Source: Bdellovibrionia bacterium (GTDB lineage Bacteria; Bdellovibrionota; UBA1018; JBILEK01). From it: DNA of 64,000 nucleotides. The translations under genes and the position numbers were made by a program. The notes under the pieces are model-generated. The model saw only the letters and a list, made by a program, of their open reading frames with translations. It did no database searches and was not told the DNA's origin. The first letter of the stretch is position 1. Every line of letters starts with the position of its first letter. Below are positions 1 through 64,000 of this stretch, in pieces. The stretch lies in the NCBI GenBank assembly GCA_044352155.1, contig JBILEK010000003.1, positions 834 to 64,833 on the forward strand. The letters are read 5' to 3'.

Positions 1-2645
1 TGAGCAAAGCTCAGTGTCCATCTCGCAAGACGATGAAGAGAGGCGATTGCATACGGTCCACCAGCCTCAGCGGCATCGGTGTAGAACTTTGAGAGACGCT
101 GAAATCCGTTGATCCGATCAGTAATCCCGCGCTGAAGCGTAACTTCCGGAAGCGCAAGAGGCGCAAACTTAAAGCGCTCCTCTTCGAAATCCGCCAGACG
201 ATAGCGCACATAACCGATGTAAGGCGACTGAGTTTTTGCTGCTAAACTCGAGACCTGTGCGTAAACTTTGCGCGCATTTGGAAAATCTTTTGACTTCAAA
301 AACAAGTCTCCTAAGCGCGCTCCACACTCGGCACCCACACTCCCGCCTGCTTTCAGACAATTGCGATACCACTGCGAGGCCGAAGACTCGCTCCCTGTCT
401 TTTCTTGAAGCTTTCCGATCAGCAGCTGGATGGAAGGTACTCTTGCTTGAGCCTGAGCTCCGAAGCGCTTGATCCACTCGGCCCAAAGCTTTTGTGCGTA
501 CTCTGCATCCCCGAGCGCCTCAGAGATACGCGCTGCAGTTTCCAGTGACTCAGCATCCGCAGTGTCCTGAGAGATGCGTTCAAAAACGACTACCGCTCCC
601 TTAAACTCACCCTGAATCAGCTGCTGAGTGGCCATGATGCGCAACTGCTCGGGTAGTTTTTTGCTTCGAGGAAATCGCACAGACCACCGCTGAAGTACTC
701 GCTCGGCGCTCTCACGATCAGAGGCGAGTCCGTAGTTTAAAATCGCACTCTGGTAGGACTTTTCTGAAAGCTCAGCGTCTTTACTCCCCTCGGCGAACCG
801 CTCATAGGCTCGCGCCGCCGCTTTATAGTCTTTCTTGCGCTCGTAGATCGAGATCAGGCTTACGGATAAACGCGTTTCTTGAGCCGCAATGAGCTGCGCT
901 AACTTGCCACCTTGCTTGCGATCTTCAGTGACCAGTGCTGCGTTTTCTTTAAGACTCTTACAGGTCTCTGCAAGATCTTCGGCACTTGAAGCAAACTCAC
1001 TTTCAGACGCTATTTTAGGATCAGGCAAACGATCACTTAAGATCTGCACCCAAAGTCGCGCAGCGGTAAGCCCTTGTGGAGTGCTTGGGTAGCGATTCAC
1101 TAAAGATTTTGCGCGTTTAAGCGCCTCTGCTTGAGTCTCCAGGTATCCTGCAAGAAGCTGCGCAGATCGCACGGCAGCCTCTCGGGCTTCAAGTGAGCCC
1201 TCGATACGCTCCTGAAGCTGATCTGAAGCCTTCACAAACTCGAGCTCCGTCTCTGTGGGTTGAGACTTACCGGTGTGCACTGAACCCGCAGAGGATTGTG
1301 CTTTTAAAGTTTCTGAGAGGGAACCCACCCAGTTGGCTGCTGCATCTTTCTTGAAGCGATCATCCCCTTTTTCAACAACCTCTTTGTATAGAAGCGAGGC
1401 CTCTTTTTTCTTACCGAGATCACGCTTAACTTCTGCAAGGTACATCTGGATCTCGGCTTTTTCTCCGCGTGAGTCGTTTCGAGCCAGAAGCTCAAGGTAG
1501 AGCTTATAGAAGCGCTCAGCCAACAAGAGCTGATCTCGCGAGGGCTTCTTACGATAACTCGCATGCGCTTGGGTCGCTGTACGGCGGAGCATCGACTTTA
1601 AGTTGTTAAAAGCAACCTCCGTATCACCGGAGAGACTCGTCGGGATTCGCGCGCGCTCAAGGAGTGCCGGAACGGCCGCGTAGTTTTTCTTATTGATTTC
1701 AAGCTCAATGAGCTTTGCAATCACCCGAAACGCAGCCTCATCCTCTGGATAGGTTTTTAAGATCGTTTCATAAACCTTGATTGCCTGATCTCTTTTAAGC
1801 GTGCGCTCATACTCTCGCCCGAGGCGCTCTAAGGTTACGGGAAAGTAGTCGCGATTTCCGGCAACGCTTTGAAAGTAAGCCAGCGCGTCCTCGACACGTC
1901 CTGCCTCCGTCATGAAAATCGCCATGTCTCGCAAAGCTTCTTCGCGCAAGGAGACTTGACTCTCCCCCTCCTCGGTTGCAGCGGAAATCGCTTTTTTCAT
2001 CGTCTCAACTGCACGGCTAAACTGCTTCGTGCGGTAGTATGTCCAAGCGAGTTTATGCAAGAGCGTTGGAGTTGTTCTTGGCTTAGAGCGCAGTGCAAGC
2101 TCGTAATAAGCTTGAGCCTGACGGTACTCTTGATCGCCATAAAACGAGTCGCCAAGCTCGCGATAGGCTTCGGCGACAAAGGGACTCTCTGGATATTGCT
2201 CGGTGAGCTTTTTCAAGTAGAGAAGGCTCTTTTTACGATCGCCAAGCTCTCCATAGTTAAAGCCCAGAAAATAATAAACGCGATCCATTTTGTTAAACGG
2301 TATTCGTAAATTCAAAATCTCACGGCACGCTTGGATTCCCTGGCTTAAGTACGGACGCGAGTTCGAGCGCTCGATCGTTTTAACTCGCATGCCTTGTTTT
2401 AAGCGCTTCTCATGCACTCGCCCTTCCAGCAAAAATTGCGCACGATACTCCTCAAGATAGAGCTCAGCTAAGCGAAAGTAGAGATCCGCGCGACGATTGG
2501 ACTGGATGCGCCGACCGAGGGCTAGGCGAATTTGTATCACTTCTTGCTCACGGAGCTGACGGATCTTGCTCTCCTTGTCTGACTCAACGCTTCGAAGCTC
2601 GCTTAGGCTATAGCGATCCGTCGCGGGGGCAGCATACGAGAGCAT
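1..2645 (-). CDS. Large TPR-repeat exported protein; 3-prime end runs off the window start (partial). ATG start at 2645; an alternative TTG at 2711 would add a classic signal peptide (HKRFLIPLLVLSAAMLSYAAPA)
   Basis: Manual translation of the minus strand from 2645 to position 1 gives an uninterrupted about 880-aa reading frame with repeated TPR-like helical motifs (for example AEAYRELGDSFYGDQEYRQAQAYYELAL). It is absent from the ORF track only because no stop codon lies inside the window. Confidence 0.6.
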   Translation of the reverse strand, partial: MLSYAAPATDRYSLSELRSVESDKESKIRQLREQEVIQIRLALGRRIQSNRRADLYFRLAELYLEEYRAQFLLEGRVHEKRLKQGMRVKTIERSNSRPYLSQGIQACREILNLRIPFNKMDRVYYFLGFNYGELGDRKKSLLYLKKLTEQYPESPFVAEAYRELGDSFYGDQEYRQAQAYYELALRSKPRTTPTLLHKLAWTYYRTKQFSRAVETMKKAISAATEEGESQVSLREEALRDMAIFMTEAGRVEDALAYFQSVAGNRDYFPVTLERLGREYERTLKRDQAIKVYETILKTYPEDEAAFRVIAKLIELEINKKNYAAVPALLERARIPTSLSGDTEVAFNNLKSMLRRTATQAHASYRKKPSRDQLLLAERFYKLYLELLARNDSRGEKAEIQMYLAEVKRDLGKKKEASLLYKEVVEKGDDRFKKDAAANWVGSLSETLKAQSSAGSVHTGKSQPTETELEFVKASDQLQERIEGSLEAREAAVRSAQLLAGYLETQAEALKRAKSLVNRYPSTPQGLTAARLWVQILSDRLPDPKIASESEFASSAEDLAETCKSLKENAALVTEDRKQGGKLAQLIAAQETRLSVSLISIYERKKDYKAAARAYERFAEGSKDAELSEKSYQSAILNYGLASDRESAERVLQRWSVRFPRSKKLPEQLRIMATQQLIQGEFKGAVVVFERISQDTADAESLETAARISEALGDAEYAQKLWAEWIKRFGAQAQARVPSIQLLIGKLQEKTGSESSASQWYRNCLKAGGSVGAECGARLGDLFLKSKDFPNARKVYAQVSSLAAKTQSPYIGYVRYRLADFEEERFKFAPLALPEVTLQRGITDRINGFQRLSKFYTDAAEAGGPYAIASLHRLARWTLSFA

Positions 2646-2682
2646 CGCAGCGCTTAGCACCAGCAAAGGGATCAAAAACCGT

Positions 2683-4233
2683 TTATGAACTGCACTGAGA
2701 TTCAAGACCAAAGACGTAATCCCCTAGTTCGTCGTTCCAGAACTCCCCGTTGAAGTCCCAGTAATACTGATGCTGTTTTGCTCGCGGAGTGTTTTGTCCT
2801 CGCAAGCGTCCTTCTGCAGGTGATTTCCCATACAGAAGCTTGTCTTTTGCGCGCCCGAGCATCTCGATCTTAATGAAGCTCATCTTTTCAAAATCGGAGA
2901 TCAACGCGGCATGGTGATCCAAAAGACTGTTTTTGACGAAAGCTCCGCCCAACTGGCGTACTGACTTCAGTCTCCACTGGAGGACTTGGCGAAGAAATCC
3001 TGGAAACCCCTCACGCAACTGATGCGACACTCCCGGCTGCAAGGAGTCGAACTGGCGGATCGCACTTTGCTCTGCTTGAATCGAGCCCTCTGATGCGACC
3101 AGGGTTTGAAAATAAGCGCCCCGTACAAATCGATTGATCACACGATTGAGCTCGTCTTGGGTGTGCAGTGGACTCTCGAGAGCTTGTTTACCGATTTGAT
3201 AGAACGGATCAAGCCGACTCGCGTTTTGCTCCAAAAACTGCTTCATGCGCTGTCCAAGAGGCAAGTAGCGCTGATCAAATTCTTTAATAGCTTTGTCAGT
3301 ATCCGCGTACAAGCAGAGCATCAAGAACGTCTGTGCACGCAGCACTTCAACCTCTGAGTTGTAGATAAACTGCAGCGCAGGTGCTTTGTAAGTGACCAAG
3401 CGTCCTAGCGTGCGGTTGTACTCTGCCTGGGCAAATGCATTCCAAGCTTGCTCAAAGAGGATATCCGTCCACACGAAACTTGATTTAGGGATTCGGTCCC
3501 ACTCGCGATCCGCCTCTTCAAAACGCCCTGCCTGATAGAGTGTGCGCGCCACACTTGCTTGACAACGCGACTTTAAGTCTTCGCCCTGACGCACTTGTGC
3601 GGGAGACTGCGTCAGCGATTGCGCTGCGCTGACGCAAGCGCTGAAGTCTTGAAGCGCACTTTGCACATCCCCCGTCATCGCGCGCGAAACGCCCCTCAAC
3701 TGCATCGCCCATGGATAGAGAAAACTCTCCTTGCTTACGCCACCTAAGAGCGCGATCACTCTCCGCTCATCACCCTCCAGCAGTGCTGACTTCGCCATCA
3801 CAAAAGCAAACGCATGGCGATTCACTCCCGAGTAATCATCCTCAGTCGTATGTTGGAGAAGATATTTTCGGAGCAGGTCTGGTCCCACTCGCTCGATCAT
3901 CTCGTGAGTTTGCGTCAGAACACGCCGAATTGCGCTTCGGTTACCGCTCTGAAGAGTGCGAATGAAAAAATACGAGGCCGAGTGATGGAGCCCCGCCTTG
4001 ATGAGTCCCAAGGCTGTCCACGAGTACGCTTGAGCCTGAAGGCTTGGATTGCCCTCCACCGCATCAAAAGCGTAGCGCGCAGCTTTGAAATACTGGCCAC
4101 TTTCATAAAGAGTGCGAGCGTCACGAAGCGCTTGCGCCTCCTCGGAGCGGGCCGTGGCAGGCAAAAGCGCAATCAGGACGAGCGCTAGAGGCGCAAGCCA
4201 GCGCCGATGTTGAACGTGTAGTTCGAGTACCAC
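2683..4233 (-). CDS. Exported TPR-like repeat protein (516 aa), function unknown
   Basis: Long ORF with an N-terminal hydrophobic signal-like segment (RRWLAPLALVLIALLPATA) and helical repeat composition. Its stop (TAA 2683-2685) overlaps the start region of the downstream TPR gene. Confidence 0.5.
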   Translation of the reverse strand: MVLELHVQHRRWLAPLALVLIALLPATARSEEAQALRDARTLYESGQYFKAARYAFDAVEGNPSLQAQAYSWTALGLIKAGLHHSASYFFIRTLQSGNRSAIRRVLTQTHEMIERVGPDLLRKYLLQHTTEDDYSGVNRHAFAFVMAKSALLEGDERRVIALLGGVSKESFLYPWAMQLRGVSRAMTGDVQSALQDFSACVSAAQSLTQSPAQVRQGEDLKSRCQASVARTLYQAGRFEEADREWDRIPKSSFVWTDILFEQAWNAFAQAEYNRTLGRLVTYKAPALQFIYNSEVEVLRAQTFLMLCLYADTDKAIKEFDQRYLPLGQRMKQFLEQNASRLDPFYQIGKQALESPLHTQDELNRVINRFVRGAYFQTLVASEGSIQAEQSAIRQFDSLQPGVSHQLREGFPGFLRQVLQWRLKSVRQLGGAFVKNSLLDHHAALISDFEKMSFIKIEMLGRAKDKLLYGKSPAEGRLRGQNTPRAKQHQYYWDFNGEFWNDELGDYVFGLESQCSS

Positions 4234-4898
4234 CGGGAGTCTCCTGAAGTTCCAAGAAGTTTAGCGGAGTAAAAAGCACCCATAAAATCAAGCCGCACAA
4301 CAAAGCTCTGAGACAAATGAAACTGATGCCCCGTTCCGAGCATGATTGGCACGAGGTTCTCAGTCACCAAGCTCGGTGCATTGTTGACGTTACGATTGAC
4401 GTCAAGCTGAGTACGCATCGAGGCAACACCTGCCGAAAAATACCAGTCAAAATACAAGATCGAATTAAAGACATTGATCTTCGAGTACCAAGGCGACCAT
4501 TGCAACAGGAGTCCTACGTTGCTCTGAATCTCGCGCACAATCGGAAGTGAAGTAGAGGAAAGAATCTTAAGTGCATCCATGGTCGAGTTAGAGGAGTTGG
4601 AATAGAACTGACCAAACGCCTCAAGACCGAAGTCCTCATGAAAGAAATACCCGAATCGAAGATCCGCGTTCTTTACGTCACGGTAAGGATTGGATAACCC
4701 AAATCCGCCTAACGCACTGAAGAGAACTTTTTTGGACTTCAAGTACTTACGGTTTTGGAGAACGTAGATTTTTTTGTCTGGATCAAGCCAGCTAAAATTG
4801 TACTCATCCCGGCTAGCGTAAGCTGTAGAGCTTACCCCTAAACACAGAGCACCGAAGACAACCAAGGCCAGGGCCCGCAATCGCGAATGAACGTCCAT
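4185..4898 (-). CDS. Putative outer-membrane beta-barrel protein (start chosen at MDVHSRLRALALVVFGALCLGVSSTAYA signal peptide)
   Basis: Signal peptide followed by alternating hydrophobic/aromatic-rich strands with a Gly/Ser/Asn/Tyr-rich composition and an aromatic C-terminal region typical of OM barrels. Inference only. Confidence 0.4.
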   Translation of the reverse strand: MDVHSRLRALALVVFGALCLGVSSTAYASRDEYNFSWLDPDKKIYVLQNRKYLKSKKVLFSALGGFGLSNPYRDVKNADLRFGYFFHEDFGLEAFGQFYSNSSNSTMDALKILSSTSLPIVREIQSNVGLLLQWSPWYSKINVFNSILYFDWYFSAGVASMRTQLDVNRNVNNAPSLVTENLVPIMLGTGHQFHLSQSFVVRLDFMGAFYSAKLLGTSGDSRWYSNYTFNIGAGLRL

Positions 4899-4970
4899 GT
4901 CACTCCCTACTCTTCTTCTCAAGATTAACAGCGAGGACGGAAAGAGAGCTAGTGATTTGTCCGTCTTGCG

Positions 4971-7829
4971 TCAACCCAATGACGAGCGGCCCTCGGCGCA
5001 GTGCTCAGTAAAGTCACAGAATCGACAACGCTCTGACGGACGCGCAACACCTGGGGCTCCCTGAACGATTTTGCTCATCTGCTCAAAGGACAGACAAAGA
5101 TCGACCCCACGGAGAGGCACTTCAATCTCTCGGACACCGAAGGGCGAGACATGAATCAGCACAGCGCGCACTTTGCCTTGCGCCTCTGGCTCAAGCGCAC
5201 CCACTGCGTACGCGTAGAGCTCAAGCTGAGCTTGATACTCCCTGATCAGCGCTTCTTCAGATTTTTCACCCCGCGTGATCTTAAAGTCTAAAACAACATA
5301 CTGTCCGCGCTCGCAGACGAGCCGATCGAGTGCTCCGACGAGCACTTCTTTTCCATCGCGCGTCTCAACTGGGGCCTCAAACGCAAGCTCCGCCCAAGCT
5401 TCAAAGCTCTTTGCCACGTCGCTCGGGCGCATCCAAGGGGAGCGCTCCATCCACTCGATGAGCGGAGCCGCTCGGAACCGATCACTCCCAAACTCAGCCT
5501 CTAACGCGCGCAGCATCTCTGCATCCAAGCGCTCCAAAGCGGCATGCACTCGAGTTCCAATCTCATTTTGAGCAATCGATTCGTTGTTTTTTTTCGCTCG
5601 CTCGTGCTCTCGACGCTCTCGATTGAGAGTCGCAGGATCGGGCGCCCTTAAATAAGTCCACTCATACGCCCTGGGACAGTGTTGATGAAGATTCCACTCA
5701 CTCACGCTGATGCGCGAACGCCTCAGCCCTGAGTGCTGAGCTTGAGGGCGCTTTTTAATCTCGCCTCTTGGCGCTTGAGTACCCCACTGAAACGCCTCAG
5801 CACACTGCGGTTTCCGAATCACCGTGCGTGCCGGAGCGCTCGTTTGAATCCAAGCTCTCCAATCCTCGCGCAGATCAAACGGCTCTTTTGGATCAGACTC
5901 AGGAGGCGTGTGCGGAAAAAAAACAGTCACCAGTCGCTCTTGGGCGCGCGTAAGAGCGACGTAAAAGAGACGTTTGTTTTCGGCAAGCTCTTTTGATCGC
6001 TCAAGTTCTTTCCACTGTAGATACTCAGAGTTTTTGCGATCAAGCTCTCCCTCCTCGTCGCGAGGAGCGAGAAACGCACCTTTCTCTCGATCCCAAAAAA
6101 GCGTCGGACTTCGTGCACGTGGAGGAGTCGTGAAATCCGAAGCAAAATCAAGCAAGATCACATGCGGAAACTCTAATCCCTTTGATCCATGAATCGTCAT
6201 GACCCTGAGACTTTCCAAGTTGCGAGGGGGCGGAACTTCTCGCTCCCTGCGCTCTGCCTCAATCGAACGGCCGAGCTCGCGCACAACCCCTGCAAAGTCG
6301 CGCCCTTCAAAACTCAACGTCTCCGAACGATGCCACAACCCAAGAGCCGCGTAGCCAAGCTGTGACTCAGACTCGGGCGCATCCAAAAGAGCTGCAATAA
6401 TCTCACCGGGTCGCACCACTCTGTGTCGCAGAGGCAAGAGCCGAAGTGCGAGCGGATGCTCGGTTTCAAAAAAATGATCTAGGAGAGGCTTTTTTTGCTC
6501 ACGAACCCAAAGATCCAAAGTCAGATCAGGCACACCCACCCAAGGAGCGCGCAAAAAGACGGCAGCCGAAAGTGAGTTCGCAGGCTGTCGCCACGCCTTT
6601 AAAAGAGCATAAACCTCACGGACGCGTGGATCCTCCCAGAAAAAACCTCCACTTGCGATCGCAACCGGTACCTGAGCCCGCTCGAGAGCCTCCAGCCAGT
6701 GCGTTGCGCCTCGTAGCTTACGCACTAAAATCACAAAATCAGAGAGTCGCTTGCCTTGACTCACTTCACTCCAGAGCCACTCTGCAAGAGACTCTGCGCG
6801 CTCCAAGTGAAGCTCTAAAACCTCATCCTCTCCAGAGGCCGGCCGCTCTGCGATCAGGGCTTCATACTGAAGCCCTGAGGACGGAAAAACACGCGCACAA
6901 ACGGTATTGGAGTATTCCAGAATTCCAGGCCGACTCCGAAAGTTGCGCGTCAGCGAGAGTCGCACTGGCAGCCGCTCACAGAGCTCCGTGAACAAACTCA
7001 CATCCGCGTCCCGAAACCGATAGATCGATTGCTTAGGGTCTCCGACGACGCAAAGGTTGGACTGATCCGGTCTCGCAAACGACCAGATCACTTGCGCTTG
7101 CACAGGGTTAGTGTCCTGAAACTCATCGACCATCACGAGATCAAATCTGCGATGAAACTCCTGCCTCACTCTCTCTGACTGGAGCGCTTCAAGCGCATAG
7201 TGTTCAAGATCGTCAAAGTCCAGTGCGGCTCGGCGCGCTTTGCCACGCTCATACGCTTTCAATACAAACTCTAAAATCCGATGAAGCGCCTGCGAAAAGA
7301 CGCTCTCGGAGGACGAGAGACTCTGAAGCACACCAAACGACCGAAGTGCTCGCCCTCGCACCAGCAAATCCACCAGCTGCGCGCGCGTATGCCGCTCAAG
7401 AAGACAATCCAGATCTCGGGCAATTTGCGTCGGGAGAGCGTCACTCCAAAGTCGCTCAAGCGCGCGCCCCCAGAGTGCTTGAGACTCGCTCTCGGAGAGC
7501 ACGCGCTCCTCCCCCACCAAACCCGCCGAGCGCGGCTCCTCACGTAAAATCGCCGAGCAAAGTCCATGAATCGTCATGACCCAGTGACGCTCAAGAGCCA
7601 CCTTTGCAGCGAGACGGGCCCTCAATTCGGAGGCCGATTTCTCAGTAAACGAGACGGCCACAAAGCGCGCTTCAGGGTTTTGACGTAGAAGCTCTTCACA
7701 TTTCTCGACTAAGGTGCTCGTCTTTCCGGATCCAGCCCCCGCTGCAACCGCACATCCGACGCCCCAAGTTTCTACGACGCGGCGCTGCTCGGTTGTCCAT
7801 TCTCGACGCTGAGTTTGTACTTCTGACAT
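4971..7829 (-). CDS. UvrD/AddA-family ATP-dependent helicase fused to a C-terminal RecB-like PD-(D/E)XK nuclease domain with a Cas4/AddB-type Cys4 (C-Xn-C-X2-C-X5-C) Fe-S motif
   Basis: Walker [11 protein letters not shown], motif VDEFQDTNPVQ, nuclease motif VVLDFKIT...QLELYAYAV, terminal CRFCDFTEHC plus an upstream Cys. Start set at MSEVQT (7829); the ORF track allows 7865. Confidence 0.7.
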   Translation of the reverse strand: MSEVQTQRREWTTEQRRVVETWGVGCAVAAGAGSGKTSTLVEKCEELLRQNPEARFVAVSFTEKSASELRARLAAKVALERHWVMTIHGLCSAILREEPRSAGLVGEERVLSESESQALWGRALERLWSDALPTQIARDLDCLLERHTRAQLVDLLVRGRALRSFGVLQSLSSSESVFSQALHRILEFVLKAYERGKARRAALDFDDLEHYALEALQSERVRQEFHRRFDLVMVDEFQDTNPVQAQVIWSFARPDQSNLCVVGDPKQSIYRFRDADVSLFTELCERLPVRLSLTRNFRSRPGILEYSNTVCARVFPSSGLQYEALIAERPASGEDEVLELHLERAESLAEWLWSEVSQGKRLSDFVILVRKLRGATHWLEALERAQVPVAIASGGFFWEDPRVREVYALLKAWRQPANSLSAAVFLRAPWVGVPDLTLDLWVREQKKPLLDHFFETEHPLALRLLPLRHRVVRPGEIIAALLDAPESESQLGYAALGLWHRSETLSFEGRDFAGVVRELGRSIEAERREREVPPPRNLESLRVMTIHGSKGLEFPHVILLDFASDFTTPPRARSPTLFWDREKGAFLAPRDEEGELDRKNSEYLQWKELERSKELAENKRLFYVALTRAQERLVTVFFPHTPPESDPKEPFDLREDWRAWIQTSAPARTVIRKPQCAEAFQWGTQAPRGEIKKRPQAQHSGLRRSRISVSEWNLHQHCPRAYEWTYLRAPDPATLNRERREHERAKKNNESIAQNEIGTRVHAALERLDAEMLRALEAEFGSDRFRAAPLIEWMERSPWMRPSDVAKSFEAWAELAFEAPVETRDGKEVLVGALDRLVCERGQYVVLDFKITRGEKSEEALIREYQAQLELYAYAVGALEPEAQGKVRAVLIHVSPFGVREIEVPLRGVDLCLSFEQMSKIVQGAPGVARPSERCRFCDFTEHCAEGRSSLG

Positions 7830-7849
7830 CCCTCTCTTAGTATAGAAGC

Positions 7850-8560
7850 GTGATCCGCGCAGCAATGGTCAAATCTTTCGCTCTGCTCTGCCTGCTCCTC
7901 CACATGACGAGCTCAGCCCGTGCCGGGAGCTCTAATCTTTTGTTCGCGCTCCCTCATCTCTCTCCGAGCCCTCTCACTCTCCCCGCAGGTCGGCTCCTGC
8001 TTGGAACGCAGATCTCCTACGGAGTGACTGACTTTTTGCAGGTAGAGACCGATTTGCTGCGCGATTTCTATAGCGTGTACAATGCCCACCTCAAACTACA
8101 GATCTGGGACGAGGATTTGGCTGCAGTCGCTTTGACGCTTGGTTTTGAGACCTACAACCCTAAAAACTTTTATCCCACATGCCCTGATAGCCAGATCACC
8201 TCTTGGCAGCCCGGCGTAGCTATAGCGCTTCTTGCGATGGATCGTGTTGCGTGGTTTGGCTCAGCAAATCTGAATTATCAAAAATTCGAAATGACATTTG
8301 CAGATGGCTCCACTCCTGCGGGAGTACGCGGAGCGCGACTCTCCAGTGATCTTGCGTGGGCCTACCATCCTGCCACAGCAAAGCGAGAGATCCCTCGCGT
8401 GCTCTCGGGAGGAGTGAGCTATGATTTTACGTACGGGTTATTTGGAGTGGGTGTGAGCCATCATTGGCCTGGATTTCAGGTGGGTTTTCACTACTACCCT
8501 AATGCAGGCCAACGAAAGCTTCTGCCCATCCTCATCGGCGGCATGGGGTTACAGCTCTAA
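7850..8560 (+). CDS. Hypothetical exported protein (signal peptide, Gly/aromatic-rich)
   Basis: ORF with N-terminal signal-like segment MVKSFALLCLLLHMTSSARA; no recognisable catalytic motif. Confidence 0.4.
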   Translation: MIRAAMVKSFALLCLLLHMTSSARAGSSNLLFALPHLSPSPLTLPAGRLLLGTQISYGVTDFLQVETDLLRDFYSVYNAHLKLQIWDEDLAAVALTLGFETYNPKNFYPTCPDSQITSWQPGVAIALLAMDRVAWFGSANLNYQKFEMTFADGSTPAGVRGARLSSDLAWAYHPATAKREIPRVLSGGVSYDFTYGLFGVGVSHHWPGFQVGFHYYPNAGQRKLLPILIGGMGLQL

Positions 8561-8570
8561 GAGATGGGTC

Positions 8571-8996
8571 TCAACCTGTGCGGTCGTGTCGCGCGCGCAC
8601 GACGGTACGGATATTTCCCCGAACCGAGAAATCTCCTGAGATCTCCATCTCCCAGGGATCTAAAAGCTCCACGAGATCATCGAGAATCTTATTGGGCACA
8701 TCCTCATGAAAGATGCCTTTGTTCCGAAACTGGTTGATATAAAGCTTAAGACTCTTGAGCTCCACGCACCAATCGCGCGGGATGTAGCGGATCGCAAGAG
8801 TTGCAAAATCAGGAAACCCCGTCACCGGACACAGGCACGTGAACTCAGGGATCGTAAACTCGATCGTGTAGCGACGTACGAGCGTGCGATTCCGAAAGCG
8901 CAAAAGACGAGCTTCTCGAATCATTTTCGCGCCATCTGGGCGCTTGAGTGCTAGTGTGTACTCATCTTTACGGGTCAGAGGCTTCTTTTTCGGCAT
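8571..8996 (-). CDS. queF: NADPH-dependent 7-cyano-7-deazaguanine (preQ0) reductase QueF
   Basis: 141 aa, conserved Cys motif EFTCLCPVTGFPDFA and QueF signature E-LKSLKLY. Confidence 0.8.
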   Translation of the reverse strand: MPKKKPLTRKDEYTLALKRPDGAKMIREARLLRFRNRTLVRRYTIEFTIPEFTCLCPVTGFPDFATLAIRYIPRDWCVELKSLKLYINQFRNKGIFHEDVPNKILDDLVELLDPWEMEISGDFSVRGNIRTVVRARHDRTG

Positions 8997-9028
8997 GCTC
9001 CCGACTTACCTTAAGCTCGCCTGCGACG

Positions 9029-9757
9029 CTACTCTTCGTCGTCGATCGCCTCACCGCGCAAAAGCGGCGCTGCAAACGCAATGCTTGATCGGTCCTTGCC
9101 ACGGATCTCAGTGCAATCTTTGGATCGAACGCGCTTGAGAACCGAATCCAAGCGCGGTGCGTGTTGAGAGAGCAGTTTTTCGTAGTTCCCTTGCGCAGTC
9201 ACTTCGGCCACAAATACACTGGGCCGCATGCGATGACCGCGGCGATCCACTTTCTCAGTCTGAAACACAATGTAAACATCATTGCGGTTGGACAGACAGC
9301 TGCCGAAAAACGCGCGGCTCTGATAGAGCGTTTGACCGGTTTTTCGATCCCTGACGCGGCCCGGATAAACAAAATGAAGCGGCCGCACTTGCGGTCGAAG
9401 ACTAAGGAGCGTGAGCCCTCGACGCTCTTCACACCCTGCGCAAGGCAAACCAGAGACCAAAACTGCAGGAAACTCAGGCGCTCCCTGAGCGCGGCTATAG
9501 ATCGGGCCTAAAACCTCGACGTCGTGGAGCCCAGTCTTCAGCTCACCCGGCGCCTGCGCCCCGCTCTGCGCTGCAAAAGTAATGACTCCCTGCTCCACTT
9601 TTGCGACTTGAATCGCGCCGCGAAACACTCCAGGCTCCGAAAGCGCTGGGCGCTCGGGAGAGCCAAAGGCGACGAAATTAAGAGTCCAGAGGGTCAAACT
9701 TAAGAGCAAATTCACGCTGTTTCTCCGTTTCTTGGCCTGTGGTATACCCGGGAGCAT
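9029..9757 (-). CDS. Hypothetical exported protein
   Basis: 242-aa ORF with N-terminal hydrophobic segment; no motif recognised. Confidence 0.4.
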   Translation of the reverse strand: MLPGIPQAKKRRNSVNLLLSLTLWTLNFVAFGSPERPALSEPGVFRGAIQVAKVEQGVITFAAQSGAQAPGELKTGLHDVEVLGPIYSRAQGAPEFPAVLVSGLPCAGCEERRGLTLLSLRPQVRPLHFVYPGRVRDRKTGQTLYQSRAFFGSCLSNRNDVYIVFQTEKVDRRGHRMRPSVFVAEVTAQGNYEKLLSQHAPRLDSVLKRVRSKDCTEIRGKDRSSIAFAAPLLRGEAIDDEE

Positions 9758-10325
9758 GAATGACAGCCCCGTTTATGTTTCGCTTGAGTTTACCCCGAAC
9801 CCCAACACGCTCAAATACTCTGTGAACCGCACTTTAATCTCGCGCGGCGCAGCAAGCTTTTCAAATGAGCAAGAGGCCGAAAAAAAATCACCCCTCGCAG
9901 CAAAGCTTCTGGGAGTAGAAGGGATTGAATCCGTGATGCTGGGACGCGACTTCGTCACCGTGACCAAGAGCGAAACAGGCTCTTGGGATCATGTGCACAA
10001 AACAGCCTCTCAGCTCCTCGAAGATCACCTCGCCCGGGGTGAAGTGATCCTGCACTCCAGTGAGGAGTCCAACACCCAAGGTCACGGAGGTGGAGACTCC
10101 GAGCTTGAAGCAAAAATCAAAGCGTTCCTCGATCAAGAGATTCGTCCTGCAGTTGCGATGGATGGAGGCGACATTACTTTTGATCGCTTTGAGGATGGGA
10201 TTGTCTATCTGTTCTTGCAAGGCTCTTGTAGCGGATGCCCAAGCTCAACGATGACCCTCAAAATGGGAATTGAAACGCGCATGAAGCAAGTCATTCCACA
10301 AGTGCGAGAGGTTGTGTCGGTTTAA
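9756..10325 (+). CDS. Nfu/NifU-type Fe-S cluster assembly protein (Nfu_N plus NifU C-terminal CxxC domain)
   Basis: MNDSPVYVSLEFTPNPNTLKY N-terminal domain and C-terminal LQGSCSGCPSS motif. Start set at the internal ATG 9756 (ORF track 9732). Confidence 0.7.
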   Translation: MNDSPVYVSLEFTPNPNTLKYSVNRTLISRGAASFSNEQEAEKKSPLAAKLLGVEGIESVMLGRDFVTVTKSETGSWDHVHKTASQLLEDHLARGEVILHSSEESNTQGHGGGDSELEAKIKAFLDQEIRPAVAMDGGDITFDRFEDGIVYLFLQGSCSGCPSSTMTLKMGIETRMKQVIPQVREVVSV

Positions 10326-10332
10326 GCGGCCC

Positions 10333-11175
10333 ATGAGCGTAGATCCACGGACGTTTCTTAGCGCTTTTCTTGCTATCGTGTTTACCTTTGCTTGTGCGAC
10401 TTCGCCCACAGGGCGCAAGCAGCTCCTCGCTCTGCCTGACTCTCAGATGAATGCGATGGGCGCTCAGTCTTTTGATGAGCTCAAGAAAAAAATCCCCCGC
10501 GAGTCTCTCCCCAGCACCAACACATACGTTCGCTGTGTTGCAGACGCACTCCTTCGGCAAACTCACGACTCTACGGGAGTGCGGGACTGGGAGGTCGTTG
10601 TTTTTCGTGACCCCTCGGCCAATGCGTTTGCCTTGCCTGGAGGCAAAATCGGAGTCCACACTGGCCTGCTTGAAGTCGCCAGCACGCCCGGACAACTAGC
10701 GGCGGTACTCGGACATGAAATTGCACACGTCACGGCTCGACACGGCAATGAGCGCGTCTCTCAAAGCGTTGCAACCCAAGGTGGGCTTGCGCTTGTCTCT
10801 GCAGTGCTCTCAGGTAAAGACAGCTCTTCAGAAAATCAAAAAAAACGCGCGATGCTTTTTGCGGGACTTGGCTTAGGACTGCAGTTTGGAGTGCTGCTGC
10901 CGTTTTCGCGCAGCCACGAGAGTGAGGCTGATCTCTTGGGCCAAGATCTCATGTCGCGCGCGGGATTTAACCCTGAAGAAAGTCTCGAGCTCTGGCGCAA
11001 TATGGCTAAAGCTTCGCGCGGACACCGAGCTCCACAGTTTCTATCCACTCATCCTTCAAACGAAACCCGCATCCAAGACCTAGCCAGTCACCTTGCTCAC
11101 TCGCGTCCGCTTTACTTGCGCGCGCTTGAGAGCGGAGTGCGTCCCGCATGCAGTCCCTCAAAGGAGCTCCGATGA
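10333..11175 (+). CDS. M48-family zinc metallopeptidase (BepA/YcaL-like), exported
   Basis: HEIAH zinc motif ([12 protein letters not shown]), downstream ESEAD motif, signal/lipoprotein-like N-terminus. Confidence 0.7.
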
Positions 11176-12524
11176 ACGAACCGAACTTTAAGATTCTTGA
11201 AATCCACGCAAGGGAGATCCTGGATTCGCGCGGCTACCCGACCGTCGAAGTTGAGCTCACACTTGAAAATGACGCAACCCCTGGAGCCCTCCACCTGGGT
11301 AGAGCGGCTGCACCCTCGGGCGCCTCCACCGGAGAAGGCGAAGCGCTTGAGCTTCGCGACGGCGATCCTAAACGCTACTTGGGCAAAGGTGTTCTCAAGG
11401 CCGTCAGTCATGTGCGCACCAAAATCGCGCCTGCAATCAGGGGGAGAAGTTTTTCGAGACAATCGCTTCTGGATGACGCGCTTTGCGAGCTCGATGGAAC
11501 TCCGAATAAAGCAAACTTAGGCGCTAACGCAGTTCTGGGCGTGAGTATGGCTTATGCGCGCGCAGTGAGTCGGGCACTTGGAGTCCCTACTTATCAGAGG
11601 GTTTCGGAGATGTTTGATTGCACGGGCGTCACGTTGCCCGTGCCGCTGATGAACATTATCAACGGTGGCAAACACGGGGAAAACGGCCTTGATCTTCAAG
11701 AGTTTATGATCGTGCCGGCGGGGTTTACCAAGTTCTCCGATGCACTCCGTGCTGGGGTAGAAACATTTCATCACCTTAAGAAAATCCTTAAATCCAAAGG
11801 CCTCACCGTTGGCGTTGGTGATGAAGGAGGGTTTGCACCTCAGTTCTCAGGCGAAGAACCGCATGCGCAGTGTTTATCCGCAATCCTACAAGCCATCACA
11901 GACGCAGGCTATCAACCTGGGAAACAGATTTTTCTCGCTCTCGATTGTGCGTCCAGCGAGTTTGCGTCGAAGCCCGGGTCGGGTGATCGCGGAAGTGTGA
12001 TTTACACTTTCGAGGGAGTTCCGCGCACCGCACAGGACATGATTGAGATTTACCGAAAGTGGATGGATGCGTACCCCATCCTCTCGATTGAAGACGGTCT
12101 CTCCGAGCACGACTGGATGGGCTGGGCACTGTTGACTCAAGAGTTGGGCTCACGCTGTCAGCTGGTCGGAGACGATCTTTTCGTTACAAACATCGCCTAC
12201 TTAAAAAAAGGTATCGAGCGCAAAGCTGGAAACTCCATCCTCATTAAACTCAACCAAATCGGAACGCTCACCGAGACGCTTGAAACCATGAAACTAGCCT
12301 TGAGCTCTGGCTACTCCACAATCGTCTCTCATCGAAGCGGCGAGACGGAGGATACCTTCATCGCAGATCTCGCAGTGGGCACCGACGCAGGTCAGATCAA
12401 AACAGGCTCAGGCTCACGCACGGATCGCATCGCTAAGTACAACCAGCTGCTTAGGATCGAAGAGGAGCTCGGAGCGCGGGCGCGATTTGCTGGAAAAGCG
12501 GCATTTCGGGGATTGTTAAAGTAG
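11172..12524 (+). CDS. eno: Enolase (phosphopyruvate hydratase)
   Basis: [29 protein letters not shown]... full-length enolase with canonical motifs; AAGGAG RBS at 11161-11166 eight nt upstream of ATG 11172. Confidence 0.95.
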
Positions 12525-12749
12525 ATCAAGCGCCTTCGACCAAGAGCGCTTAAAACCGGTCATACGATTAGAATACTTACTCCATCGCGTCTCTCTCCCA
12601 TTGCAAATGATAGAGTCCTTCTGGGTGAGGCAGTTCATGCTTGAGAGCCAAGATCTTACACAAAAAATCTTCGAAGCTTCAGAAGACATGCGAAACCTCA
12701 TGACTCCAGTCATAGTTTCGTCCAAACGGCGAATTGGTTTTTAAGAGAA

Positions 12750-12759
12750 CCCCCCCCCC
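12750..12759. repeat. Homopolymeric C10 tract in the eno-ftsB intergenic/5-prime region
   Basis: Read directly; a second C8 tract at 12823-12830 with similar flank (CCCCCCCCAAC). Confidence 0.9.
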
Positions 12760-12822
12760 AACCCTTGCCAAACCGAGGCGACTCGCTTCAAACTATAAGT
12801 CTGTGAGCCGCCCAAGAATCGT

Positions 12823-12830
12823 CCCCCCCC
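12823..12830. repeat. Homopolymeric C8 tract, second copy of the C-run/AAC motif
   Basis: Read directly from sequence. Confidence 0.9.
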
Positions 12831-12907
12831 AACGCCACTCCAACGCGAGCCCCACGCGTGCAAAGGCTTCGTCCCCACGTCCTTGGGGAGTCTGGCTTTG
12901 TGGCGCA

Positions 12908-13171
12908 GTGATTTGGCTCGTCCTGATCAGTGGAGCGCTCCCTTGGTCAGGGGCGCCAGGTATTTGGCAAGCTCTCCAGCTCCGAAGCCTGCTTGAGCAC
13001 AAGCGACAAAATCTTGTTCGGATCGAGCGCGAAGTTGCGGAGCTCGAGAGCGAGAAAAAACTCCTCGAAGCAGATCGCACCACTCAAGAGCGCGAGATTC
13101 GAAGAGTTTTAGGCTACGCGGCGCCTGATGAAATCGTTTTCGATTTCTCGCGCCAAAAAGATGGCACTTAA
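12908..13171 (+). CDS. ftsB: Cell division protein FtsB/DivIC-like (septum formation initiator); start uncertain (GTG 12908, ORF track extends to 12734 through two poly-C tracts)
   Basis: Single N-terminal TM helix then coiled coil (LQLRSLLEHKRQNLVRIEREVAELESEKKLLEADR), ending in a proline-containing tail; conserved position immediately downstream of eno. Confidence 0.55.
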   Translation: MIWLVLISGALPWSGAPGIWQALQLRSLLEHKRQNLVRIEREVAELESEKKLLEADRTTQEREIRRVLGYAAPDEIVFDFSRQKDGT

Positions 13172-13279
13172 ATTCGCAGTCCCCTCTTTTTTTTTCGTGC
13201 TTAAACCCCCTAAAATATGAGTTACGCGCCGTGCATCTTGGACGGAGCGACTCGACGTGTTCAAGGAGGACACCCTCGA

Positions 13280-13483
13280 ATGGCCATCGGAAAAGTCAAA
13301 TGGTTCAATGACGCGAAGGGCTTTGGGATGATCGAAAGTTTTGACGGCGACGATATCTTTGTCCACTACACCGCCATCAAGGCCGAGGGTTACAAAACTC
13401 TCGCTGAAGGACAGGAAGTCGAGTTCGATCTTTATGAGGGCAAAAAAGGCCCTCAAGCGCAGAACGTTCACTTTCGCTCCTAG
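13280..13483 (+). CDS. Cold-shock protein (CspA family)
   Basis: [19 protein letters not shown]...VHYTAIK RNP motifs; GGAGGA RBS upstream; 67 aa. Confidence 0.9.
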
Positions 13484-15765
13484 GGAGCTTTAGGGTTCGC
13501 AGGCCAGGCATGTCGAGGATAGCGCCGGCAGAGCTCCTGCCGGATGCGAGGATACTCTCGCTCCCAAAACCCTGCAAGATCTCGAGTCACTTGAAGAGCG
13601 CGCCCATTGGGGGCGAGTAAATGCAAAGTGAGAGGCACCACGCCAGAGCGAATTTTTGGACCAGAGCTTAGGCCAAAAAAGTCCTGCAAACGTGACTCAA
13701 TCCAAGGATCTCGATCGAGCGCATACTGAATCAGTACTCGCGCCCGACCGGGCAGAGCGACACTCTCAGGCGCTTGTCTGATTTCCTCAGGCGTAAAACT
13801 CAAAACCCGCGCCCGAAGCTCATCAAACGATGATGCTCCGACACAAAGCTCTTGGAGCAAAACGCTCCACTCCTGCTCACTAGGCTCCCCCGGCGGAATC
13901 CCTCGGCGCGCAAACTCTCGTCGAGCCCAGGCTGCGCGTAATCGCTCCAAATCCAGTGCGCGCTCTGGTTTTTTTAAAACCTCAAGCCTCAGTCTTGCTT
14001 GAAGTTCCTGAGGATCAGTTTCATGAGCCGGTAACGCTCGCTGCTCAAGCACGAGTGCACCAAATCGGAGTTCCTGACGAGCCTCTGCTTGATTGCGGAG
14101 CTCATTCCAGACGATCTCTTTTTTCTCTTGGAGGATCCCACCTGCAAACTCCCAAAGCGCTTCCTCATCAAGTTTGATCCAAGAGCGCAAGCGTGCGATC
14201 GAGTCCGTCTCAAGGGCATCGAGCACCAAAAGGAGCTCTCCTTGAGAGTGGCGATCTTTTTGAAGTTTAAGCTCCCCTCCTCCTGCGAGTGGAAGTGATT
14301 GCCCTCTCACCCGGCCGACACGATCCCAGAACGCTCGAGTCAAAGCACGCACACCGGGCTCCTCGCCACCTTGAGACTTTAAGCGCTCTTCTAGTTTTCT
14401 CACTGCGAAAGATCCCTCTTCAAACTGCTCTCCCCACTCAAGTTCTCCTTCGGGCAGCTCGCCCTCAGAGATACGCGCAGCCCAACGTTCAGATCCTGGC
14501 TCAGAGTGCTTTAAGAACAGCCCTATCCTGGGATGCACGGGTAGCTGTGAGAGCTCTCTGCCCAGCTCAGTACACTGACCTACGTCTGTGAGCGCGCCCA
14601 CCCCTTGGAGCCATTTTTGGGCCTGAAAAAAAGCATCAGCACTTGGTGACTCAGCCCATGGAAATTCGTTAACCGAAACAATCCCCTGCTCAGCAAGCCA
14701 GAGTACACAGGGGATAAGATCGACTCTCCTCACTTCGGGCGCCTCAAAGTGCTTCATCGCCTCAAAGTCAGCCAAAGAGTACAACCTCACGCACACTCCC
14801 GCCCCCGTACGCCCGGCGCGCCCTGCGCGCTGAGAGGCCGAGGCACGCGATATTCTCTGTGTTTCAAGTCGAGTCAGTCCTGTCCCAGGCGATGCGCGCG
14901 CAATGCGTGCAAGTCCTGAGTCAATCACGACGCGCACTCCAGGAATTGTAACGGAGCTTTCCGCAATGTTGGTTGAAAGGATGATTTTTCGGGCGTTCTC
15001 AGGCTTAAGTACCAAGTCCTGATCCGCTCGCTGCAAATCTCCGTGCAAGACTCTCACTATGCCAAAACGCTCCGAAAGACGCCCTTGCACGCGCCGAATT
15101 TCAGCCATCCCCGGCAAAAAAACAAGCGCATCTCCTGCGGTCTGCTTCAGTGCGCGCTCAATTGCTCCTCCCAGATCTTGCGTCACTGGCAAGTAACGCA
15201 TCTCCACAGCGTGTCGCTCACCTGAGATCTGGATCTCATGCGCTTCGCCTTTAAAATAAGCACTCAACAAGTCAAGATCCAACGTCGCCGACATCACAAT
15301 GACTCGAAGATCAGGGCGCACTGCTTTCTGCAACTTACGTACAAACCCGAGCGCAAGATCTGTATCCAATGAGCGCTCATGAAACTCATCCAGCACGACT
15401 GCGCCCACTCCTTGGAGATGAGGATTTTCAGATAGCTTCCTTAAAAACATCCCCTCTGTCAAAAACCTTAAACGCGTCCTTGGACTATCGCGTTTTTCAA
15501 ACCGCACATGATAGCCCACTCGCTCTCCAAGCGGCTCGCCTCTCTCTTGCGCCACTCGGGTCGCCGCAAGCCTTGCTGCAAGCCTGCGTGGCTCAAGCAC
15601 CCAGACTTCGTCGCGCTCACCAAGCCATGAGGCCTCCAAGAGCGCTGGTGGCACTCGCGTCGTCTTACCTGTGCCAGGCTCTGCACGTAAAATGAGCGTG
15701 CGTGAGTTTTGAAGGACTTCTAAAATCTCCGCAAGATGGGCATCAACCGGAAGCAAGCTCCGCAA
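13480..15765 (-). CDS. hrpB: ATP-dependent RNA helicase HrpB (DEAH-box)
   Basis: GTGKTT Walker A, DEFHER motif, about 760 aa with HrpB-type C-terminal extension. Confidence 0.85.
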
Positions 15766-15768
15766 AGC

Positions 15769-16392
15769 CTATCTCCCGGACTTGCGCTCAAAGTACTGAA
15801 GATCAATAAACAAAGCAGATGCGACGAGTACCAATCGCTCCTCATAGCTAAGCGCCTCGTCTATGAACTCAAGCTCAAAGCGATCCGCATCCGTAAACCC
15901 TTCGCGCAGGAGGCCTCCCCACTGCTTTCGCACAACTGCACGCTCTTGTCCGCGCGCCTTAAAAGGAAACGTCCATGGCTTCCAAATGGGAGAGCGAACT
16001 TCTAGCTCCACTCGTCCTTGGGGATTTTCTAAGTCAAACTTTTTTTGCAAAAACGAAAAGCGCTGTTGAAGTGCCCCTAAACAGGCTCCCTCAGGGCTAA
16101 ACACCTCTAGTCTCTGAAAGAAGAATCGAAACGGATGATGTGCACGAGCGACGACGGATTTGTTCGAAGAGAAAATCAAAATATCAAAAGTTCTCCAGTG
16201 CCCGAGCATCTGGCGCATCAAAAAACCAAGCACTCCTTTCTGTTGCTCTGCTGCAAACCCTGCAACATTGCCGTCGATTTGGATTTCGTACTTGTTGCGC
16301 GTCTCAAACCCTAGAAGCTCAGAGAGCTCGCGTCGTTGTTGAATACTGAGGCTCTTGGCTGATCCAAGTTGATCCATGATGAGCTGATCCAT
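15769..16392 (-). CDS. Scramblase-family (PLSCR/Tubby-like fold) protein
   Basis: Pattern matches phospholipid scramblase family (GNVAGF...EQ...F..L..Q..G.WR.F.I...EVFSPEGACLGALQQRF...F.L....G). Inference from motif memory. Confidence 0.5.
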   Translation of the reverse strand: MDQLIMDQLGSAKSLSIQQRRELSELLGFETRNKYEIQIDGNVAGFAAEQQKGVLGFLMRQMLGHWRTFDILIFSSNKSVVARAHHPFRFFFQRLEVFSPEGACLGALQQRFSFLQKKFDLENPQGRVELEVRSPIWKPWTFPFKARGQERAVVRKQWGGLLREGFTDADRFELEFIDEALSYEERLVLVASALFIDLQYFERKSGR

Positions 16393-16394
16393 GA

Positions 16395-17804
16395 TTAAAG
16401 TTTATTGACCGAGTCTAGAGCCGCGGTCTTGTAGGCTTCGGCAAGCGTGGGATAGTTAAACACAGATTCTACAAAATACTCGAGATCGCCACCTAAAATC
16501 ATTACGGCTTGCCCGATATGAATCAGGTCAGCCGCGCTATCCCCAATGATGTGCACTCCAAGAAGCTTTTGCGTTTTTCGATCCACAAGCATCTTAAGCA
16601 AACCCCAACGATCCCCAACGATTTGGCCCCGTGCAACTTCCTTGTACTTGGCGCGACCAACGACGTAATCTGCGCCCCTCTTTTTGAGCTCTTCCTCTGA
16701 CTCGCCGATCGTTGAGATCTCAGGGATCGTATAGATTCCATACGGGTAGAACTCAGGCATTCGCGCGAGCGTGGCACTTCGAACCCCAAATGCGTGACAA
16801 GCAGCGATACGCCCCTGCTCCATGCTGGTAGATGCAAGGGCCGGAAATCCGACCACATCTCCCACTGCGTAGATGTGAGGCACAGACGTACGAAAATACG
16901 CGTCCACAGAGAGTAGCCCCCGCTCATCAGGAGAAAGTCCGGCGTTGCTTAAGCCCAGATCCTCGGTGTTGCCATGACGTCCTTGTGCGATTAGGAGTGC
17001 CTCGGCCTCGCAAACTTTTCCGTTCGAAAGTCGCACTCGGACTCGGTCTTTTAGCGTATCGACTTTCTCAGACTCACATCCCAGATGAATCTGCATACCC
17101 GCGTAGCCAAACCAGTTGAGCAGACTCTCGACGATTTCACGATCGATGTTACTTAAAATCTCTTTTCTTTTGTCAATCAAAGTGACTTTGCAGCCTGCAA
17201 TCGCAAACATACTTGCAAACTCACACCCAATAATCCCGGCACCTAAAACGATAAGACTTTTGGGCATCTTCTTTAAGCGAAGCACCGTGTTGCTGTCTAA
17301 AACGCGCTTTGCATCCACGCGCAGAGGGTCAGGCGCACGCGGGGACGCTCCCACTGCAATCACAAAGTAGGTTGCTGAGAACTTTTTCTTTCCTTTTCGA
17401 GTTTGGACTTCGATTTCTTTTGGCCCACTAAAGCGCGCGTGCCCGTGCATCAGTTGGATCTTGTTACGCTTGAGTTGATCGAAAATGATCTGCGACTCTT
17501 GACTAATGACTCGATCTTTCCGCCGAAGTAAACGCTGCATCTCGGGAAGCTCTTGTCGCGCTTTTTTAAAGGTCGTACTCCTTTTCGTCTCAAGCGCCTC
17601 TCCCAGAGTGCCGCTTGAGCGCAGAGCCCAGCGGTACACCGACTCGCGAAACGACTTCGACGGCAGAGTCCCAAAATGGACGCAAGCTCCACCCACCGCA
17701 TCGTACTCTTCGACGAGCATCACTTTTTTTCCCGCTTTCGCGGCTTGGAGCGCAGCCTTCTGGCCGCCGGGGCCAGATCCAATGACAATGAGATCGAAGT
17801 GCAT
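16395..17804 (-). CDS. sthA: Soluble pyridine nucleotide transhydrogenase (SthA/UdhA-type flavoprotein disulfide reductase family)
   Basis: GSGPGG FAD motif, single-Cys GGACVHFGTLPSK as in SthA rather than the LpdA CxxxxC pair, second GAGIIGCE NAD motif, C-terminal FNYPTLAEAY. Confidence 0.75.
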   Translation of the reverse strand: MHFDLIVIGSGPGGQKAALQAAKAGKKVMLVEEYDAVGGACVHFGTLPSKSFRESVYRWALRSSGTLGEALETKRSTTFKKARQELPEMQRLLRRKDRVISQESQIIFDQLKRNKIQLMHGHARFSGPKEIEVQTRKGKKKFSATYFVIAVGASPRAPDPLRVDAKRVLDSNTVLRLKKMPKSLIVLGAGIIGCEFASMFAIAGCKVTLIDKRKEILSNIDREIVESLLNWFGYAGMQIHLGCESEKVDTLKDRVRVRLSNGKVCEAEALLIAQGRHGNTEDLGLSNAGLSPDERGLLSVDAYFRTSVPHIYAVGDVVGFPALASTSMEQGRIAACHAFGVRSATLARMPEFYPYGIYTIPEISTIGESEEELKKRGADYVVGRAKYKEVARGQIVGDRWGLLKMLVDRKTQKLLGVHIIGDSAADLIHIGQAVMILGGDLEYFVESVFNYPTLAEAYKTAALDSVNKL

Positions 17805-17945
17805 AGGGATAGTTAAAAATTTATCTTAAAACCGCAAACTGGCCACATCAATTGAGGAAAAGACCAGGTGGCAGCACTCAGTGAGCCGTAAGTAATTGAA
17901 ATCAATAAGAATTAATCCTGCCACACCCTCTCCGCTCGCAAAAGC

Positions 17946-19106
17946 CTATGCTGCCGCAAGCGTCGGATCGGCACGTAAAAGCTCCACATACCACTCAGGA
18001 GCGGCGAATTTCTCTCGCGGAAACGGAATCCGGTTGAGCTCAATCTCGTGCATGAAACTCGGCAGATTCCCCACCGCGATCATCTCTCCAATGATCTTTC
18101 CATCCTGCGACTTACCCCTCTGAACAAAGCGATAGATGTCGCGGATCTGGTAGCGTCCCTGATCATCTACTTCTGGAATCACTTCCGAAATATGTGTGAC
18201 CTTGCGTGTGCCATCGGACATGCGCTTGATCTGAACGACGATGTGGATTGCAGCCGAAATCTGTCGACGAATCGCAGCTACCGGAATGTTGGAGTCGCCC
18301 ATCATGGAAAGTGTCTCAAGACGCACCAACGCATCGTAGGGCGTGTTCGCGTGGGTTGTACCCATGGAGCCGCCGTGCCCCGTGTTCATCGCGTTGATTA
18401 AATCTAGCGATTCTGCTCCTCGCACTTCCCCGACCACAATTCGATCAGGCCGCAAGCGCAGAGCCGACTTCAGCAAGTCGCGAATTGAGACCGCTCCCTG
18501 ACCGCGCTCATCTGCATGCTTGGTCTCAAAATAGATCACATGAGAGGTTGCGATCTTAAGCTCAGAGGAATCCTCAATGATCAAAAGTCGTTGATTTCCT
18601 GGAATGCGAGATCCCACGACGTTGAGTAACGTCGTTTTCCCTGAGCCCGTGCCACCTGAAATGATCATATTGCGCGCAAGATAAACGCATACGTCCAGAA
18701 ATCGCGCAGCATCTTTTGAGATCGAACCACGGTTGATGAGATCGACGAAAGTGGGAGAAGTGCGCGAAAACTTTCGAATCGAGAGTGTGCTGCCGTTTCG
18801 AGTGGGACCCGCTTTAGAGACAGGGGGAAACACTGCAGCCACGCGCTCTCCTGTAGGGAGACGTGCATCTAAGATTGGGTGATCGAGATCAATTCTTCGT
18901 CCCACGGATTGAGCAATGTTTCGGATCGCAGCCTGAAGCGCCTGCTCGTCAATGAACTGTGCTGATGTTTTTTCAAGCATCCCTTTGCGCTCAACAAAAA
19001 CTTCTTTTGGGCCGTTCACGAGCACTTCGGTGACCGAATCGTCTTCTAAGTACTCAGCGATTGGACCTAAAAAAGTCTTAATTGAATCGCGAAAGACTTC
19101 ACTCAT
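17946..19106 (-). CDS. cpaF: CpaF/TadA-family type II/IV secretion ATPase
   Basis: VNGPKEVFVERKG N-domain, Walker A GGTGSGKTT, RIVVGEVRGAES, His box GHGGSMGTTHANT. Confidence 0.8.
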   Translation of the reverse strand: MSEVFRDSIKTFLGPIAEYLEDDSVTEVLVNGPKEVFVERKGMLEKTSAQFIDEQALQAAIRNIAQSVGRRIDLDHPILDARLPTGERVAAVFPPVSKAGPTRNGSTLSIRKFSRTSPTFVDLINRGSISKDAARFLDVCVYLARNMIISGGTGSGKTTLLNVVGSRIPGNQRLLIIEDSSELKIATSHVIYFETKHADERGQGAVSIRDLLKSALRLRPDRIVVGEVRGAESLDLINAMNTGHGGSMGTTHANTPYDALVRLETLSMMGDSNIPVAAIRRQISAAIHIVVQIKRMSDGTRKVTHISEVIPEVDDQGRYQIRDIYRFVQRGKSQDGKIIGEMIAVGNLPSFMHEIELNRIPFPREKFAAPEWYVELLRADPTLAAA

Positions 19107-19651
19107 TCAGAGACAAGCTCCCGCACAACTAAGGTGCCTTCCATCCCATTGACCGGGCAGTAGAACCTGAATTTCCCTGGAGTGGAGGGAGTGAAGGTGA
19201 TTTCTTCGATTTTTTGAGCGCGCACTTGTTTACGGACATTAAACGCGTCCATCATCACGCAGAGCGTGCCTTTGGAAGCACCTGTGACAAAAAGGCGCAC
19301 TGGCACATCGCGAGTCACAAAAACGGTTTTAGGGAAATACCCGAGATCCCCTGCAATCAGCGCAATTTCTTGCACTCCTTTGGTCCGATCAGGAACCAAA
19401 GACTGAAGGCGATCAAGCGAATTTGTTTTTGGTGCAGCAGGCACTTCGTCGCCGGGAGGGCTTACGGACCCAAGCGAAGCAAGCGCACGCCCGGAGTGAG
19501 GTTGCATTGGCTCAAAACCAAAGCGTGACTCTGCGAAAGTCTCGCCTGAGTCACGCGCTTTAGGGGGTGGAGGCAAGAACACGACATCCGCCAAAACAGG
19601 CGCACACCAGAGCAACAAACCTAAACTCATGACCTTGAGGGCTCTTTCCAT
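19103..19651 (-). CDS. Exported hypothetical protein with cupredoxin-like C-terminal region (start chosen at MERALKV signal peptide; ORF track allows 19807)
   Basis: Signal peptide MSLGLLLWCAPVLA, poly-Pro linker, C-terminal beta-rich segment with FYCPVNGMEGTLVV resembling a cupredoxin C-M end but lacking the usual His. The stop overlaps the cpaF start by 4 nt, implying co-transcription. Confidence 0.4.
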   Translation of the reverse strand: MERALKVMSLGLLLWCAPVLADVVFLPPPPKARDSGETFAESRFGFEPMQPHSGRALASLGSVSPPGDEVPAAPKTNSLDRLQSLVPDRTKGVQEIALIAGDLGYFPKTVFVTRDVPVRLFVTGASKGTLCVMMDAFNVRKQVRAQKIEEITFTPSTPGKFRFYCPVNGMEGTLVVRELVSE

Positions 19652-19833
19652 AGATCGACCTCTCTCCCCTTCATTTCGGAGTAAAGCGCGCGTCTCTGAA
19701 TGGGGAAGATTTGCAGTACGACATCCCTCTGACACCGGAGCGCTAAACGGATCAAAACCTTCTAAACTCAACGACTTAAAATGTAACCTGACGTCAGTAC
19801 CCGTCAAAAAAACGCTCCTCTATCCTAAAAAGT

Positions 19834-22068
19834 ATGCACTCAATCAGGGGCTTTACTCTTGTCGAGATCATGATTGCGATGGGGCTTACAGCGAGCGTGG
19901 GGCTTGGATCACTTGCGCTCCTCGACCACTTAGGCAAGGGGATCAAAAGTGTGACCGATCGAGCCGATATCGTAAGCACGCTCTCGAGCGTTTCGACTTT
20001 GCTCTCAGATCCTACTCTGTGCGCAAGCGCACTTACCGCCGTACAAAAAGGAACCCCCTCCAGAGTGCGCGTACCGGACTCACTACGATCGAGCGACGCA
20101 GGAGTTTTAGGGGCTCCTTACTTTAGCTGGGAGAGCGAAGTGGGGCAGTTCCAAAAAGTCTCTTCCGATCAAATCCGCTATGTCGGGCTGATGGGCGTTC
20201 CAACGCAGGATGGAGGTCTTAGCCAAGTCCTCTTAGCCTCAGCCGATGCGGCTGAGCTTTTTGGACTCCCACAGACGATCCCAGGCAACACCAACGTCCG
20301 CATCGCAGAGATGGGTCTCGTGCGGATGACGCCAAAAGAGGACGTCCGTATCGACGGCGAGTCCTGTAGGGTGCAAGTGCAGTTGAGGATGGTGTTTGAA
20401 AAAGTGGACCGCCGTATCTCTACCGGCGCGTCGCGCTTTGAGCGCAATTTCTTACTCAATGCTCGCGTAAAATGTCCAGAAGGCCGCATGGAAGGAGTAC
20501 ACCCCCTCCAGAGCTGTGGCCTGCAAGCTCCGAACAATGCAGATCTCTGCCTTGAGCTTGGCGGAGTCTACTCCCCCACTCGTCCACCCGCTGATCGCTG
20601 CTTGTTTGAGCAAAAGCGTTTTGCAAACCCTCACCCTGCCGGATCGCCGTCCGTAATCGACTATGACACCGCGATTGAGCTTGATCCAAACCCACTGCAA
20701 GGCGCCGCTGTTTCACGTGGGATCACTGATGTGTTTCCTGGACGGATCCAGCTTCACGGAAACGGTAACACCGTACAAACGCTCGACACAGCGATTGATC
20801 AGCACGGACCCAGCGGACAACTTGCGTTTTCGCGCTCCACCGGATCACTTACAGGTCGAGGACTGATCCGTGGTCAGCCTGATAGACTCAGTGCTCAAAC
20901 TAGCCTCGGGGTGATCACTTTTCGTGGACTCAACTCCGTCACCCATCCAACATACAGTGGCGCTCCCCATAACGGTCGCGAGTTTGTTCAGGCAGTTGGA
21001 ATCACCGCAAGCACCGACGGCAACTGGACACAAAACTCGAGCCCCTCACGAATCAACTTCACGACTACGCGCAGTGGTGTTGACACCTGGTTTGCACGCC
21101 CGCCGTTGCAATCGAGTTTTGGCAATCGGCCCGAACTGATCCGACAATACCCAGACTCTCCGGATGCAAACGCAATGACGATCCCAACGCTTTCAGTACG
21201 TGAAAGTCAAGCTCTTGAGGCGGCTGCAGAGATCCGTTTCGGAGTGGCCACCCGTATGGGTGACGGCAGTCCGCGCAGTGAGCCTCAACCTGGGCAGAGT
21301 TACAATGGAGGCACTCATCCCAACACGACGGCCTCAGGTTTAAGAGTGACTCACCGTCGTGGAGGGACCTTAAGAGTGCTCACCACTCCAGTCAGCACGC
21401 CGGGTTATGGCTACCAGAGCAAACTTGCTCTTAGCTCAGAGAGCGACCTCATTCAAGTACTCCAGCTCCGTAACAACGAGACCGGCGAGAACCTGGATCT
21501 TGAAATGCGCGATCTTCACGCACGAGACTTGTACCTGGCTCAGAACAACCCTAAGCAAAACTTAAGCGTCCTTGCAGCCGAAAACGACCAAGGACGAGCG
21601 CGCTGGCTTACGCCAAAGTATATCAAAATGGCAGGAAGCGTAAATCTCACCGATAGCTTGCAAGGAGAGCTAAATCTCTCTCGCTGTATCGCAAGGAGCC
21701 AGGGAGGAAGCACTCAGAACATCCATGGCATCTACGACGGAACAGATCTCAACCAGATCAACTGCCACAATCTCCAGTTCACCAATGGCGACGCAATCCC
21801 TAACGGACATCCGATTCTGGATCGAATCGGAATGACCGATACCGTAGGCACTCGCCGCTCCCCGACTCCGACTAACCCCATACAATGGGACATGTGCTTT
21901 CTCTCCGAGAACGTCATCATGCCCTCATCAGCCGCCACCGCCACTAACAGCAGCCCCACAGGTTGTGTGATCGATATTACTCCAAATGGCTGGCGGCTCA
22001 CCGGGATCAAGAGCTCTCATACTGCAATTAAGTGCGAAGCGTTCTGTGTGAAAATGGTGTTTGAATGA
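19834..22068 (+). CDS. Large (744 aa) type IV pilin-like / pseudopilin-like protein with class III (prepilin) signal and Cys-rich Gly/Ser/Thr/Asn-rich extracellular region
   Basis: N-terminus MHSIRG-FTLVEIMIAMGL is a canonical prepilin peptidase motif (G at -1, F at +1, E at +5, hydrophobic helix). About 14 Cys in the remainder. Coding frame verified from ATG 19834. Confidence 0.7.
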   Translation: MHSIRGFTLVEIMIAMGLTASVGLGSLALLDHLGKGIKSVTDRADIVSTLSSVSTLLSDPTLCASALTAVQKGTPSRVRVPDSLRSSDAGVLGAPYFSWESEVGQFQKVSSDQIRYVGLMGVPTQDGGLSQVLLASADAAELFGLPQTIPGNTNVRIAEMGLVRMTPKEDVRIDGESCRVQVQLRMVFEKVDRRISTGASRFERNFLLNARVKCPEGRMEGVHPLQSCGLQAPNNADLCLELGGVYSPTRPPADRCLFEQKRFANPHPAGSPSVIDYDTAIELDPNPLQGAAVSRGITDVFPGRIQLHGNGNTVQTLDTAIDQHGPSGQLAFSRSTGSLTGRGLIRGQPDRLSAQTSLGVITFRGLNSVTHPTYSGAPHNGREFVQAVGITASTDGNWTQNSSPSRINFTTTRSGVDTWFARPPLQSSFGNRPELIRQYPDSPDANAMTIPTLSVRESQALEAAAEIRFGVATRMGDGSPRSEPQPGQSYNGGTHPNTTASGLRVTHRRGGTLRVLTTPVSTPGYGYQSKLALSSESDLIQVLQLRNNETGENLDLEMRDLHARDLYLAQNNPKQNLSVLAAENDQGRARWLTPKYIKMAGSVNLTDSLQGELNLSRCIARSQGGSTQNIHGIYDGTDLNQINCHNLQFTNGDAIPNGHPILDRIGMTDTVGTRRSPTPTNPIQWDMCFLSENVIMPSSAATATNSSPTGCVIDITPNGWRLTGIKSSHTAIKCEAFCVKMVFE

Positions 22069-22083
22069 GCTACACTGACGTTC

Positions 22084-22914
22084 GTGCCTCCTCAGCCCAA
22101 AAAATCCTTTGAAGATGCGCTCCATGCGTTTCATGCCCACTACGATGCTCTTTGGGGTGAGCGATGGGAGTCTCTTAAACGTGCCCTCAGGGATGAGGAT
22201 TTTAAGAGCGCTTGGCGCAATCCGTTTCCTGGCCTTAAAGAACAGTATTTTCTTGACCCTGCCTCCATTGCAGTTGCTCAAGCCCTCCAAGTACAACCCG
22301 GCGATCGTGTGCTTGATCTGTGCGCAGCTCCGGGCGGAAAAACTCTCATCCTCGCTCAATCTCTTGCCTCGCACGGCGAGCTCACTGCAAACGAGCGCTC
22401 CTCCGAGCGTCGTGCACGTCTCAAGCGCGTGCTTGTGGAGTATCTTCCACCTGAGCTACGCGCACGCATCCGCGTGACCGGACATGACGCCACTCGCTGG
22501 GGCCTCCACGAGCGAGACCACTACGATCGCGTGTTGCTGGATGCGCCTTGCTCAAGCGAGGCGCACGTGCTCCGCGACCCGAAGGCGTTAGCGCTTTGGT
22601 CACCCAAACGCTCTGAGCGACTTGCGATCCAAGCGTACGCTATGCTTGCCTCAGCGCTTACAGCACTAAAGCCCGGCGGTGTGCTCGTCTACTCGACTTG
22701 CTCAGTGGCTCGGGCAGAGAACGACCAAGTTCTCCAAAAACTCATCACTCGCAGAGGATCAGAGATCACTCTGCTTCAGACCCAGCTCAACATCGGTGAG
22801 GCCACTGCGCACGGGTGGCAGATTCTGCCCGATCGCGATCGCGCAGGTCCGATGTATTTCAGCAAACTTAAAAAACTGGGAGCGCACTCGACTGTTGAAG
22901 GAACTGGTTTTTAA
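22084..22914 (+). CDS. NOL1/NOP2/Sun-family RNA m5C methyltransferase (RsmB/RsmF-like catalytic domain)
   Basis: SAM motif DLCAAPGGKT, catalytic motifs LLDAPCSSEA and VYSTCS. Confidence 0.8.
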   Translation: MPPQPKKSFEDALHAFHAHYDALWGERWESLKRALRDEDFKSAWRNPFPGLKEQYFLDPASIAVAQALQVQPGDRVLDLCAAPGGKTLILAQSLASHGELTANERSSERRARLKRVLVEYLPPELRARIRVTGHDATRWGLHERDHYDRVLLDAPCSSEAHVLRDPKALALWSPKRSERLAIQAYAMLASALTALKPGGVLVYSTCSVARAENDQVLQKLITRRGSEITLLQTQLNIGEATAHGWQILPDRDRAGPMYFSKLKKLGAHSTVEGTGF

Positions 22915-22915
22915 A

Positions 22916-22951
22916 ATGCCCGAGGCGCAGTCGGTCTGACCGTCGCCTCGG
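22916..22951. terminator. Bidirectional stem-loop between convergent rsm-like gene and the act operon
   Basis: Perfect 10-bp arms GCCCGAGGCG/CGCCTCGGGC (22916-22925 and 22942-22951) with an inner CGGTC/GACCG sub-stem; T/A-rich on the upstream side. Confidence 0.5.
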
Positions 22952-22999
22952 GCATCTCACAGCTGTACGAGCTCAGATGTTGGTTCTGGAGACTTCGAA

Positions 23000-24217
23000 C
23001 TACTGATGGTGGTGGTGCACTGATTCTGCCAGGCGCGGATCGCCGATGGCAACGACATTGTTCTTCGACAAGAAGCGCAATGCTGCAAACAAGAATAGCC
23101 CCAAGAAACCAAGCGTCACACCAATCTCAAAGATCCCGACGCGCGGGCCATCTTTGAAGAAATTGGGCTGAACAAGCCACAAGATATCGATCCACTGCGC
23201 GATCAGCATGAACACTGCAACTGCGACGAGCCACTTCTCGTTGCGTTTCGCGTCGCGACGGATCAACGCGAAAAACGGAACCATAAACTTACCGAACAGC
23301 AAGAACAAGGAGACATACATCCAGGATCCGCCGTTTTGCATGCGCTTGAGGTAAAAGCCCGTCTCCTCAGGCTGGTTTGCATACCAAATAAGCAAGAACT
23401 GAGAGATCGCGATGTAGGTCCAAAAAACCGTGAACGCAAACATGAACTTTCCAATATCGTGGAGATGATTTTCGTTCACGATCCCCGCAAGCACGCCCTT
23501 GCGCTTGAGCACGACCGTAAAGATCGCAAGCATCGCAAGTGTTGAGTAAAAGAGCCCCGCAAAGCAATAGATCCCAAAAATCGTCGAGAACCAATGCGGA
23601 TCAAGCGACATGATCTGATCAAAGCTCATCATTGTGAACCCGATCGCAAAGAAAATCAGAAACGCTGGCGTCAGCACCCGATTTTTGAGGGTCAGTCGGT
23701 AATCACCACTAGAGTCCTGGCGCACGGAGTTTCCGACCATCTTCCACGAAAAGAAAAACAAAATCGCAAATCCCACAAGATTGCGGATCGTAAAGAAACC
23801 CGCATTCAAGTAGCCCGATTTACCTCGAAGGATTGGATCCTTCATCACAGCCTCATGATCCATCCAGTGGTGATAAATGGGGTGAAGCGCCAGGCACACG
23901 CCAATCAAACTTAAGAGTGCGATCGGGAGATAAGCCGTAAACGACTCAGCCAAGCGACGCACTGGGGCTGACCACATTGCTCCTGTGATCCACTGAATTG
24001 CCGCGAAAAAAATCCCCCCCAGCGCCAAGCTCATAAAAAAGAAATGATTCACTAGATAGATCGACCAAGCACGATCTGCATTCGTGCGCCACAAAAAGAG
24101 AAACGACGCAAGTCCCGCAAGCATCAATGCAAAACACAGAAACTTGATCTCAGACGGTGTGGCGTAGGTCCCGGGGTTGCGAACCTTAAGGTCGTGGTGA
24201 CTTGCGTTTGCGCCCAT
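23000..24217 (-). CDS. actF: Alternative complex III subunit ActF (NrfD/PsrC-like integral membrane subunit); natural C-terminal HHHHQ tail
   Basis: Polytopic membrane protein, last gene of an actABCDEF-ordered operon. Confidence 0.7.
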   Translation of the reverse strand: MGANASHHDLKVRNPGTYATPSEIKFLCFALMLAGLASFLFLWRTNADRAWSIYLVNHFFFMSLALGGIFFAAIQWITGAMWSAPVRRLAESFTAYLPIALLSLIGVCLALHPIYHHWMDHEAVMKDPILRGKSGYLNAGFFTIRNLVGFAILFFFSWKMVGNSVRQDSSGDYRLTLKNRVLTPAFLIFFAIGFTMMSFDQIMSLDPHWFSTIFGIYCFAGLFYSTLAMLAIFTVVLKRKGVLAGIVNENHLHDIGKFMFAFTVFWTYIAISQFLLIWYANQPEETGFYLKRMQNGGSWMYVSLFLLFGKFMVPFFALIRRDAKRNEKWLVAVAVFMLIAQWIDILWLVQPNFFKDGPRVGIFEIGVTLGFLGLFLFAALRFLSKNNVVAIGDPRLAESVHHHHQ

Positions 24218-24220
24218 AGA

Positions 24221-24778
24221 TTAGAAACCTTCTGCTGCTTTCATTTCTTCGTTCGTCGGACTCTTCGCTTTTTGGAGTGCCCGAATGTAGTGAATGATCG
24301 CCCAGCGCGTCTGAGGGTCCACTTGCTGAGCATAGGAGGGCATTAGGTTCTGCCCTTTGGTGATCACGTGATAAATACTGCCGTCCGGATAGCCGCGGAT
24401 CTTGTCGCTTTGAAGGGAAGGCGGTTGTGGATATTTTGGGACGATCGAGCCGTTTCCTTCGCCATAAGTCCCATGGCAAACAGCGCAATAAACGTTGTAA
24501 TACTTTTGGCCTTCTTGAAGGACTTGACGGTTTTTAGGACGCGGATTTCGAAGACTTTTCCCAGCCTCTTCCAGCGTCTCGGGGACTTCATCTTTGACAA
24601 AGTTACGATGAATCGTCCCCTTCACCGGCATGCGAGGCGGGTACTCTTCCTGCGCCTTATAGCTCGGCTGATAAGCCATATCCGGCATGTAAATGAAGTT
24701 GGGATCTTTGTGCTTCCCACATCCCATCAACCCAAGCGCGAGAGCAGCCACCGGAGCGAGAGTGAATTGTTTCATCAC
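24221..24778 (-). CDS. actE: Alternative complex III subunit ActE (monoheme cytochrome c lipoprotein)
   Basis: Lipoprotein signal LALGLMGC, single CAVCH heme motif. Confidence 0.75.
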   Translation of the reverse strand: MMKQFTLAPVAALALGLMGCGKHKDPNFIYMPDMAYQPSYKAQEEYPPRMPVKGTIHRNFVKDEVPETLEEAGKSLRNPRPKNRQVLQEGQKYYNVYCAVCHGTYGEGNGSIVPKYPQPPSLQSDKIRGYPDGSIYHVITKGQNLMPSYAQQVDPQTRWAIIHYIRALQKAKSPTNEEMKAAEGF

Positions 24779-25399
24779 TTAAAACCACCCTTCATTGACG
24801 CACTTCTTTACTTCAACGGCGCCTGCTGAGCGAAGGAGCTGCTCTGCTTCTGCTGCATCAAACTTTTTGAAGCGAGCATGCTTTTTGACCTCTTCCTCGT
24901 CCTCCGCATCAAACTCAGGCTCCTCAATTACAATCGCAAAGCGATCGTTCGTGAGCGAAGGATCGAGGGCGCGTTTGTTTAGGTTCGGGAGACGGTTGAG
25001 TGCGAGCATCCCGAGCAGGGTCGAAATCCCAGCCAACAGAATCGTAAACTCAAACAGAACCGGAATGAACGCAGGCCACGAGTTAAACGGCTTACCTCCG
25101 ATGTTGTGAGCCCATCCCTGTCCGCCAAGGAAGTTGCCCAAAAAGATCTCGTGCGACGTGTAGTACTGAAGCCCAAATCCAATGCACGCTCCGGTTACGC
25201 CACCAAAAAAAGTAATCCAAGGGAGCCGAGAGCGCGCAAGTCCCTGCGCCTCGTCCATCCCATGCACCGGGAAAGGAGAGAACGCATCGAAGAGCTCGTA
25301 ATTGGCAGCACGCACTTTTTTCATACCCTCAAGCATGGCTTGAGGATTCGGGAAATAACCCAACACCGCTTTTCCACGCGGCAAAGCGTGATCAGACAT
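24779..25399 (-). CDS. actD: Alternative complex III subunit ActD
   Basis: About 200-aa membrane-anchored protein between actC and actE; operon position. Confidence 0.65.
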
Positions 25400-26789
25400 G
25401 AGAGCCTCCCTGCGTTTTTGATCCTGGCGGATCCATTACGCCTTTGATCTCTGACATCGCAAGCGTCGGCAGGAGCCGGCAGAACAGTAAGAACATCACG
25501 AAAAACAAACCAAACGCCCCAAAAGTCCATCCCCAATCGTACCAAGTCGGGAAATACATCGCCCAACTTGAAGGGATGAAGTCTTTATAGAGAGAGGTGA
25601 CCGTAATCACGTATCGCTCAAACCACATCCCGATGTTGACGTAGAGTGAGATGACAAACATCACGCCGACGTGCCTGCGCAATTTCTTGAACCAAAACAA
25701 CTGTGGGAAAAACACGTTGCACGAGACCATGATCCAATACGCCCACCAGTACTCACCAAAAGCACGGTTGATGAAGACGTATTTCTCAAATGGGTTACCC
25801 GAGTACCAAGCAATAAAAAACTCGCACGCATACGCGTAGCCCACCATCATGCCTGTCGCCATGATGATCTTGTTCATTTTTTCCAAGTGATCGAGCGTGA
25901 TGTATTGCTTGAAGTTAAACACTTCGCGCATGAACACGAGCAACGTCACAACCATCGCAAATCCAGAGAAAATGGCTCCGGCCACGAAGTAAGGTGGAAA
26001 AATCGTCGTGTGCCAACCCGGGATCATCGAAACTGCGAAATCAAACGAAACGATCGTGTGCACCGAGAGAACCAGAGGCGTCGAAAGGCCCGCAAAAATC
26101 ATGTATGCAATTTCATAATGGGACCAGTGCCGGTTGTTTCCGCGCCATCCCAAAGAGAGCATCGTTAAGATAGTTTTTCGGATCCCCGGTTGCGCACGGT
26201 CACGCAGCGAGGCCAAATCTGGAATCAGCCCCACAAACCAGAACAGAAGAGAAATCGTGAAGTACGTTGAAACTGCAAACACGTCCCAAAGAAGCGGGGA
26301 TCTGAAGTTCACCCACAACTGCCTCTGGTTTGGATAAGGAAGTAGCCAGTACGCCGCAAACCAAGGCCGCCCCGTATGGAGAAGCGGGAACGAGAGCGCC
26401 GTGATGACGGCAAAGATGGTCATCGCTTCGGCTGAACGGTTGATCGCTGTGCGCCACTTCTGTCGGAACAAAAACAAGATTGCAGAGATCAAAGTGCCCG
26501 CATGCCCGATCCCGACCCAGAACACGAAGTTCGTAATGTCCGTGCCCCAACCTGCCGGTTGATTGATTCCAAGCACCCCTTGTCCGCGCGTGACAAAAGA
26601 AAAAACAACGAACGCCCAGATCGCAAGTGCGGTCAGAGAGAAAAGAAAAATCCCCCACCAACGGCGCGTCGGAAACGTCTCAGCCGGAAGCGCAACGTCT
26701 TGATTGACGTCGGCATAGGTTTTCCCTCCCTGAACGAGGACTTCGGGCACATACTTCGTTTGATCCATCTCAGTGGTGTGCGTCGCCAT
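25392..26789 (-). CDS. actC: Alternative complex III subunit ActC (NrfD/PsrC-family quinol-interacting membrane subunit)
   Basis: 465-aa polytopic membrane protein following actB. Confidence 0.75.
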
Positions 26790-29700
26790 CGGCGGCTCCG
26801 TTCTTTTCGGTGTTGCGGACCACGTTTCTCACTTTGGAGAGATACGAAATCATCGGTTTTGCGTTTAAGATCTCAAGCACCCGGAACGCCCGAGCGTCTT
26901 CGCGGAGCTTGGAGACCTTGGAGTTCGGATCATTGACGTTGCCGAACACGATCGCCTCTGTTGGGCACGTCTGCTGACATGCTGTCTTAAGATCGGCATC
27001 CGTGATCTTGCGGCCTTGCGCCTTTGTCGTGTCGCGTGCCGTTTGAATGCGCTGAACACAGAATGAACACTTCTCCATCACCCCGCGTGTCCGCACGGTG
27101 ACATCTGGGTTCCACGCCAAATTCATCGTGTCTTTGTAGTCCTTCCAGTGATCAAAGAAGTTAAAGCGGCGCACTTTGTACGGGCAGTTGTTTGCGCAGT
27201 AGCGCGTGCCCACGCAACGGTTATAGGTCATTTGATTCAGACCTTCTTCGTTGTGCGAAGTCGCGATCACCGGACAGACCGTCTCGCAAGGTGCGTTCTC
27301 ACAGTGTTGGCAGAGCATCGGCTGAAACACGACTTCAGGATCGTTTGCAGGACCTGAGAAATAGCGATCGATCTTAATCCAGTGCATCTCTCGAGAGAAA
27401 CGCACGCGATCACGACCGACGACGGGGATATTGTTCTCCGCTTGGCAGGCGATCACACATGCGCCACATCCGGTGCAGGAACTCAGATCAATCGCCATCG
27501 CCCAACGGTAGCCTTGCGAGTAGTCGTGCTTAGGCCAGATGGTCGGCACAGGCTCCATGCGCAAGTGCGGATCCGTATGCGCCTCCGCTTTTGGGTTTTT
27601 ACGAAACTCCGCGAGCGTGATGTCGTTGACGATTGGGCGTCCTTCGGTACGGTGGTGTCCTTGCGTAATCGCAAGCTCAAAGCGCATTCCCGTCTTTACG
27701 ACTTTCACTCCGCTTCCGGACAGAACGTACTCTCGATCTGTGCGCGAGAGTTTAAACGCGTTCCAGCCACAGTTTTGGCCGACTTTACCCGCGCGCACTC
27801 GTCCATAGCCTGAGGCGATCGCAATCGTGCTCTGATGAAGACCCGGCTGCACAAGTACAGGGAGCTCAATACGACTCTCCGGCTTTTCAGCAAGCGAGAC
27901 CGCAACGACATCTCCGGTTTTGAGTTGATTTAAGCGCGCAAACTCCACCGAAACTGCAGCAAAGTTATCCCAAGTCGCTGTCGTCATCGGATCCGGCATC
28001 TCAAGGAGCCAAGGGTTGTTGGCGAAACGTCCATCCCCCATTGCAGCAGATGAGTAAATTGCAAGTCGAGGCTCGTTGCTCGCAGGTTTAAACGCAGGAA
28101 TTACTGGAGCACTTCCCGCACGGATGGAGCGCGCACTTCCGCGTGAGGGCAGCCCGACCCAGCCCTTTTGGAGAGCATGATCCCAGCTCAGTCCCTTAAA
28201 TCGCGCTGCAAAGCCTTTGCGTAGCACATCATACCAAGTGCCCGAAGCGCTCATCTTAAGTCCCGCAGCCTTGCCCCATTGCAAAAGCGAGTCTTCAAAA
28301 GCGCGCGTATCGTGCAGAGGCGCGATCGCAGGCTGCTGAAGAGCATAAACTCCTACCGCAGGCTCAGCGTCGCCCCAGTTCTCAAGATAGTGATGATCCC
28401 CTGCGACCGCATCGCCTAAGGCTGCGGTCTCATCGATCCGATCTGCAACTGAGACCACGAACTTCACTTTTTTCAGAAGAGCTTCAAAACCTGGAACACT
28501 GTATACGGGGTTTGAGCGATGCAGGATGAGGACATCAACAGAGCCTGAACGCATCTCTTCCATCAGCTTAGCGAAGTACTTATACCCTCGACCTACGTAC
28601 GAGCGCCCGGTCATGACGGTCTGGCCTTCGTTTCCGAGAGCGGAGTTCAGCATCGCAACCACGCACTGAAGTGCGAGCGAATCCTCGGAGCGCGAGTCTG
28701 CCCCACCTGCGACGACGAGCGATGTTCCGCGCGCGGATCTTAGCGCTGCCGCTGCAGCTTTGAGGCGCTCCAGGGCCTGCGCGCTCCCCACGTCTTTTGC
28801 AACGGCATCAAGCGTATAGCCTTGCGCTCGAGCCATCTGAGGCGCGATCTCGGAGAGAAGTGCCATGGCGATCTTGAGCTCATCACCAGGGCGGATGGCC
28901 ACACGCTCATCTGCGTTCGCTCCCGTAAGTGAGTAGTTGGACTCAAAAGCAAAGAGTCGAGACATCTTTGCTCCAGAAGCACGAGCGGAGTCGAGCTTGC
29001 GATTGGACATCCAAGCGCGCGCGTTTGACTCACTTTGGGGCCACGCCCCCAAAAAATCCCCACCAATCGAAACCACGACTTGGGCCCGAGTGAAATCGTA
29101 GGCCGGGATCGCTCGATTCCCCGTAAGCAACTCGGCCGCATCCGCCTGTGAGTCGAGATCCAAAGGCTCAAAATGAATAACTTGCCCGTCGCGGAAAGCG
29201 CCACAGAACTCGCGCGCAAGCGCAAGAGTTTGAGGTCCTGGGGTCACCCCGAGCAGCATGCGCACGCGAGCAGCACTTGAAAGCGCGCTCACGACACGCG
29301 CATCGAGCTCATCCCAGGGCACTTGTTTTTCAGCGCCTGTCGCGCGATCAATCAGCGTCGCGCCCTTGGCTCGATCCAGATCATAGAGATTGAGCACCGA
29401 AGCCTGCACCTGTGCTGAGACCGTGCCGCCTGTGGTCGAATCAAGATCGTTGCCTTCGAGCTTGATGGGGCGACCTTCGCGCGTTTTCACTAAGATTGCG
29501 GGCGTATCCGACACATCTTTACAGACTGAAGCGTAGTAGTTTGCCTTGCCTGGCGTGATCTGTTCGGGCGGGACGACGTAGGGAATGATCTTGTGCACCG
29601 GCCGACGTGCACACGCGAGCGTCGACATCGCAGTCGCTGCGCCCATCAAGGTCAAAAACTCGCGTCGCGCAACACCTTGCGTGTCGAGTTTCTCGAGCGC

Positions 29701-29856
29701 TTCTAAGGTCTCGATGGGCTTGTGGAGAAACTCTCGACCTCGCGACTCCTGCTGAGCCTCATCACTCCAGTACTGAGCGGAGAGCTCTTCAAGTCCCGAC
29801 CAGTGACGGGGGGGAGTAAATCCTTCGGCGGAAGCGGGCGTGTTTTCGTCTTTCAT
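26770..29856 (-). CDS. actB: Alternative complex III subunit ActB (molybdopterin-oxidoreductase-like domain fused to 4Fe-4S ferredoxin domain), Tat-exported
   Basis: Twin-arginine signal [20 protein letters not shown]; multiple ferredoxin Cys clusters ([41 protein letters not shown]...CQQTCP); 1028 aa. Confidence 0.85.
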
Positions 29857-29865
29857 GATGATTCC

Positions 29866-30528
29866 TTAATAGTGGCAGACTGCGCAGTTAAACGGCGCAA
29901 CGGGTTTGCCTTTGGCTTCTTCTGCCGTGAGTCCGGGGTGAGTTTTTTCAACAAGCCACGCTGGGGTGGTCTGGCCACGATGGCACTCAAGACACCATCC
30001 CATGGTGAGAGGTTTGTCCTGATAAACGACTTCCATATCCTGAATCGGACCGTGGCACTGCTGACAGGAGATCCCCTTTTCGATGTGGGGGCGATGATTG
30101 AATTTCGCGTGATCCGGAAGCTCATGAATTCGGATCCACTGGATCGGAGTGTTTGACGTACAGTTAAACTGATCGTCTGGCTTGCAGTGCTCCCAGATCT
30201 TTTGAACTTCGGGGCTATCGGTCTTCACCACGCGGTGGCAGTTCATGCAGACTTGCACCGCAGGCACCGAGGCGTGAGGACCTTTTTCGACGTTGATGTG
30301 GCAGTACTTACAATCGATCTTGAGCTCCCCTGCATGGAGCTTGTGGCTATAAGCAATGGGCTGCGTGGGCATGTACCCCTGGTTCGTGGACGTTGGAAAA
30401 ACGTACGCGATCACTGGGATCCCTAGAAGCACGCCTAAAACCAGAGTGAAAAAACCGAGCTTCTTTTGAACGCTCCAATTCCTCTGGACACCACCCGCCG
30501 GATCTTCTGCCATAAGCACCTTTAACAC
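29866..30528 (-). CDS. actA: Alternative complex III subunit ActA (pentaheme cytochrome c, membrane-anchored)
   Basis: Five CxxCH motifs (CKYCH, CMNCH, CQQCH, CLECH, CAVCH) after an N-terminal TM anchor. Start may be the second ATG (30513). Confidence 0.85.
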   Translation of the reverse strand: MLKVLMAEDPAGGVQRNWSVQKKLGFFTLVLGVLLGIPVIAYVFPTSTNQGYMPTQPIAYSHKLHAGELKIDCKYCHINVEKGPHASVPAVQVCMNCHRVVKTDSPEVQKIWEHCKPDDQFNCTSNTPIQWIRIHELPDHAKFNHRPHIEKGISCQQCHGPIQDMEVVYQDKPLTMGWCLECHRGQTTPAWLVEKTHPGLTAEEAKGKPVAPFNCAVCHY

Positions 30529-30571
30529 GTTGAGTTTGAGACTCAGTTATACTGTGCCCCCGGGCCCGGAT

Positions 30572-31669
30572 CTACAGAGAATTTCGAAGAAGTTTCGCGG
30601 GTCTGCGCTCCGATGTCCGAGGCCTTGGGTCGGATTGCTGGGAGAGCTCCTCTCCGTCCATTTCCTCGTCCTCTTCACCCTCAATTTGTTGAAACTCCGG
30701 ACAACCCGGAAGCCCTGGCCCCTCGCCGATTCGAATATGAAAATGCCCACGATGACTCCGCACGTGGCGGATCAGTGGTCCCAAACGTGCCCAGTCCGGA
30801 TCCCCCTGCTTTTGGACCCATTGTCTAAGTTTTTTGATGTGGGCGCGATCAACGAACACGGACTTAATACAGACATAGGGGTTCTCAAACACGCGCTTGA
30901 GCATTTGCCAATTCATCGCCGGATCAAAACGACGATCAAAAGGCGCATGAACTTGCGCGGGGGTGCGGTACGCTAAAAACCCTAAATCCACGTCTTTCCC
31001 ATTGGTGTGGGACTTATGCCCACGTCGACCTCGACGCCCCGAAATGCAGCCCCCGCGAGGGGCTGATAGATCTCCTAAAATCATGTAAGCGGACTTCCCG
31101 TTTTCCGACGGGTAATCACGCGCGATCTGACGCCCCGTCCACTCCAGCATCGCCACCATGAGATCGGTACCGAACTGCGTGCAGCGTCGCGGATTTTTGA
31201 CGATGAGCCGATTCTCCTCCGACGGGATAACGGGACGCCCTTGAACTAAAAACCCATTGCCGATCGAGCAGTAGGCCTGACGGCGCAAGGAACCCAGATC
31301 CTGCTCCATCAAACGAAGCTCGATCTCCGGAAGTGGGTCCCGCGGCAGTTCGTCAACGGAGCGCTGCAGGGTCTCGTGCTGCTCTTGCGTGAGCTCGTCG
31401 CAGAAACTCCATTTTACACGCCGCAAGTCACAGGGCAGCATTCTTCCACGCTTGCCTCGCGTCGGGCGACAGCATGTGGAGCTTTTTGAGGAGTAATCAG
31501 GATTCCACTGCGAGCAGAACGCGTCGTCGACCTGCTCGAACATCCGTGGATCAGGTCGGCCCACAGCTTCCGACGCAAGCGGAGAGGCGAGCAAACCAAA
31601 GAAGCATAATCTCAGAAGCGAAACCCGCACGATGCCCTTGAGGTTAGGGGAAGCAGGCAGCCGCGTCAA
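30572..31669 (-). CDS. MepA-like penicillin-insensitive murein endopeptidase (peptidase M74 family), exported
   Basis: Signal peptide, LAS-type metal ligands GHKSHTNGKDVDL and HRGHFHIRI resembling MepA HxSHQxGLDVD / HDDHFHVRL. Confidence 0.6.
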   Translation of the reverse strand: MTRLPASPNLKGIVRVSLLRLCFFGLLASPLASEAVGRPDPRMFEQVDDAFCSQWNPDYSSKSSTCCRPTRGKRGRMLPCDLRRVKWSFCDELTQEQHETLQRSVDELPRDPLPEIELRLMEQDLGSLRRQAYCSIGNGFLVQGRPVIPSEENRLIVKNPRRCTQFGTDLMVAMLEWTGRQIARDYPSENGKSAYMILGDLSAPRGGCISGRRGRRGHKSHTNGKDVDLGFLAYRTPAQVHAPFDRRFDPAMNWQMLKRVFENPYVCIKSVFVDRAHIKKLRQWVQKQGDPDWARLGPLIRHVRSHRGHFHIRIGEGPGLPGCPEFQQIEGEEDEEMDGEELSQQSDPRPRTSERRPAKLLRNSL

Positions 31670-31678
31670 ATGAATCGA

Positions 31679-31996
31679 TCAAGATCGCTCTTGCGCTAAG
31701 CGATTGAGAATCTGCTCCGCCGGGGTCTCAAGCTTTTTCGAGCGATTGCAAGCCAAACACGCAGGCACGACGTTACTCTTAACGCTCTCTCCGCCGCGGG
31801 CAATCGGCACTAAATGATCAAGCGTTAGCTCGGAGGAGGGAACCTTTTGTCGGCAATAGTGACAGAGTCCTTGGGAGACTTTCGCTTTCCACCATGCACT
31901 CTGACGAAGCTCCCGCGCGCGCTCGCGCTCACGCCTCAGACGTCGAGGATCCGTGTGCTCAGGGCGCAGGAGATGATATCCATGATTTCCCACCAT
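31679..31996 (-). CDS. Small HNH endonuclease domain protein
   Basis: CHYC...LTLDHLVPIARGG...NVVPACLACNRSK matches the zinc-finger HNH motif; 105 aa. Confidence 0.75.
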   Translation of the reverse strand: MVGNHGYHLLRPEHTDPRRLRRERERARELRQSAWWKAKVSQGLCHYCRQKVPSSELTLDHLVPIARGGESVKSNVVPACLACNRSKKLETPAEQILNRLAQERS

Positions 31997-32053
31997 AGAG
32001 CCTAAGCTCTATCACGTTTGGCGCAACGCAACAAGCCCAAGCTCACCGAGGAG

Positions 32054-33052
32054 CTAAACGTCCACGAGCATGCCTTCATAGGCAAAGAGCCACTCAACCT
32101 CATGCAAGCTTGAGACACTTTGAGCCACACCCTCAACTCCCTGCGCTCGCCGTGAGCTCTTGAGCTGACTTTGATAGTAGCGTCGGGCCTCTTTTTCGGC
32201 CTGCAAGATTTTTTCATCCGTGGAGGCCGGGTCGTGGTGCACAAACAACACACGCTTCACTCCTTCGCGCATCGCGAGATCCAGACCGATCGATGCAGCG
32301 GCATGCCCCCAGTTGATCTTCTCGATGCTCTCCATCAGCGTGTACTGCGCATCAAAGATCATGAGATCGACATTCTGGTACAGCGGTAGATCAGGACCAA
32401 GCTCCTCGCGACTGACGCGTATGGCCTCGGTATCGACGCAGTGAGAAAGTACACGGCCTGCGTGCTCGAAGCGGTATCCCCAGCATGGATCAGGATGATC
32501 GAGCTGATAGGGGGTGAATTCAATTTCGCCAATCTTCTTTTTTTTGCGCGGCTCAAGCCGATGGTAATGAATCTTCGCCCCCAAATGCTCCAGAGGGACT
32601 GGAAAATAGGGTTTCTTAAAAATCGACTGAAACACCTGCGGTAACTCCGGCTGTACCGCGTAGACGTGGATCTGATTGCCTGGGATAAAAATCGGCGTAA
32701 AAAACGGCAATCCAATCAAATGGTCCCAGTGAAAGTGCGTGAACAGGATGTGCACCTCCCCTTGTCCGCGCCCGCAGGGACCTCGAAGCAGGTCATAGCC
32801 CAGCATGCGGATCCCGCTTCCGCTATCGACGATGAGCTGAGTCGATTCAGCTTTGACTTCGATGCAGGGAGTGTTTCCCCCAAACCCGCCCACTTGAGTG
32901 GGAGGAAGGGAGTTTAAATACGCGTCGATTTGATCTGCAGTGCTGTGGCCTGCGTTTAAAAACTGAGTCATCACACGCGAGACGCGCTCCCTCACTTGTG
33001 TCGGGGAGAGCGGTGATGGAAGAGACCCTCGTGCGCCCCAGATTTTAACCTG
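32054..33052 (-). CDS. Metallo-beta-lactamase-fold hydrolase
   Basis: HxHxDH motif FTHFHWDHLIGLPFF, later FVHHDP; start set at MQVKIWGARGS (ORF track 33091). Confidence 0.7.
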   Translation of the reverse strand, partial: QVKIWGARGSLPSPLSPTQVRERVSRVMTQFLNAGHSTADQIDAYLNSLPPTQVGGFGGNTPCIEVKAESTQLIVDSGSGIRMLGYDLLRGPCGRGQGEVHILFTHFHWDHLIGLPFFTPIFIPGNQIHVYAVQPELPQVFQSIFKKPYFPVPLEHLGAKIHYHRLEPRKKKKIGEIEFTPYQLDHPDPCWGYRFEHAGRVLSHCVDTEAIRVSREELGPDLPLYQNVDLMIFDAQYTLMESIEKINWGHAAASIGLDLAMREGVKRVLFVHHDPASTDEKILQAEKEARRYYQSQLKSSRRAQGVEGVAQSVSSLHEVEWLFAYEGMLVDV

Positions 33053-33110
33053 CATTCTTTTGAGAATAAGAGAGGCCGAAGGTTCTTGCAAAGTACGAAG
33101 ATCGCAGGGG

Positions 33111-33126
33111 ATTCAATTTTGAATCT
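33111..33126. promoter_or_regulatory. Perfect 16-bp palindrome GATTCAATTTTGAATC flanked by CAGGGG on both sides, in the divergent MBL / XRE intergenic region; candidate operator
   Basis: Read directly from sequence at 33111-33126; location between divergently transcribed genes, one encoding an HTH regulator. Confidence 0.45.
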
Positions 33127-33209
33127 TCAGGGGTTGCCAAATTCTTGCGCCTCAGGTTAGACGCTTCTCCTCATCGTCAGAATTCACAACAGATGGAGAC
33201 TCTTCCCGC

Positions 33210-33716
33210 TTGAACACACTGGCTTCTGCTGTTTCGACTGGTACCCGCTCCTCGCAAATTCTCAAGAAATCAAAGCGTCCCCAAAAAGGGGCAAAATCCT
33301 TTGGTCCACTGGGAGATTTGATCCGCTCCGCTCGCTCTCAGGCAAACCTTGGCCTCGTCGATGTGGCAAAAGCTTGTCGCTGCTCGGTGCAGTTTATTTC
33401 AAACATCGAGCATGGTCGCGCACCGCTTCCGTGGGACAAAGCGCAAGATCTTGCGCGCGTCCTTGCGATCCCCTTTGAGCAGCTTCAGGCTGCAAACCTT
33501 GCGATCCGATCCGACTTCCAGAGCTTTGTAACTTCCAACACGCGACGCGTGAAGCGCGCCTCAACCGCTCTGCACGGACTCAAGGACACCGCCTCTCTCA
33601 TCACGCTTGCAACTCAGGACCGTCGTCTGCGCGATCTTCTCCAACAGTACACTCAAGCGAGCGCTGCAACGCGGAAGCGATTTTTGGATGGCGCGAAAAA
33701 AATGCTCCAAGAGTGA
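33210..33716 (+). CDS. XRE-family helix-turn-helix transcriptional regulator (TTG start; no internal ATG)
   Basis: HTH_XRE-like segment LIRSARSQANLGLVDVAKACRCSVQFISNIEHGRAPLP. Confidence 0.6.
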   Translation: MNTLASAVSTGTRSSQILKKSKRPQKGAKSFGPLGDLIRSARSQANLGLVDVAKACRCSVQFISNIEHGRAPLPWDKAQDLARVLAIPFEQLQAANLAIRSDFQSFVTSNTRRVKRASTALHGLKDTASLITLATQDRRLRDLLQQYTQASAATRKRFLDGAKKMLQE

Positions 33717-33769
33717 GCGCAGTCAAACGGACGTACGTTACGTCTGCGACTTCAGTTGCCCGCTCAGCT

Positions 33770-34564
33770 TTAAATAGCAACCTGCGCTTTGATCGGCGGA
33801 TGCGGATTGTAATCGAGGATCTCAAAGTCCTCGTAGCCAAAGTCAAAGAGCGAGCTCACGCTCGGATTGAGTTTTAACTTTGGGAAAGCACGCGGCTCAC
33901 GCTGCAATTGGAGACGCGCCTGCTCGAGATGATTCATGTACAGATGAGCATCTCCAAAAGTGTGTATGAACTCGCCCGGCCGTAAGCCGGAGACTTGCGC
34001 CATCATCATCGTGAGCAGCGCATAGCTTGCGATGTTAAAAGGCACACCCAAAAACACGTCCGCACTGCGCTGATAGAGCTGGCAGGAGAGCTTTCCGTCG
34101 TTCACATAAAACTGAAAAAAAGCGTGGCACGGGGGGAGCGCCATCTTCGGGATCTCAGCTACATTCCACGCGCTCACAATCAGTCGGCGCGACTCTGGGT
34201 TTCGCCGAATCTCGTTTAAAACCCAAGTAATCTGATCGACCGCATTTCCGTCCGCATCTTTCCACGAACGCCACTGCGAGCCGTAAACAGGCCCAAGCTC
34301 TCCACGCTCGTCTGCCCACTCATCCCAAATGGTCACGCCGTTCTCGCGGAGGAACTTCACGTTCGTCTCACCGCGCAGAAACCAAAGTAGCTCGTAGGCG
34401 ATCGATTTAAAGTGCACTTTCTTCGTCGTGAGCAGCGGGAACCCTTGCGAAAGATCCCATCGCATCTGATGTCCAAAAAGACTTAAGGTCCCCGTACCCG
34501 TGCGGTCTCCTTTGGGGGATCCGTTTTCGAGAACTTTTTTGAGAAGTTCCAAGTACGCTCGTTC
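33770..34564 (-). CDS. thyA: Thymidylate synthase ThyA
   Basis: Near-collinear match to E. coli ThyA ([61 protein letters not shown]). Start set at MERAYLELL. Confidence 0.95.
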
Positions 34565-34598
34565 CATCCATTTCCGACCGTAGCCTATTGCCAAAAAA

Positions 34599-36722
34599 GT
34601 GCAACTGGAGGAACACTGCAGCATCTTGGGTCTCTCTTTAAACAGACTTAACCTCAAACAACGCGAAGCGGTGCTTCACACTGAAGGACCGCTTTTGATC
34701 TTAGCAGGCGCTGGCTCAGGTAAGACCTCAACCATGAGCTACCGGATCGCGCATCTGATTGCCGATCAGAAAGTACCCGCCTCCAAAATCCTGGGACTCT
34801 CCTTCACGAACAAAGCCGCACGCGAGCTGCGCGAGCGGGTGATCGAGCTTGTGAGCCGTCATGCTTCACGCGAGGCCTGCAAAGGGATTACGATCTCAAC
34901 GTTTCACTCGCTTTGCGCACGACTGCTGCGCGAGTTTGCGCCCAAGATTGGCTATACGGCCGATTTCACGATCGTCAGTGACTCGGACCAGACTGAGATC
35001 GTACGGAAAATTTTAAAAGAAATCCGTATCGACGATCGCAAGTTCGATCCCCAAATCCTGCTCTCGCAAATCTCGCGCGCCAAAAACCTAGGCCTCACCG
35101 ACGAGCAGGCTTCGCTCTACTTGATGCAAAACCCTGGCGAGCTTAAAGGCAAGACCGACTATCAGGTTGCGCTCTCCTCGGCCTACGGGCGCTACCAAGC
35201 ATCCCTGCGCGCCCTCAATGCGATGGATTTCGACGATCTGCAGCTCTGGCTTGTGCGCCTGCTTGAGAAGGACTCAGAGGTTCGCGAACGCCTGCAGGCT
35301 AAGTTTCGTTACGTGCACGTCGATGAGTACCAAGACACTAACCCGATTCAGTTTCGGATCTTAGAGCTCCTCACCGCTCAGCATCGCAACTTATGTGTCG
35401 TGGGGGATGACGATCAGTCGATCTACGCCTGGCGTGGCGCAGACCCCTCCTACATCTTAGGATTTGCAAAACGCTACGATGACTCGCGCGCAATCATTCT
35501 TGAGCAAAACTATCGAAGTACTCAGCCCATTTTGGATGCAGCAAACGAGGTGATCTCGAAGAATTGTGTTCGCCACCAAAAAGAGCTCTGGAGCGAGCGC
35601 GAGAGTGGCGATCTCTTACGGCACCTGATTGTCGAAAACGACGAGGACGAGTCGGAGACTGTGGCAGAAGAGATTTTAAAAATGCGCTCAAACGAGCAGC
35701 ATCGCTTTGATCAGTTTGCAGTGCTTTTTCGCTCAAACGCTCAGTCGCGCGCTTTTGAAGAAGCATTTCGACGCCACAAAATCCCGTACAAGCTCGTGGG
35801 GGCGATGAGCTTTTTAGATCGCAAGGAGATTAAAGACCTTCTCTCTTACTGGCGATTAATTCTCAATCCCGCAGACGATCTCTCGGCTCGTCGAGTGATC
35901 AACTGGCCTGCACGCGGGGTCGGTCGAGGAGCGCTTGGAAGTTTAAACTCAGAGGCAGCCTCTCGCGGGATCGCTCTCCTTGAGGCGCTGCGACTCTCGC
36001 CTCAGGTCGCCCCCAAGGCCGCACGAGGAGCGCTTGAGCTGGTAGAGCTCGTCACAGGTTTACGTGAGGATCTCGAGCGTACGCCTAAAGAGCCTCAAGC
36101 CCTAGCACAGTGGGCCCTGCGCTCAATGGAGCGCATCGATGTCCGTAAAGGACTTCAAGAGGACTCCGATCAACCCGCCCAAGTGCAAGCGCGTTTTGAG
36201 AACCTCGAAGAGCTCGCTCACTCCATGGGGAGACTCGATCTTGAAACCCCCGGTCTTGAGTCCTCGGTTGATGCGTTGCGTGAGTTTCTCCAAAACCTTG
36301 CGCTCGATACCAAAGAAGACAAAGAGGACGACGAGCAAAACCAAAATCAAGTCACGCTCATGACGCTTCACTCGGCTAAAGGCCTTGAGTTTCCGATCGT
36401 GTTTCTTGCGGGCATGGAGGAAGGATTTCTCCCCCACTGGCGAACCCTTCAAGACGGCACTGACTTAAGCGAAGAGCGTCGCCTCTGCTACGTGGGGATG
36501 ACTCGTGCAAAAGATCGTCTGATCCTTTCGCGCGCAAAGTTTCGAACCCGCTATGGAAAACAAGTCCCGCGCACGCTCTCGCGCTTTATTCAGGATGTGC
36601 CTTCAGATTTGATCGAACTTGATGATCGCTCAAGCACTCCAGATCTTACGACAGAAAGCGCTGTAAAAGCTCACGAGGATCGCGTGAAAGGCTTTCTCGA
36701 TAAAATCCGCGCTCGGCTTTAG
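34599..36722 (+). CDS. uvrD: ATP-dependent DNA helicase UvrD/PcrA family (GTG start)
   Basis: [31 protein letters not shown]-terminal [13 protein letters not shown] and [10 protein letters not shown] motifs. Confidence 0.9.
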
Positions 36723-36731
36723 GGGGGGGGG
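36722..36731. repeat. Homopolymeric G10 tract overlapping the uvrD stop codon, about 70 bp upstream of the S8 protease start
   Basis: TAGGGGGGGGGGCAG read directly at 36720-36734. Confidence 0.9.
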
Positions 36732-36800
36732 CAGAGGGCACACGGTGCTCACGGCACGATACTCTATAAAATCTCTCGCAACTCTCCGATACATAGTGCG

Positions 36801-39800
36801 ATGACGTCAAAAACAAGCGCGCTACGATCCCTGATCCTGCTGATGGCTTTAAGTGTTTGCGGGTATTCGTCGGCTCTTGCGTCTACGCGTCCTACGATCG
36901 CGGGCCTAAAAACCGTGCTCGTGATTCGCGACAAAAAACAAACACTCGAACGCTTTGCGCAAAACCTTCCTGCGGGCGTCAAAATCGTCTCCTCATTTGA
37001 CGATCTCGTCCTTCTCGAAGGGATGACCTCAGAGTCAACGAAAGACCTCAAAAAGCGTCTTCACGCTCGCTTTATCAAGCAAGGTCAAAACGTCTCCTCT
37101 CCGATCACTGCTCTGAGTGCGCGTCATCGGAGTAATCAAGCTCTCGACGTCCCTCCGCGCCAGGAGACTTCTCACCGATCGCTTGCAGCACTCACGGATC
37201 GATGTCCTGATGGGCGCTCGCGCCTTTGGGCTCAAGAGTCCTTAGATGCACCGTTGTTTGAGACGGCTCTCTCACTGATTGATCCAAAAATTCAGGCGCA
37301 AAGCGCGCGCGTTGCCGTACTGGATTCAGGGTTTGACGCAACTCAAGCTGACGCGTTTAGTGCGATCGGTGGAGTACAGCCTCGTGATGGTGTGCTTGCA
37401 GGAGATCGCAGACCCGTAGGGAGCGTCTCCTGGCCCACGGACTCTAGCAAAGATCCAAGCACTCCGATCACAGGACGCCCCGGATTTGATCCGGGCGGTC
37501 ACGGCACCATGGTCGTAAGCACTATTGCCGCAAACGACGGGCTTGGAATCGCAAAAAACATCGAACTCTCTTTGTATCGAATTACTCCCGAGGGAGATGG
37601 AGGGTCTACTTCTTCAGTCTACATCGACATTGCACTTTGGAGAGCTTGTCAGGAGATGCGCGACCCGGCGGGCCTTACGCTCATTAACCTCTCGTGGGGC
37701 GGTCGCTTAGATGAGCAACAAGTAGAGGATGCGGAAGATCTTAAACTGGATCAAGAAATGGAGCGACGCTTAGCTGAGGCAGGATGCCTTGTTTTTAAGG
37801 CAGCAGGCAATGACAACTTTCGAAACGCTCGACGTGACGAAAAACTTGATGACGCCACTCTACGGGTCGCTGCCACGGATCTCACCCGAAAGCTAAGCTC
37901 TTTCTCAACGCGAGGTGAAGTCTCAGCGCCCGGCAGTGACGTGTGGGTTGTACAAAGTGCGCAGACTAAAGTCTCTGATCGCGCCTCAAGCAAGTGTGAG
38001 GCGTTCACACATCCCTCGCGACCACGTCGATTCATCAATGGGACAAGTTTTGCGGCCCCCTTCATGACTGCGGTTGCCTCTCAGGTCGTGCGCGCGCTTA
38101 AAGCGGGAGATCAGTTTGCAACTCTCTCAACACGCGACCGAATCAAGCTTGTGAATCGAATTTTAAAAGCCTCGACTCTCTCAGGCTCTGTGAATCTAGT
38201 GCGCGCAGTTCAGATCGCTTCTGAATGGAACAAAAATCCGATCCCCGGATCCCCAGATGAGCTTGAAGCTCTCTTAAGCGCAAATCCAAATCCGAGTTGT
38301 AAAGAAGAAAAACCCGTGCGCTGCTCACGCCTGACTGACCCGATCCTTGTTAAGTCGTGCGTACTTCAAAGTCGGCTTCGCGTTGCAACTTGCCCATCGG
38401 TCGATCCCTCTGTGCTTGAGGATCTGGCGATTACTGCTTTCAAGGAGGCAGAGATTGAGCTTGGGCTAAAAGCCGCAGATCTCTTTGCAGAGCACTCAAA
38501 CAACAACAAAGCAAAGCGCTCGATTTTAAAAAGTGGGATCGATCAGTTCGTCGCACGCACTGGAAAAAACGACTATAAAATCGCGCCCGTCCTCACTCCG
38601 AATCTCTTGCGCGCTCTGATTATTCCTTATCTTGAAGCTTGCACGCTCGAGCGCAACTGCGATGGAGAGTTAAGCTTGGTCCTCGTTCGAGCTGCGCTAC
38701 TCTCTCGCTCTATCGCATTTTCACTCTCTGAAGGAGTTGATACCGAGACTGGAGAGGATCGAGGGAGTCGGGATACCGAAAAAGCAATGTCACGACTTTT
38801 CGAGCTCTCCCTTAAAACGATTTCCTTGGATGGAGCTCTTCAAGTCCTTAAAATGCTCCAACGCGCTTCGTTTGGAGACACCCCAAGCCCTGAAGAAATC
38901 CTGAAAGAAAACTCCGAGGATCAAAACTACTTCAGCCGCACTCAGATCCCAAGACTCGCTCCCAGTGTCGTTGTGAGGTTACTGGATGCTTTCATCCGAG
39001 TGACCAAACCTGGGTCCGCAATCAGCGTCGTCTCCCAACGCATGGAAGCGCGCGTTCTCGAAGAAATGGCCAAAAGAAACGACTACTTTCTTGGAAAAAC
39101 CGAAAAGTTTGTCCTCTATGTCGAGCAAATGCCAGAGCGCGGAAGCTTTGATGCTACTCTGGAGCGTAACCGCACAAGAATCGATCTCGCGCTTGAGAGC
39201 GGCCAGTGGCAAGCGCTCGCTCCGATCGAGATGCATTACGCTCTCCGAAATCCCCAAGGATATCCAAAGTGGAAAGAGGCTTACTTAAAAATGCTGATCG
39301 AGGCCTCAGAGCTTGCTCTTCAGGGGAGAGGCTGGGGCGCACAAAACGATAACGAAATCGTGATGCTCGCACTTGAAGAGTGTTTTGCTCCTCGCTCAAA
39401 GCTCTCTCCAAGTGATCAAGCCACTTTACTTGAGTCGCTGAGGAGTGCTCTGTTAAAGGCCAGAAACTCTGATGTGCTCTTAGAGCTTGAGTATGCGGAG
39501 CGGCTCAATCTGAGCATCGGACAAACTGCAACAGAGGGGCTGTTTAGCTCTTACAAAGAAAGAGCCGAAGCCGAAAAAAATGGCCTCACTTTCAAGTCTC
39601 ATCCCCTTTTGAGTCCATCCTTGATGGCTCATGTGCGTTTGCGACTAGCCGCTGGAGTCCTAAGCTCTCGTGGACGGCACCGAAAATTCAATCGTATCCG
39701 CTTTCAGGATTTGATCGAACGCCTTGCGATCGATCACGCAAAAGCGACTCCGATCCAAAGCTCTTCGGACGCAAGCGTGCTCCCACTCACAGCCTTTGAG

Positions 39801-40208
39801 GGATCCCCTCCGTCGCGGCTTCCGGATCCCAAGCGTCCGAGTGGTACAGCGCTCGAGCTCACGCACGAGTCAAGAGCCGAGATCTTGGACTCGCTTGCTG
39901 AGCGACTGATTGTTGAGAGCTTTGAGCAGACACCTAAGGGGCTGCGACTAGGGGTGGACTCGGATCGGCGCTATCTTTTTTATCAAACGGGGCGCTGGTT
40001 TAGAGACGAAGAGGATCGGACTCGATTTTACTTAGGTTTTAATCCGCAAGGAAAGTGGCGCAAAGCTGCACAAAAAATCATCGACACACTTCGAGGCAGT
40101 TATGGTGATTATTCAACGAGTGATGCTGTGTACGCACTTCGCTCGATGATCGAGCGCGTTGAAAAAGTGCACCAATCAAAAACTGGCTGCGTTGATTGTG
40201 GTATCTGA
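36801..40208 (+). CDS. Secreted subtilisin-like serine protease (peptidase S8) with long C-terminal extension (1135 aa); last 9 codons plus stop lie inside the IS left inverted repeat
   Basis: Signal peptide; catalytic triad motifs VAVLDSGFD, GHGTMVVSTIAA, GTSFAAPFMTAVAS. Confidence 0.8.
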   Translation: MTSKTSALRSLILLMALSVCGYSSALASTRPTIAGLKTVLVIRDKKQTLERFAQNLPAGVKIVSSFDDLVLLEGMTSESTKDLKKRLHARFIKQGQNVSSPITALSARHRSNQALDVPPRQETSHRSLAALTDRCPDGRSRLWAQESLDAPLFETALSLIDPKIQAQSARVAVLDSGFDATQADAFSAIGGVQPRDGVLAGDRRPVGSVSWPTDSSKDPSTPITGRPGFDPGGHGTMVVSTIAANDGLGIAKNIELSLYRITPEGDGGSTSSVYIDIALWRACQEMRDPAGLTLINLSWGGRLDEQQVEDAEDLKLDQEMERRLAEAGCLVFKAAGNDNFRNARRDEKLDDATLRVAATDLTRKLSSFSTRGEVSAPGSDVWVVQSAQTKVSDRASSKCEAFTHPSRPRRFINGTSFAAPFMTAVASQVVRALKAGDQFATLSTRDRIKLVNRILKASTLSGSVNLVRAVQIASEWNKNPIPGSPDELEALLSANPNPSCKEEKPVRCSRLTDPILVKSCVLQSRLRVATCPSVDPSVLEDLAITAFKEAEIELGLKAADLFAEHSNNNKAKRSILKSGIDQFVARTGKNDYKIAPVLTPNLLRALIIPYLEACTLERNCDGELSLVLVRAALLSRSIAFSLSEGVDTETGEDRGSRDTEKAMSRLFELSLKTISLDGALQVLKMLQRASFGDTPSPEEILKENSEDQNYFSRTQIPRLAPSVVVRLLDAFIRVTKPGSAISVVSQRMEARVLEEMAKRNDYFLGKTEKFVLYVEQMPERGSFDATLERNRTRIDLALESGQWQALAPIEMHYALRNPQGYPKWKEAYLKMLIEASELALQGRGWGAQNDNEIVMLALEECFAPRSKLSPSDQATLLESLRSALLKARNSDVLLELEYAERLNLSIGQTATEGLFSSYKERAEAEKNGLTFKSHPLLSPSLMAHVRLRLAAGVLSSRGRHRKFNRIRFQDLIERLAIDHAKATPIQSSSDASVLPLTAFEGSPPSRLPDPKRPSGTALELTHESRAEILDSLAERLIVESFEQTPKGLRLGVDSDRRYLFYQTGRWFRDEEDRTRFYLGFNPQGKWRKAAQKIIDTLRGSYGDYSTSDAVYALRSMIERVEKVHQSKTGCVDCGI
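40178..40202 (+). repeat. IS left terminal inverted repeat (IRL)
   Basis: AAAAACTGGCTGCGTTGATTGTGGT; overlaps the last codons of the S8 protease (QSKTGCVDCGI-stop). Confidence 0.65.
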
Positions 40209-40237
40209 GGCCTTAAGTTTGCAACGCATGCGGAGGA

Positions 40238-41161
40238 GTGGGCGCGCATTTTACCTTACCGAAACTTTCTCAGTCCCAGTCGGCGAGAGTCTCCTTTAAG
40301 GGCATAGTGTGTCGATGTCCAGGTGAGCGTCCAGAGAGCGTGCATGCGTTTGGCAGTTTTCTCAGACGCTCTGATCGCACTCGCGTTTTGCGCTATCGGT
40401 GCACTCGATGTAAAAAGTCATTTTCAGAGGCCACGCTCACTCTTGAGTGGCGGCAAAAAAAGCGGCATATCAACGCACCGCTTGAGCATCTGATTTGCTC
40501 TGGGGTGACTTTTCGGCGCTCCGCTCGGATTTTAGGGGTGCATCGCTCAACAACGCTCAGGCGATTAAAGTATCTGGCGCGCAGGGCTGAGCTCTGGCAG
40601 CGGGAGTTTCTTAGCGGTTTTCAAGCGGGCAGCGAAATACAGTTTGATGAAATGGAGTCTTTAGAGCAAACAAAGCTTAAGCCGCTCTCGATTCCACTTT
40701 TAGTAGATAAACAGACGCGAAAGATCCTTGCCTTTGATGTCGCATCGATGCCGGCTAAGGGAGTGCTGGCTTCAATGTCGCGGAAAAAATACGGCCCTCG
40801 CAAAGACGAGCGGAGCGCTGCGATCGAAAAACTGCTCGAGGATCTGAGTCCGCGCCTTACGAGCTGCCAGATCATCCGCTCGGATGATTGCCCCCGATAC
40901 CCAAGGCCCATGAGACGTCATCTGCCGAGACTTAAGCATCTGCGCTGCGCTGGGGGGCGGAGTTGCGTTTTGGGGCTGGGGGAGCTTAAGCGCAAAGTCT
41001 ATGATCCGCTTTTCTCGCTTAATCATACGGCTGCCATGCTGCGCGCCAATCTCAGTCGACTCCAGCGAAGGACTTGGAGTGTTTCGAAAAAGGCCGAGAA
41101 CTTAAAGCATCACATCCAAGTCTACATCCGCTACCATAATGAAGTGCTCACGGCGCTCTAG
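40238..41161 (+). CDS. IS1-family transposase, single fused ORF (zinc finger + HTH + DDE domain), GTG start
   Basis: N-terminal Cys4 zinc finger CRCPGERPE...RYRCTRCKKSF aligns to IS1 InsA. HTH segment is SARILGVHRSTTLRRLKYL. The DDE region and C-terminal LNHTAAMLRANLSRLQRRTWSVSKKAENLKHHIQVYIRYHN align to IS1 InsB ([41 protein letters not shown]). Confidence 0.65.
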   Translation: MGAHFTLPKLSQSQSARVSFKGIVCRCPGERPESVHAFGSFLRRSDRTRVLRYRCTRCKKSFSEATLTLEWRQKKRHINAPLEHLICSGVTFRRSARILGVHRSTTLRRLKYLARRAELWQREFLSGFQAGSEIQFDEMESLEQTKLKPLSIPLLVDKQTRKILAFDVASMPAKGVLASMSRKKYGPRKDERSAAIEKLLEDLSPRLTSCQIIRSDDCPRYPRPMRRHLPRLKHLRCAGGRSCVLGLGELKRKVYDPLFSLNHTAAMLRANLSRLQRRTWSVSKKAENLKHHIQVYIRYHNEVLTAL

Positions 41162-41314
41162 CGCCGATCTTCTTTGTGCCACACACTCCCTCAAGAATCT
41201 CAGTGATTGAGTGTGCAGGACGTGATGGTTTCGTGCGATGGCGCTTCAGGGACGCTCTCTTTAGAGCTTATTGATGAAACTCAGCCCGAATTCGAGCGCG
41301 CATGCGTAATTCAA

Positions 41315-41339
41315 ATCAAAAATGACCACAATCAACGCA
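41315..41339 (-). repeat. IS right terminal inverted repeat (IRR)
   Basis: Reverse complement identical to IRL; encodes the last five codons plus TGA stop (KNWLR-stop) of the minus-strand ccsA. Confidence 0.65.
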
Positions 41340-43035
41340 GCCAGTTTTTACCCTTCACAATTGCAGTACACCCGAGCACATAGGCGAGCTTGATCCCTAT
41401 TCCGATCCACACCCCACCAGATGCGCCACTCGTGAATCCGTACGAGTGCAACCCAACTCCTAAAATAAAGTTCACGCCGTACCACGCCATCATTACCGAC
41501 AAAAAGCTCACCACCGTCCAGACCGCAAACCCAAACCGTCCCACCCAGCCCGCATAGCGTCCATGGAGCACAGCCAGGTAACACAATAGAGCAATGAGAG
41601 CCCAAACCTCTTTGGGATCCCAACCCCAGAATCGACCCCACGAGTAGTCCGCCCACACTCCCCCTAAAATCGTCCCTGCCGCAAGCAGCACGACTCCGTA
41701 CTGCATGGATCGATAAGCAAGTTGATTCATTTGATCGATCGACTCACGAAACGATCTGCCGGTGATCTTTTCTCGCGCAAATTGAAAAAGCGAAACATCC
41801 GCAAGCCCCATCGAGAGCGCAAAAGCGGCGTAGCTGATCGTGATCGTCAGCACATGAACGGTGAGCCAGAGGTTACTTCGCAAAACCGGGACAAGAGGAT
41901 GGATCCCAGGATCCATGACGGCAGGCGCTGCATCAGCAGCGATTAGGCCAAAAGCTGCTAGAAAACATGAGGTCGCAAGCAAAATCAATTGTCGCTGATA
42001 GTAGTAAAGGATGAGCCCAAAAAAGAGCACTCCAAATGCAACCCAAACAATCGACTCATACATATTGCTCACCGGCGGACGACCCGCGATGTAGCACCGA
42101 AACGCAAACCCCAGCGTGTGCACAGCAAACCCCAGCCCCAGAAACACCCAGGCACTTGCGCGCAGGAGCTTTGAGTTTGCTCCCGCCCCGAGAGCCGCCC
42201 ACAAGATGGCCGAGAGCAAATAGAGGATCCACGCCCAAAGAAACGGATGCCACTCATTGTACAGGCGCTCGGCGCGCATCAAAGTGTCTAAGCGTGGGGC
42301 TCCAAGATTTGCGATACTCTGCTCTACTGCTTCACGCGCTTTCTCACTCGCAGACTCAAAACCCGTCTGATCTCCAGAGTAGTAAGCACGGATCATCTCC
42401 GCATAAAGTGCAGGCACACTCGATCTATCCGTCGAGCTTAGCCCCTCCATCCTCGCTTGCGCGAGCGACTTCCAAGGCTCAGGAGAGCGCTCAGGGATCA
42501 CGCCCCAGGCCTCTCCGCTGACTAGAGCTCGAAAGAGACTGATCCCTTGGATCACTCGCTCGAACTCTTTTTCACGCACAGGTTGAAGCGAGGTGCCAGC
42601 GGTCGCATTTTCTTTGCTGATCGTATTCTTTTTTACTCCGGCACTTGCGTACTGCGCGACTGCCGGATTGCTCAGAAGTTCTTCAGGAGAGAATCTCGAT
42701 CTCGACTCATCTAAAAGCAGCTGGCGCTTGACTTCTTGGTGGTTGATTTTAATGAACTCGCGCTTCTGCCATACTTCGGGCGCTGAAATGAGTGAAAACA
42801 TCAAATCAACCGGGTCCCAACCCTGATACGTCCGCGATGAAGTGAGCGAAAGAACAACTTCACGCGCATAGGTATCAAATGGCTTAAAGCGGCCGCCCGC
42901 CTGCACAGGGATCAAACCTGCTGGACCAAAGTTCCACGTCTTGCGTCGTTCTCCGGCTTCTGGACGAGACTTTTCTTGCGCATTTGCAAAAGGCACTGAC
43001 AAAACGAGCGCAATCAAGAGACCGAGAGTTTTCAT
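41332..43035 (-). CDS. ccsA: Cytochrome c-type biogenesis protein CcsA/ResC (system II heme lyase component)
   Basis: WGWDPKEVWAL tryptophan-rich WWD motif, conserved His residues, polytopic; follows ccsB. Confidence 0.85.
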   Translation of the reverse strand: MKTLGLLIALVLSVPFANAQEKSRPEAGERRKTWNFGPAGLIPVQAGGRFKPFDTYAREVVLSLTSSRTYQGWDPVDLMFSLISAPEVWQKREFIKINHQEVKRQLLLDESRSRFSPEELLSNPAVAQYASAGVKKNTISKENATAGTSLQPVREKEFERVIQGISLFRALVSGEAWGVIPERSPEPWKSLAQARMEGLSSTDRSSVPALYAEMIRAYYSGDQTGFESASEKAREAVEQSIANLGAPRLDTLMRAERLYNEWHPFLWAWILYLLSAILWAALGAGANSKLLRASAWVFLGLGFAVHTLGFAFRCYIAGRPPVSNMYESIVWVAFGVLFFGLILYYYQRQLILLATSCFLAAFGLIAADAAPAVMDPGIHPLVPVLRSNLWLTVHVLTITISYAAFALSMGLADVSLFQFAREKITGRSFRESIDQMNQLAYRSMQYGVVLLAAGTILGGVWADYSWGRFWGWDPKEVWALIALLCYLAVLHGRYAGWVGRFGFAVWTVVSFLSVMMAWYGVNFILGVGLHSYGFTSGASGGVWIGIGIKLAYVLGCTAIVKGKNWLR

Positions 43036-44471
43036 ATTTTCCTCGCTTTTGAACGACTTTTTTGTTCGCGCAAGCGCACGTAAAACAAGAGAACGGAACC
43101 TAAGACAATGAGAAAAGATCCTAAGTACTTTAAAAATCGTCCTGGATCTCGATTCACAGAGAGAACGCTTGTGATCGGACGTGGCTCTGCTGGAATGTAG
43201 CTGGACTGGTAGAACGTGTAGCCCCCGTACTTGAGTGGCTCGTTCATACTGATGCGCACAGGCGAGAGCATGCGACCATCCTCTGCGCGGACGCGCACAA
43301 GTGAGCTATACTCCATTGGGTTTCGAGTGCCTGCGTAGTGATCGATTCGAAATTCCTCAAGGTGAATCGAAAAAGGCAAGCGCTGCTTTGCGGGCACGTA
43401 AGAGACTTCGACTGAGGCTTTTTCGGTATTGAACTGAGTGCGATCGCCAAGACCAAGCCATTTTTCGACCCTCTGTACACCTGCCCCCCCCACGACGAGG
43501 ATTGCACCTGTAGGAGCATCAGCACCATACTGGATGCGGGCCCGCGTGAAACTTGAAGTGTTGATCGCGTCAGGGATCCACTCTCGGAGTAGAATTTTCA
43601 TTCCCATCCAACCGGGATCAAGCTCGCGACCGGGGATTTGATCTTTCTGAAGGACTCCGCTCTTAACGCCCGCCTCTCCCGAGCTGATCCGATACGCAAG
43701 CGCGCCATCAGACAGAGCACGGATCTCAAACTTGCCGCGCTCATGGGCCTGAGACTCTGGAAAGCTCTTGGCTCCAACTGGATGCAAGATAAACTGCGCA
43801 GGCCCAAAGCTCACATAGCTCCACTCGGCCTCCCCACCCCAAAGCCAGAGTGTTTGGTTGAGATCCATCGGACCACCCTGAAGAACAAACTGAAGCGCAG
43901 GACCTCGACGCTCACCCCGCGCGATCGCTTCAGGAGTGATGGGTGAGAACTGAAAAAACGGCTCCGCACGAGAGAGATACTCTTTGATCTCAAGATCGTA
44001 CTCAGGGATCGTACGCGGCGAGTACTTTCGATGTGGCGGCAACCAAGGAAACTGAAACGACGTCGCCTGAACCGGTGAGCGCGAGAGCTCACGCACTTGC
44101 ACGAGCGCGTTCTCACTTTCAAGCCATGGCTGCGCCTCTCCCTCACTGACAACTAGGTTTGCATCCACGCCTGAGAGCTGCGTCCAAAAAGAGCCCGCAA
44201 GCAAAAGCAAAATCCCAAGATGCGCGAGCAGAAATGGGGTGTGCCTCTTTCGCCAAGGCCAGCGACTGAGCGCGACGACGAGGATGTTGAGACCCAAGAG
44301 CGCGAGCAATGCATTGAACCAGGGAGCGCGATAGACCCAGTATTTTCCGGTGGGAATATCGTAAATCGACTCAATAAACGTCGCAGCCGCCAGAGCTGCT
44401 GAGAGCCCAAGAATCACGATGACCGCGAGCTTGAGCGAGGCTAAGAAACGAAACACCCTTTGCGCCAACAT
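43032..44471 (-). CDS. ccsB: Cytochrome c biogenesis protein CcsB/ResB
   Basis: N-terminal TM segments with large periplasmic domain and C-terminal TM, ResB-like N-terminus LKLAVIVILGLSAALAAATFIES; 4-nt overlap with ccsA. Confidence 0.8.
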   Translation of the reverse strand: MLAQRVFRFLASLKLAVIVILGLSAALAAATFIESIYDIPTGKYWVYRAPWFNALLALLGLNILVVALSRWPWRKRHTPFLLAHLGILLLLAGSFWTQLSGVDANLVVSEGEAQPWLESENALVQVRELSRSPVQATSFQFPWLPPHRKYSPRTIPEYDLEIKEYLSRAEPFFQFSPITPEAIARGERRGPALQFVLQGGPMDLNQTLWLWGGEAEWSYVSFGPAQFILHPVGAKSFPESQAHERGKFEIRALSDGALAYRISSGEAGVKSGVLQKDQIPGRELDPGWMGMKILLREWIPDAINTSSFTRARIQYGADAPTGAILVVGGAGVQRVEKWLGLGDRTQFNTEKASVEVSYVPAKQRLPFSIHLEEFRIDHYAGTRNPMEYSSLVRVRAEDGRMLSPVRISMNEPLKYGGYTFYQSSYIPAEPRPITSVLSVNRDPGRFLKYLGSFLIVLGSVLLFYVRLREQKSRSKARKI

Positions 44472-44488
44472 CGTTGGCGCTTACCCTA

Positions 44489-45037
44489 TCAACTCTGCTG
44501 AAGAGGTGGCAAATCTAAAGCGATTTTCTTGCTTAAGTCCTGAGTCGCCTCGCCCGTGGGCATCGTCGCTACTCCCGCCAGGTGGAACACTTGCTTGAGC
44601 GCGATTCGCTCGCGCTCGTGGGTGTCTCGCGCTGGAGTGAAGCCAGGTGCTTTCTCGTCGAAAATACGATCATAGATCCTTTTTCGAAAAAGCCCTGCAT
44701 TGCGGCCGACTGCAAACCTTGCTCGCGAACGCAGATGCCGCGCGTAAAACCAACCCTGCCTCGCTCCGGGCCCAGTAAAATCCACCAGAAGATCCACATG
44801 TTTTGGAGCTGGAATCCCCATTGCCTGCCCCGAGGTTGTAATGAAAAAGACAGCTGCTTCTGGGTAAGCGAGCACGATCTTATGACGGAGTCCGTCTAAA
44901 TCCATCACCATCGCCTTGCTTGAAAGCACAATGAGCACGCTGCGTACGCCTTCCACGCGATTGCCCTCGATTTGCGTACGTTGCTCGAGCTGAGTGAGGA
45001 CGTTGCGTGACTCTTGATCCACCACAATCGAGCTCAT
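44489..45037 (-). CDS. Hypothetical protein; weak resemblance to the N-terminal domain of GT9 heptosyltransferases (LVDFTGPGARQGWFYARHLRSRARFAVG)
   Basis: 182-aa ORF; motif-level resemblance only, no complete GT9 C-terminal domain. Confidence 0.35.
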   Translation of the reverse strand: MSSIVVDQESRNVLTQLEQRTQIEGNRVEGVRSVLIVLSSKAMVMDLDGLRHKIVLAYPEAAVFFITTSGQAMGIPAPKHVDLLVDFTGPGARQGWFYARHLRSRARFAVGRNAGLFRKRIYDRIFDEKAPGFTPARDTHERERIALKQVFHLAGVATMPTGEATQDLSKKIALDLPPLQQS

Positions 45038-45041
45038 CGGT

Positions 45042-45311
45042 TTATCGCTTTCTTTGCTGCATCTGGGCGAGCATATCCATCGCCATTTTCATCTGTGGGT
45101 TCATGTTCGGGGCGCCGGGTTTTCCACCGCGCATTTGCATTTGCCCCATCATCGCTTGCATCTGAGCCATCGCATCACCCATGTTCTTAGACCCTGGGAA
45201 CGCCATTTTCATCATGTCGGTTGAAGCTTTCTTAAGCTTCAGAAAGATAAAAACATTGACCGCAGTCAGAATCGCCACAAAAACCCAGCTCAAAATAATT
45301 GCAATCGTCAT
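45042..45311 (-). CDS. Small membrane-anchored Met/Gln-rich protein (89 aa)
   Basis: One N-terminal TM helix then a low-complexity tail with about 20 Met (MMKMAFPGSKNMGDAMAQMQAMMGQMQMRGG...MKMAMDMLAQMQQ). Confidence 0.45.
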   Translation of the reverse strand: MTIAIILSWVFVAILTAVNVFIFLKLKKASTDMMKMAFPGSKNMGDAMAQMQAMMGQMQMRGGKPGAPNMNPQMKMAMDMLAQMQQRKR

Positions 45312-46120
45312 AGACCTTCTTTGTACCCGTTGGGCGGCGTGACCTCAAGTAACAAACTCCCCTGAGCGCGCGGCCACAGAGGGATGGGCTTTGCTCTGAG
45401 TGCACGCCGCAGCGCATCCTCCCCCATGCACTGCTTGCACAAGTTCATTGGAACTAACTTCGCAACCACGCGTGCTTGATCCTCAAGCCAAAAAAACGGT
45501 GTGAGCTGCCATGCGCTCAGCATGCGTTGCATCTCAGCGTCATTTGCGGGGACTTTCTGAACCGGAAAGCGCAGGAGCAGACTTGCGGAGTAGCCACCAT
45601 ACTCGATCAAACCCATGAACTCCGACTTCTCCACCGGGAGACGAGCGGCATAGCAGTCGATCTGATCTTTGGAGCCTCCTGCACGAGGCGCCAGAAAAAA
45701 AATCTCCCGCGGCACTGCAAAGCGAGGGAGCACTGAGCGCAAGCAGCTCGGGATTTGCTCTGGATCGGTCTCAAGCACAGCTTCAGGCTGCGCGCTCCCC
45801 TCGATCTGATACCGAACCATCAACTCGGCTTTAACCGATTGGAGGCACTCACGAAGCAGTCTCAGGTTGATCCCGTTTTCTGAAAGTTTCTCAATCGGCT
45901 GACAGTCAAGCTTCGAGTCGGGAGGAGGGTTCCTCATCCAATCCGGATCCTGAGGCTCGGCCTGCGGGCGAGCGGACATCGGCTGAGGACGGCGCACGTG
46001 GATCTCAAGAGGGAGGATTTGATCCGTGCGATTTTCAAAGAGCTCTCGCCGAGGTGCGCTTGAGCAGGACAAAACCAAGAGCGCTAAAATCGCCCCCTGC
46101 TTAACGACTAAGCTCTTCAT
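45308..46120 (-). CDS. Hypothetical lipoprotein
   Basis: Lipobox LLVLSCSS; 270 aa; no motif recognised. Confidence 0.45.
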   Translation of the reverse strand: MKSLVVKQGAILALLVLSCSSAPRRELFENRTDQILPLEIHVRRPQPMSARPQAEPQDPDWMRNPPPDSKLDCQPIEKLSENGINLRLLRECLQSVKAELMVRYQIEGSAQPEAVLETDPEQIPSCLRSVLPRFAVPREIFFLAPRAGGSKDQIDCYAARLPVEKSEFMGLIEYGGYSASLLLRFPVQKVPANDAEMQRMLSAWQLTPFFWLEDQARVVAKLVPMNLCKQCMGEDALRRALRAKPIPLWPRAQGSLLLEVTPPNGYKEGL

Positions 46121-46811
46121 ACGCGATCTGCATCCGCGTCCGCACGCGCTCCATGAGAGTCTCTAAGTCTTTTCCGGTTAAACCCACCGTCATCTCAGGC
46201 TCAAGCACTCGCACTCTCACACTCCCAGGGCGCAACGTGAGTCGCTCAAGGACGCCTACGCGCATGTAAGACTGCGCGACAATCGGCAGCACGGGGACTT
46301 GCGCCTGAATGGCGAGATGAAATGCACCTTTCTTAAACGGCAGTAAACCTTTGGTGCTTTTGTTGCGCGTTCCTTCCGGAAAAATACCAACCGTGATCCG
46401 TTTTTCGCGCACTCTTCGAACGGCTTCTTTAAGACTTTCTGTCGCTGAGACTCGGTTTTTCCGGTCAATGAGAATCGTGCCTGAGCACAGAAGCGACCAA
46501 CCCAGAAAAGGCACCCATGCAAGCGAGCGCTTTGCGATGAGCGCGCAGTTGGGTACAAAATGTTTTCCAAAAACCGCCATGTCCATCGCACTTTGATGAT
46601 TGAGCACAATAACGACTGGAGCATGATGGAGATGCTCACGCCCCTCCCACGTCACTTTCCATCCTGAAAATAAGCGTGCCCCAAGTGAGAACAGCTTAAA
46701 AGTGATCTGATTGTTACTCGGATGACCAAATCGAGGGAGACCTAGCAAAAAACCCAAGCCATACGAGAGAAGGAGCCAGACTGCGACCAAAAAAGAACGA
46801 ATAATGCTCAT
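46101..46811 (-). CDS. plsC: 1-acyl-sn-glycerol-3-phosphate acyltransferase (PlsC/LPLAT family)
   Basis: NHQSAMDMAVF acyltransferase HX4D motif and FPEGTRN motif. Confidence 0.8.
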   Translation of the reverse strand: MSIIRSFLVAVWLLLSYGLGFLLGLPRFGHPSNNQITFKLFSLGARLFSGWKVTWEGREHLHHAPVVIVLNHQSAMDMAVFGKHFVPNCALIAKRSLAWVPFLGWSLLCSGTILIDRKNRVSATESLKEAVRRVREKRITVGIFPEGTRNKSTKGLLPFKKGAFHLAIQAQVPVLPIVAQSYMRVGVLERLTLRPGSVRVRVLEPEMTVGLTGKDLETLMERVRTRMQIAYEELSR

Positions 46812-47734
46812 CGTTTTTTGCGCAATAGCGAGCTTCGATACGCAAGAACGTAGCGACTTGAGATCTGCTTATGAATTTTTTTGGAAAAAAGCATACTCGT
46901 GCGCGCGAGACGCTCTAAGTTGATCCCCGTTTTTAAGCCCATCCCCTCAAGAAGATACACTAAGTCCTCGGTCGCTAAGTTGCCCGTAGCGCCTGGTGCA
47001 AACGGGCATCCCCCTAACCCTCCCGCCGAGGAGTCAATGGTCCTGACTCCATGCTCAAGTGCGCGCAAGGAGTTGGCCAGTGCGGTTCCGCGCGTGTCAT
47101 GAAAATGCACGGCAAGCGCGCGCTGACCTAAACTCTTAAATGCGGGCCTCACGATCTCATCGACTTGTTTGGGAGTCGCGACTCCGATCGTATCACCGAC
47201 TGAGACTTGCTCGGCTCCGAGCTCATGCAGTTTTGAAATCACTTTTAGCGCCTGCTTAGGCGAGACTCTGCCCTCATACGGGCAACCAAACACTGTTGAT
47301 ACATAGCCTCGCACACGCAAGCGGTGCTTTCGCGCTTCATGAATGACTTGTTGATAAGTGCGCAGTGACTCCTCAATGGACATCCCGATGTTTCGGCGAT
47401 TAAACGTCTCACTTGCAGCGGTGAAAACAGCAATGTTTTTGACTCCCGCCTCAATCGCTCGCTCTAATCCTTTTAAGTTAGGGACCAGGTACCACCCGCG
47501 CGCTTTTTTCCCAAACCGAAGCTCCCCGCTTCGAGCCGCAGCGGCGATGCGATCGGTATCAGCCATCTGAGGTACGCGATCTCCGCGCACGAAGGAGCCC
47601 ACCTCGATCTGCTCCACTCCGGCCTCTAGCAAGCCAGAGATAAACCATTTTTTTGTTAGAAGCGAAATCGACCATGGCTCGTTTTGAAGTCCATCTCTTG
47701 GGCCCACTTCAAACACCGTGACTTTCTCACTCAT
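46808..47734 (-). CDS. Hydroxymethylglutaryl-CoA lyase
   Basis: VFEVGPRDGLQNE, HFHDTRG, GGLGGCP motifs of HMGL-like TIM barrel family; sits in a leucine-catabolism cluster. Confidence 0.85.
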   Translation of the reverse strand: MSEKVTVFEVGPRDGLQNEPWSISLLTKKWFISGLLEAGVEQIEVGSFVRGDRVPQMADTDRIAAAARSGELRFGKKARGWYLVPNLKGLERAIEAGVKNIAVFTAASETFNRRNIGMSIEESLRTYQQVIHEARKHRLRVRGYVSTVFGCPYEGRVSPKQALKVISKLHELGAEQVSVGDTIGVATPKQVDEIVRPAFKSLGQRALAVHFHDTRGTALANSLRALEHGVRTIDSSAGGLGGCPFAPGATGNLATEDLVYLLEGMGLKTGINLERLARTSMLFSKKIHKQISSRYVLAYRSSLLRKKR

Positions 47735-48216
47735 TTCTCGCTCTCCGCCTCGAAGTCAATGAGCAGCGTGCCAGGAGAGAGCTGCTGCCCTTCGCTCACG
47801 AGCACTTTGCGAACCACTCCGACTCCGGGCGCCTTAATGGCAAACTCCATCTTCATCGCTTCAAGAAGCATGAGTGAGTCGCCTTCACCCACGCGAGTGC
47901 CGGGTTGGACGAGTATTTTACGAACTTTACCGGGAAACTGAGCAACCAAATCGGAGTCCCCTGATCCTCCCGTAGAGCTTGCGCGCGAAAGAGCTTTGAG
48001 TTCAGCAAAATAGGGGCGTCCAGAAACCAGAGCTGATACTCGACTTCCCACTCGGACTTGCGCGATCCGCACGCGCTCAACTCCACCCCCCGCACTCGGT
48101 CGCTCCAAAATGATCCATCCCCCCGCTCGCAGTTCTGTCACAACAGGTGCTTGCTCGGAGACCCGGTGGCGCTTGCCTGAAATCTTGTACTCCCTCTCAC
48201 TCATCGTGTGCTCCAA
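47731..48216 (-). CDS. Methylcrotonyl-CoA carboxylase alpha subunit, linker + biotin carboxyl carrier (BCCP) portion, separate ORF
   Basis: Biotinylation motif LLEAMKMEF; overlaps the upstream biotin carboxylase ORF by 16 nt in a different frame. Confidence 0.7.
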   Translation of the reverse strand: MEHTMSEREYKISGKRHRVSEQAPVVTELRAGGWIILERPSAGGGVERVRIAQVRVGSRVSALVSGRPYFAELKALSRASSTGGSGDSDLVAQFPGKVRKILVQPGTRVGEGDSLMLLEAMKMEFAIKAPGVGVVRKVLVSEGQQLSPGTLLIDFEAESEK

Positions 48217-49652
48217 GGCGAGGCAAAACTCGCTCCCTCACGCTCAGCGCGCTGAGATCCATCCATCGCCACAAGCAACTCCAAATCCGACTGCAAGCAC
48301 GCGGGGTCAACTGTGCCGTCAAAAACACCAAACTCGCTCTCTAACCAGTGCGTATGCACTTCAGCGCGCGCAACTTCAGGCGCGCGTGCGATGCGAAGCA
48401 AATACGCCTGGTTGGTCCCGATCCCTAAGATCGCAGTCTCTTCCAAAGCGTAGCGCATACGCGCAATGGCAAGCTCTCGTGTTGGCGCATGAACAATGAG
48501 TTTTGCAAGCATCGAATCAAAGAGTGTGGTGATGGTTTGCCCACTTTCGATGCCACTATCGACCCGAATTCCAGGACCCATCGGAAACCTCACGCTCTCA
48601 ATCTTGCCAGGCGTCGGCATAAACCCTTGCGCAGGATCTTCGGCGTACAAGCGGACTTCGATTGCATGCCCGCGCGGCTCAGGAACCGACACTAAAGCGG
48701 ATCGACTGGGCTCAAGGGCTTGATCGATCTGCGCGTGCACGAGATCGACTCCGGTCACAAGCTCTGTGACGGGATGCTCAACTTGAAGACGAGTGTTCAT
48801 CTCTAAAAAGTAAAATCCACCTTGCTGATCCACCAAGAACTCACACGTCCCAGCACTTCGATAACGAGTTTCGCTGACGAGCTTGAGCGCAGCTTCATGG
48901 AGTCCTCGCCGCGTCGAGGGATCGAGTCGAGGGGCTGGAGCTTCTTCCCAGACCTTTTGATGCCTCCGCTGAAGCGAGCACTCTCGCTCTGAGAGATGGA
49001 CGCCTCCGCCTTGACCATCCCCGAAAACCTGTACTTCGATGTGGCGCGGATTCTCGACCAATCGCTCTAAAAAAAGTGTCCCATCGCCGAACGCCGCTTT
49101 TGCCTCTGCCGAAGCACTCTCCGCAGCAGACTCAAGCTCGGAGACCTGCGTGACTTTACGCATCCCCTTGCCCCCACCTCCAGCGGATGCTTTCAGTAAG
49201 AGTGGAAATCCGATGCGCTGGGCCTCTTTCTTGAGCTGCGAGACATCTTGAACGCGCGCCCAAGGGAGCGTAGGCACACCGATCCGAGCTGCGAGCTCTT
49301 TTGACGCGATCTTCTCGCCCATCTGAATCATGGTCTCCGCGCGAGGTCCTACAAACACAAGCTGCGATCCCTCTACAGCTTCTGCAAACTTAGGCCGCTC
49401 GGAGAGAAAACCGTATCCAGGGTGAATGAGCTTTGCACCCGAGCGCTTTGCCGCAGAGACAATTGCAGAAACGTCCAAGTACGACGGCACGTCTTGAATC
49501 TCATCTGCGTAAGTGAGGTGGCGCGCTTCTTCATCGCCGGGCGCTCTGAGTGCGACGGTTTTCAATCCGCGCTCACGACACGCTTGAAAAATCCGACACG
49601 CGATTTCCGAGCGATTTGCAACTAAAAGTTTCATTTTTGAGCTGCCATCCAC
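48201..49652 (-). CDS. Methylcrotonyl-CoA carboxylase alpha subunit, biotin carboxylase domain
   Basis: MKLLVANRSEIACRIFQACRERG..., ATP-grasp motifs, complete BC domain (483 aa). Confidence 0.85.
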   Translation of the reverse strand: MDGSSKMKLLVANRSEIACRIFQACRERGLKTVALRAPGDEEARHLTYADEIQDVPSYLDVSAIVSAAKRSGAKLIHPGYGFLSERPKFAEAVEGSQLVFVGPRAETMIQMGEKIASKELAARIGVPTLPWARVQDVSQLKKEAQRIGFPLLLKASAGGGGKGMRKVTQVSELESAAESASAEAKAAFGDGTLFLERLVENPRHIEVQVFGDGQGGGVHLSERECSLQRRHQKVWEEAPAPRLDPSTRRGLHEAALKLVSETRYRSAGTCEFLVDQQGGFYFLEMNTRLQVEHPVTELVTGVDLVHAQIDQALEPSRSALVSVPEPRGHAIEVRLYAEDPAQGFMPTPGKIESVRFPMGPGIRVDSGIESGQTITTLFDSMLAKLIVHAPTRELAIARMRYALEETAILGIGTNQAYLLRIARAPEVARAEVHTHWLESEFGVFDGTVDPACLQSDLELLVAMDGSQRAEREGASFASPWSTR

Positions 49653-50440
49653 GTGGGTTTTCGCTTTTCCAAAAAAGCGCGCACCCCTTCTTGCCCCTCA
49701 GGAGAGATCCGCAGCTCTGCAAGCATCCGAGAGATGTACTCCAGCGGATCTTTGATCTCTGCGCGCCTCTCTGGCCAGGAGAGATTGAGAATTAACTCTT
49801 TCGCCGCGGACACGGCATGGGGTCCTGCCTGAAGGATGTTTGAAACCACTCGCTCCACAGCTGAGTCAAGAGCGACTTCGTCAGAGACCACCTCGTGAAC
49901 CAATCCAATCTCAAGCGCACGCGGGGCAAAAAACCGCTCGGCTGAGATAAAAAGACTACGCGCGTGCGAGGGACCGATCTTTGAAATCACAAAAGGACCG
50001 ATACATGCTGGAACGAGCCCCAAGCGCACTTCACTGAGACTAAACACCGTCTCTTTGGTTGCGATTCCGTAATCGCAAACACTCACCAGCCCAACTCCGC
50101 CCCCGATCGCTGCGCCCTGGAAAGCTCCAATCACGGGCTTGGGGAACTCGTTGAGCTGGTCAAACAACTGAGCCAAAGTATGGGTATCGAGAAAGTTCTC
50201 CTCAATCCCTAAGCTTGCCGCTCGCTTCATCCAGTTGAGATCACCCCCTGCGCAGAACACAGGCCCCTTCCCGCGTAGGACGACCAAACGGACTTCTTTT
50301 TGAGTCGCTCGCTTAGCAAACGCAGAGCTTAACTCTGAGATCAAGACCTCGTTAAACGCGTTGCGCACTTCGGGACGATGAAGCGCGATCGTCAGGACTC
50401 CGCGCGCATCTAATTCTAGCTCAAGACACGTGTAAGCCAT
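49631..50440 (-). CDS. Enoyl-CoA hydratase/crotonase family (probable methylglutaconyl-CoA hydratase)
   Basis: Crotonase fold motifs (GKGPVFCAGGDL, oxyanion-hole region); context between MCC subunits. Confidence 0.75.
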   Translation of the reverse strand: MAYTCLELELDARGVLTIALHRPEVRNAFNEVLISELSSAFAKRATQKEVRLVVLRGKGPVFCAGGDLNWMKRAASLGIEENFLDTHTLAQLFDQLNEFPKPVIGAFQGAAIGGGVGLVSVCDYGIATKETVFSLSEVRLGLVPACIGPFVISKIGPSHARSLFISAERFFAPRALEIGLVHEVVSDEVALDSAVERVVSNILQAGPHAVSAAKELILNLSWPERRAEIKDPLEYISRMLAELRISPEGQEGVRAFLEKRKPTWMAAQK

Positions 50441-50531
50441 GGTGCGGAGGAGCGTAACGCGACTCCGCCGCTTTCAAAAGGCATTTTCAGGTTGACTCAG
50501 TGGCCCAAACTCGGTCTTAACTAAAAAGAGC

Positions 50532-52139
50532 ATGAGCGTTCTTTCCTCTCAAATCCACAGTTCTTCGGACGAGTTCAAGACCCGTAAAGCCCACCACGAA
50601 AAACTTGCCTCCGAATTGCGCGCGCATCTGGATCAAGTCGCTCGAGGCGGCGGTCCCGAAGCACGTGCGCAACATGAGTCGCGCGGCAAGCTTTTCGTTC
50701 GCGAGCGCGTGAGGAAACTCTTAGATCCTGGCACTGAGTTTCTGGAGCTCTCTGCACTTGCAGCACACGGGATGTACGAAAACGCCGCACCCAGCGCCGG
50801 AATCATCACCGGAATCGGCGCAGTCCATGGTCGCGAAGTTGTTGTCGTTGCAAACGACGCCACGGTCAAAGGGGGAACCTACTTTCCCATGACCGTAAAG
50901 AAGCACCTGCGTGCGCAGGAAATTGCGCGCGAAAATCGACTTCCTTGCGTGTACCTGGTGGACTCGGGGGGAGCATTTCTTCCCCTACAATCTGAAGTGT
51001 TTCCGGATCGCGATCACTTTGGCCGGATTTTTTATAACCAAGCTCAGCTCTCGGCTGCTAGGATTCCGCAGATTGCGGCGGTTTTGGGCTCGTGCACAGC
51101 GGGCGGCGCGTACGTCCCTGCGATGTCCGATGAAACGGTGATTGTGCGCAATCAGGGGACAATTTTTTTAGGCGGACCTCCGCTTGTGAAAGCAGCCACT
51201 GGAGAGGAAGTCACCGCCGAAGAGCTGGGCGGCGGCGAAGTCCACACGCGCACATCCGGGGTCGCCGATCACTTGGCCGAAAACGACGCGCACGCACTTG
51301 AGCTCTGTCGCGAGATCCTGCGAAACCTCAATCGCCCGACTCCTACAGAGTGTGATCGCCAGCCGATCGAAGAGCCGCTGTACGATCCCGCAGAGCTTTC
51401 GGGAGTTTTGCCGACCGATCTGAGACATCCGATGGATGTGCGCGAGATCATCGCACGCCTGGTCGATGGCTCGCGCTTCCATGAGTTTAAGCCTTTGTAT
51501 GGATCGACGCTCGTGTGCGGATTTGCGCATCTCTGGGGCTATCCGGTTGGGATTTTGGGAAACAACGGAATTCTTTTCTCCGAGTCGGCACTGAAGGGTG
51601 CTCACTTTATTGAGCTCTGCGAGCAACGCAAAATTCCGCTCGTATTCCTTCAAAACATCACGGGCTTTATGGTCGGTAAGAAATACGAGTCAGGCGGCAT
51701 CGCTCGAGATGGCGCAAAGCTCGTCACCGCAGTCTCAAACGCTCAAGTCCCTAAATTCACCGTGATCGTGGGCGGATCCTACGGCGCTGGAAACTACGGG
51801 ATGTGTGGTCGCGCTTTTCAGCCTCGCTTTTTGTGGATGTGGCCCAATGCGCGCATTTCAGTGATGGGAGGAGAGCAGGCGGCCCACGTTCTGTCTCAAG
51901 TCAAAGTTGAGCAGCGCTTAAAGAAGGGCGAAAAAATAACCGACGCTGAGATCAAGGCCCTAAGAGACCCGATTTTAGCTCAGTACGAGCGCGACGGATC
52001 TCCTTACTTCTCGACGGCTCGCCTGTGGGATGATGGCGTGATTGCACCCTCCGACACGCGCAGGGTGCTCGCTTGTGCGCTTTCGGCGTCGTACAATGCG
52101 CCGATTCCAGAACCGCAGTTCTCGCTTTACAGAATGTAG
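50532..52139 (+). CDS. Methylcrotonyl-CoA carboxylase beta subunit (carboxyltransferase)
   Basis: 535-aa acyl-CoA carboxyltransferase with duplicated crotonase-like CT domains; divergently placed from hydratase/MCC alpha. Confidence 0.85.
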
Positions 52140-52295
52140 AGCATTGAACAACGCGACTTTGGAGCGCTTCACGTCAATCCTTTGTCGGACCTTAACAGAG
52201 GGTTAAATATTTCCGGGTAAGTTTTTTCCCTCCCCTCTAGTCGTTCTCTCAAAACCTCTTCATCCTGAAAGAACAGAAAAGGAGCACGGAAGCTC

Positions 52296-53183
52296 ATGAA
52301 AACTCGACTCACAGTCTTTTTTGCAGCGTTGATCGCCTCTCAGGCCGCCTTCGCTCAAATCCTGCCTGAGAACAACCTGCACTTACAGGACGATCTCTTT
52401 GCCAAGGACGCCAAGATGACCGAAGCAGAGTTCAACCAACTCACGGACGAGGTCATCAAACACTGGGAAGATCTTGCAAAAATCCACGGCGCCACACTGG
52501 TCGCAAAGAAAAACTGGACCGACTCTACTGTCAACGCTTACGCAACTCAGTCAGGCAAGAGCTGGGAGGTCGCCATGTTCGGCGGTCTCGCTCGACGCCC
52601 TGAAGTAACCAGCGATGGCTTCCAACTGGTCGTCTGCCACGAGCTCGGCCATCATTTTGCGGGTTTCCCTTTTTATGGCGCAAGCGATTGGGCCGCTTCC
52701 GAAGGTGAATCTGACTATTTCGCAACTCACGTCTGTGCTCGCAAAATCTGGGCAGACCAACCAGAAGTGAACGCATCGTACCGCGATCGCATCGGATCTG
52801 TTGCTGCAAGCAAGTGTGATCTCGCTTGGAGCGAGCAAGCCGATCGCGACTTGTGCTACCGCACTTCAGCGGGCGGCCAATCGCTTGCAAACCTACTTGC
52901 AGCTCTCGGCAGCCAAGGCACGCCGAAGTTTGAGACCCCAGATCCAACTGTAGTTGCAAAAACGAACGTCAATCACCCCAAAGGGCAGTGCCGCTTAGAC
53001 ACCTACTTTCAAGGCGCTCTTTGCCCCACCGTTTTTGACCTAAAAAAAATCCCTGGTCGGAAGCATCCGATGGGTCAAGGCAGCAAAGATGCTGAGCAAG
53101 AGGCTATCACCGCGTCGTGTGCGAAATCGATGGGATTTACGCAAGGAAATCGCCCCCTCTGCTGGTTTAAGCCCCAGCTCTAG
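52296..53183 (+). CDS. Secreted putative zinc metallopeptidase (HExxH)
   Basis: Signal peptide MKTRLTVFFAALIASQAAFAQ; VVCHELGHHF zinc-binding motif; multiple Cys. Confidence 0.5.
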   Translation: MKTRLTVFFAALIASQAAFAQILPENNLHLQDDLFAKDAKMTEAEFNQLTDEVIKHWEDLAKIHGATLVAKKNWTDSTVNAYATQSGKSWEVAMFGGLARRPEVTSDGFQLVVCHELGHHFAGFPFYGASDWAASEGESDYFATHVCARKIWADQPEVNASYRDRIGSVAASKCDLAWSEQADRDLCYRTSAGGQSLANLLAALGSQGTPKFETPDPTVVAKTNVNHPKGQCRLDTYFQGALCPTVFDLKKIPGRKHPMGQGSKDAEQEAITASCAKSMGFTQGNRPLCWFKPQL

Positions 53184-53196
53184 TCCCTAGGACTTC

Positions 53197-53841
53197 ATGC
53201 GTTCAGGTTTTCGTATTCCTTCTGTTGTTTGTCTTTTTCTCCTGCTGATGAGCCCTCTCGCTTCAGTGTCCCTGGGCGAGAGGGCTCCGGCGTGGAAGCA
53301 AGCTCCCCTTGAGCTTCGGGATCATGATCTTTCGCTCGCCATCGTTGGTGAGGGGTTTTTTTCACTGATCAATCCCATCAACGGACAACGTGTTTACTCG
53401 CGCGACGGCGACTTCACCCTGGATCGAGACGGATTCATTGCCCAGCGTGAGACAGGCTTTAGGCTCGAGATCGAGATCGGCTCAACTCTGGGTCCTTTGC
53501 GCCTCGGCAGCTTCCTGCACGCCGAGCGCAAAGGGAAAGTCCTGCGCCTCAGGCGGCTGAACATCAGCTCCTTTGGAGGCATTGAAGCGTATTACAACAA
53601 AAACGAGCGCCGGACTCTGGGGCAGATTAAAATCGCTCTTTTTGATCGACCCACTCAACTTCGCAGAGTCGGTACCCATCTTTTCGTCCCAAACGCCGAC
53701 TCAGGAGCCGCAGAGCTCCGCTCGCCGCGCCACACCGCACGCGTTGGCGGCATCGAATCAAGGGTGCTTGAGCGATTAACAGACTCCCACTACAAGTCGA
53801 TGCTATTTGAGTCGGACTTGCATGGACGGATCGCCCTGTAG
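53197..53841 (+). CDS. Exported protein with flagellar rod/hook (FlgF/FlgG-type) core domain but no N-terminal rod segment
   Basis: DLSLAIVGEGFFSLINPINGQRVYSRDGDFTLDRDGFI closely resembles FlgG DLDVAIEGQGFF...YTRDGSFQVDQNG; preceded by a signal peptide; 214 aa. Confidence 0.5.
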   Translation: MRSGFRIPSVVCLFLLLMSPLASVSLGERAPAWKQAPLELRDHDLSLAIVGEGFFSLINPINGQRVYSRDGDFTLDRDGFIAQRETGFRLEIEIGSTLGPLRLGSFLHAERKGKVLRLRRLNISSFGGIEAYYNKNERRTLGQIKIALFDRPTQLRRVGTHLFVPNADSGAAELRSPRHTARVGGIESRVLERLTDSHYKSMLFESDLHGRIAL

Positions 53842-55473
53842 GACGTACCAACGCTGATTATCTGAGAGATCGCTTTTGTTGGTCGTGTTCTCTGACAGGT
53901 AGACATGTCCTTCTTGAATGATGGACCCCAAGACTGGGATTTGAGCTTTTTCAACCATTCTAAACACCATTCCACGCGCAAGAATCGCAGGAGGGTGCCA
54001 GGAGATATTGACCGTTCCACCGTAGAATGCGGTCACCCCCAGGCCCTCGCCGCTCCCGGAAGCCTGATGCAACAGCGTCGCTCCTGCATGACTGGTGGAG
54101 AGTCCGCCGTTTTGGCATGCGACGTCCATCCACAAGGGCTTGACGACGCGTGAGTTTCGAAGATTTTTCATGTCACTCACGGAGTACGTACGATTAAACG
54201 ACGACCATGAAGTTCCGGATCCATGCCCCAAGTAAGTCACCCACATCGCCCCTTCATCCATCCGTGCGTTGAAGTAAGACGCATTTGAATTTGGATCGTT
54301 TTGATACAGATGTGTAAATGAGGTGGAAAATTTATTTTGAATCGCACTCTCCATAGCCCGCACATACTCATTATCGCTTGGGTTAGAGCCTTCGTTTGAT
54401 GCGATTCCAATCGCGCGCGCCCAACCCTGTGATGAGTCATGACGATCAAGCTCGTAGTCCATCCACTTGCGCGTGATCCGCTCCACCTGAGTTGGCGTAT
54501 CGGCTACGATCCGCCCTGCGAGCACATCAGGAACAATGTCTGAGGCCCCTCCATAAGTAAAAAAGGGCAAATCCGAAGGCGTCTGCGCGTCTGCAGAAGT
54601 AGACACAATATGTGCAGGAACTAATTTCTGGCTCCCCACAATCAGTGCGTAGAGAAACGAATTTTTACGATACTCCGCTTGAATCAACTGCGTAAGAGAC
54701 GCTGCAGTATGCGCTCCTGCTTTCAGTTGAACGACGCGCATATTAAAACCTTGAGCGCGCTTATGCTCAAGCCACTCTCCCATTGCTCCTCCAAGAGCTT
54801 CATGAGCGAGCACCAAGTAGTCTGCGTTTGCAGCGTGAGTTTGTGAGCGAATCCACTCAGAAGCCTCAATCAAGTTTGATTTCGCGCGAACACTGACGCG
54901 CGCGTTTGGGTAAAAGAGCAGCTTCCCTGCGGTAGGATCATATCGATGAGGTACAAAAACCATGCGCGTCAGCGCACGTCCCCTAAAGTCCCCGATCTTC
55001 TCAAGGTAGAGGTTTTGATCAGGGCTCTGATACTGAAGCACTTGATCGCGAAAACGACGCTGATGATCTGTAGTGCAGCGGCAATCCTCTTCCTGGGCGG
55101 GTTCAATGAGCGGGGAGCCTCGCGCGATCTCAGCCACTTGAACTGGCTCTCCCAGCTCGACGCTGATCTCTAAGTTCGCAGGATCCGCTGCCAACGTCAG
55201 CGCGTAAAAAGGGAGGCGAGGAGCACCTAAGTCGTTGGAGCGCGGAAGGTCATCGGCCTTCACTTCAAAGTACTCACGTCCGTGAAGCTTTGTTTTTTCA
55301 ACCGAGAGCTCTCGCAGAGAGAACTTGACAGATAGGACACCGAATCCACGCTTACGCTCAATCCGCTTCTCTACCGTGCCGCTGCCTGCCTCAAAGCGAT
55401 ACGTCCCAGCCTGAGCTGCGAGCACAAAAAACAAAGAAGCAAGAGCGATCCCTGTCCAACGCTTCATCTGCAA
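53803..55473 (-). CDS. Secreted clan CD cysteine peptidase, gingipain (C25)-like
   Basis: Signal peptide; YLGHGSGTSW ... WMDVACQNG His/Cys dyad arrangement typical of caspase-fold C25 peptidases. Inference from motif memory. Confidence 0.5.
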   Translation of the reverse strand: MQMKRWTGIALASLFFVLAAQAGTYRFEAGSGTVEKRIERKRGFGVLSVKFSLRELSVEKTKLHGREYFEVKADDLPRSNDLGAPRLPFYALTLAADPANLEISVELGEPVQVAEIARGSPLIEPAQEEDCRCTTDHQRRFRDQVLQYQSPDQNLYLEKIGDFRGRALTRMVFVPHRYDPTAGKLLFYPNARVSVRAKSNLIEASEWIRSQTHAANADYLVLAHEALGGAMGEWLEHKRAQGFNMRVVQLKAGAHTAASLTQLIQAEYRKNSFLYALIVGSQKLVPAHIVSTSADAQTPSDLPFFTYGGASDIVPDVLAGRIVADTPTQVERITRKWMDYELDRHDSSQGWARAIGIASNEGSNPSDNEYVRAMESAIQNKFSTSFTHLYQNDPNSNASYFNARMDEGAMWVTYLGHGSGTSWSSFNRTYSVSDMKNLRNSRVVKPLWMDVACQNGGLSTSHAGATLLHQASGSGEGLGVTAFYGGTVNISWHPPAILARGMVFRMVEKAQIPVLGSIIQEGHVYLSENTTNKSDLSDNQRWYVLQGDPSMQVRLK

Positions 55474-55612
55474 TTCCCCCTATGAACGAGTATCGGCTTC
55501 AGGGATGCCCCTCTGTAGACTGCAAGATTTTCCCGACACGCGGAGCCACACGCTCGGAACTCATTTAAAAAGCCTGCGGCTTAGTGCTCGGATTTAAGGA
55601 CGAGTCGCACTC

Positions 55613-55631
55613 TCAACGCAGCCAGTTTTTA
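55613..55631 (-). repeat. Solo partial copy (outer 18-19 nt) of the IS terminal inverted repeat, same orientation as IRR; encodes the KNWLR-stop tail of the NUDIX gene
   Basis: TCAACGCAGCCAGTTTTTA identical to 41322-41340; verified base by base. Confidence 0.7.
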
Positions 55632-56071
55632 AAAGGCGCGCCACGAGCTAATCCTTCAGTCAAAAGACGCAACGCCTGCAACTGCGAGTCAAACGGAATG
55701 CGCACGCGCGCCTCCTCAAGCGAGACCCACGCATGCGCTACGTGCTCGCGAGAGTCGAGGATCGGCTCTAAACAACTCGGCAACTCCCATGAATAGCAGC
55801 GCTCCTCAACAGGGCCGCGCGCTCCACGAAAAAAAAACTCAAACCCAAGCGCTTTAGGAGTGCCCAAATCGCCGTTAAAACCCGTCTCCTCGCGCCCCTC
55901 ACGATAAGCCGCTTGGTCCTGATCCTCTCCTGGCTCAACGCCACCGGTCACAGGCTGCCAGATCGATTTGCGCTCCGGGGTTGTCTGAAGCAGTAGCACC
56001 CGATGCTCGCCCGATCTCTCGTCTCGAGCATGGATCCAGACCTGGACTTTTTTAAGCGATCCTTGTTTCAT
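55613..56071 (-). CDS. NUDIX hydrolase
   Basis: Nudix box GGVEPGEDQDQAAYREGREETG. Confidence 0.8.
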   Translation of the reverse strand: MKQGSLKKVQVWIHARDERSGEHRVLLLQTTPERKSIWQPVTGGVEPGEDQDQAAYREGREETGFNGDLGTPKALGFEFFFRGARGPVEERCYSWELPSCLEPILDSREHVAHAWVSLEEARVRIPFDSQLQALRLLTEGLARGAPFKNWLR

Positions 56072-56625
56072 CGAATAAAGCGGGCAGGATTACGTTTAAA
56101 CTCACTCAACATAGGCATCGCAGCGTCGCGAGCGGAGACTTGAGGGTTTTTGATCGGCCATGGGATCCCGAGCTCTGGATCATCCCAACGCACTCCGGAC
56201 TCCGTGGAAGGAGTGTACACAGCATCCACCTTGTAAACCACATCCGCGGGCTCGGAGCCTAACACACAAAATCCATGCGCAAATCCGGGCGGAATCCAGA
56301 GCATCGTTCCTTCGACGTCGGAGAGCTCAACGGCGAGATGACGACCAAACGTCGGTGACTGCGCACGGAGATCCACTGCGACATCCCAGATCCGACCACG
56401 CACGACGCCTACAAGCTTTCCTTGCGCGGGAGCCGTCTGAAAGTGCAGTCCTCGGACGATTCCAGGACTCGAGCGAGAGTGGTTGTCTTGGACAAACTCA
56501 AACGGCAGTCCAGCATCGCGGAAGCGCTGCTTTTGAAAACGCTCGACGAAAAAACCGCGCGCATCTCCATGGAGCTTTAACTCGATTTTTTTTAAGCCTT
56601 CCAGCTCAAGTGCCACTACTTTCAC
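56068..56625 (-). CDS. rmlC: dTDP-4-dehydrorhamnose 3,5-epimerase RmlC (GTG start in GTGA overlap with rmlA stop)
   Basis: Cupin motifs [17 protein letters not shown]; 185 aa with trimmed start. Confidence 0.85.
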
Positions 56626-57503
56626 GCGTGTGGCTCCGTGTACTTTGCCACTCGCAATAAGTACTGTCCGTAATCGCTTTTGGTGAGCTTTTCGCCCAAA
56701 CGCTGCAGTTGATCTTGCGAGATAAACCCCCGCAAAAAAGCGATCTCCTCCGGACACCCGATCTTAAGTCCCTGCCGATTTTCAAGAGTTTGCACAAACT
56801 GAGCAGAGGAGAGAAGCGAGTCTGGAGTCCCTGTATCCAACCATGCAACTCCGCGCCCCAGCCGAACTACTTCAAGATCGCCACGCTCAAGGTACTTGCG
56901 ATTCACATCCGTGATCTCAAGCTCGCCTCGCGCGGAGGGTTTAAGCGCGCGGGCGATTTCGACAACGCTTGAGTCATAAAAATAGAGCCCCGTGACCGCC
57001 CAGTTTGAGCGGGGAAGCTTCGGTTTTTCCTCAATCGAAAGCGCTCGTCCTTGCGAGTTAAACTCAACCACTCCATAGCGCTCAGGATCTTGCACCTGAT
57101 AGCCAAACACGCGCGCGCCGCGAGACAGACGCGCAGCCTCCTCGAGTTTCAAGGAGAGCTCGTGCCCATAAAAAAGATTATCGCCCAGGATCAGTGCCAC
57201 CGGATCCTGACCGATGAACTTTTCTCCCAGCAAAAATGCTTGTGCGATTCCTTCTGGTTTTTCTTGAATCTTGTAAGAGAAACTCAATCCCCAATCCGAT
57301 CCCGAACCTAGGAGCTGCTCAATCATCGGCGTATCGCGTGGAGTGCTGATGATGAGGATCTCGCGAACTCCGGCGAGCATCAGGGTCGAGATGGGATAGT
57401 AAATGGTGGGCTTGTCATACACAGGCAAGAGCTGCTTACTGACTGCATGCGTGAGAGGATAAAGACGGGTGCCAGAGCCTCCGGCAAGCACGATGCCCTT
57501 CAC
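56622..57503 (-). CDS. rmlA: Glucose-1-phosphate thymidylyltransferase RmlA (start in ATGA-type 2-nt overlap with rmlB stop)
   Basis: [17 protein letters not shown]...QLLPVYDKP signature. Confidence 0.9.
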
Positions 57504-58516
57504 TTTTTCGCTCCTTTCGCGAGTACCGTTTGGCTCCATCGCTCGTTTTCAAGATACCATCGAATCGTTTGCTCTAAGCCCGACTCAAAACGATGCTTGC
57601 GCGTAAACTGTAGCTCGCGCTCCGCTTTTCGATCATCGATCGCGTAACGACGATCATGCCCTAGGCGATCTTTTACAAACGCAATCTGCGTGCGGTAGGA
57701 CTTGCCGTCTGAACGAGGCTTTAAGCGATCGAGGTGATCACAAAGAATGTGGACGAGATCGAGATTTTTTTTCTCAGCATTTCCGCCAAAGCAATAGGTC
57801 TCCCCAGGCCGGCCCACCGTGAGCGCAAGATACACTCCCGTACAGTGATCATCGACGTGGATCCAGTCACGTACGTTTTGACCATCGCCATAGACGGGTA
57901 GAGCTTTACCTTCGAGCGCACAGCGGATCATGTGCGGAATCAGCTTTTCTGGATATTGACGAGGTCCATAGTTGTTTGAACAATGCGTGACTACTGCAGG
58001 AAAGCCGAACGTGTGGTGCCATGCGCGCACAAAGTGATCGGCCGAGGCCTTGGAGGCCGAGTAAGGCGAGTTCGGCGCAAAGGGGGTCTCCTCTGAGAAC
58101 TTTCCAGTTTCGCCTAAGCTCCCGTACACTTCATCGGTGGAGACTTGAACGTACTTCCATGCCGGAGGCTGATGACGCTCGAGGTACTCGCGCGACGCAC
58201 GCAGGAGTTCGAACGTTCCCATCACGTTCGTTTCTAGAAATGCTGCAGGCCCCTCAATCGAGCGATCCACATGTGACTCAGCTGCAAAGTGCACAAGCCC
58301 ATCCGGCCTGATCTGCTCCAGAAGCGCTCGCACCTTTGCCCCATCGCGGATATCGCCGACCACAAGCTCGCAGGCGAGACCCTCGAGATTCTCACGGTGA
58401 CCGGCATAAGTCAGAGCATCGAGTACGGTCACGCGCTCGCCTCGCGCTTGAGCTAGGCGAACAAACGCGCTCCCGATAAACCCAGCTCCCCCGGTCACTA
58501 ACCAATGCTTAGACAT
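57500..58516 (-). CDS. rmlB: dTDP-glucose 4,6-dehydratase RmlB
   Basis: TGGAGFIGS Rossmann motif, YSASKASAD catalytic YxxxK. Confidence 0.9.
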
Positions 58517-58528
58517 AGACCCTCATTC

Positions 58529-59884
58529 CTAGCGCGGCTCGGTTTTGAGCGAAAGGAAAGATCTTCGCATAATGCGCGCCGCATTAAGGCCAGAAACTCC
58601 CAGCACACCAAGCACAACGACAAGACGCAAAAGCCTGACGCCTGGATCATTCGTAATCATCTGGAGCAGTTCGGGCCAGATCGCGCCGCGCCCGGGAGTT
58701 TGGGTTGTGATCAAAACCAAAACTCCAAACGTAACCGAGAGCGCAAGCGCAATAATCACCCCTACTCGAGCCGCCGCAAAAACGAGCGCACGGACCCCGA
58801 AAAAAGCAAGCAGCGGAAGCGCTCCACACAAGTAGCGTGCTCCCGGCGATCCGCCGGCGTGCCACGCTCCGAACGAGGCATTCATCATGAATAGCAAAAC
58901 AAAGTATGCGAGCGAAAATCTCCAGGCCGCGCGCTCAGGGTTCGAGCCCAATCGAAAGAGTCCCCAAACCAGTCCAAAAAATACGATCGGCTGCGTCCAA
59001 AGTAACCCCCGCTCTAATCCGAACACAAGTCCCCAAATCGCCTCGAACTGCGGAAAGGAGTGAAACACACCGAAAAGTGCTGTGCCGGTGGGAACATCAA
59101 CGAACGCAGGGTTTTGAAATTTCTGAACCAAAATCCAGGGTGACCCAAAGAGCGCAAAGTGGATGGAGCCAATGAACGCAAGCCCAGGCAAAAGCCCTAA
59201 AACCACTTTTCTCCAATCCCAACTTCGTCCGACCATCAGCAGCGCCGGTAGGGCTAAGAGCGCCGAGTAATCCATCGCCACCGCAAACCCAGCGCAAAGA
59301 CCGGCCAGAAGCGGTCGACGCTCCAAAATCGAAAGCAAAACCCCAAGACTTAAAACTGCAACCAGTCCGTGGCCAAACCACGCATTCATCATGAGGGCTG
59401 CAGTGTTTCCAAGCCCCAGGGCCAAAACAAGGGCAATTCGCTCTCCTTCTCGAGCTCTACAGTGATCCCTCAAACGCAAAATCAAAAACCCAAGCGGGAG
59501 AATTTGAAAAATAAGACTCAAAACAAAATTCGCGATGTATCGAATCTGAAACTGCGATTGAACGCTCTCTCCGGCACCAAAAACTTTTTGAATCGCACAG
59601 TACACTGGGATCCCAACGACCACTCCCCCGGGAGCTTTGTTGGAATAAGTGCGCCCATCCGGAGTGCGTGCCCAGTCAATCGTCCAAGCTGCGCGCTCGT
59701 CACGAACGTACTCCGTGATCTCAAGGCTTGCAGAGCGACAAAACGCAGCCATCCCAGCCAGTCGAGAGAGAGGATTGACTCCGACATGAGGCCAAAGAAA
59801 CAGTTGTACGCAAAGCACGCCAGCCAATACCCATGTCGATGGTGCGCCACGGTTGGCGATCGCTCGAATTCCTGTTAGAACCAC
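58529..59884 (-). CDS. Polytopic membrane protein, probable GT-C-type (ArnT/PMT-like or DUF2029-like) glycosyltransferase; true start probably internal
   Basis: About 12 predicted TM helices with periplasmic loops; sits between rmlBAC and a GT2 polyprenyl-phosphate glycosyltransferase. Confidence 0.45.
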
Positions 59885-59887
59885 GGC

Positions 59888-60673
59888 ATGATCTTAGGAA
59901 AAAAGGTGGCCGTTGTCATGCCCGCATACAACGCGGCGAAAACTCTTGAACGTACTCTTGTAGAAATCGATCGCGCAATCGTCGATGAGATCATCCTGGT
60001 CGACGATGCCTCGCGCGACGCTACCGCTGAAATCGCGCGCCGAAACAATCTCAAAACATACGTTCACCCTAAAAACCTCGGCTACGGCGGAAATCAAAAG
60101 ACTTGCTACAGAGCCGCTCTTGACGCGGGTGCCGATATCGTCGTCATGGTGCACCCCGACTACCAGTACACTCCAAAACTGATCCCAGCGATGACCTCGA
60201 TGATCGCCTCAGGTCTTTACGACTGCGTTCTTGGTTCACGGATTTTGGGCAATGGTGCACTCGAGGGCGGGATGCCGGTCTACAAGTACATTTTTAACCG
60301 CTTCCTGACGCTTGCGCAAAACCTGCTGATTGGTCAAAAACTGAGCGAGTACCACACAGGGTATCGAGCATTTTCGCGTACGATCCTTGAAACCTTGCCG
60401 CTCGGCGAGTGCGATGATGACTTTGTATTCGATAACGAGATGCTCGCACTCGTGCATTACCGGGGTTTTCGCATCGGCGAAGTGAGCTGCCCGACCAAGT
60501 ACTTTGACGAGGCATCTTCCATCAATTTTTCGCGCTCCGTAAAGTATGGACTCGGCGTCTTACGTGTGAGCTTGAGCTTTCGCTTGGCCCGACTGGGCTT
60601 TGGGCGCTCTCGTATTTTTTCTGCGCAAGGCCGGACCGTGCGCGATACACCGCTGCGAGCAGAACTAACGTAG
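59888..60673 (+). CDS. Family 2 glycosyltransferase, polyprenyl/dolichyl-phosphate sugar transferase-like (ArnC/DPM1-like)
   Basis: [22 protein letters not shown], DxD-like region, C-terminal amphipathic segment. Confidence 0.75.
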
Positions 60674-60755
60674 CGCGTTGCGTTATTCGCTGAATCGGGG
60701 TTGTCTCAGGGCTTCCGATCCGCTAGTCAGAAGGAGTCCTGCCACTTTTTAAGGA

Positions 60756-60830
60756 TGCCGGTGTAGCTCAGTGGTAGAGCAGCGCTTTCGTAAAGCGCAG
60801 GTCGTCCGTTCAATCCGGATCACCGGCTCC
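60756..60830 (+). tRNA. tRNA-Thr (anticodon CGT)
   Basis: Cloverleaf folded by hand: acceptor GCCGGTG/CACCGGC, D arm GCTC-AGTGGTA-GAGC, anticodon arm GCGCT-TTCGTAA-AGCGC, T arm GTCCG-TTCAATC-CGGAT, discriminator T, encoded CCA. Confidence 0.9.
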
Positions 60831-60877
60831 AGTGGAAGGTCTCTTATCTCCTCTCTTACTCTGTTTTTAATCGAGTT

Positions 60878-61258
60878 TTAGTCGAGACCGCCTGATGCAG
60901 GAGCGAGACGCGGAATCATTTTCCAACGCCTTGCTCTTGTCCGTCGACGAACGCGTCGTCGATCCCCCGTGCGGTTGATCGCCTCAAGCAGAGGATCCAC
61001 GAGCTCCGCAAGCGCGAGATAGAGAGTGGAGGCTGACTTCACGATCTTAAGTCCTCGGTAGCGACCCGCGCGCACAAACAGATGAACAGTGAACACATCT
61101 GCCCCTGCTTTGTGAGGAGAGTTCTCCATCTCAAGTGTCAACTGGATCGGCGAACTGCGTAACGCAGGAAAGCGATCGGCAAGTGCTTTGACTCTCGCTT
61201 CCACTGCTTCGCGAGTGATCGATGAGCTTCGTAAGCCTTTGAAGTGAATTCGAATCAT
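60878..61258 (-). CDS. hpf: Ribosome hibernation promoting factor / RaiA (short HPF)
   Basis: MIRIHFKGLRSSSITREAVEARVKALADRF...VFTVHLFV pattern matches YfiA/HPF family; GGAGG RBS upstream of ATG 61258. Confidence 0.7.
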   Translation of the reverse strand: MIRIHFKGLRSSSITREAVEARVKALADRFPALRSSPIQLTLEMENSPHKAGADVFTVHLFVRAGRYRGLKIVKSASTLYLALAELVDPLLEAINRTGDRRRVRRRTRARRWKMIPRLAPASGGLD

Positions 61259-61592
61259 GTCTCTCTCCCTCCTCCTAAATTTTTTTCCGGAATCGAACTC
61301 TGCCCCGGCAGACACGCTCCTCTCAACTGCTCGAGATGCTGAAGCGGATCGCCCGACACCCAAGGCTCGACTCGCAACAGTGCACTGCCGGTCTTAAAAC
61401 ATGGCGTCGTGACGAACACACTCCATCTCTCTCGAGCGTATCCCGCAGCCGTTGAAAGCACAGAGACAGACAACAAGACCAAGCCAACACCGAACACTCC
61501 CGCAAGAGCCAGCCCTCCAAGGAGCCATGAACGGGCTTTCTTTGACCTCAGGAGGCTTCCTGCGAGAACCAGAAGGATCTTTTTTGCATCTC

Positions 61593-62690
61593 TCATTGCG
61601 CCACCTGCAACTCTAACTCGGCACTCTTTCGAAGTACTGCGAGAATCGAGCGCTGCTCTGGGATTTGGTCGCGCTCAACCACAACCACCTCGCCCCCAGC
61701 GAGCAAAACCTTTTGCGCAAGATCATCTAATACATCGTCATCCTCGTGATCCATATCAAAGGGATGAAGACAGAGCTCGCCTGAGCGAGAATCAATCCGT
61801 CCAAAGAGCTCACGATTTTCTGCCACAACTAAAATCTCAACTTGTTGGCGCACTGCTGCTTGAGCGATTTTCTGAATCCGCGTCTCCACTCTGCGCCCAG
61901 GCTTTGTCACCCGAAGAGAGTCTAAAATCTTTTGCACTCTCAAGCGCGCATGCTCTCGGGCGAAATCCTGGAGACTTTTTTTCAGGGACTCAGCTTCTTT
62001 CTCTCTGAAAACCTGCTCCAACAAAAACACTTCGACCCCACGCCGCTCCTCAGCCCTCAAAAACGCATCACTCAACTCTCCCTGACCTACGACGATTACA
62101 GGCTTACCTTGAAGAGGTAATACGGCACGAATCCATGACCAGATCCAATTAAAATCAATCTCCTCTGAGTTATCGATCGATGCCCCCCCGACCGAGTAGC
62201 CGATGACATCCACGGCCTTAAACGAGCTCGACCCACACACATAGAGATGAGCGGCATCTTTTCCGAGCCCAATCACAACGTAGTCGCGATCGACCTGAAG
62301 CCAGGACAACAGAGGCTTCACATGAAACGTGCTCGCCACATGACAGCCTGGCCGGACTTTAGCTTCGATGGAGAGAATCCTGAAAAACCCTTTCGTGCGA
62401 AAGACTCCCACATTTCCACTCAAACTCGCCAACGCGCTCCCATCACTGAGCAATGCTTCGAGCGGAGCGAGAAACTCCTTCATCTCCCGCTCAGTCATCG
62501 CGGGAATTAACACATCTTTCGCGTCAAAAATCGCGCGATTGAGATCGCCCTTCAAAAGCGCAAGGTCTCCTCGATTCTCAAGATAAATCGTCAAGTGAGT
62601 TTGATTCCCCGATGCCACAATGAAACCAAACGCATTTCTCCAATCCCTCGTCATCAAACATCCTCCTTGTACGCCTTGATCCGAGACCAA
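61593..62690 (-). CDS. eRF1/Pelota-like domain protein (bacterial archaeo-eukaryotic release-factor-like, baeRF-type)
   Basis: N-terminal NAFGFIVASGNQTHL resembles eRF1 domain 2 (KFGFIVMDGQGTLFG); C-terminal VEILVVAENRELFGRI...DDVLDDLAQKVLLAGGEVVVVERDQ...ILAVLR resembles eRF1/Pelota domain 3. Confidence 0.5.
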   Translation of the reverse strand: MVSDQGVQGGCLMTRDWRNAFGFIVASGNQTHLTIYLENRGDLALLKGDLNRAIFDAKDVLIPAMTEREMKEFLAPLEALLSDGSALASLSGNVGVFRTKGFFRILSIEAKVRPGCHVASTFHVKPLLSWLQVDRDYVVIGLGKDAAHLYVCGSSSFKAVDVIGYSVGGASIDNSEEIDFNWIWSWIRAVLPLQGKPVIVVGQGELSDAFLRAEERRGVEVFLLEQVFREKEAESLKKSLQDFAREHARLRVQKILDSLRVTKPGRRVETRIQKIAQAAVRQQVEILVVAENRELFGRIDSRSGELCLHPFDMDHEDDDVLDDLAQKVLLAGGEVVVVERDQIPEQRSILAVLRKSAELELQVAQ

Positions 62691-62762
62691 AGCCTAACGA
62701 CCAGAGGACGCGCGCGAAATTGGATAATTCAGAACTGATGAATCGAAAATTACGAAGAACAA

Positions 62763-63638
62763 CTAACCAAAGCGAAACTCTCGGAAAAGCCTCGACGCAA
62801 CGGGGTTTTCGATCTTTCGACTGGCTGAGACCAAGTAGATCTCCTCAAATACTCCTTCAAGTCTCCCGAGCATCATCAGCTCACCTTTTTTTACGAGATC
62901 CTCAACAGCAAGCTCTGGCACTGGGATCACGCCGATTGCACGCGCACCCAAAATTTTTTGCAAGCTCGTGTCTTGCGTCTCCGCCACCACCTCGGGCTGA
63001 ATACGAAGATCCCTGAAAAACTGATCGATATCTTGCCTGAGCTTACTGTGTACGGTGGGAAGTACAATCGGCTGTGCATCGAGCGACTGAGGAAACCCGC
63101 GTTTTAAGGCCTTATGCTGGGGCGAGGCATAGATCGACACCGGCAAATGTCCAATGGAGCGCACAAAAATTTTTTCTGTCCCAGACACTGAGGGACGATG
63201 ATTTGACATCAGCAGATCGATCCGATGCGAGGTGAGCTCACGCAAAAGCTCTGCATCATGCCCCTCCAAGACCGAGACACTGCAGCGCTGAACTTGATAC
63301 GCCGCCTCTACCCAACGATAGAGCAACTGCTTGGGAATGCTATCGAGCGCTCCAAGTTGGACATGGATCCGCGTGGGCTTTTTTCGATCTTCGAGCGCAT
63401 CCATCATCTCTGAGCCAAGTCGGAAGATCTCTTTGGCGTATTGAAACGCGACCCTCCCCTGCTCATTGAGGATCAGACGCTTATGCTGGCGATCAAAAAG
63501 GGGGATCCCCAGATGCTCTTCGAGTGTTTTAAGCTGGGCTGAGAGCGTCGGCTGACCGAGACGAAGACGCTCGGCGGCCCGTGCAATGCTCCCCTCCTCA
63601 GCAATGACCTTGAAGTAAAGCAAATGATGATAGTTCAC
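62763..63638 (-). CDS. LysR-family transcriptional regulator, NhaR-like (GTG start; ORF track allows 63668)
   Basis: VNYHHLLYFKVIAEEGSIARAAERLRLGQPTLSAQLKTLE matches NhaR N-terminal HTH. Confidence 0.75.
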   Translation of the reverse strand: MNYHHLLYFKVIAEEGSIARAAERLRLGQPTLSAQLKTLEEHLGIPLFDRQHKRLILNEQGRVAFQYAKEIFRLGSEMMDALEDRKKPTRIHVQLGALDSIPKQLLYRWVEAAYQVQRCSVSVLEGHDAELLRELTSHRIDLLMSNHRPSVSGTEKIFVRSIGHLPVSIYASPQHKALKRGFPQSLDAQPIVLPTVHSKLRQDIDQFFRDLRIQPEVVAETQDTSLQKILGARAIGVIPVPELAVEDLVKKGELMMLGRLEGVFEEIYLVSASRKIENPVASRLFREFRFG

Positions 63639-63757
63639 CCAAGGTTCCACAACAGACCTCCCGAACACTTGCGATCGTTATAATTCTATTAAAACGAATC
63701 ATAACAGTATATTTATCGATTTGAGCAAATCAACCCACTCAAGGATACTCACAAACA

Positions 63758-64000
63758 AATGACGGACATGCTTCTTTTTCCCTTTGCAGAATATGCTTGG
63801 CTTTATGGTGCGTTTATCGCGTTTGTGTGTGCGATGCTTGCGTTGGATCTTGGAGTGTTTCATCGCAACGCGCATGTCGTTACCTTTCGGGAGGCGGCGG
63901 GGTGGAGCATATTCTGGGTGAGCTTGTCCTTGTTTCTCAACTACGGGTTCTACGCATACGCACTCCATAAGTTTCAAACCGATCCCGCCTACACTGTGCT
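63758..64000 (+). CDS. TerC-family integral membrane protein (partial, continues past window end)
   Basis: ATG 63758; MTDMLLFPFAEYAWLYGAFIAFVCAMLALDLGVFHR...EAAGWSIFWVSLSLFLNYGF typical TerC/Alx N-terminus. Confidence 0.7.

Follow-up and report, generated by a model that had tools for sequence, protein, structure and literature searches.

A likely ribosome-hibernation operon of a Bdellovibrionia bacterium, with a small membrane-protein gene between Balon-like and raiA/hpf-like genes

Introduction

The locus described here raises the question of what a bacterial protein with an eRF1/Pelota-like architecture does when its gene lies close to that of a ribosome hibernation factor. It is located in the window, by which we mean the whole 64,000-nt stretch analysed from contig JBILEK010000003.1 of a Bdellovibrionia bacterium (NCBI GenBank assembly GCA_044352155.1). 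The initial annotation, made from the sequence alone, had placed a 365-aa baeRF-type protein upstream of a short, co-oriented HPF/RaiA gene with a long leader in between, and had proposed stalled-ribosome rescue, hibernation control or a translation-targeting conflict system as its role. Bacterial families of this kind were regarded there as mostly uncharacterised, a view that is outdated for the Balon family (PMC10901736, 2024; PMC6514570, 2019). The pairing of baeRF-1 families with HPF was described in 2019 (PMC6514570). Balon of Psychrobacter urativorans (AOC03_06830; PDB 8RD8/8RDV/8RDW; PF18845; NF052287) has been characterised experimentally as an eRF1-like hibernation factor of bacterial ribosomes (Helena-Bueno et al., Nature 2024, PMC10901736), and Balon genes “most frequently” adjoin raiA (PMC10901736). 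A mechanism involving the ribosomal A site, RaiA and EF-Tu comes from the 2024 work on P. urativorans and mycobacteria (PMC10901736).

With both the baeRF–HPF pairing and the Balon–RaiA mechanism already known, the finding is correct and already explained, and reading an eRF1-like protein plus an HPF gene as a ribosome hibernation module from the sequence alone was a sound call. The locus extends the Balon family and its RaiA linkage into the Bdellovibrionota. What is new here is a small membrane-protein gene, which takes up what had been described as the leader between the two genes. Neither this inserted gene nor the loop variation described below overturns the known mechanism.

Gene starts and operon structure

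We read the locus, with a probability of roughly 80%, as a translationally coupled, three-gene ribosome-hibernation operon that encodes, in this order, a Balon-like protein, a small membrane protein and a RaiA/HPF-like protein. The ORF listed at 61593..62690 on the reverse strand (365 aa) is a real gene present in the sequence, as are all the peptide segments that had been quoted from it. Its start, however, is almost certainly ATG 62654, giving a Balon-like (baeRF_family3) gene at 61593..62654 (reverse strand) and a protein of 353 rather than 365 aa. This start is supported by a Shine-Dalgarno sequence, AAGGAGGA, read directly 6 nt 5′ of the ATG (62661..62668, reverse strand), by the same start in all homologues, and by the public gene call (P0001). 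The counterpart of this Shine-Dalgarno sequence in related loci is GGAGG-N6-ATG. TTG 62690, where the 365-aa ORF begins, directly abuts a conserved −10-like element, and the stretch from ATG 62654 out to this TTG is probably 5′-UTR. Per-sequence MFE z-scores are the one line of evidence that suggests a hairpin in the 5′-UTR of related loci, weakly so in the window; a MAFFT alignment analysed with RNAalifold yielded no consensus structure for this hairpin, and a column-wise count of pairs was no better than in shuffles.

The HPF-like ATG lies at 61258, 335 nt beyond the end of the Balon-like gene and in the same orientation, as had been reported. The intervening 334–335 nt are not a leader: they are filled exactly by a conserved ORF of 113 aa at 61255..61596 (reverse strand), which overlaps both neighbours by ATGA (61596-61593 and 61258-61255). 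This coupling of all three genes can be read straight from the sequence. The product of the middle gene is conserved in 17 other loci (the closest relative, L004, and 16 more), and its family comprises 287 representative clusters. Comparison of the gene revealed 24 synonymous changes among 36 identical residues and differences patterned by codon position, which together point to coding constraint.

The supposed leader had also been credited with a stem-loop, TCTGCC-GG-GGCAGA, at about 61296-61309. The palindrome exists about 3 nt away, at 61299..61312 (reverse strand), inside the middle gene, where it spans the codons C-L-P-G-Q and codes for a conserved motif of the product, “ACL”. It was rejected as a functional element: perfect 6-bp hairpins occur in the window at a rate of 0.93 per 334 nt, which puts this one at chance level, local folding gives a z-score of +0.51, and L004 lacks the stem-loop. 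An Rfam search of 60500-63000 returned tRNA-Thr only.

Membership of the Balon family

The product of the first gene belongs, as a divergent member with aeRF1-like N, M and C domains, to the Balon family (Pfam baeRF_family3, NCBIfam AOC03_06830-type). The only meaningful model matches of the window protein are to Pfam PF18845 (25.2 bits, E = 2.5e-5) and NCBIfam NF052287 (64.5 bits, E = 1.2e-17), and both lie below the curated cut-offs, a gathering threshold of 31.5 bits and an equivalog cut-off of 330 bits, respectively. The corresponding scores of P. urativorans Balon are 105 bits (PF18845) and 502 bits (NF052287). Two orthologues (P0006 and P0014) exceed the Pfam threshold with 51.6 and 50.3 bits and remain below the NF052287 equivalog cut-off. 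We therefore regard the window protein as a family-level member, not an equivalog.

Profile and structure comparisons place the protein more closely. A profile of 36 homologues matched Balon in the PDB (8rd8_B) at E = 1e-28, with residues 6-357 aligned to 2-368; its matches to Rv2629 and MSMEG_1130 reached about 2e-4 and were confined to the M domain. Alignment of the window family with Balon by hhalign extended over 349 columns, with a probability of 99.2% and E = 7e-20. The AF2 model of the protein (pLDDT 88.4, pTM 0.83) retrieved Balon structures at Foldseek ranks 1-5 (TM 0.65–0.70), followed by aRF1, eRF1 and Pelota (TM 0.25–0.44, E-values from 1e-13 to 1e-8). PF18845, the profile search, hhalign, AF2 and Foldseek thus confirm the claimed three-domain, eRF1/Pelota-like fold, which profile comparison had been proposed to check. 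The segment FGFIVASGNQTHL, by contrast, had been likened to eRF1 domain 2 and belongs instead to the N-terminal domain, at residues 9-21 of the 353-aa protein; the domain-2 equivalent begins at about residue 120.

Balon was missed by a single-sequence phmmer search of the PDB and recovered by the profile search. The phmmer search returned only uL29 (E = 0.0095, aa 228-276), and this identity, also suggested by Pfam Ribosomal_L29 (E = 0.009), was rejected because the likeness comes from the long helix (218-248) that links the M and C domains.

The likeness to Balon extends over the full length of the three-domain architecture and includes a conserved DD..GG(E/K)V motif at the C-terminus. The differences include a sequence identity of only about 12–15% and the clade motifs ASTFHVKPLL (also present in relatives from Acidobacteriota and Bacillota) and DHEDDDVLDDLAQ. 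Together with its counterpart in L004, the window protein forms a long branch. It shares its fold with the mycobacterial proteins Msmeg1130/Rv2629 (PDB 8V9J/8V9K/8V9L; NF052288) at Foldseek TM 0.61–0.70, and presumably also an A-site role. Sequence likeness to them is nevertheless very weak, with no NF052288 match for the window protein. The C-domain insertions are larger in the mycobacterial proteins, which are found in hypoxia-response contexts. The order of N, M (RNase H-like) and C (Pelota/eRF1_3) domains is that of aeRF1 and Pelota/Dom34.

The short RaiA/HPF protein

The last gene of the operon (60878..61258, reverse strand) encodes a short S30AE (RaiA/HPF) protein of 126 aa, in which an S30AE domain is followed by a very basic tail, RRRVRRRTRARR. 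Pfam Ribosomal_S30AE (PF02482) matches it over all profile positions (1-88 of 88) with 19.1 bits, short of the gathering threshold (23.7 bits), whereas S30AE is matched by all 16 of its 16 orthologues, with a best E-value of 1.6e-8. The top PDB matches of the family profile are all HPF, RaiA or PSRP1, the best being P. urativorans RaiA (8rd8_D), and public sources annotate the protein as RaiA. It represents the short form: the S30AE domain leads into no more than a basic tail of about 25 aa, and the C-terminal dimerisation domain of the long HPF is lacking. In this it resembles RaiA/YfiA, which has one S30AE domain of about 100 aa and a short C-terminal tail, and its 126 aa equal the length of 8rd8_D, the RaiA that binds together with Balon. 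It differs from RaiA/YfiA in its divergent sequence and in the unusual arginine content of the tail.

Like the gene of Balon, the Balon-like gene is paired with a 126-aa RaiA gene, and the pairing is conserved across the phylum: an HPF gene lies downstream of the Balon-like gene in 46 of 54 Bdellovibrionota-type loci. Neither of the two outcomes named in the initial annotation as refuting it, no eRF1-like fold or no such pairing in any related genome, was thus obtained. A CBS-pair gene, absent from the window, follows hpf in four loci (L047, L054, L087 and L088).

Proposed role in ribosome hibernation

Of the three roles originally proposed, hibernation alone is supported: the protein's closest relatives are the characterised factor Balon and its mycobacterial homologues. 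By analogy with Balon, the Balon-like protein would occupy the ribosomal A site under stress or non-growth, independently of mRNA (PMC10901736), while RaiA would fill the mRNA/tRNA path of the 30S subunit. EF-Tu(GDP) may dock on a β-hairpin of the C domain of the Balon-like protein, and the three proteins together would silence and protect ribosomes.

The C-domain β-hairpin is kept in the window protein at 284-297 (predicted strands 284-287 and 294-297), where FGRIDSRSGEL aligns with AAKVDEDAQTL of Balon. G285 and G292 are invariant or nearly so among homologues, and we consider the hairpin a putative EF-Tu(GDP) docking site by homology with Balon.

Shortened loops and the membrane protein

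Two other contact regions of Balon are modified. In Balon, the decoding-centre nucleotides A1492 and A1913 are touched by a loop with the HP motif (PMC10901736). Balon THREHPANDQDP aligns in the N domain to ENRGDLALLKG of the window protein, with a 3-residue gap and neither His nor Pro; the motif was located in Balon through its sole HP dipeptide and the “extended loop” of the paper rather than through coordinates. THRxxPxxxQDP is kept in canonical relatives, and NRGDLxDLK is found throughout the Bdellovibrionota clade. In the AF2 model, strand 20-25 is separated from helix 31-49 by only about 5 loop residues. On this alignment and model, the extended HP-motif loop is replaced in the window protein by a short NRGDL turn.

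The M domain of Balon carries a lasso loop around A2602 and a bL27 trap (PMC10901736), and this loop probably lies at the GGQ-equivalent position. The corresponding region is 24 residues long in the window protein, including about 14 loop residues, as compared with about 39 residues in other Bdellovibrionota members, about 50 in Balon and 58–66 in canonical relatives, and the pLDDT of the AF2 model dips there. Such a naturally “minimal” Balon, with no HP loop and a short loop at the GGQ position, offers a test of which contacts are needed for A-site occupancy.

The membrane-protein gene inserted between the Balon-like gene and raiA also sets the locus apart from that of Balon. Its product is small and spans the membrane once: a single TM helix follows a basic N-terminus, and the C-terminal domain contains two invariant cysteines (C66 and C95). 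The TM helix is N-proximal, the predicted cytoplasmic part amounts to only about 25 residues, and most of the protein, including the Cys-pair domain, is predicted to lie outside the cytoplasm. Pfam, the PDB profile search and PADLOC gave no match for it, and AF2 modelled it with low confidence (pLDDT 65, pTM 0.32). It is reminiscent of YqjD/ElaB/YgaM by analogy only, being small and single-pass, with a basic cytoplasmic N-terminus and a hibernation context. No sequence or family tie to them was found (no Pfam match), and its TM helix lies near the N-terminus, whereas YqjD/ElaB/YgaM are anchored by their C-tails and have a long cytoplasmic N-terminal domain (DUF883-type). Our best guess is a role as an accessory or sensor in the membrane, not as a ligand of the ribosome.

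A conserved membrane-protein gene between two hibernation genes, in an operon downstream of an NhaR-like regulator, deserves attention. It could potentially be explained by a stripped-down Balon lineage of the Bdellovibrionota that has lost the HP loop and, in the sub-lineage of the window, most of the loop near the peptidyl-transferase centre. In about one-third of genomes, its protein would be co-translated with this previously undescribed membrane protein, whose Cys-pair domain would be periplasmic, with the whole module under an NhaR-like regulator; the membrane protein would either couple hibernation to envelope, ionic or redox state or tether hibernating ribosomes to the membrane. We consider this rather unlikely. 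If true, it would constitute a new signal-coupled variant of Balon/RaiA hibernation, plausibly used in the non-growing attack phase of these predators. Bdellovibrionota have a long non-replicating attack phase, in which ribosome preservation should matter.

Another reading, which we think unlikely, is that the protein is a neofunctionalised Balon that is no longer a classic A-site plug and works with the membrane protein, for example in tethering hibernating ribosomes to the membrane or in coupling hibernation to an envelope or ionic signal. The lost or shortened N- and M-domain loops and the recurrence of the translationally coupled middle gene in about one-third of clade loci would fit this, as would the membrane-anchored hibernation factors YqjD/ElaB/YgaM as a precedent (bioRxiv 10.1101/2024.08.16.608256). 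Members of the middle family also occur where there is no Balon-like gene, next to CBS, Na/Ca-exchanger and LysR genes. However, the two-thirds of clade loci that lack the middle gene share the same short HP-region, and its absence from them implies that it is not required for the function of the Balon-like protein. The small cytoplasmic part of the membrane protein also argues against such a partnership, and the overall three-domain geometry remains Balon-like. A further point against this reading is that catalytic-loop length is known to be unconstrained in the baeRF-1 families (Burroughs and Aravind, PMC6514570).

Rescue and release

The aeRF1/Pelota-type fold could instead indicate a Pelota/Dom34-like rescue factor or an active release factor, which would split stalled ribosomes or hydrolyse peptidyl-tRNA. 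A non-catalytic relief of stalled ribosomes was considered for baeRF-1 by Burroughs and Aravind (PMC6514570), and the loop at the GGQ position contains GYSVGGAS in the four closest relatives (GYSVGGASIDN in the window protein). This GG is, however, limited to four sequences, and the loop has neither GGQ nor any glutamine. On reading the 353-aa sequence, NIKS (stop-codon recognition), GGQ (hydrolysis) and the Pelota loop A are all absent, a state shared with Balon. The TM to Balon of 0.65–0.70 compares with at most 0.44 to Pelota/eRF1. The gene is paired with one for RaiA, not with one for an eRF3-, Hbs1- or ABCE1-type factor; no linked Hbs1- or ABCE1-like GTPase/ATPase gene accompanies the locus, and the steady coupling is to a protein that locks ribosomes rather than recycling them. 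The rescue role that had been suggested for the locus thus finds no support, and we judge it very unlikely.

Regulation and genomic neighbourhood

A LysR-family regulator gene (62763..63650, reverse strand; Pfam HTH_1 and LysR_substrate) lies immediately upstream of the Balon-like gene and is co-oriented with it. Amongst 55 LysR-type NCBIfam models, the best for its product is NhaR (NF008284) with 156.4 bits, short of the equivalog cut-off of 219 bits, and the protein is therefore described as an NhaR-like LysR-family member. In about 36 Bdellovibrionota-type loci, a LysR gene is likewise co-oriented and located 40–220 nt upstream.

Between lysR and the Balon-like gene, a comparison of 34 intergenic regions revealed a conserved block at 62691..62745 (reverse strand), which we infer to act as an operator/promoter. 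In the window it reads CGAT-N14-TTATCCAATTT-N17-CGTTAGGCT, and the clade consensus is GCGATAC-N11-TTTTATCYATTTTAACAAT-N14-CCGTAAAGT. From this block and the synteny, the operon would be expressed from its own promoter downstream of the NhaR-like regulator. A simple sigma-70 scan of the window returned no promoter match, and terminator-like matches in the scan were no commoner than in shuffled sequence. An attack-phase FliA promoter was considered, as the conserved CCGTAAAGT resembles the B. bacteriovorus −10 element CCGATA, and is not claimed here: the spacing to TTAAC is 14 rather than 16 nt.

The third role that had been raised, in a conflict or defence system directed at translation, would make the locus a mobile module that stops ribosomes when phages attack or counters ribosome-targeting toxins. 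This is very improbable: baeRF-1 pathways have been proposed to answer conflict effectors (Burroughs and Aravind, PMC6514570) and lateral transfer spreads the family as a whole, but PADLOC matched none of the four locus proteins, no toxin, nuclease or mobile-element genes adjoin the locus, and its fixed chromosomal synteny across groups is housekeeping-like, unlike a defence island.

The order terC, lysR, Balon-like gene, hpf is kept across Bdellovibrio, Pseudobdellovibrionaceae, Bacteriovoracaceae and Oligoflexus MAGs. The hibernation operon probably belongs to a neighbourhood concerned with cation or alkaline stress, which includes genes for TerC and an M48 peptidase and, in relatives, for a Na/Ca exchanger and an Mrp antiporter.

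Family, fold and translation start of the Balon-like protein

The protein encoded at 61593..62654 (−) is homologous to Balon. It matches baeRF_family3 in Pfam (PF18845; E = 2.5e-5, 25.2 bits, short of the 31.5-bit gathering threshold) and NCBIfam model NF052287 (E = 1.2e-17, 64.5 bits, far under the equivalog cut-off of 330), the "AOC03_06830 family ribosome hibernation factor". AOC03_06830 is the Balon of P. urativorans, whose sequence, that of PDB 8RD8 chain B, scores 105.5 bits against PF18845 and 502 bits against NF052287. A profile built from 36 homologues (alignment A1) matched 8rd8_B end to end (E = 1e-28) and the mycobacterial Balons Rv2629 and MSMEG_1130 at E ~2e-4, while hhalign aligned the protein's family with Balon over 349 columns (99.2% probability, E = 7e-20). 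Its AlphaFold2 model is confident (pLDDT 88.4, pTM 0.83). In a Foldseek search of the PDB with this model, the first five ranks were Balon entries matched over the whole chain (8rdw_B, 8rd8_B, 8rdv_B, 8v9j_z and 8v9l_z; TM 0.65-0.70), followed by aRF1, eRF1 and Pelota/Dom34 (TM 0.25-0.44). Given these results, the predicted structure confirms the eRF1/Pelota-like, baeRF-type fold proposed in the initial annotation, and the characterised proteins most closely related to this one are hibernation factors.

The C-terminus had rightly been read as resembling eRF1 domain 3, and one orthologue gives a weak match to Pfam eRF1_3. The segment FGFIVASGNQTHL, previously assigned to eRF1 domain 2, instead sits in the N domain; the M domain (the eRF1_2 equivalent and PF18845 region) starts at about residue 120. 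Two motifs are very strongly conserved among the homologues, DHEDDDVLDDLAQ and ASTFHVKPLL, the latter being common to distant relatives and missing in Psychrobacter Balon. The 365-aa ORF first described is present (61593..62690, −), but translation most probably starts at ATG 62654. An identical protein in a public gene call (P0001) begins there and has 353 aa, all 35 aligned homologues have an equivalent start position, and a Shine-Dalgarno sequence, AAGGAGGA, lies 6 nt 5′ of this ATG. TTG 62690, the start of the longer reading, immediately adjoins a conserved −10-like element, so the stretch from there to the ATG is very probably 5′-UTR.

Association with hpf and conserved neighbourhood

The partner gene hpf (60878..61258, −) starts at ATG 61258, in agreement with the 335-bp distance quoted originally, and encodes a 126-aa protein of the short form with an arginine-rich tail. 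This protein covers the whole Ribosomal_S30AE profile at 19.1 bits, under the gathering threshold of 23.7, and all 16 aligned orthologues match that profile (best E = 1.6e-8). Searched against the PDB, the orthologue profile has only HPF, RaiA and PSRP1 structures among its top matches; 8rd8_D, in first place, is the RaiA that shares the P. urativorans ribosome with Balon and is likewise 126 aa long. In NCBI and JGI the window's own copy carries the name "ribosome-associated translation inhibitor RaiA". The 3′-end of hpf (stop codon at 60878) faces that of a convergent tRNA-Thr(CGT) gene (60757-60831, +), and no intrinsic terminator was detected between the two genes.

Related loci came from Bdellovibrio, Pseudobdellovibrionaceae, Bacteriovoracaceae, Oligoflexus and Silvanigrellaceae MAGs, and remoter Balon-like members from Acidobacteriota, Bacillota, Gemmatimonadota and other phyla. 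The pairing suggested by the initial annotation is conserved: an HPF gene is co-oriented and directly downstream in 46 of the 54 Bdellovibrionota-type loci, the HPF model used being clade-specific, so that its lack of matches in distant loci is uninformative either way. Upstream, a highly conserved NhaR-like LysR gene (62763..63650, − in the window) is co-oriented at 40-220 nt in about 36 loci. In many loci terC lies divergently beyond it; in the window only its first 242 nt (63759..64000, +) precede the window end. The order terC, lysR, Balon-like gene, hpf is kept in many Bdellovibrionota MAGs, with an M48 peptidase gene beyond terC in relatives, whose nearby genes also include those for a Na/Ca exchanger, an Mrp antiporter and a cation ATPase.

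In some relatives a CBS-pair gene, absent after hpf in the window, overlaps the 3′-end of hpf (loci L087/L088, 4296-4772; L047, 3043-3567; L054, 5486-5932), an arrangement reminiscent of the archaeal HPF-CBS fusion hibernation factors HibA and AHA. It is followed in L087 and L088 by Na/Ca-exchanger and Mrp-type antiporter genes. Several Bdellovibrionota genomes carry two Balon-like paralogues, in agreement with the multi-copy pattern reported for Balon; these are sometimes in tandem (L012, 2816-3976 and 3980-5134), and hpf follows only one of them. Loci L020 and L028 derive from one MAG (SG_bin7), while in L029 and L065 the two copies are on different strands. Elsewhere in the window, an ORF for a polytopic membrane protein of 451 aa without a Pfam match (58529-59884, −) is flanked by GT2 glycosyltransferase and dTDP-sugar epimerase/dehydratase-type genes, and probably belongs to a cell-surface polysaccharide cluster unrelated to the Balon-like operon.

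A small membrane protein encoded between the two genes

What had been described as a long leader is in fact coding sequence: a 113-aa ORF (61255..61596, −) exactly occupies the 334 nt that separate the Balon-like gene from hpf. Its ATG overlaps the TGA of the Balon-like gene and its own TGA overlaps the hpf ATG, such that ATGA junctions translationally couple all three genes. The closest relative (L004), with a Balon-like protein 68% identical to that of the window, has a 93-aa ORF at the equivalent place with identical 4-nt overlaps. The two small proteins align without frameshifts and have in common a TM helix, an RVEPWVxGDP motif and two Cys; the fractions of differing bases at codon positions 1, 2 and 3 are 0.51, 0.35 and 0.62, and different synonymous codons are used at 24 of 36 identical residues.

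Among loci fetched from genomes, the spacing from the Balon-like gene to hpf is bimodal (−28 to +71 nt or ~370-570 nt), and each of the long gaps accommodates a homologous ORF (110-160 aa), in nearly all cases with −4 overlaps. The encoded proteins have a basic N-terminus, a single TM helix and the C-terminal motif C-W-x2-A-Q-x-L-L-x-V-x-P-W-L ... L-K-x-A-C-L, in which both Cys are invariant; many members have a second pair, CxGxxC. The positive-inside rule predicts a cytoplasmic N-terminus and a periplasmic Cys-pair domain. Clustered at 50% identity, the family has 287 representatives, of which 206 reach E ≤ 1e-10. The middle protein had no match in Pfam, PDB or PADLOC, and its AlphaFold2 model is all-helical and of low confidence. 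Only about one third of clade loci carry the gene, patchily spread on a neighbour-joining tree of the Balon-like proteins, and its product is therefore accessory. At least one member occurs without Balon or HPF (L089, 3501-3938), adjoining CBS-pair, Na/Ca-exchanger, cation-ATPase and LysR genes; from this copy, the family's primary association may be with cation homeostasis rather than ribosomes.

The stem-loop previously placed in the leader (61299..61312) was rejected as a special element. It encodes C-L-P-G-Q of the middle protein, such hairpins have a background rate of 0.93 per 334 nt in the window, the local fold is unremarkable (z = +0.51) and L004 lacks it. Rfam gave no match in this region.

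Comparison with Balon and likely function

The locus is a further case of a known system, as both the baeRF-HPF linkage and Balon itself have been described. In the paper that defined the baeRF-1 clade, the clade has a two-strand insert in the Pelota domain, has lost the catalytic Gln and has a catalytic loop of unconstrained length; it shows a "persistent operonic association" with HPF, and its members were predicted to be non-catalytic A-site inhibitors (Burroughs and Aravind, 2019; PMC6514570). Balon was found in ~20% of bacteria, and its gene lies "most frequently" beside raiA. In both vacant and translating ribosomes it fills the A site, accompanied by RaiA and EF-Tu(GDP), and an HP motif on its N-domain "extended loop" contacts A1492 and A1913 (Helena-Bueno et al., 2024; PMC10901736). 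The initial interpretation was right at its core but already explained by published work, its errors lying in the leader, stem-loop and N-terminal domain.

The value of the locus lies in its loop-reduced Balon variant, inserted membrane-protein gene and conserved regulatory context. After the first N-domain strand, Balon and canonical relatives carry THRxxPxxxQDP(I/V)R (in Balon THREHPANDQDP, which holds its sole HP dipeptide), whereas the whole Bdellovibrionota clade has the shorter NRGDLxDLK, without His or Pro; in the window protein's model, only about five loop residues lie at this position. The GGQ-equivalent M-domain region spans 58-66 residues in canonical relatives, ~50 in Balon and ~39 in most clade members, but shrinks to 24 in the window protein and the three sequences closest to it, with GYSVGGASIDNSEE as the loop. 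Within it (residues 153-165; ~62160-62198, −), GYSVGGAS places GG at the GGQ site of eRF1 without a Gln, and this GG is not kept in the rest of the clade. Balon's EF-Tu(GDP) site, a C-domain β-hairpin, is kept.

The overall geometry of the model makes A-site occupancy plausible. By analogy with characterised relatives, the protein would sit there together with RaiA, independently of mRNA, and EF-Tu(GDP) would dock on it. A neofunctionalised, membrane-coupled Balon derivative is unlikely. Rescue or release activity is disfavoured, as GGQ (and any Gln at that site), NIKS and loop A are all missing from the protein, its gene is not accompanied by one for a partner GTPase or ATPase, and its fold is much nearer to Balon. 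A conflict system is also disfavoured by the stable chromosomal synteny and the absence of PADLOC matches and of toxin or mobile-element genes.

Putative regulatory region of the Balon-like operon

Between lysR and the Balon-like gene lies a block with fixed spacing across the phylum, GCGATAC-N11-TTTTATCYATTTTAACAAT-N14-CCGTAAAGT (regions L005-L060), followed by a hairpin of variable sequence and GGAGG-N6-ATG. The window version reads CGAT-N14-TTATCCAATTT-N17-CGTTAGGCT (62745..62691, −). We infer a putative LysR operator and promoter, as the block resembles a LysR dyad (GATA...TATC) with a promoter (TTAACA-N16-TAAAGT). Its CCGTAA is also similar to the −10 part of the FliA consensus for attack-phase promoters in B. 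bacteriovorus (TTAAG-N16-CCGATA), but the spacing is 14 nt rather than 16. Judging from synteny and this block, the NhaR-like regulator could control the operon, perhaps in answer to cation or alkaline stress, given the cation-related genes near the relatives' loci.

The hairpin, at a conserved position ~8-35 nt 3′ of the −10-like motif (L007-L060), lies close to where the operon mRNA is predicted to begin. Its per-sequence MFE z-score averages −2.8 over 27 loci and is below −1 in 25 of them, while column-wise covariation in a MAFFT alignment is no better than in shuffles; the hairpin may serve to stabilise a dormancy transcript from its 5′-end. The window's own hairpin is weak (UUGGUC-UCG-GAUCAA, 62675-62689; z = +0.86).
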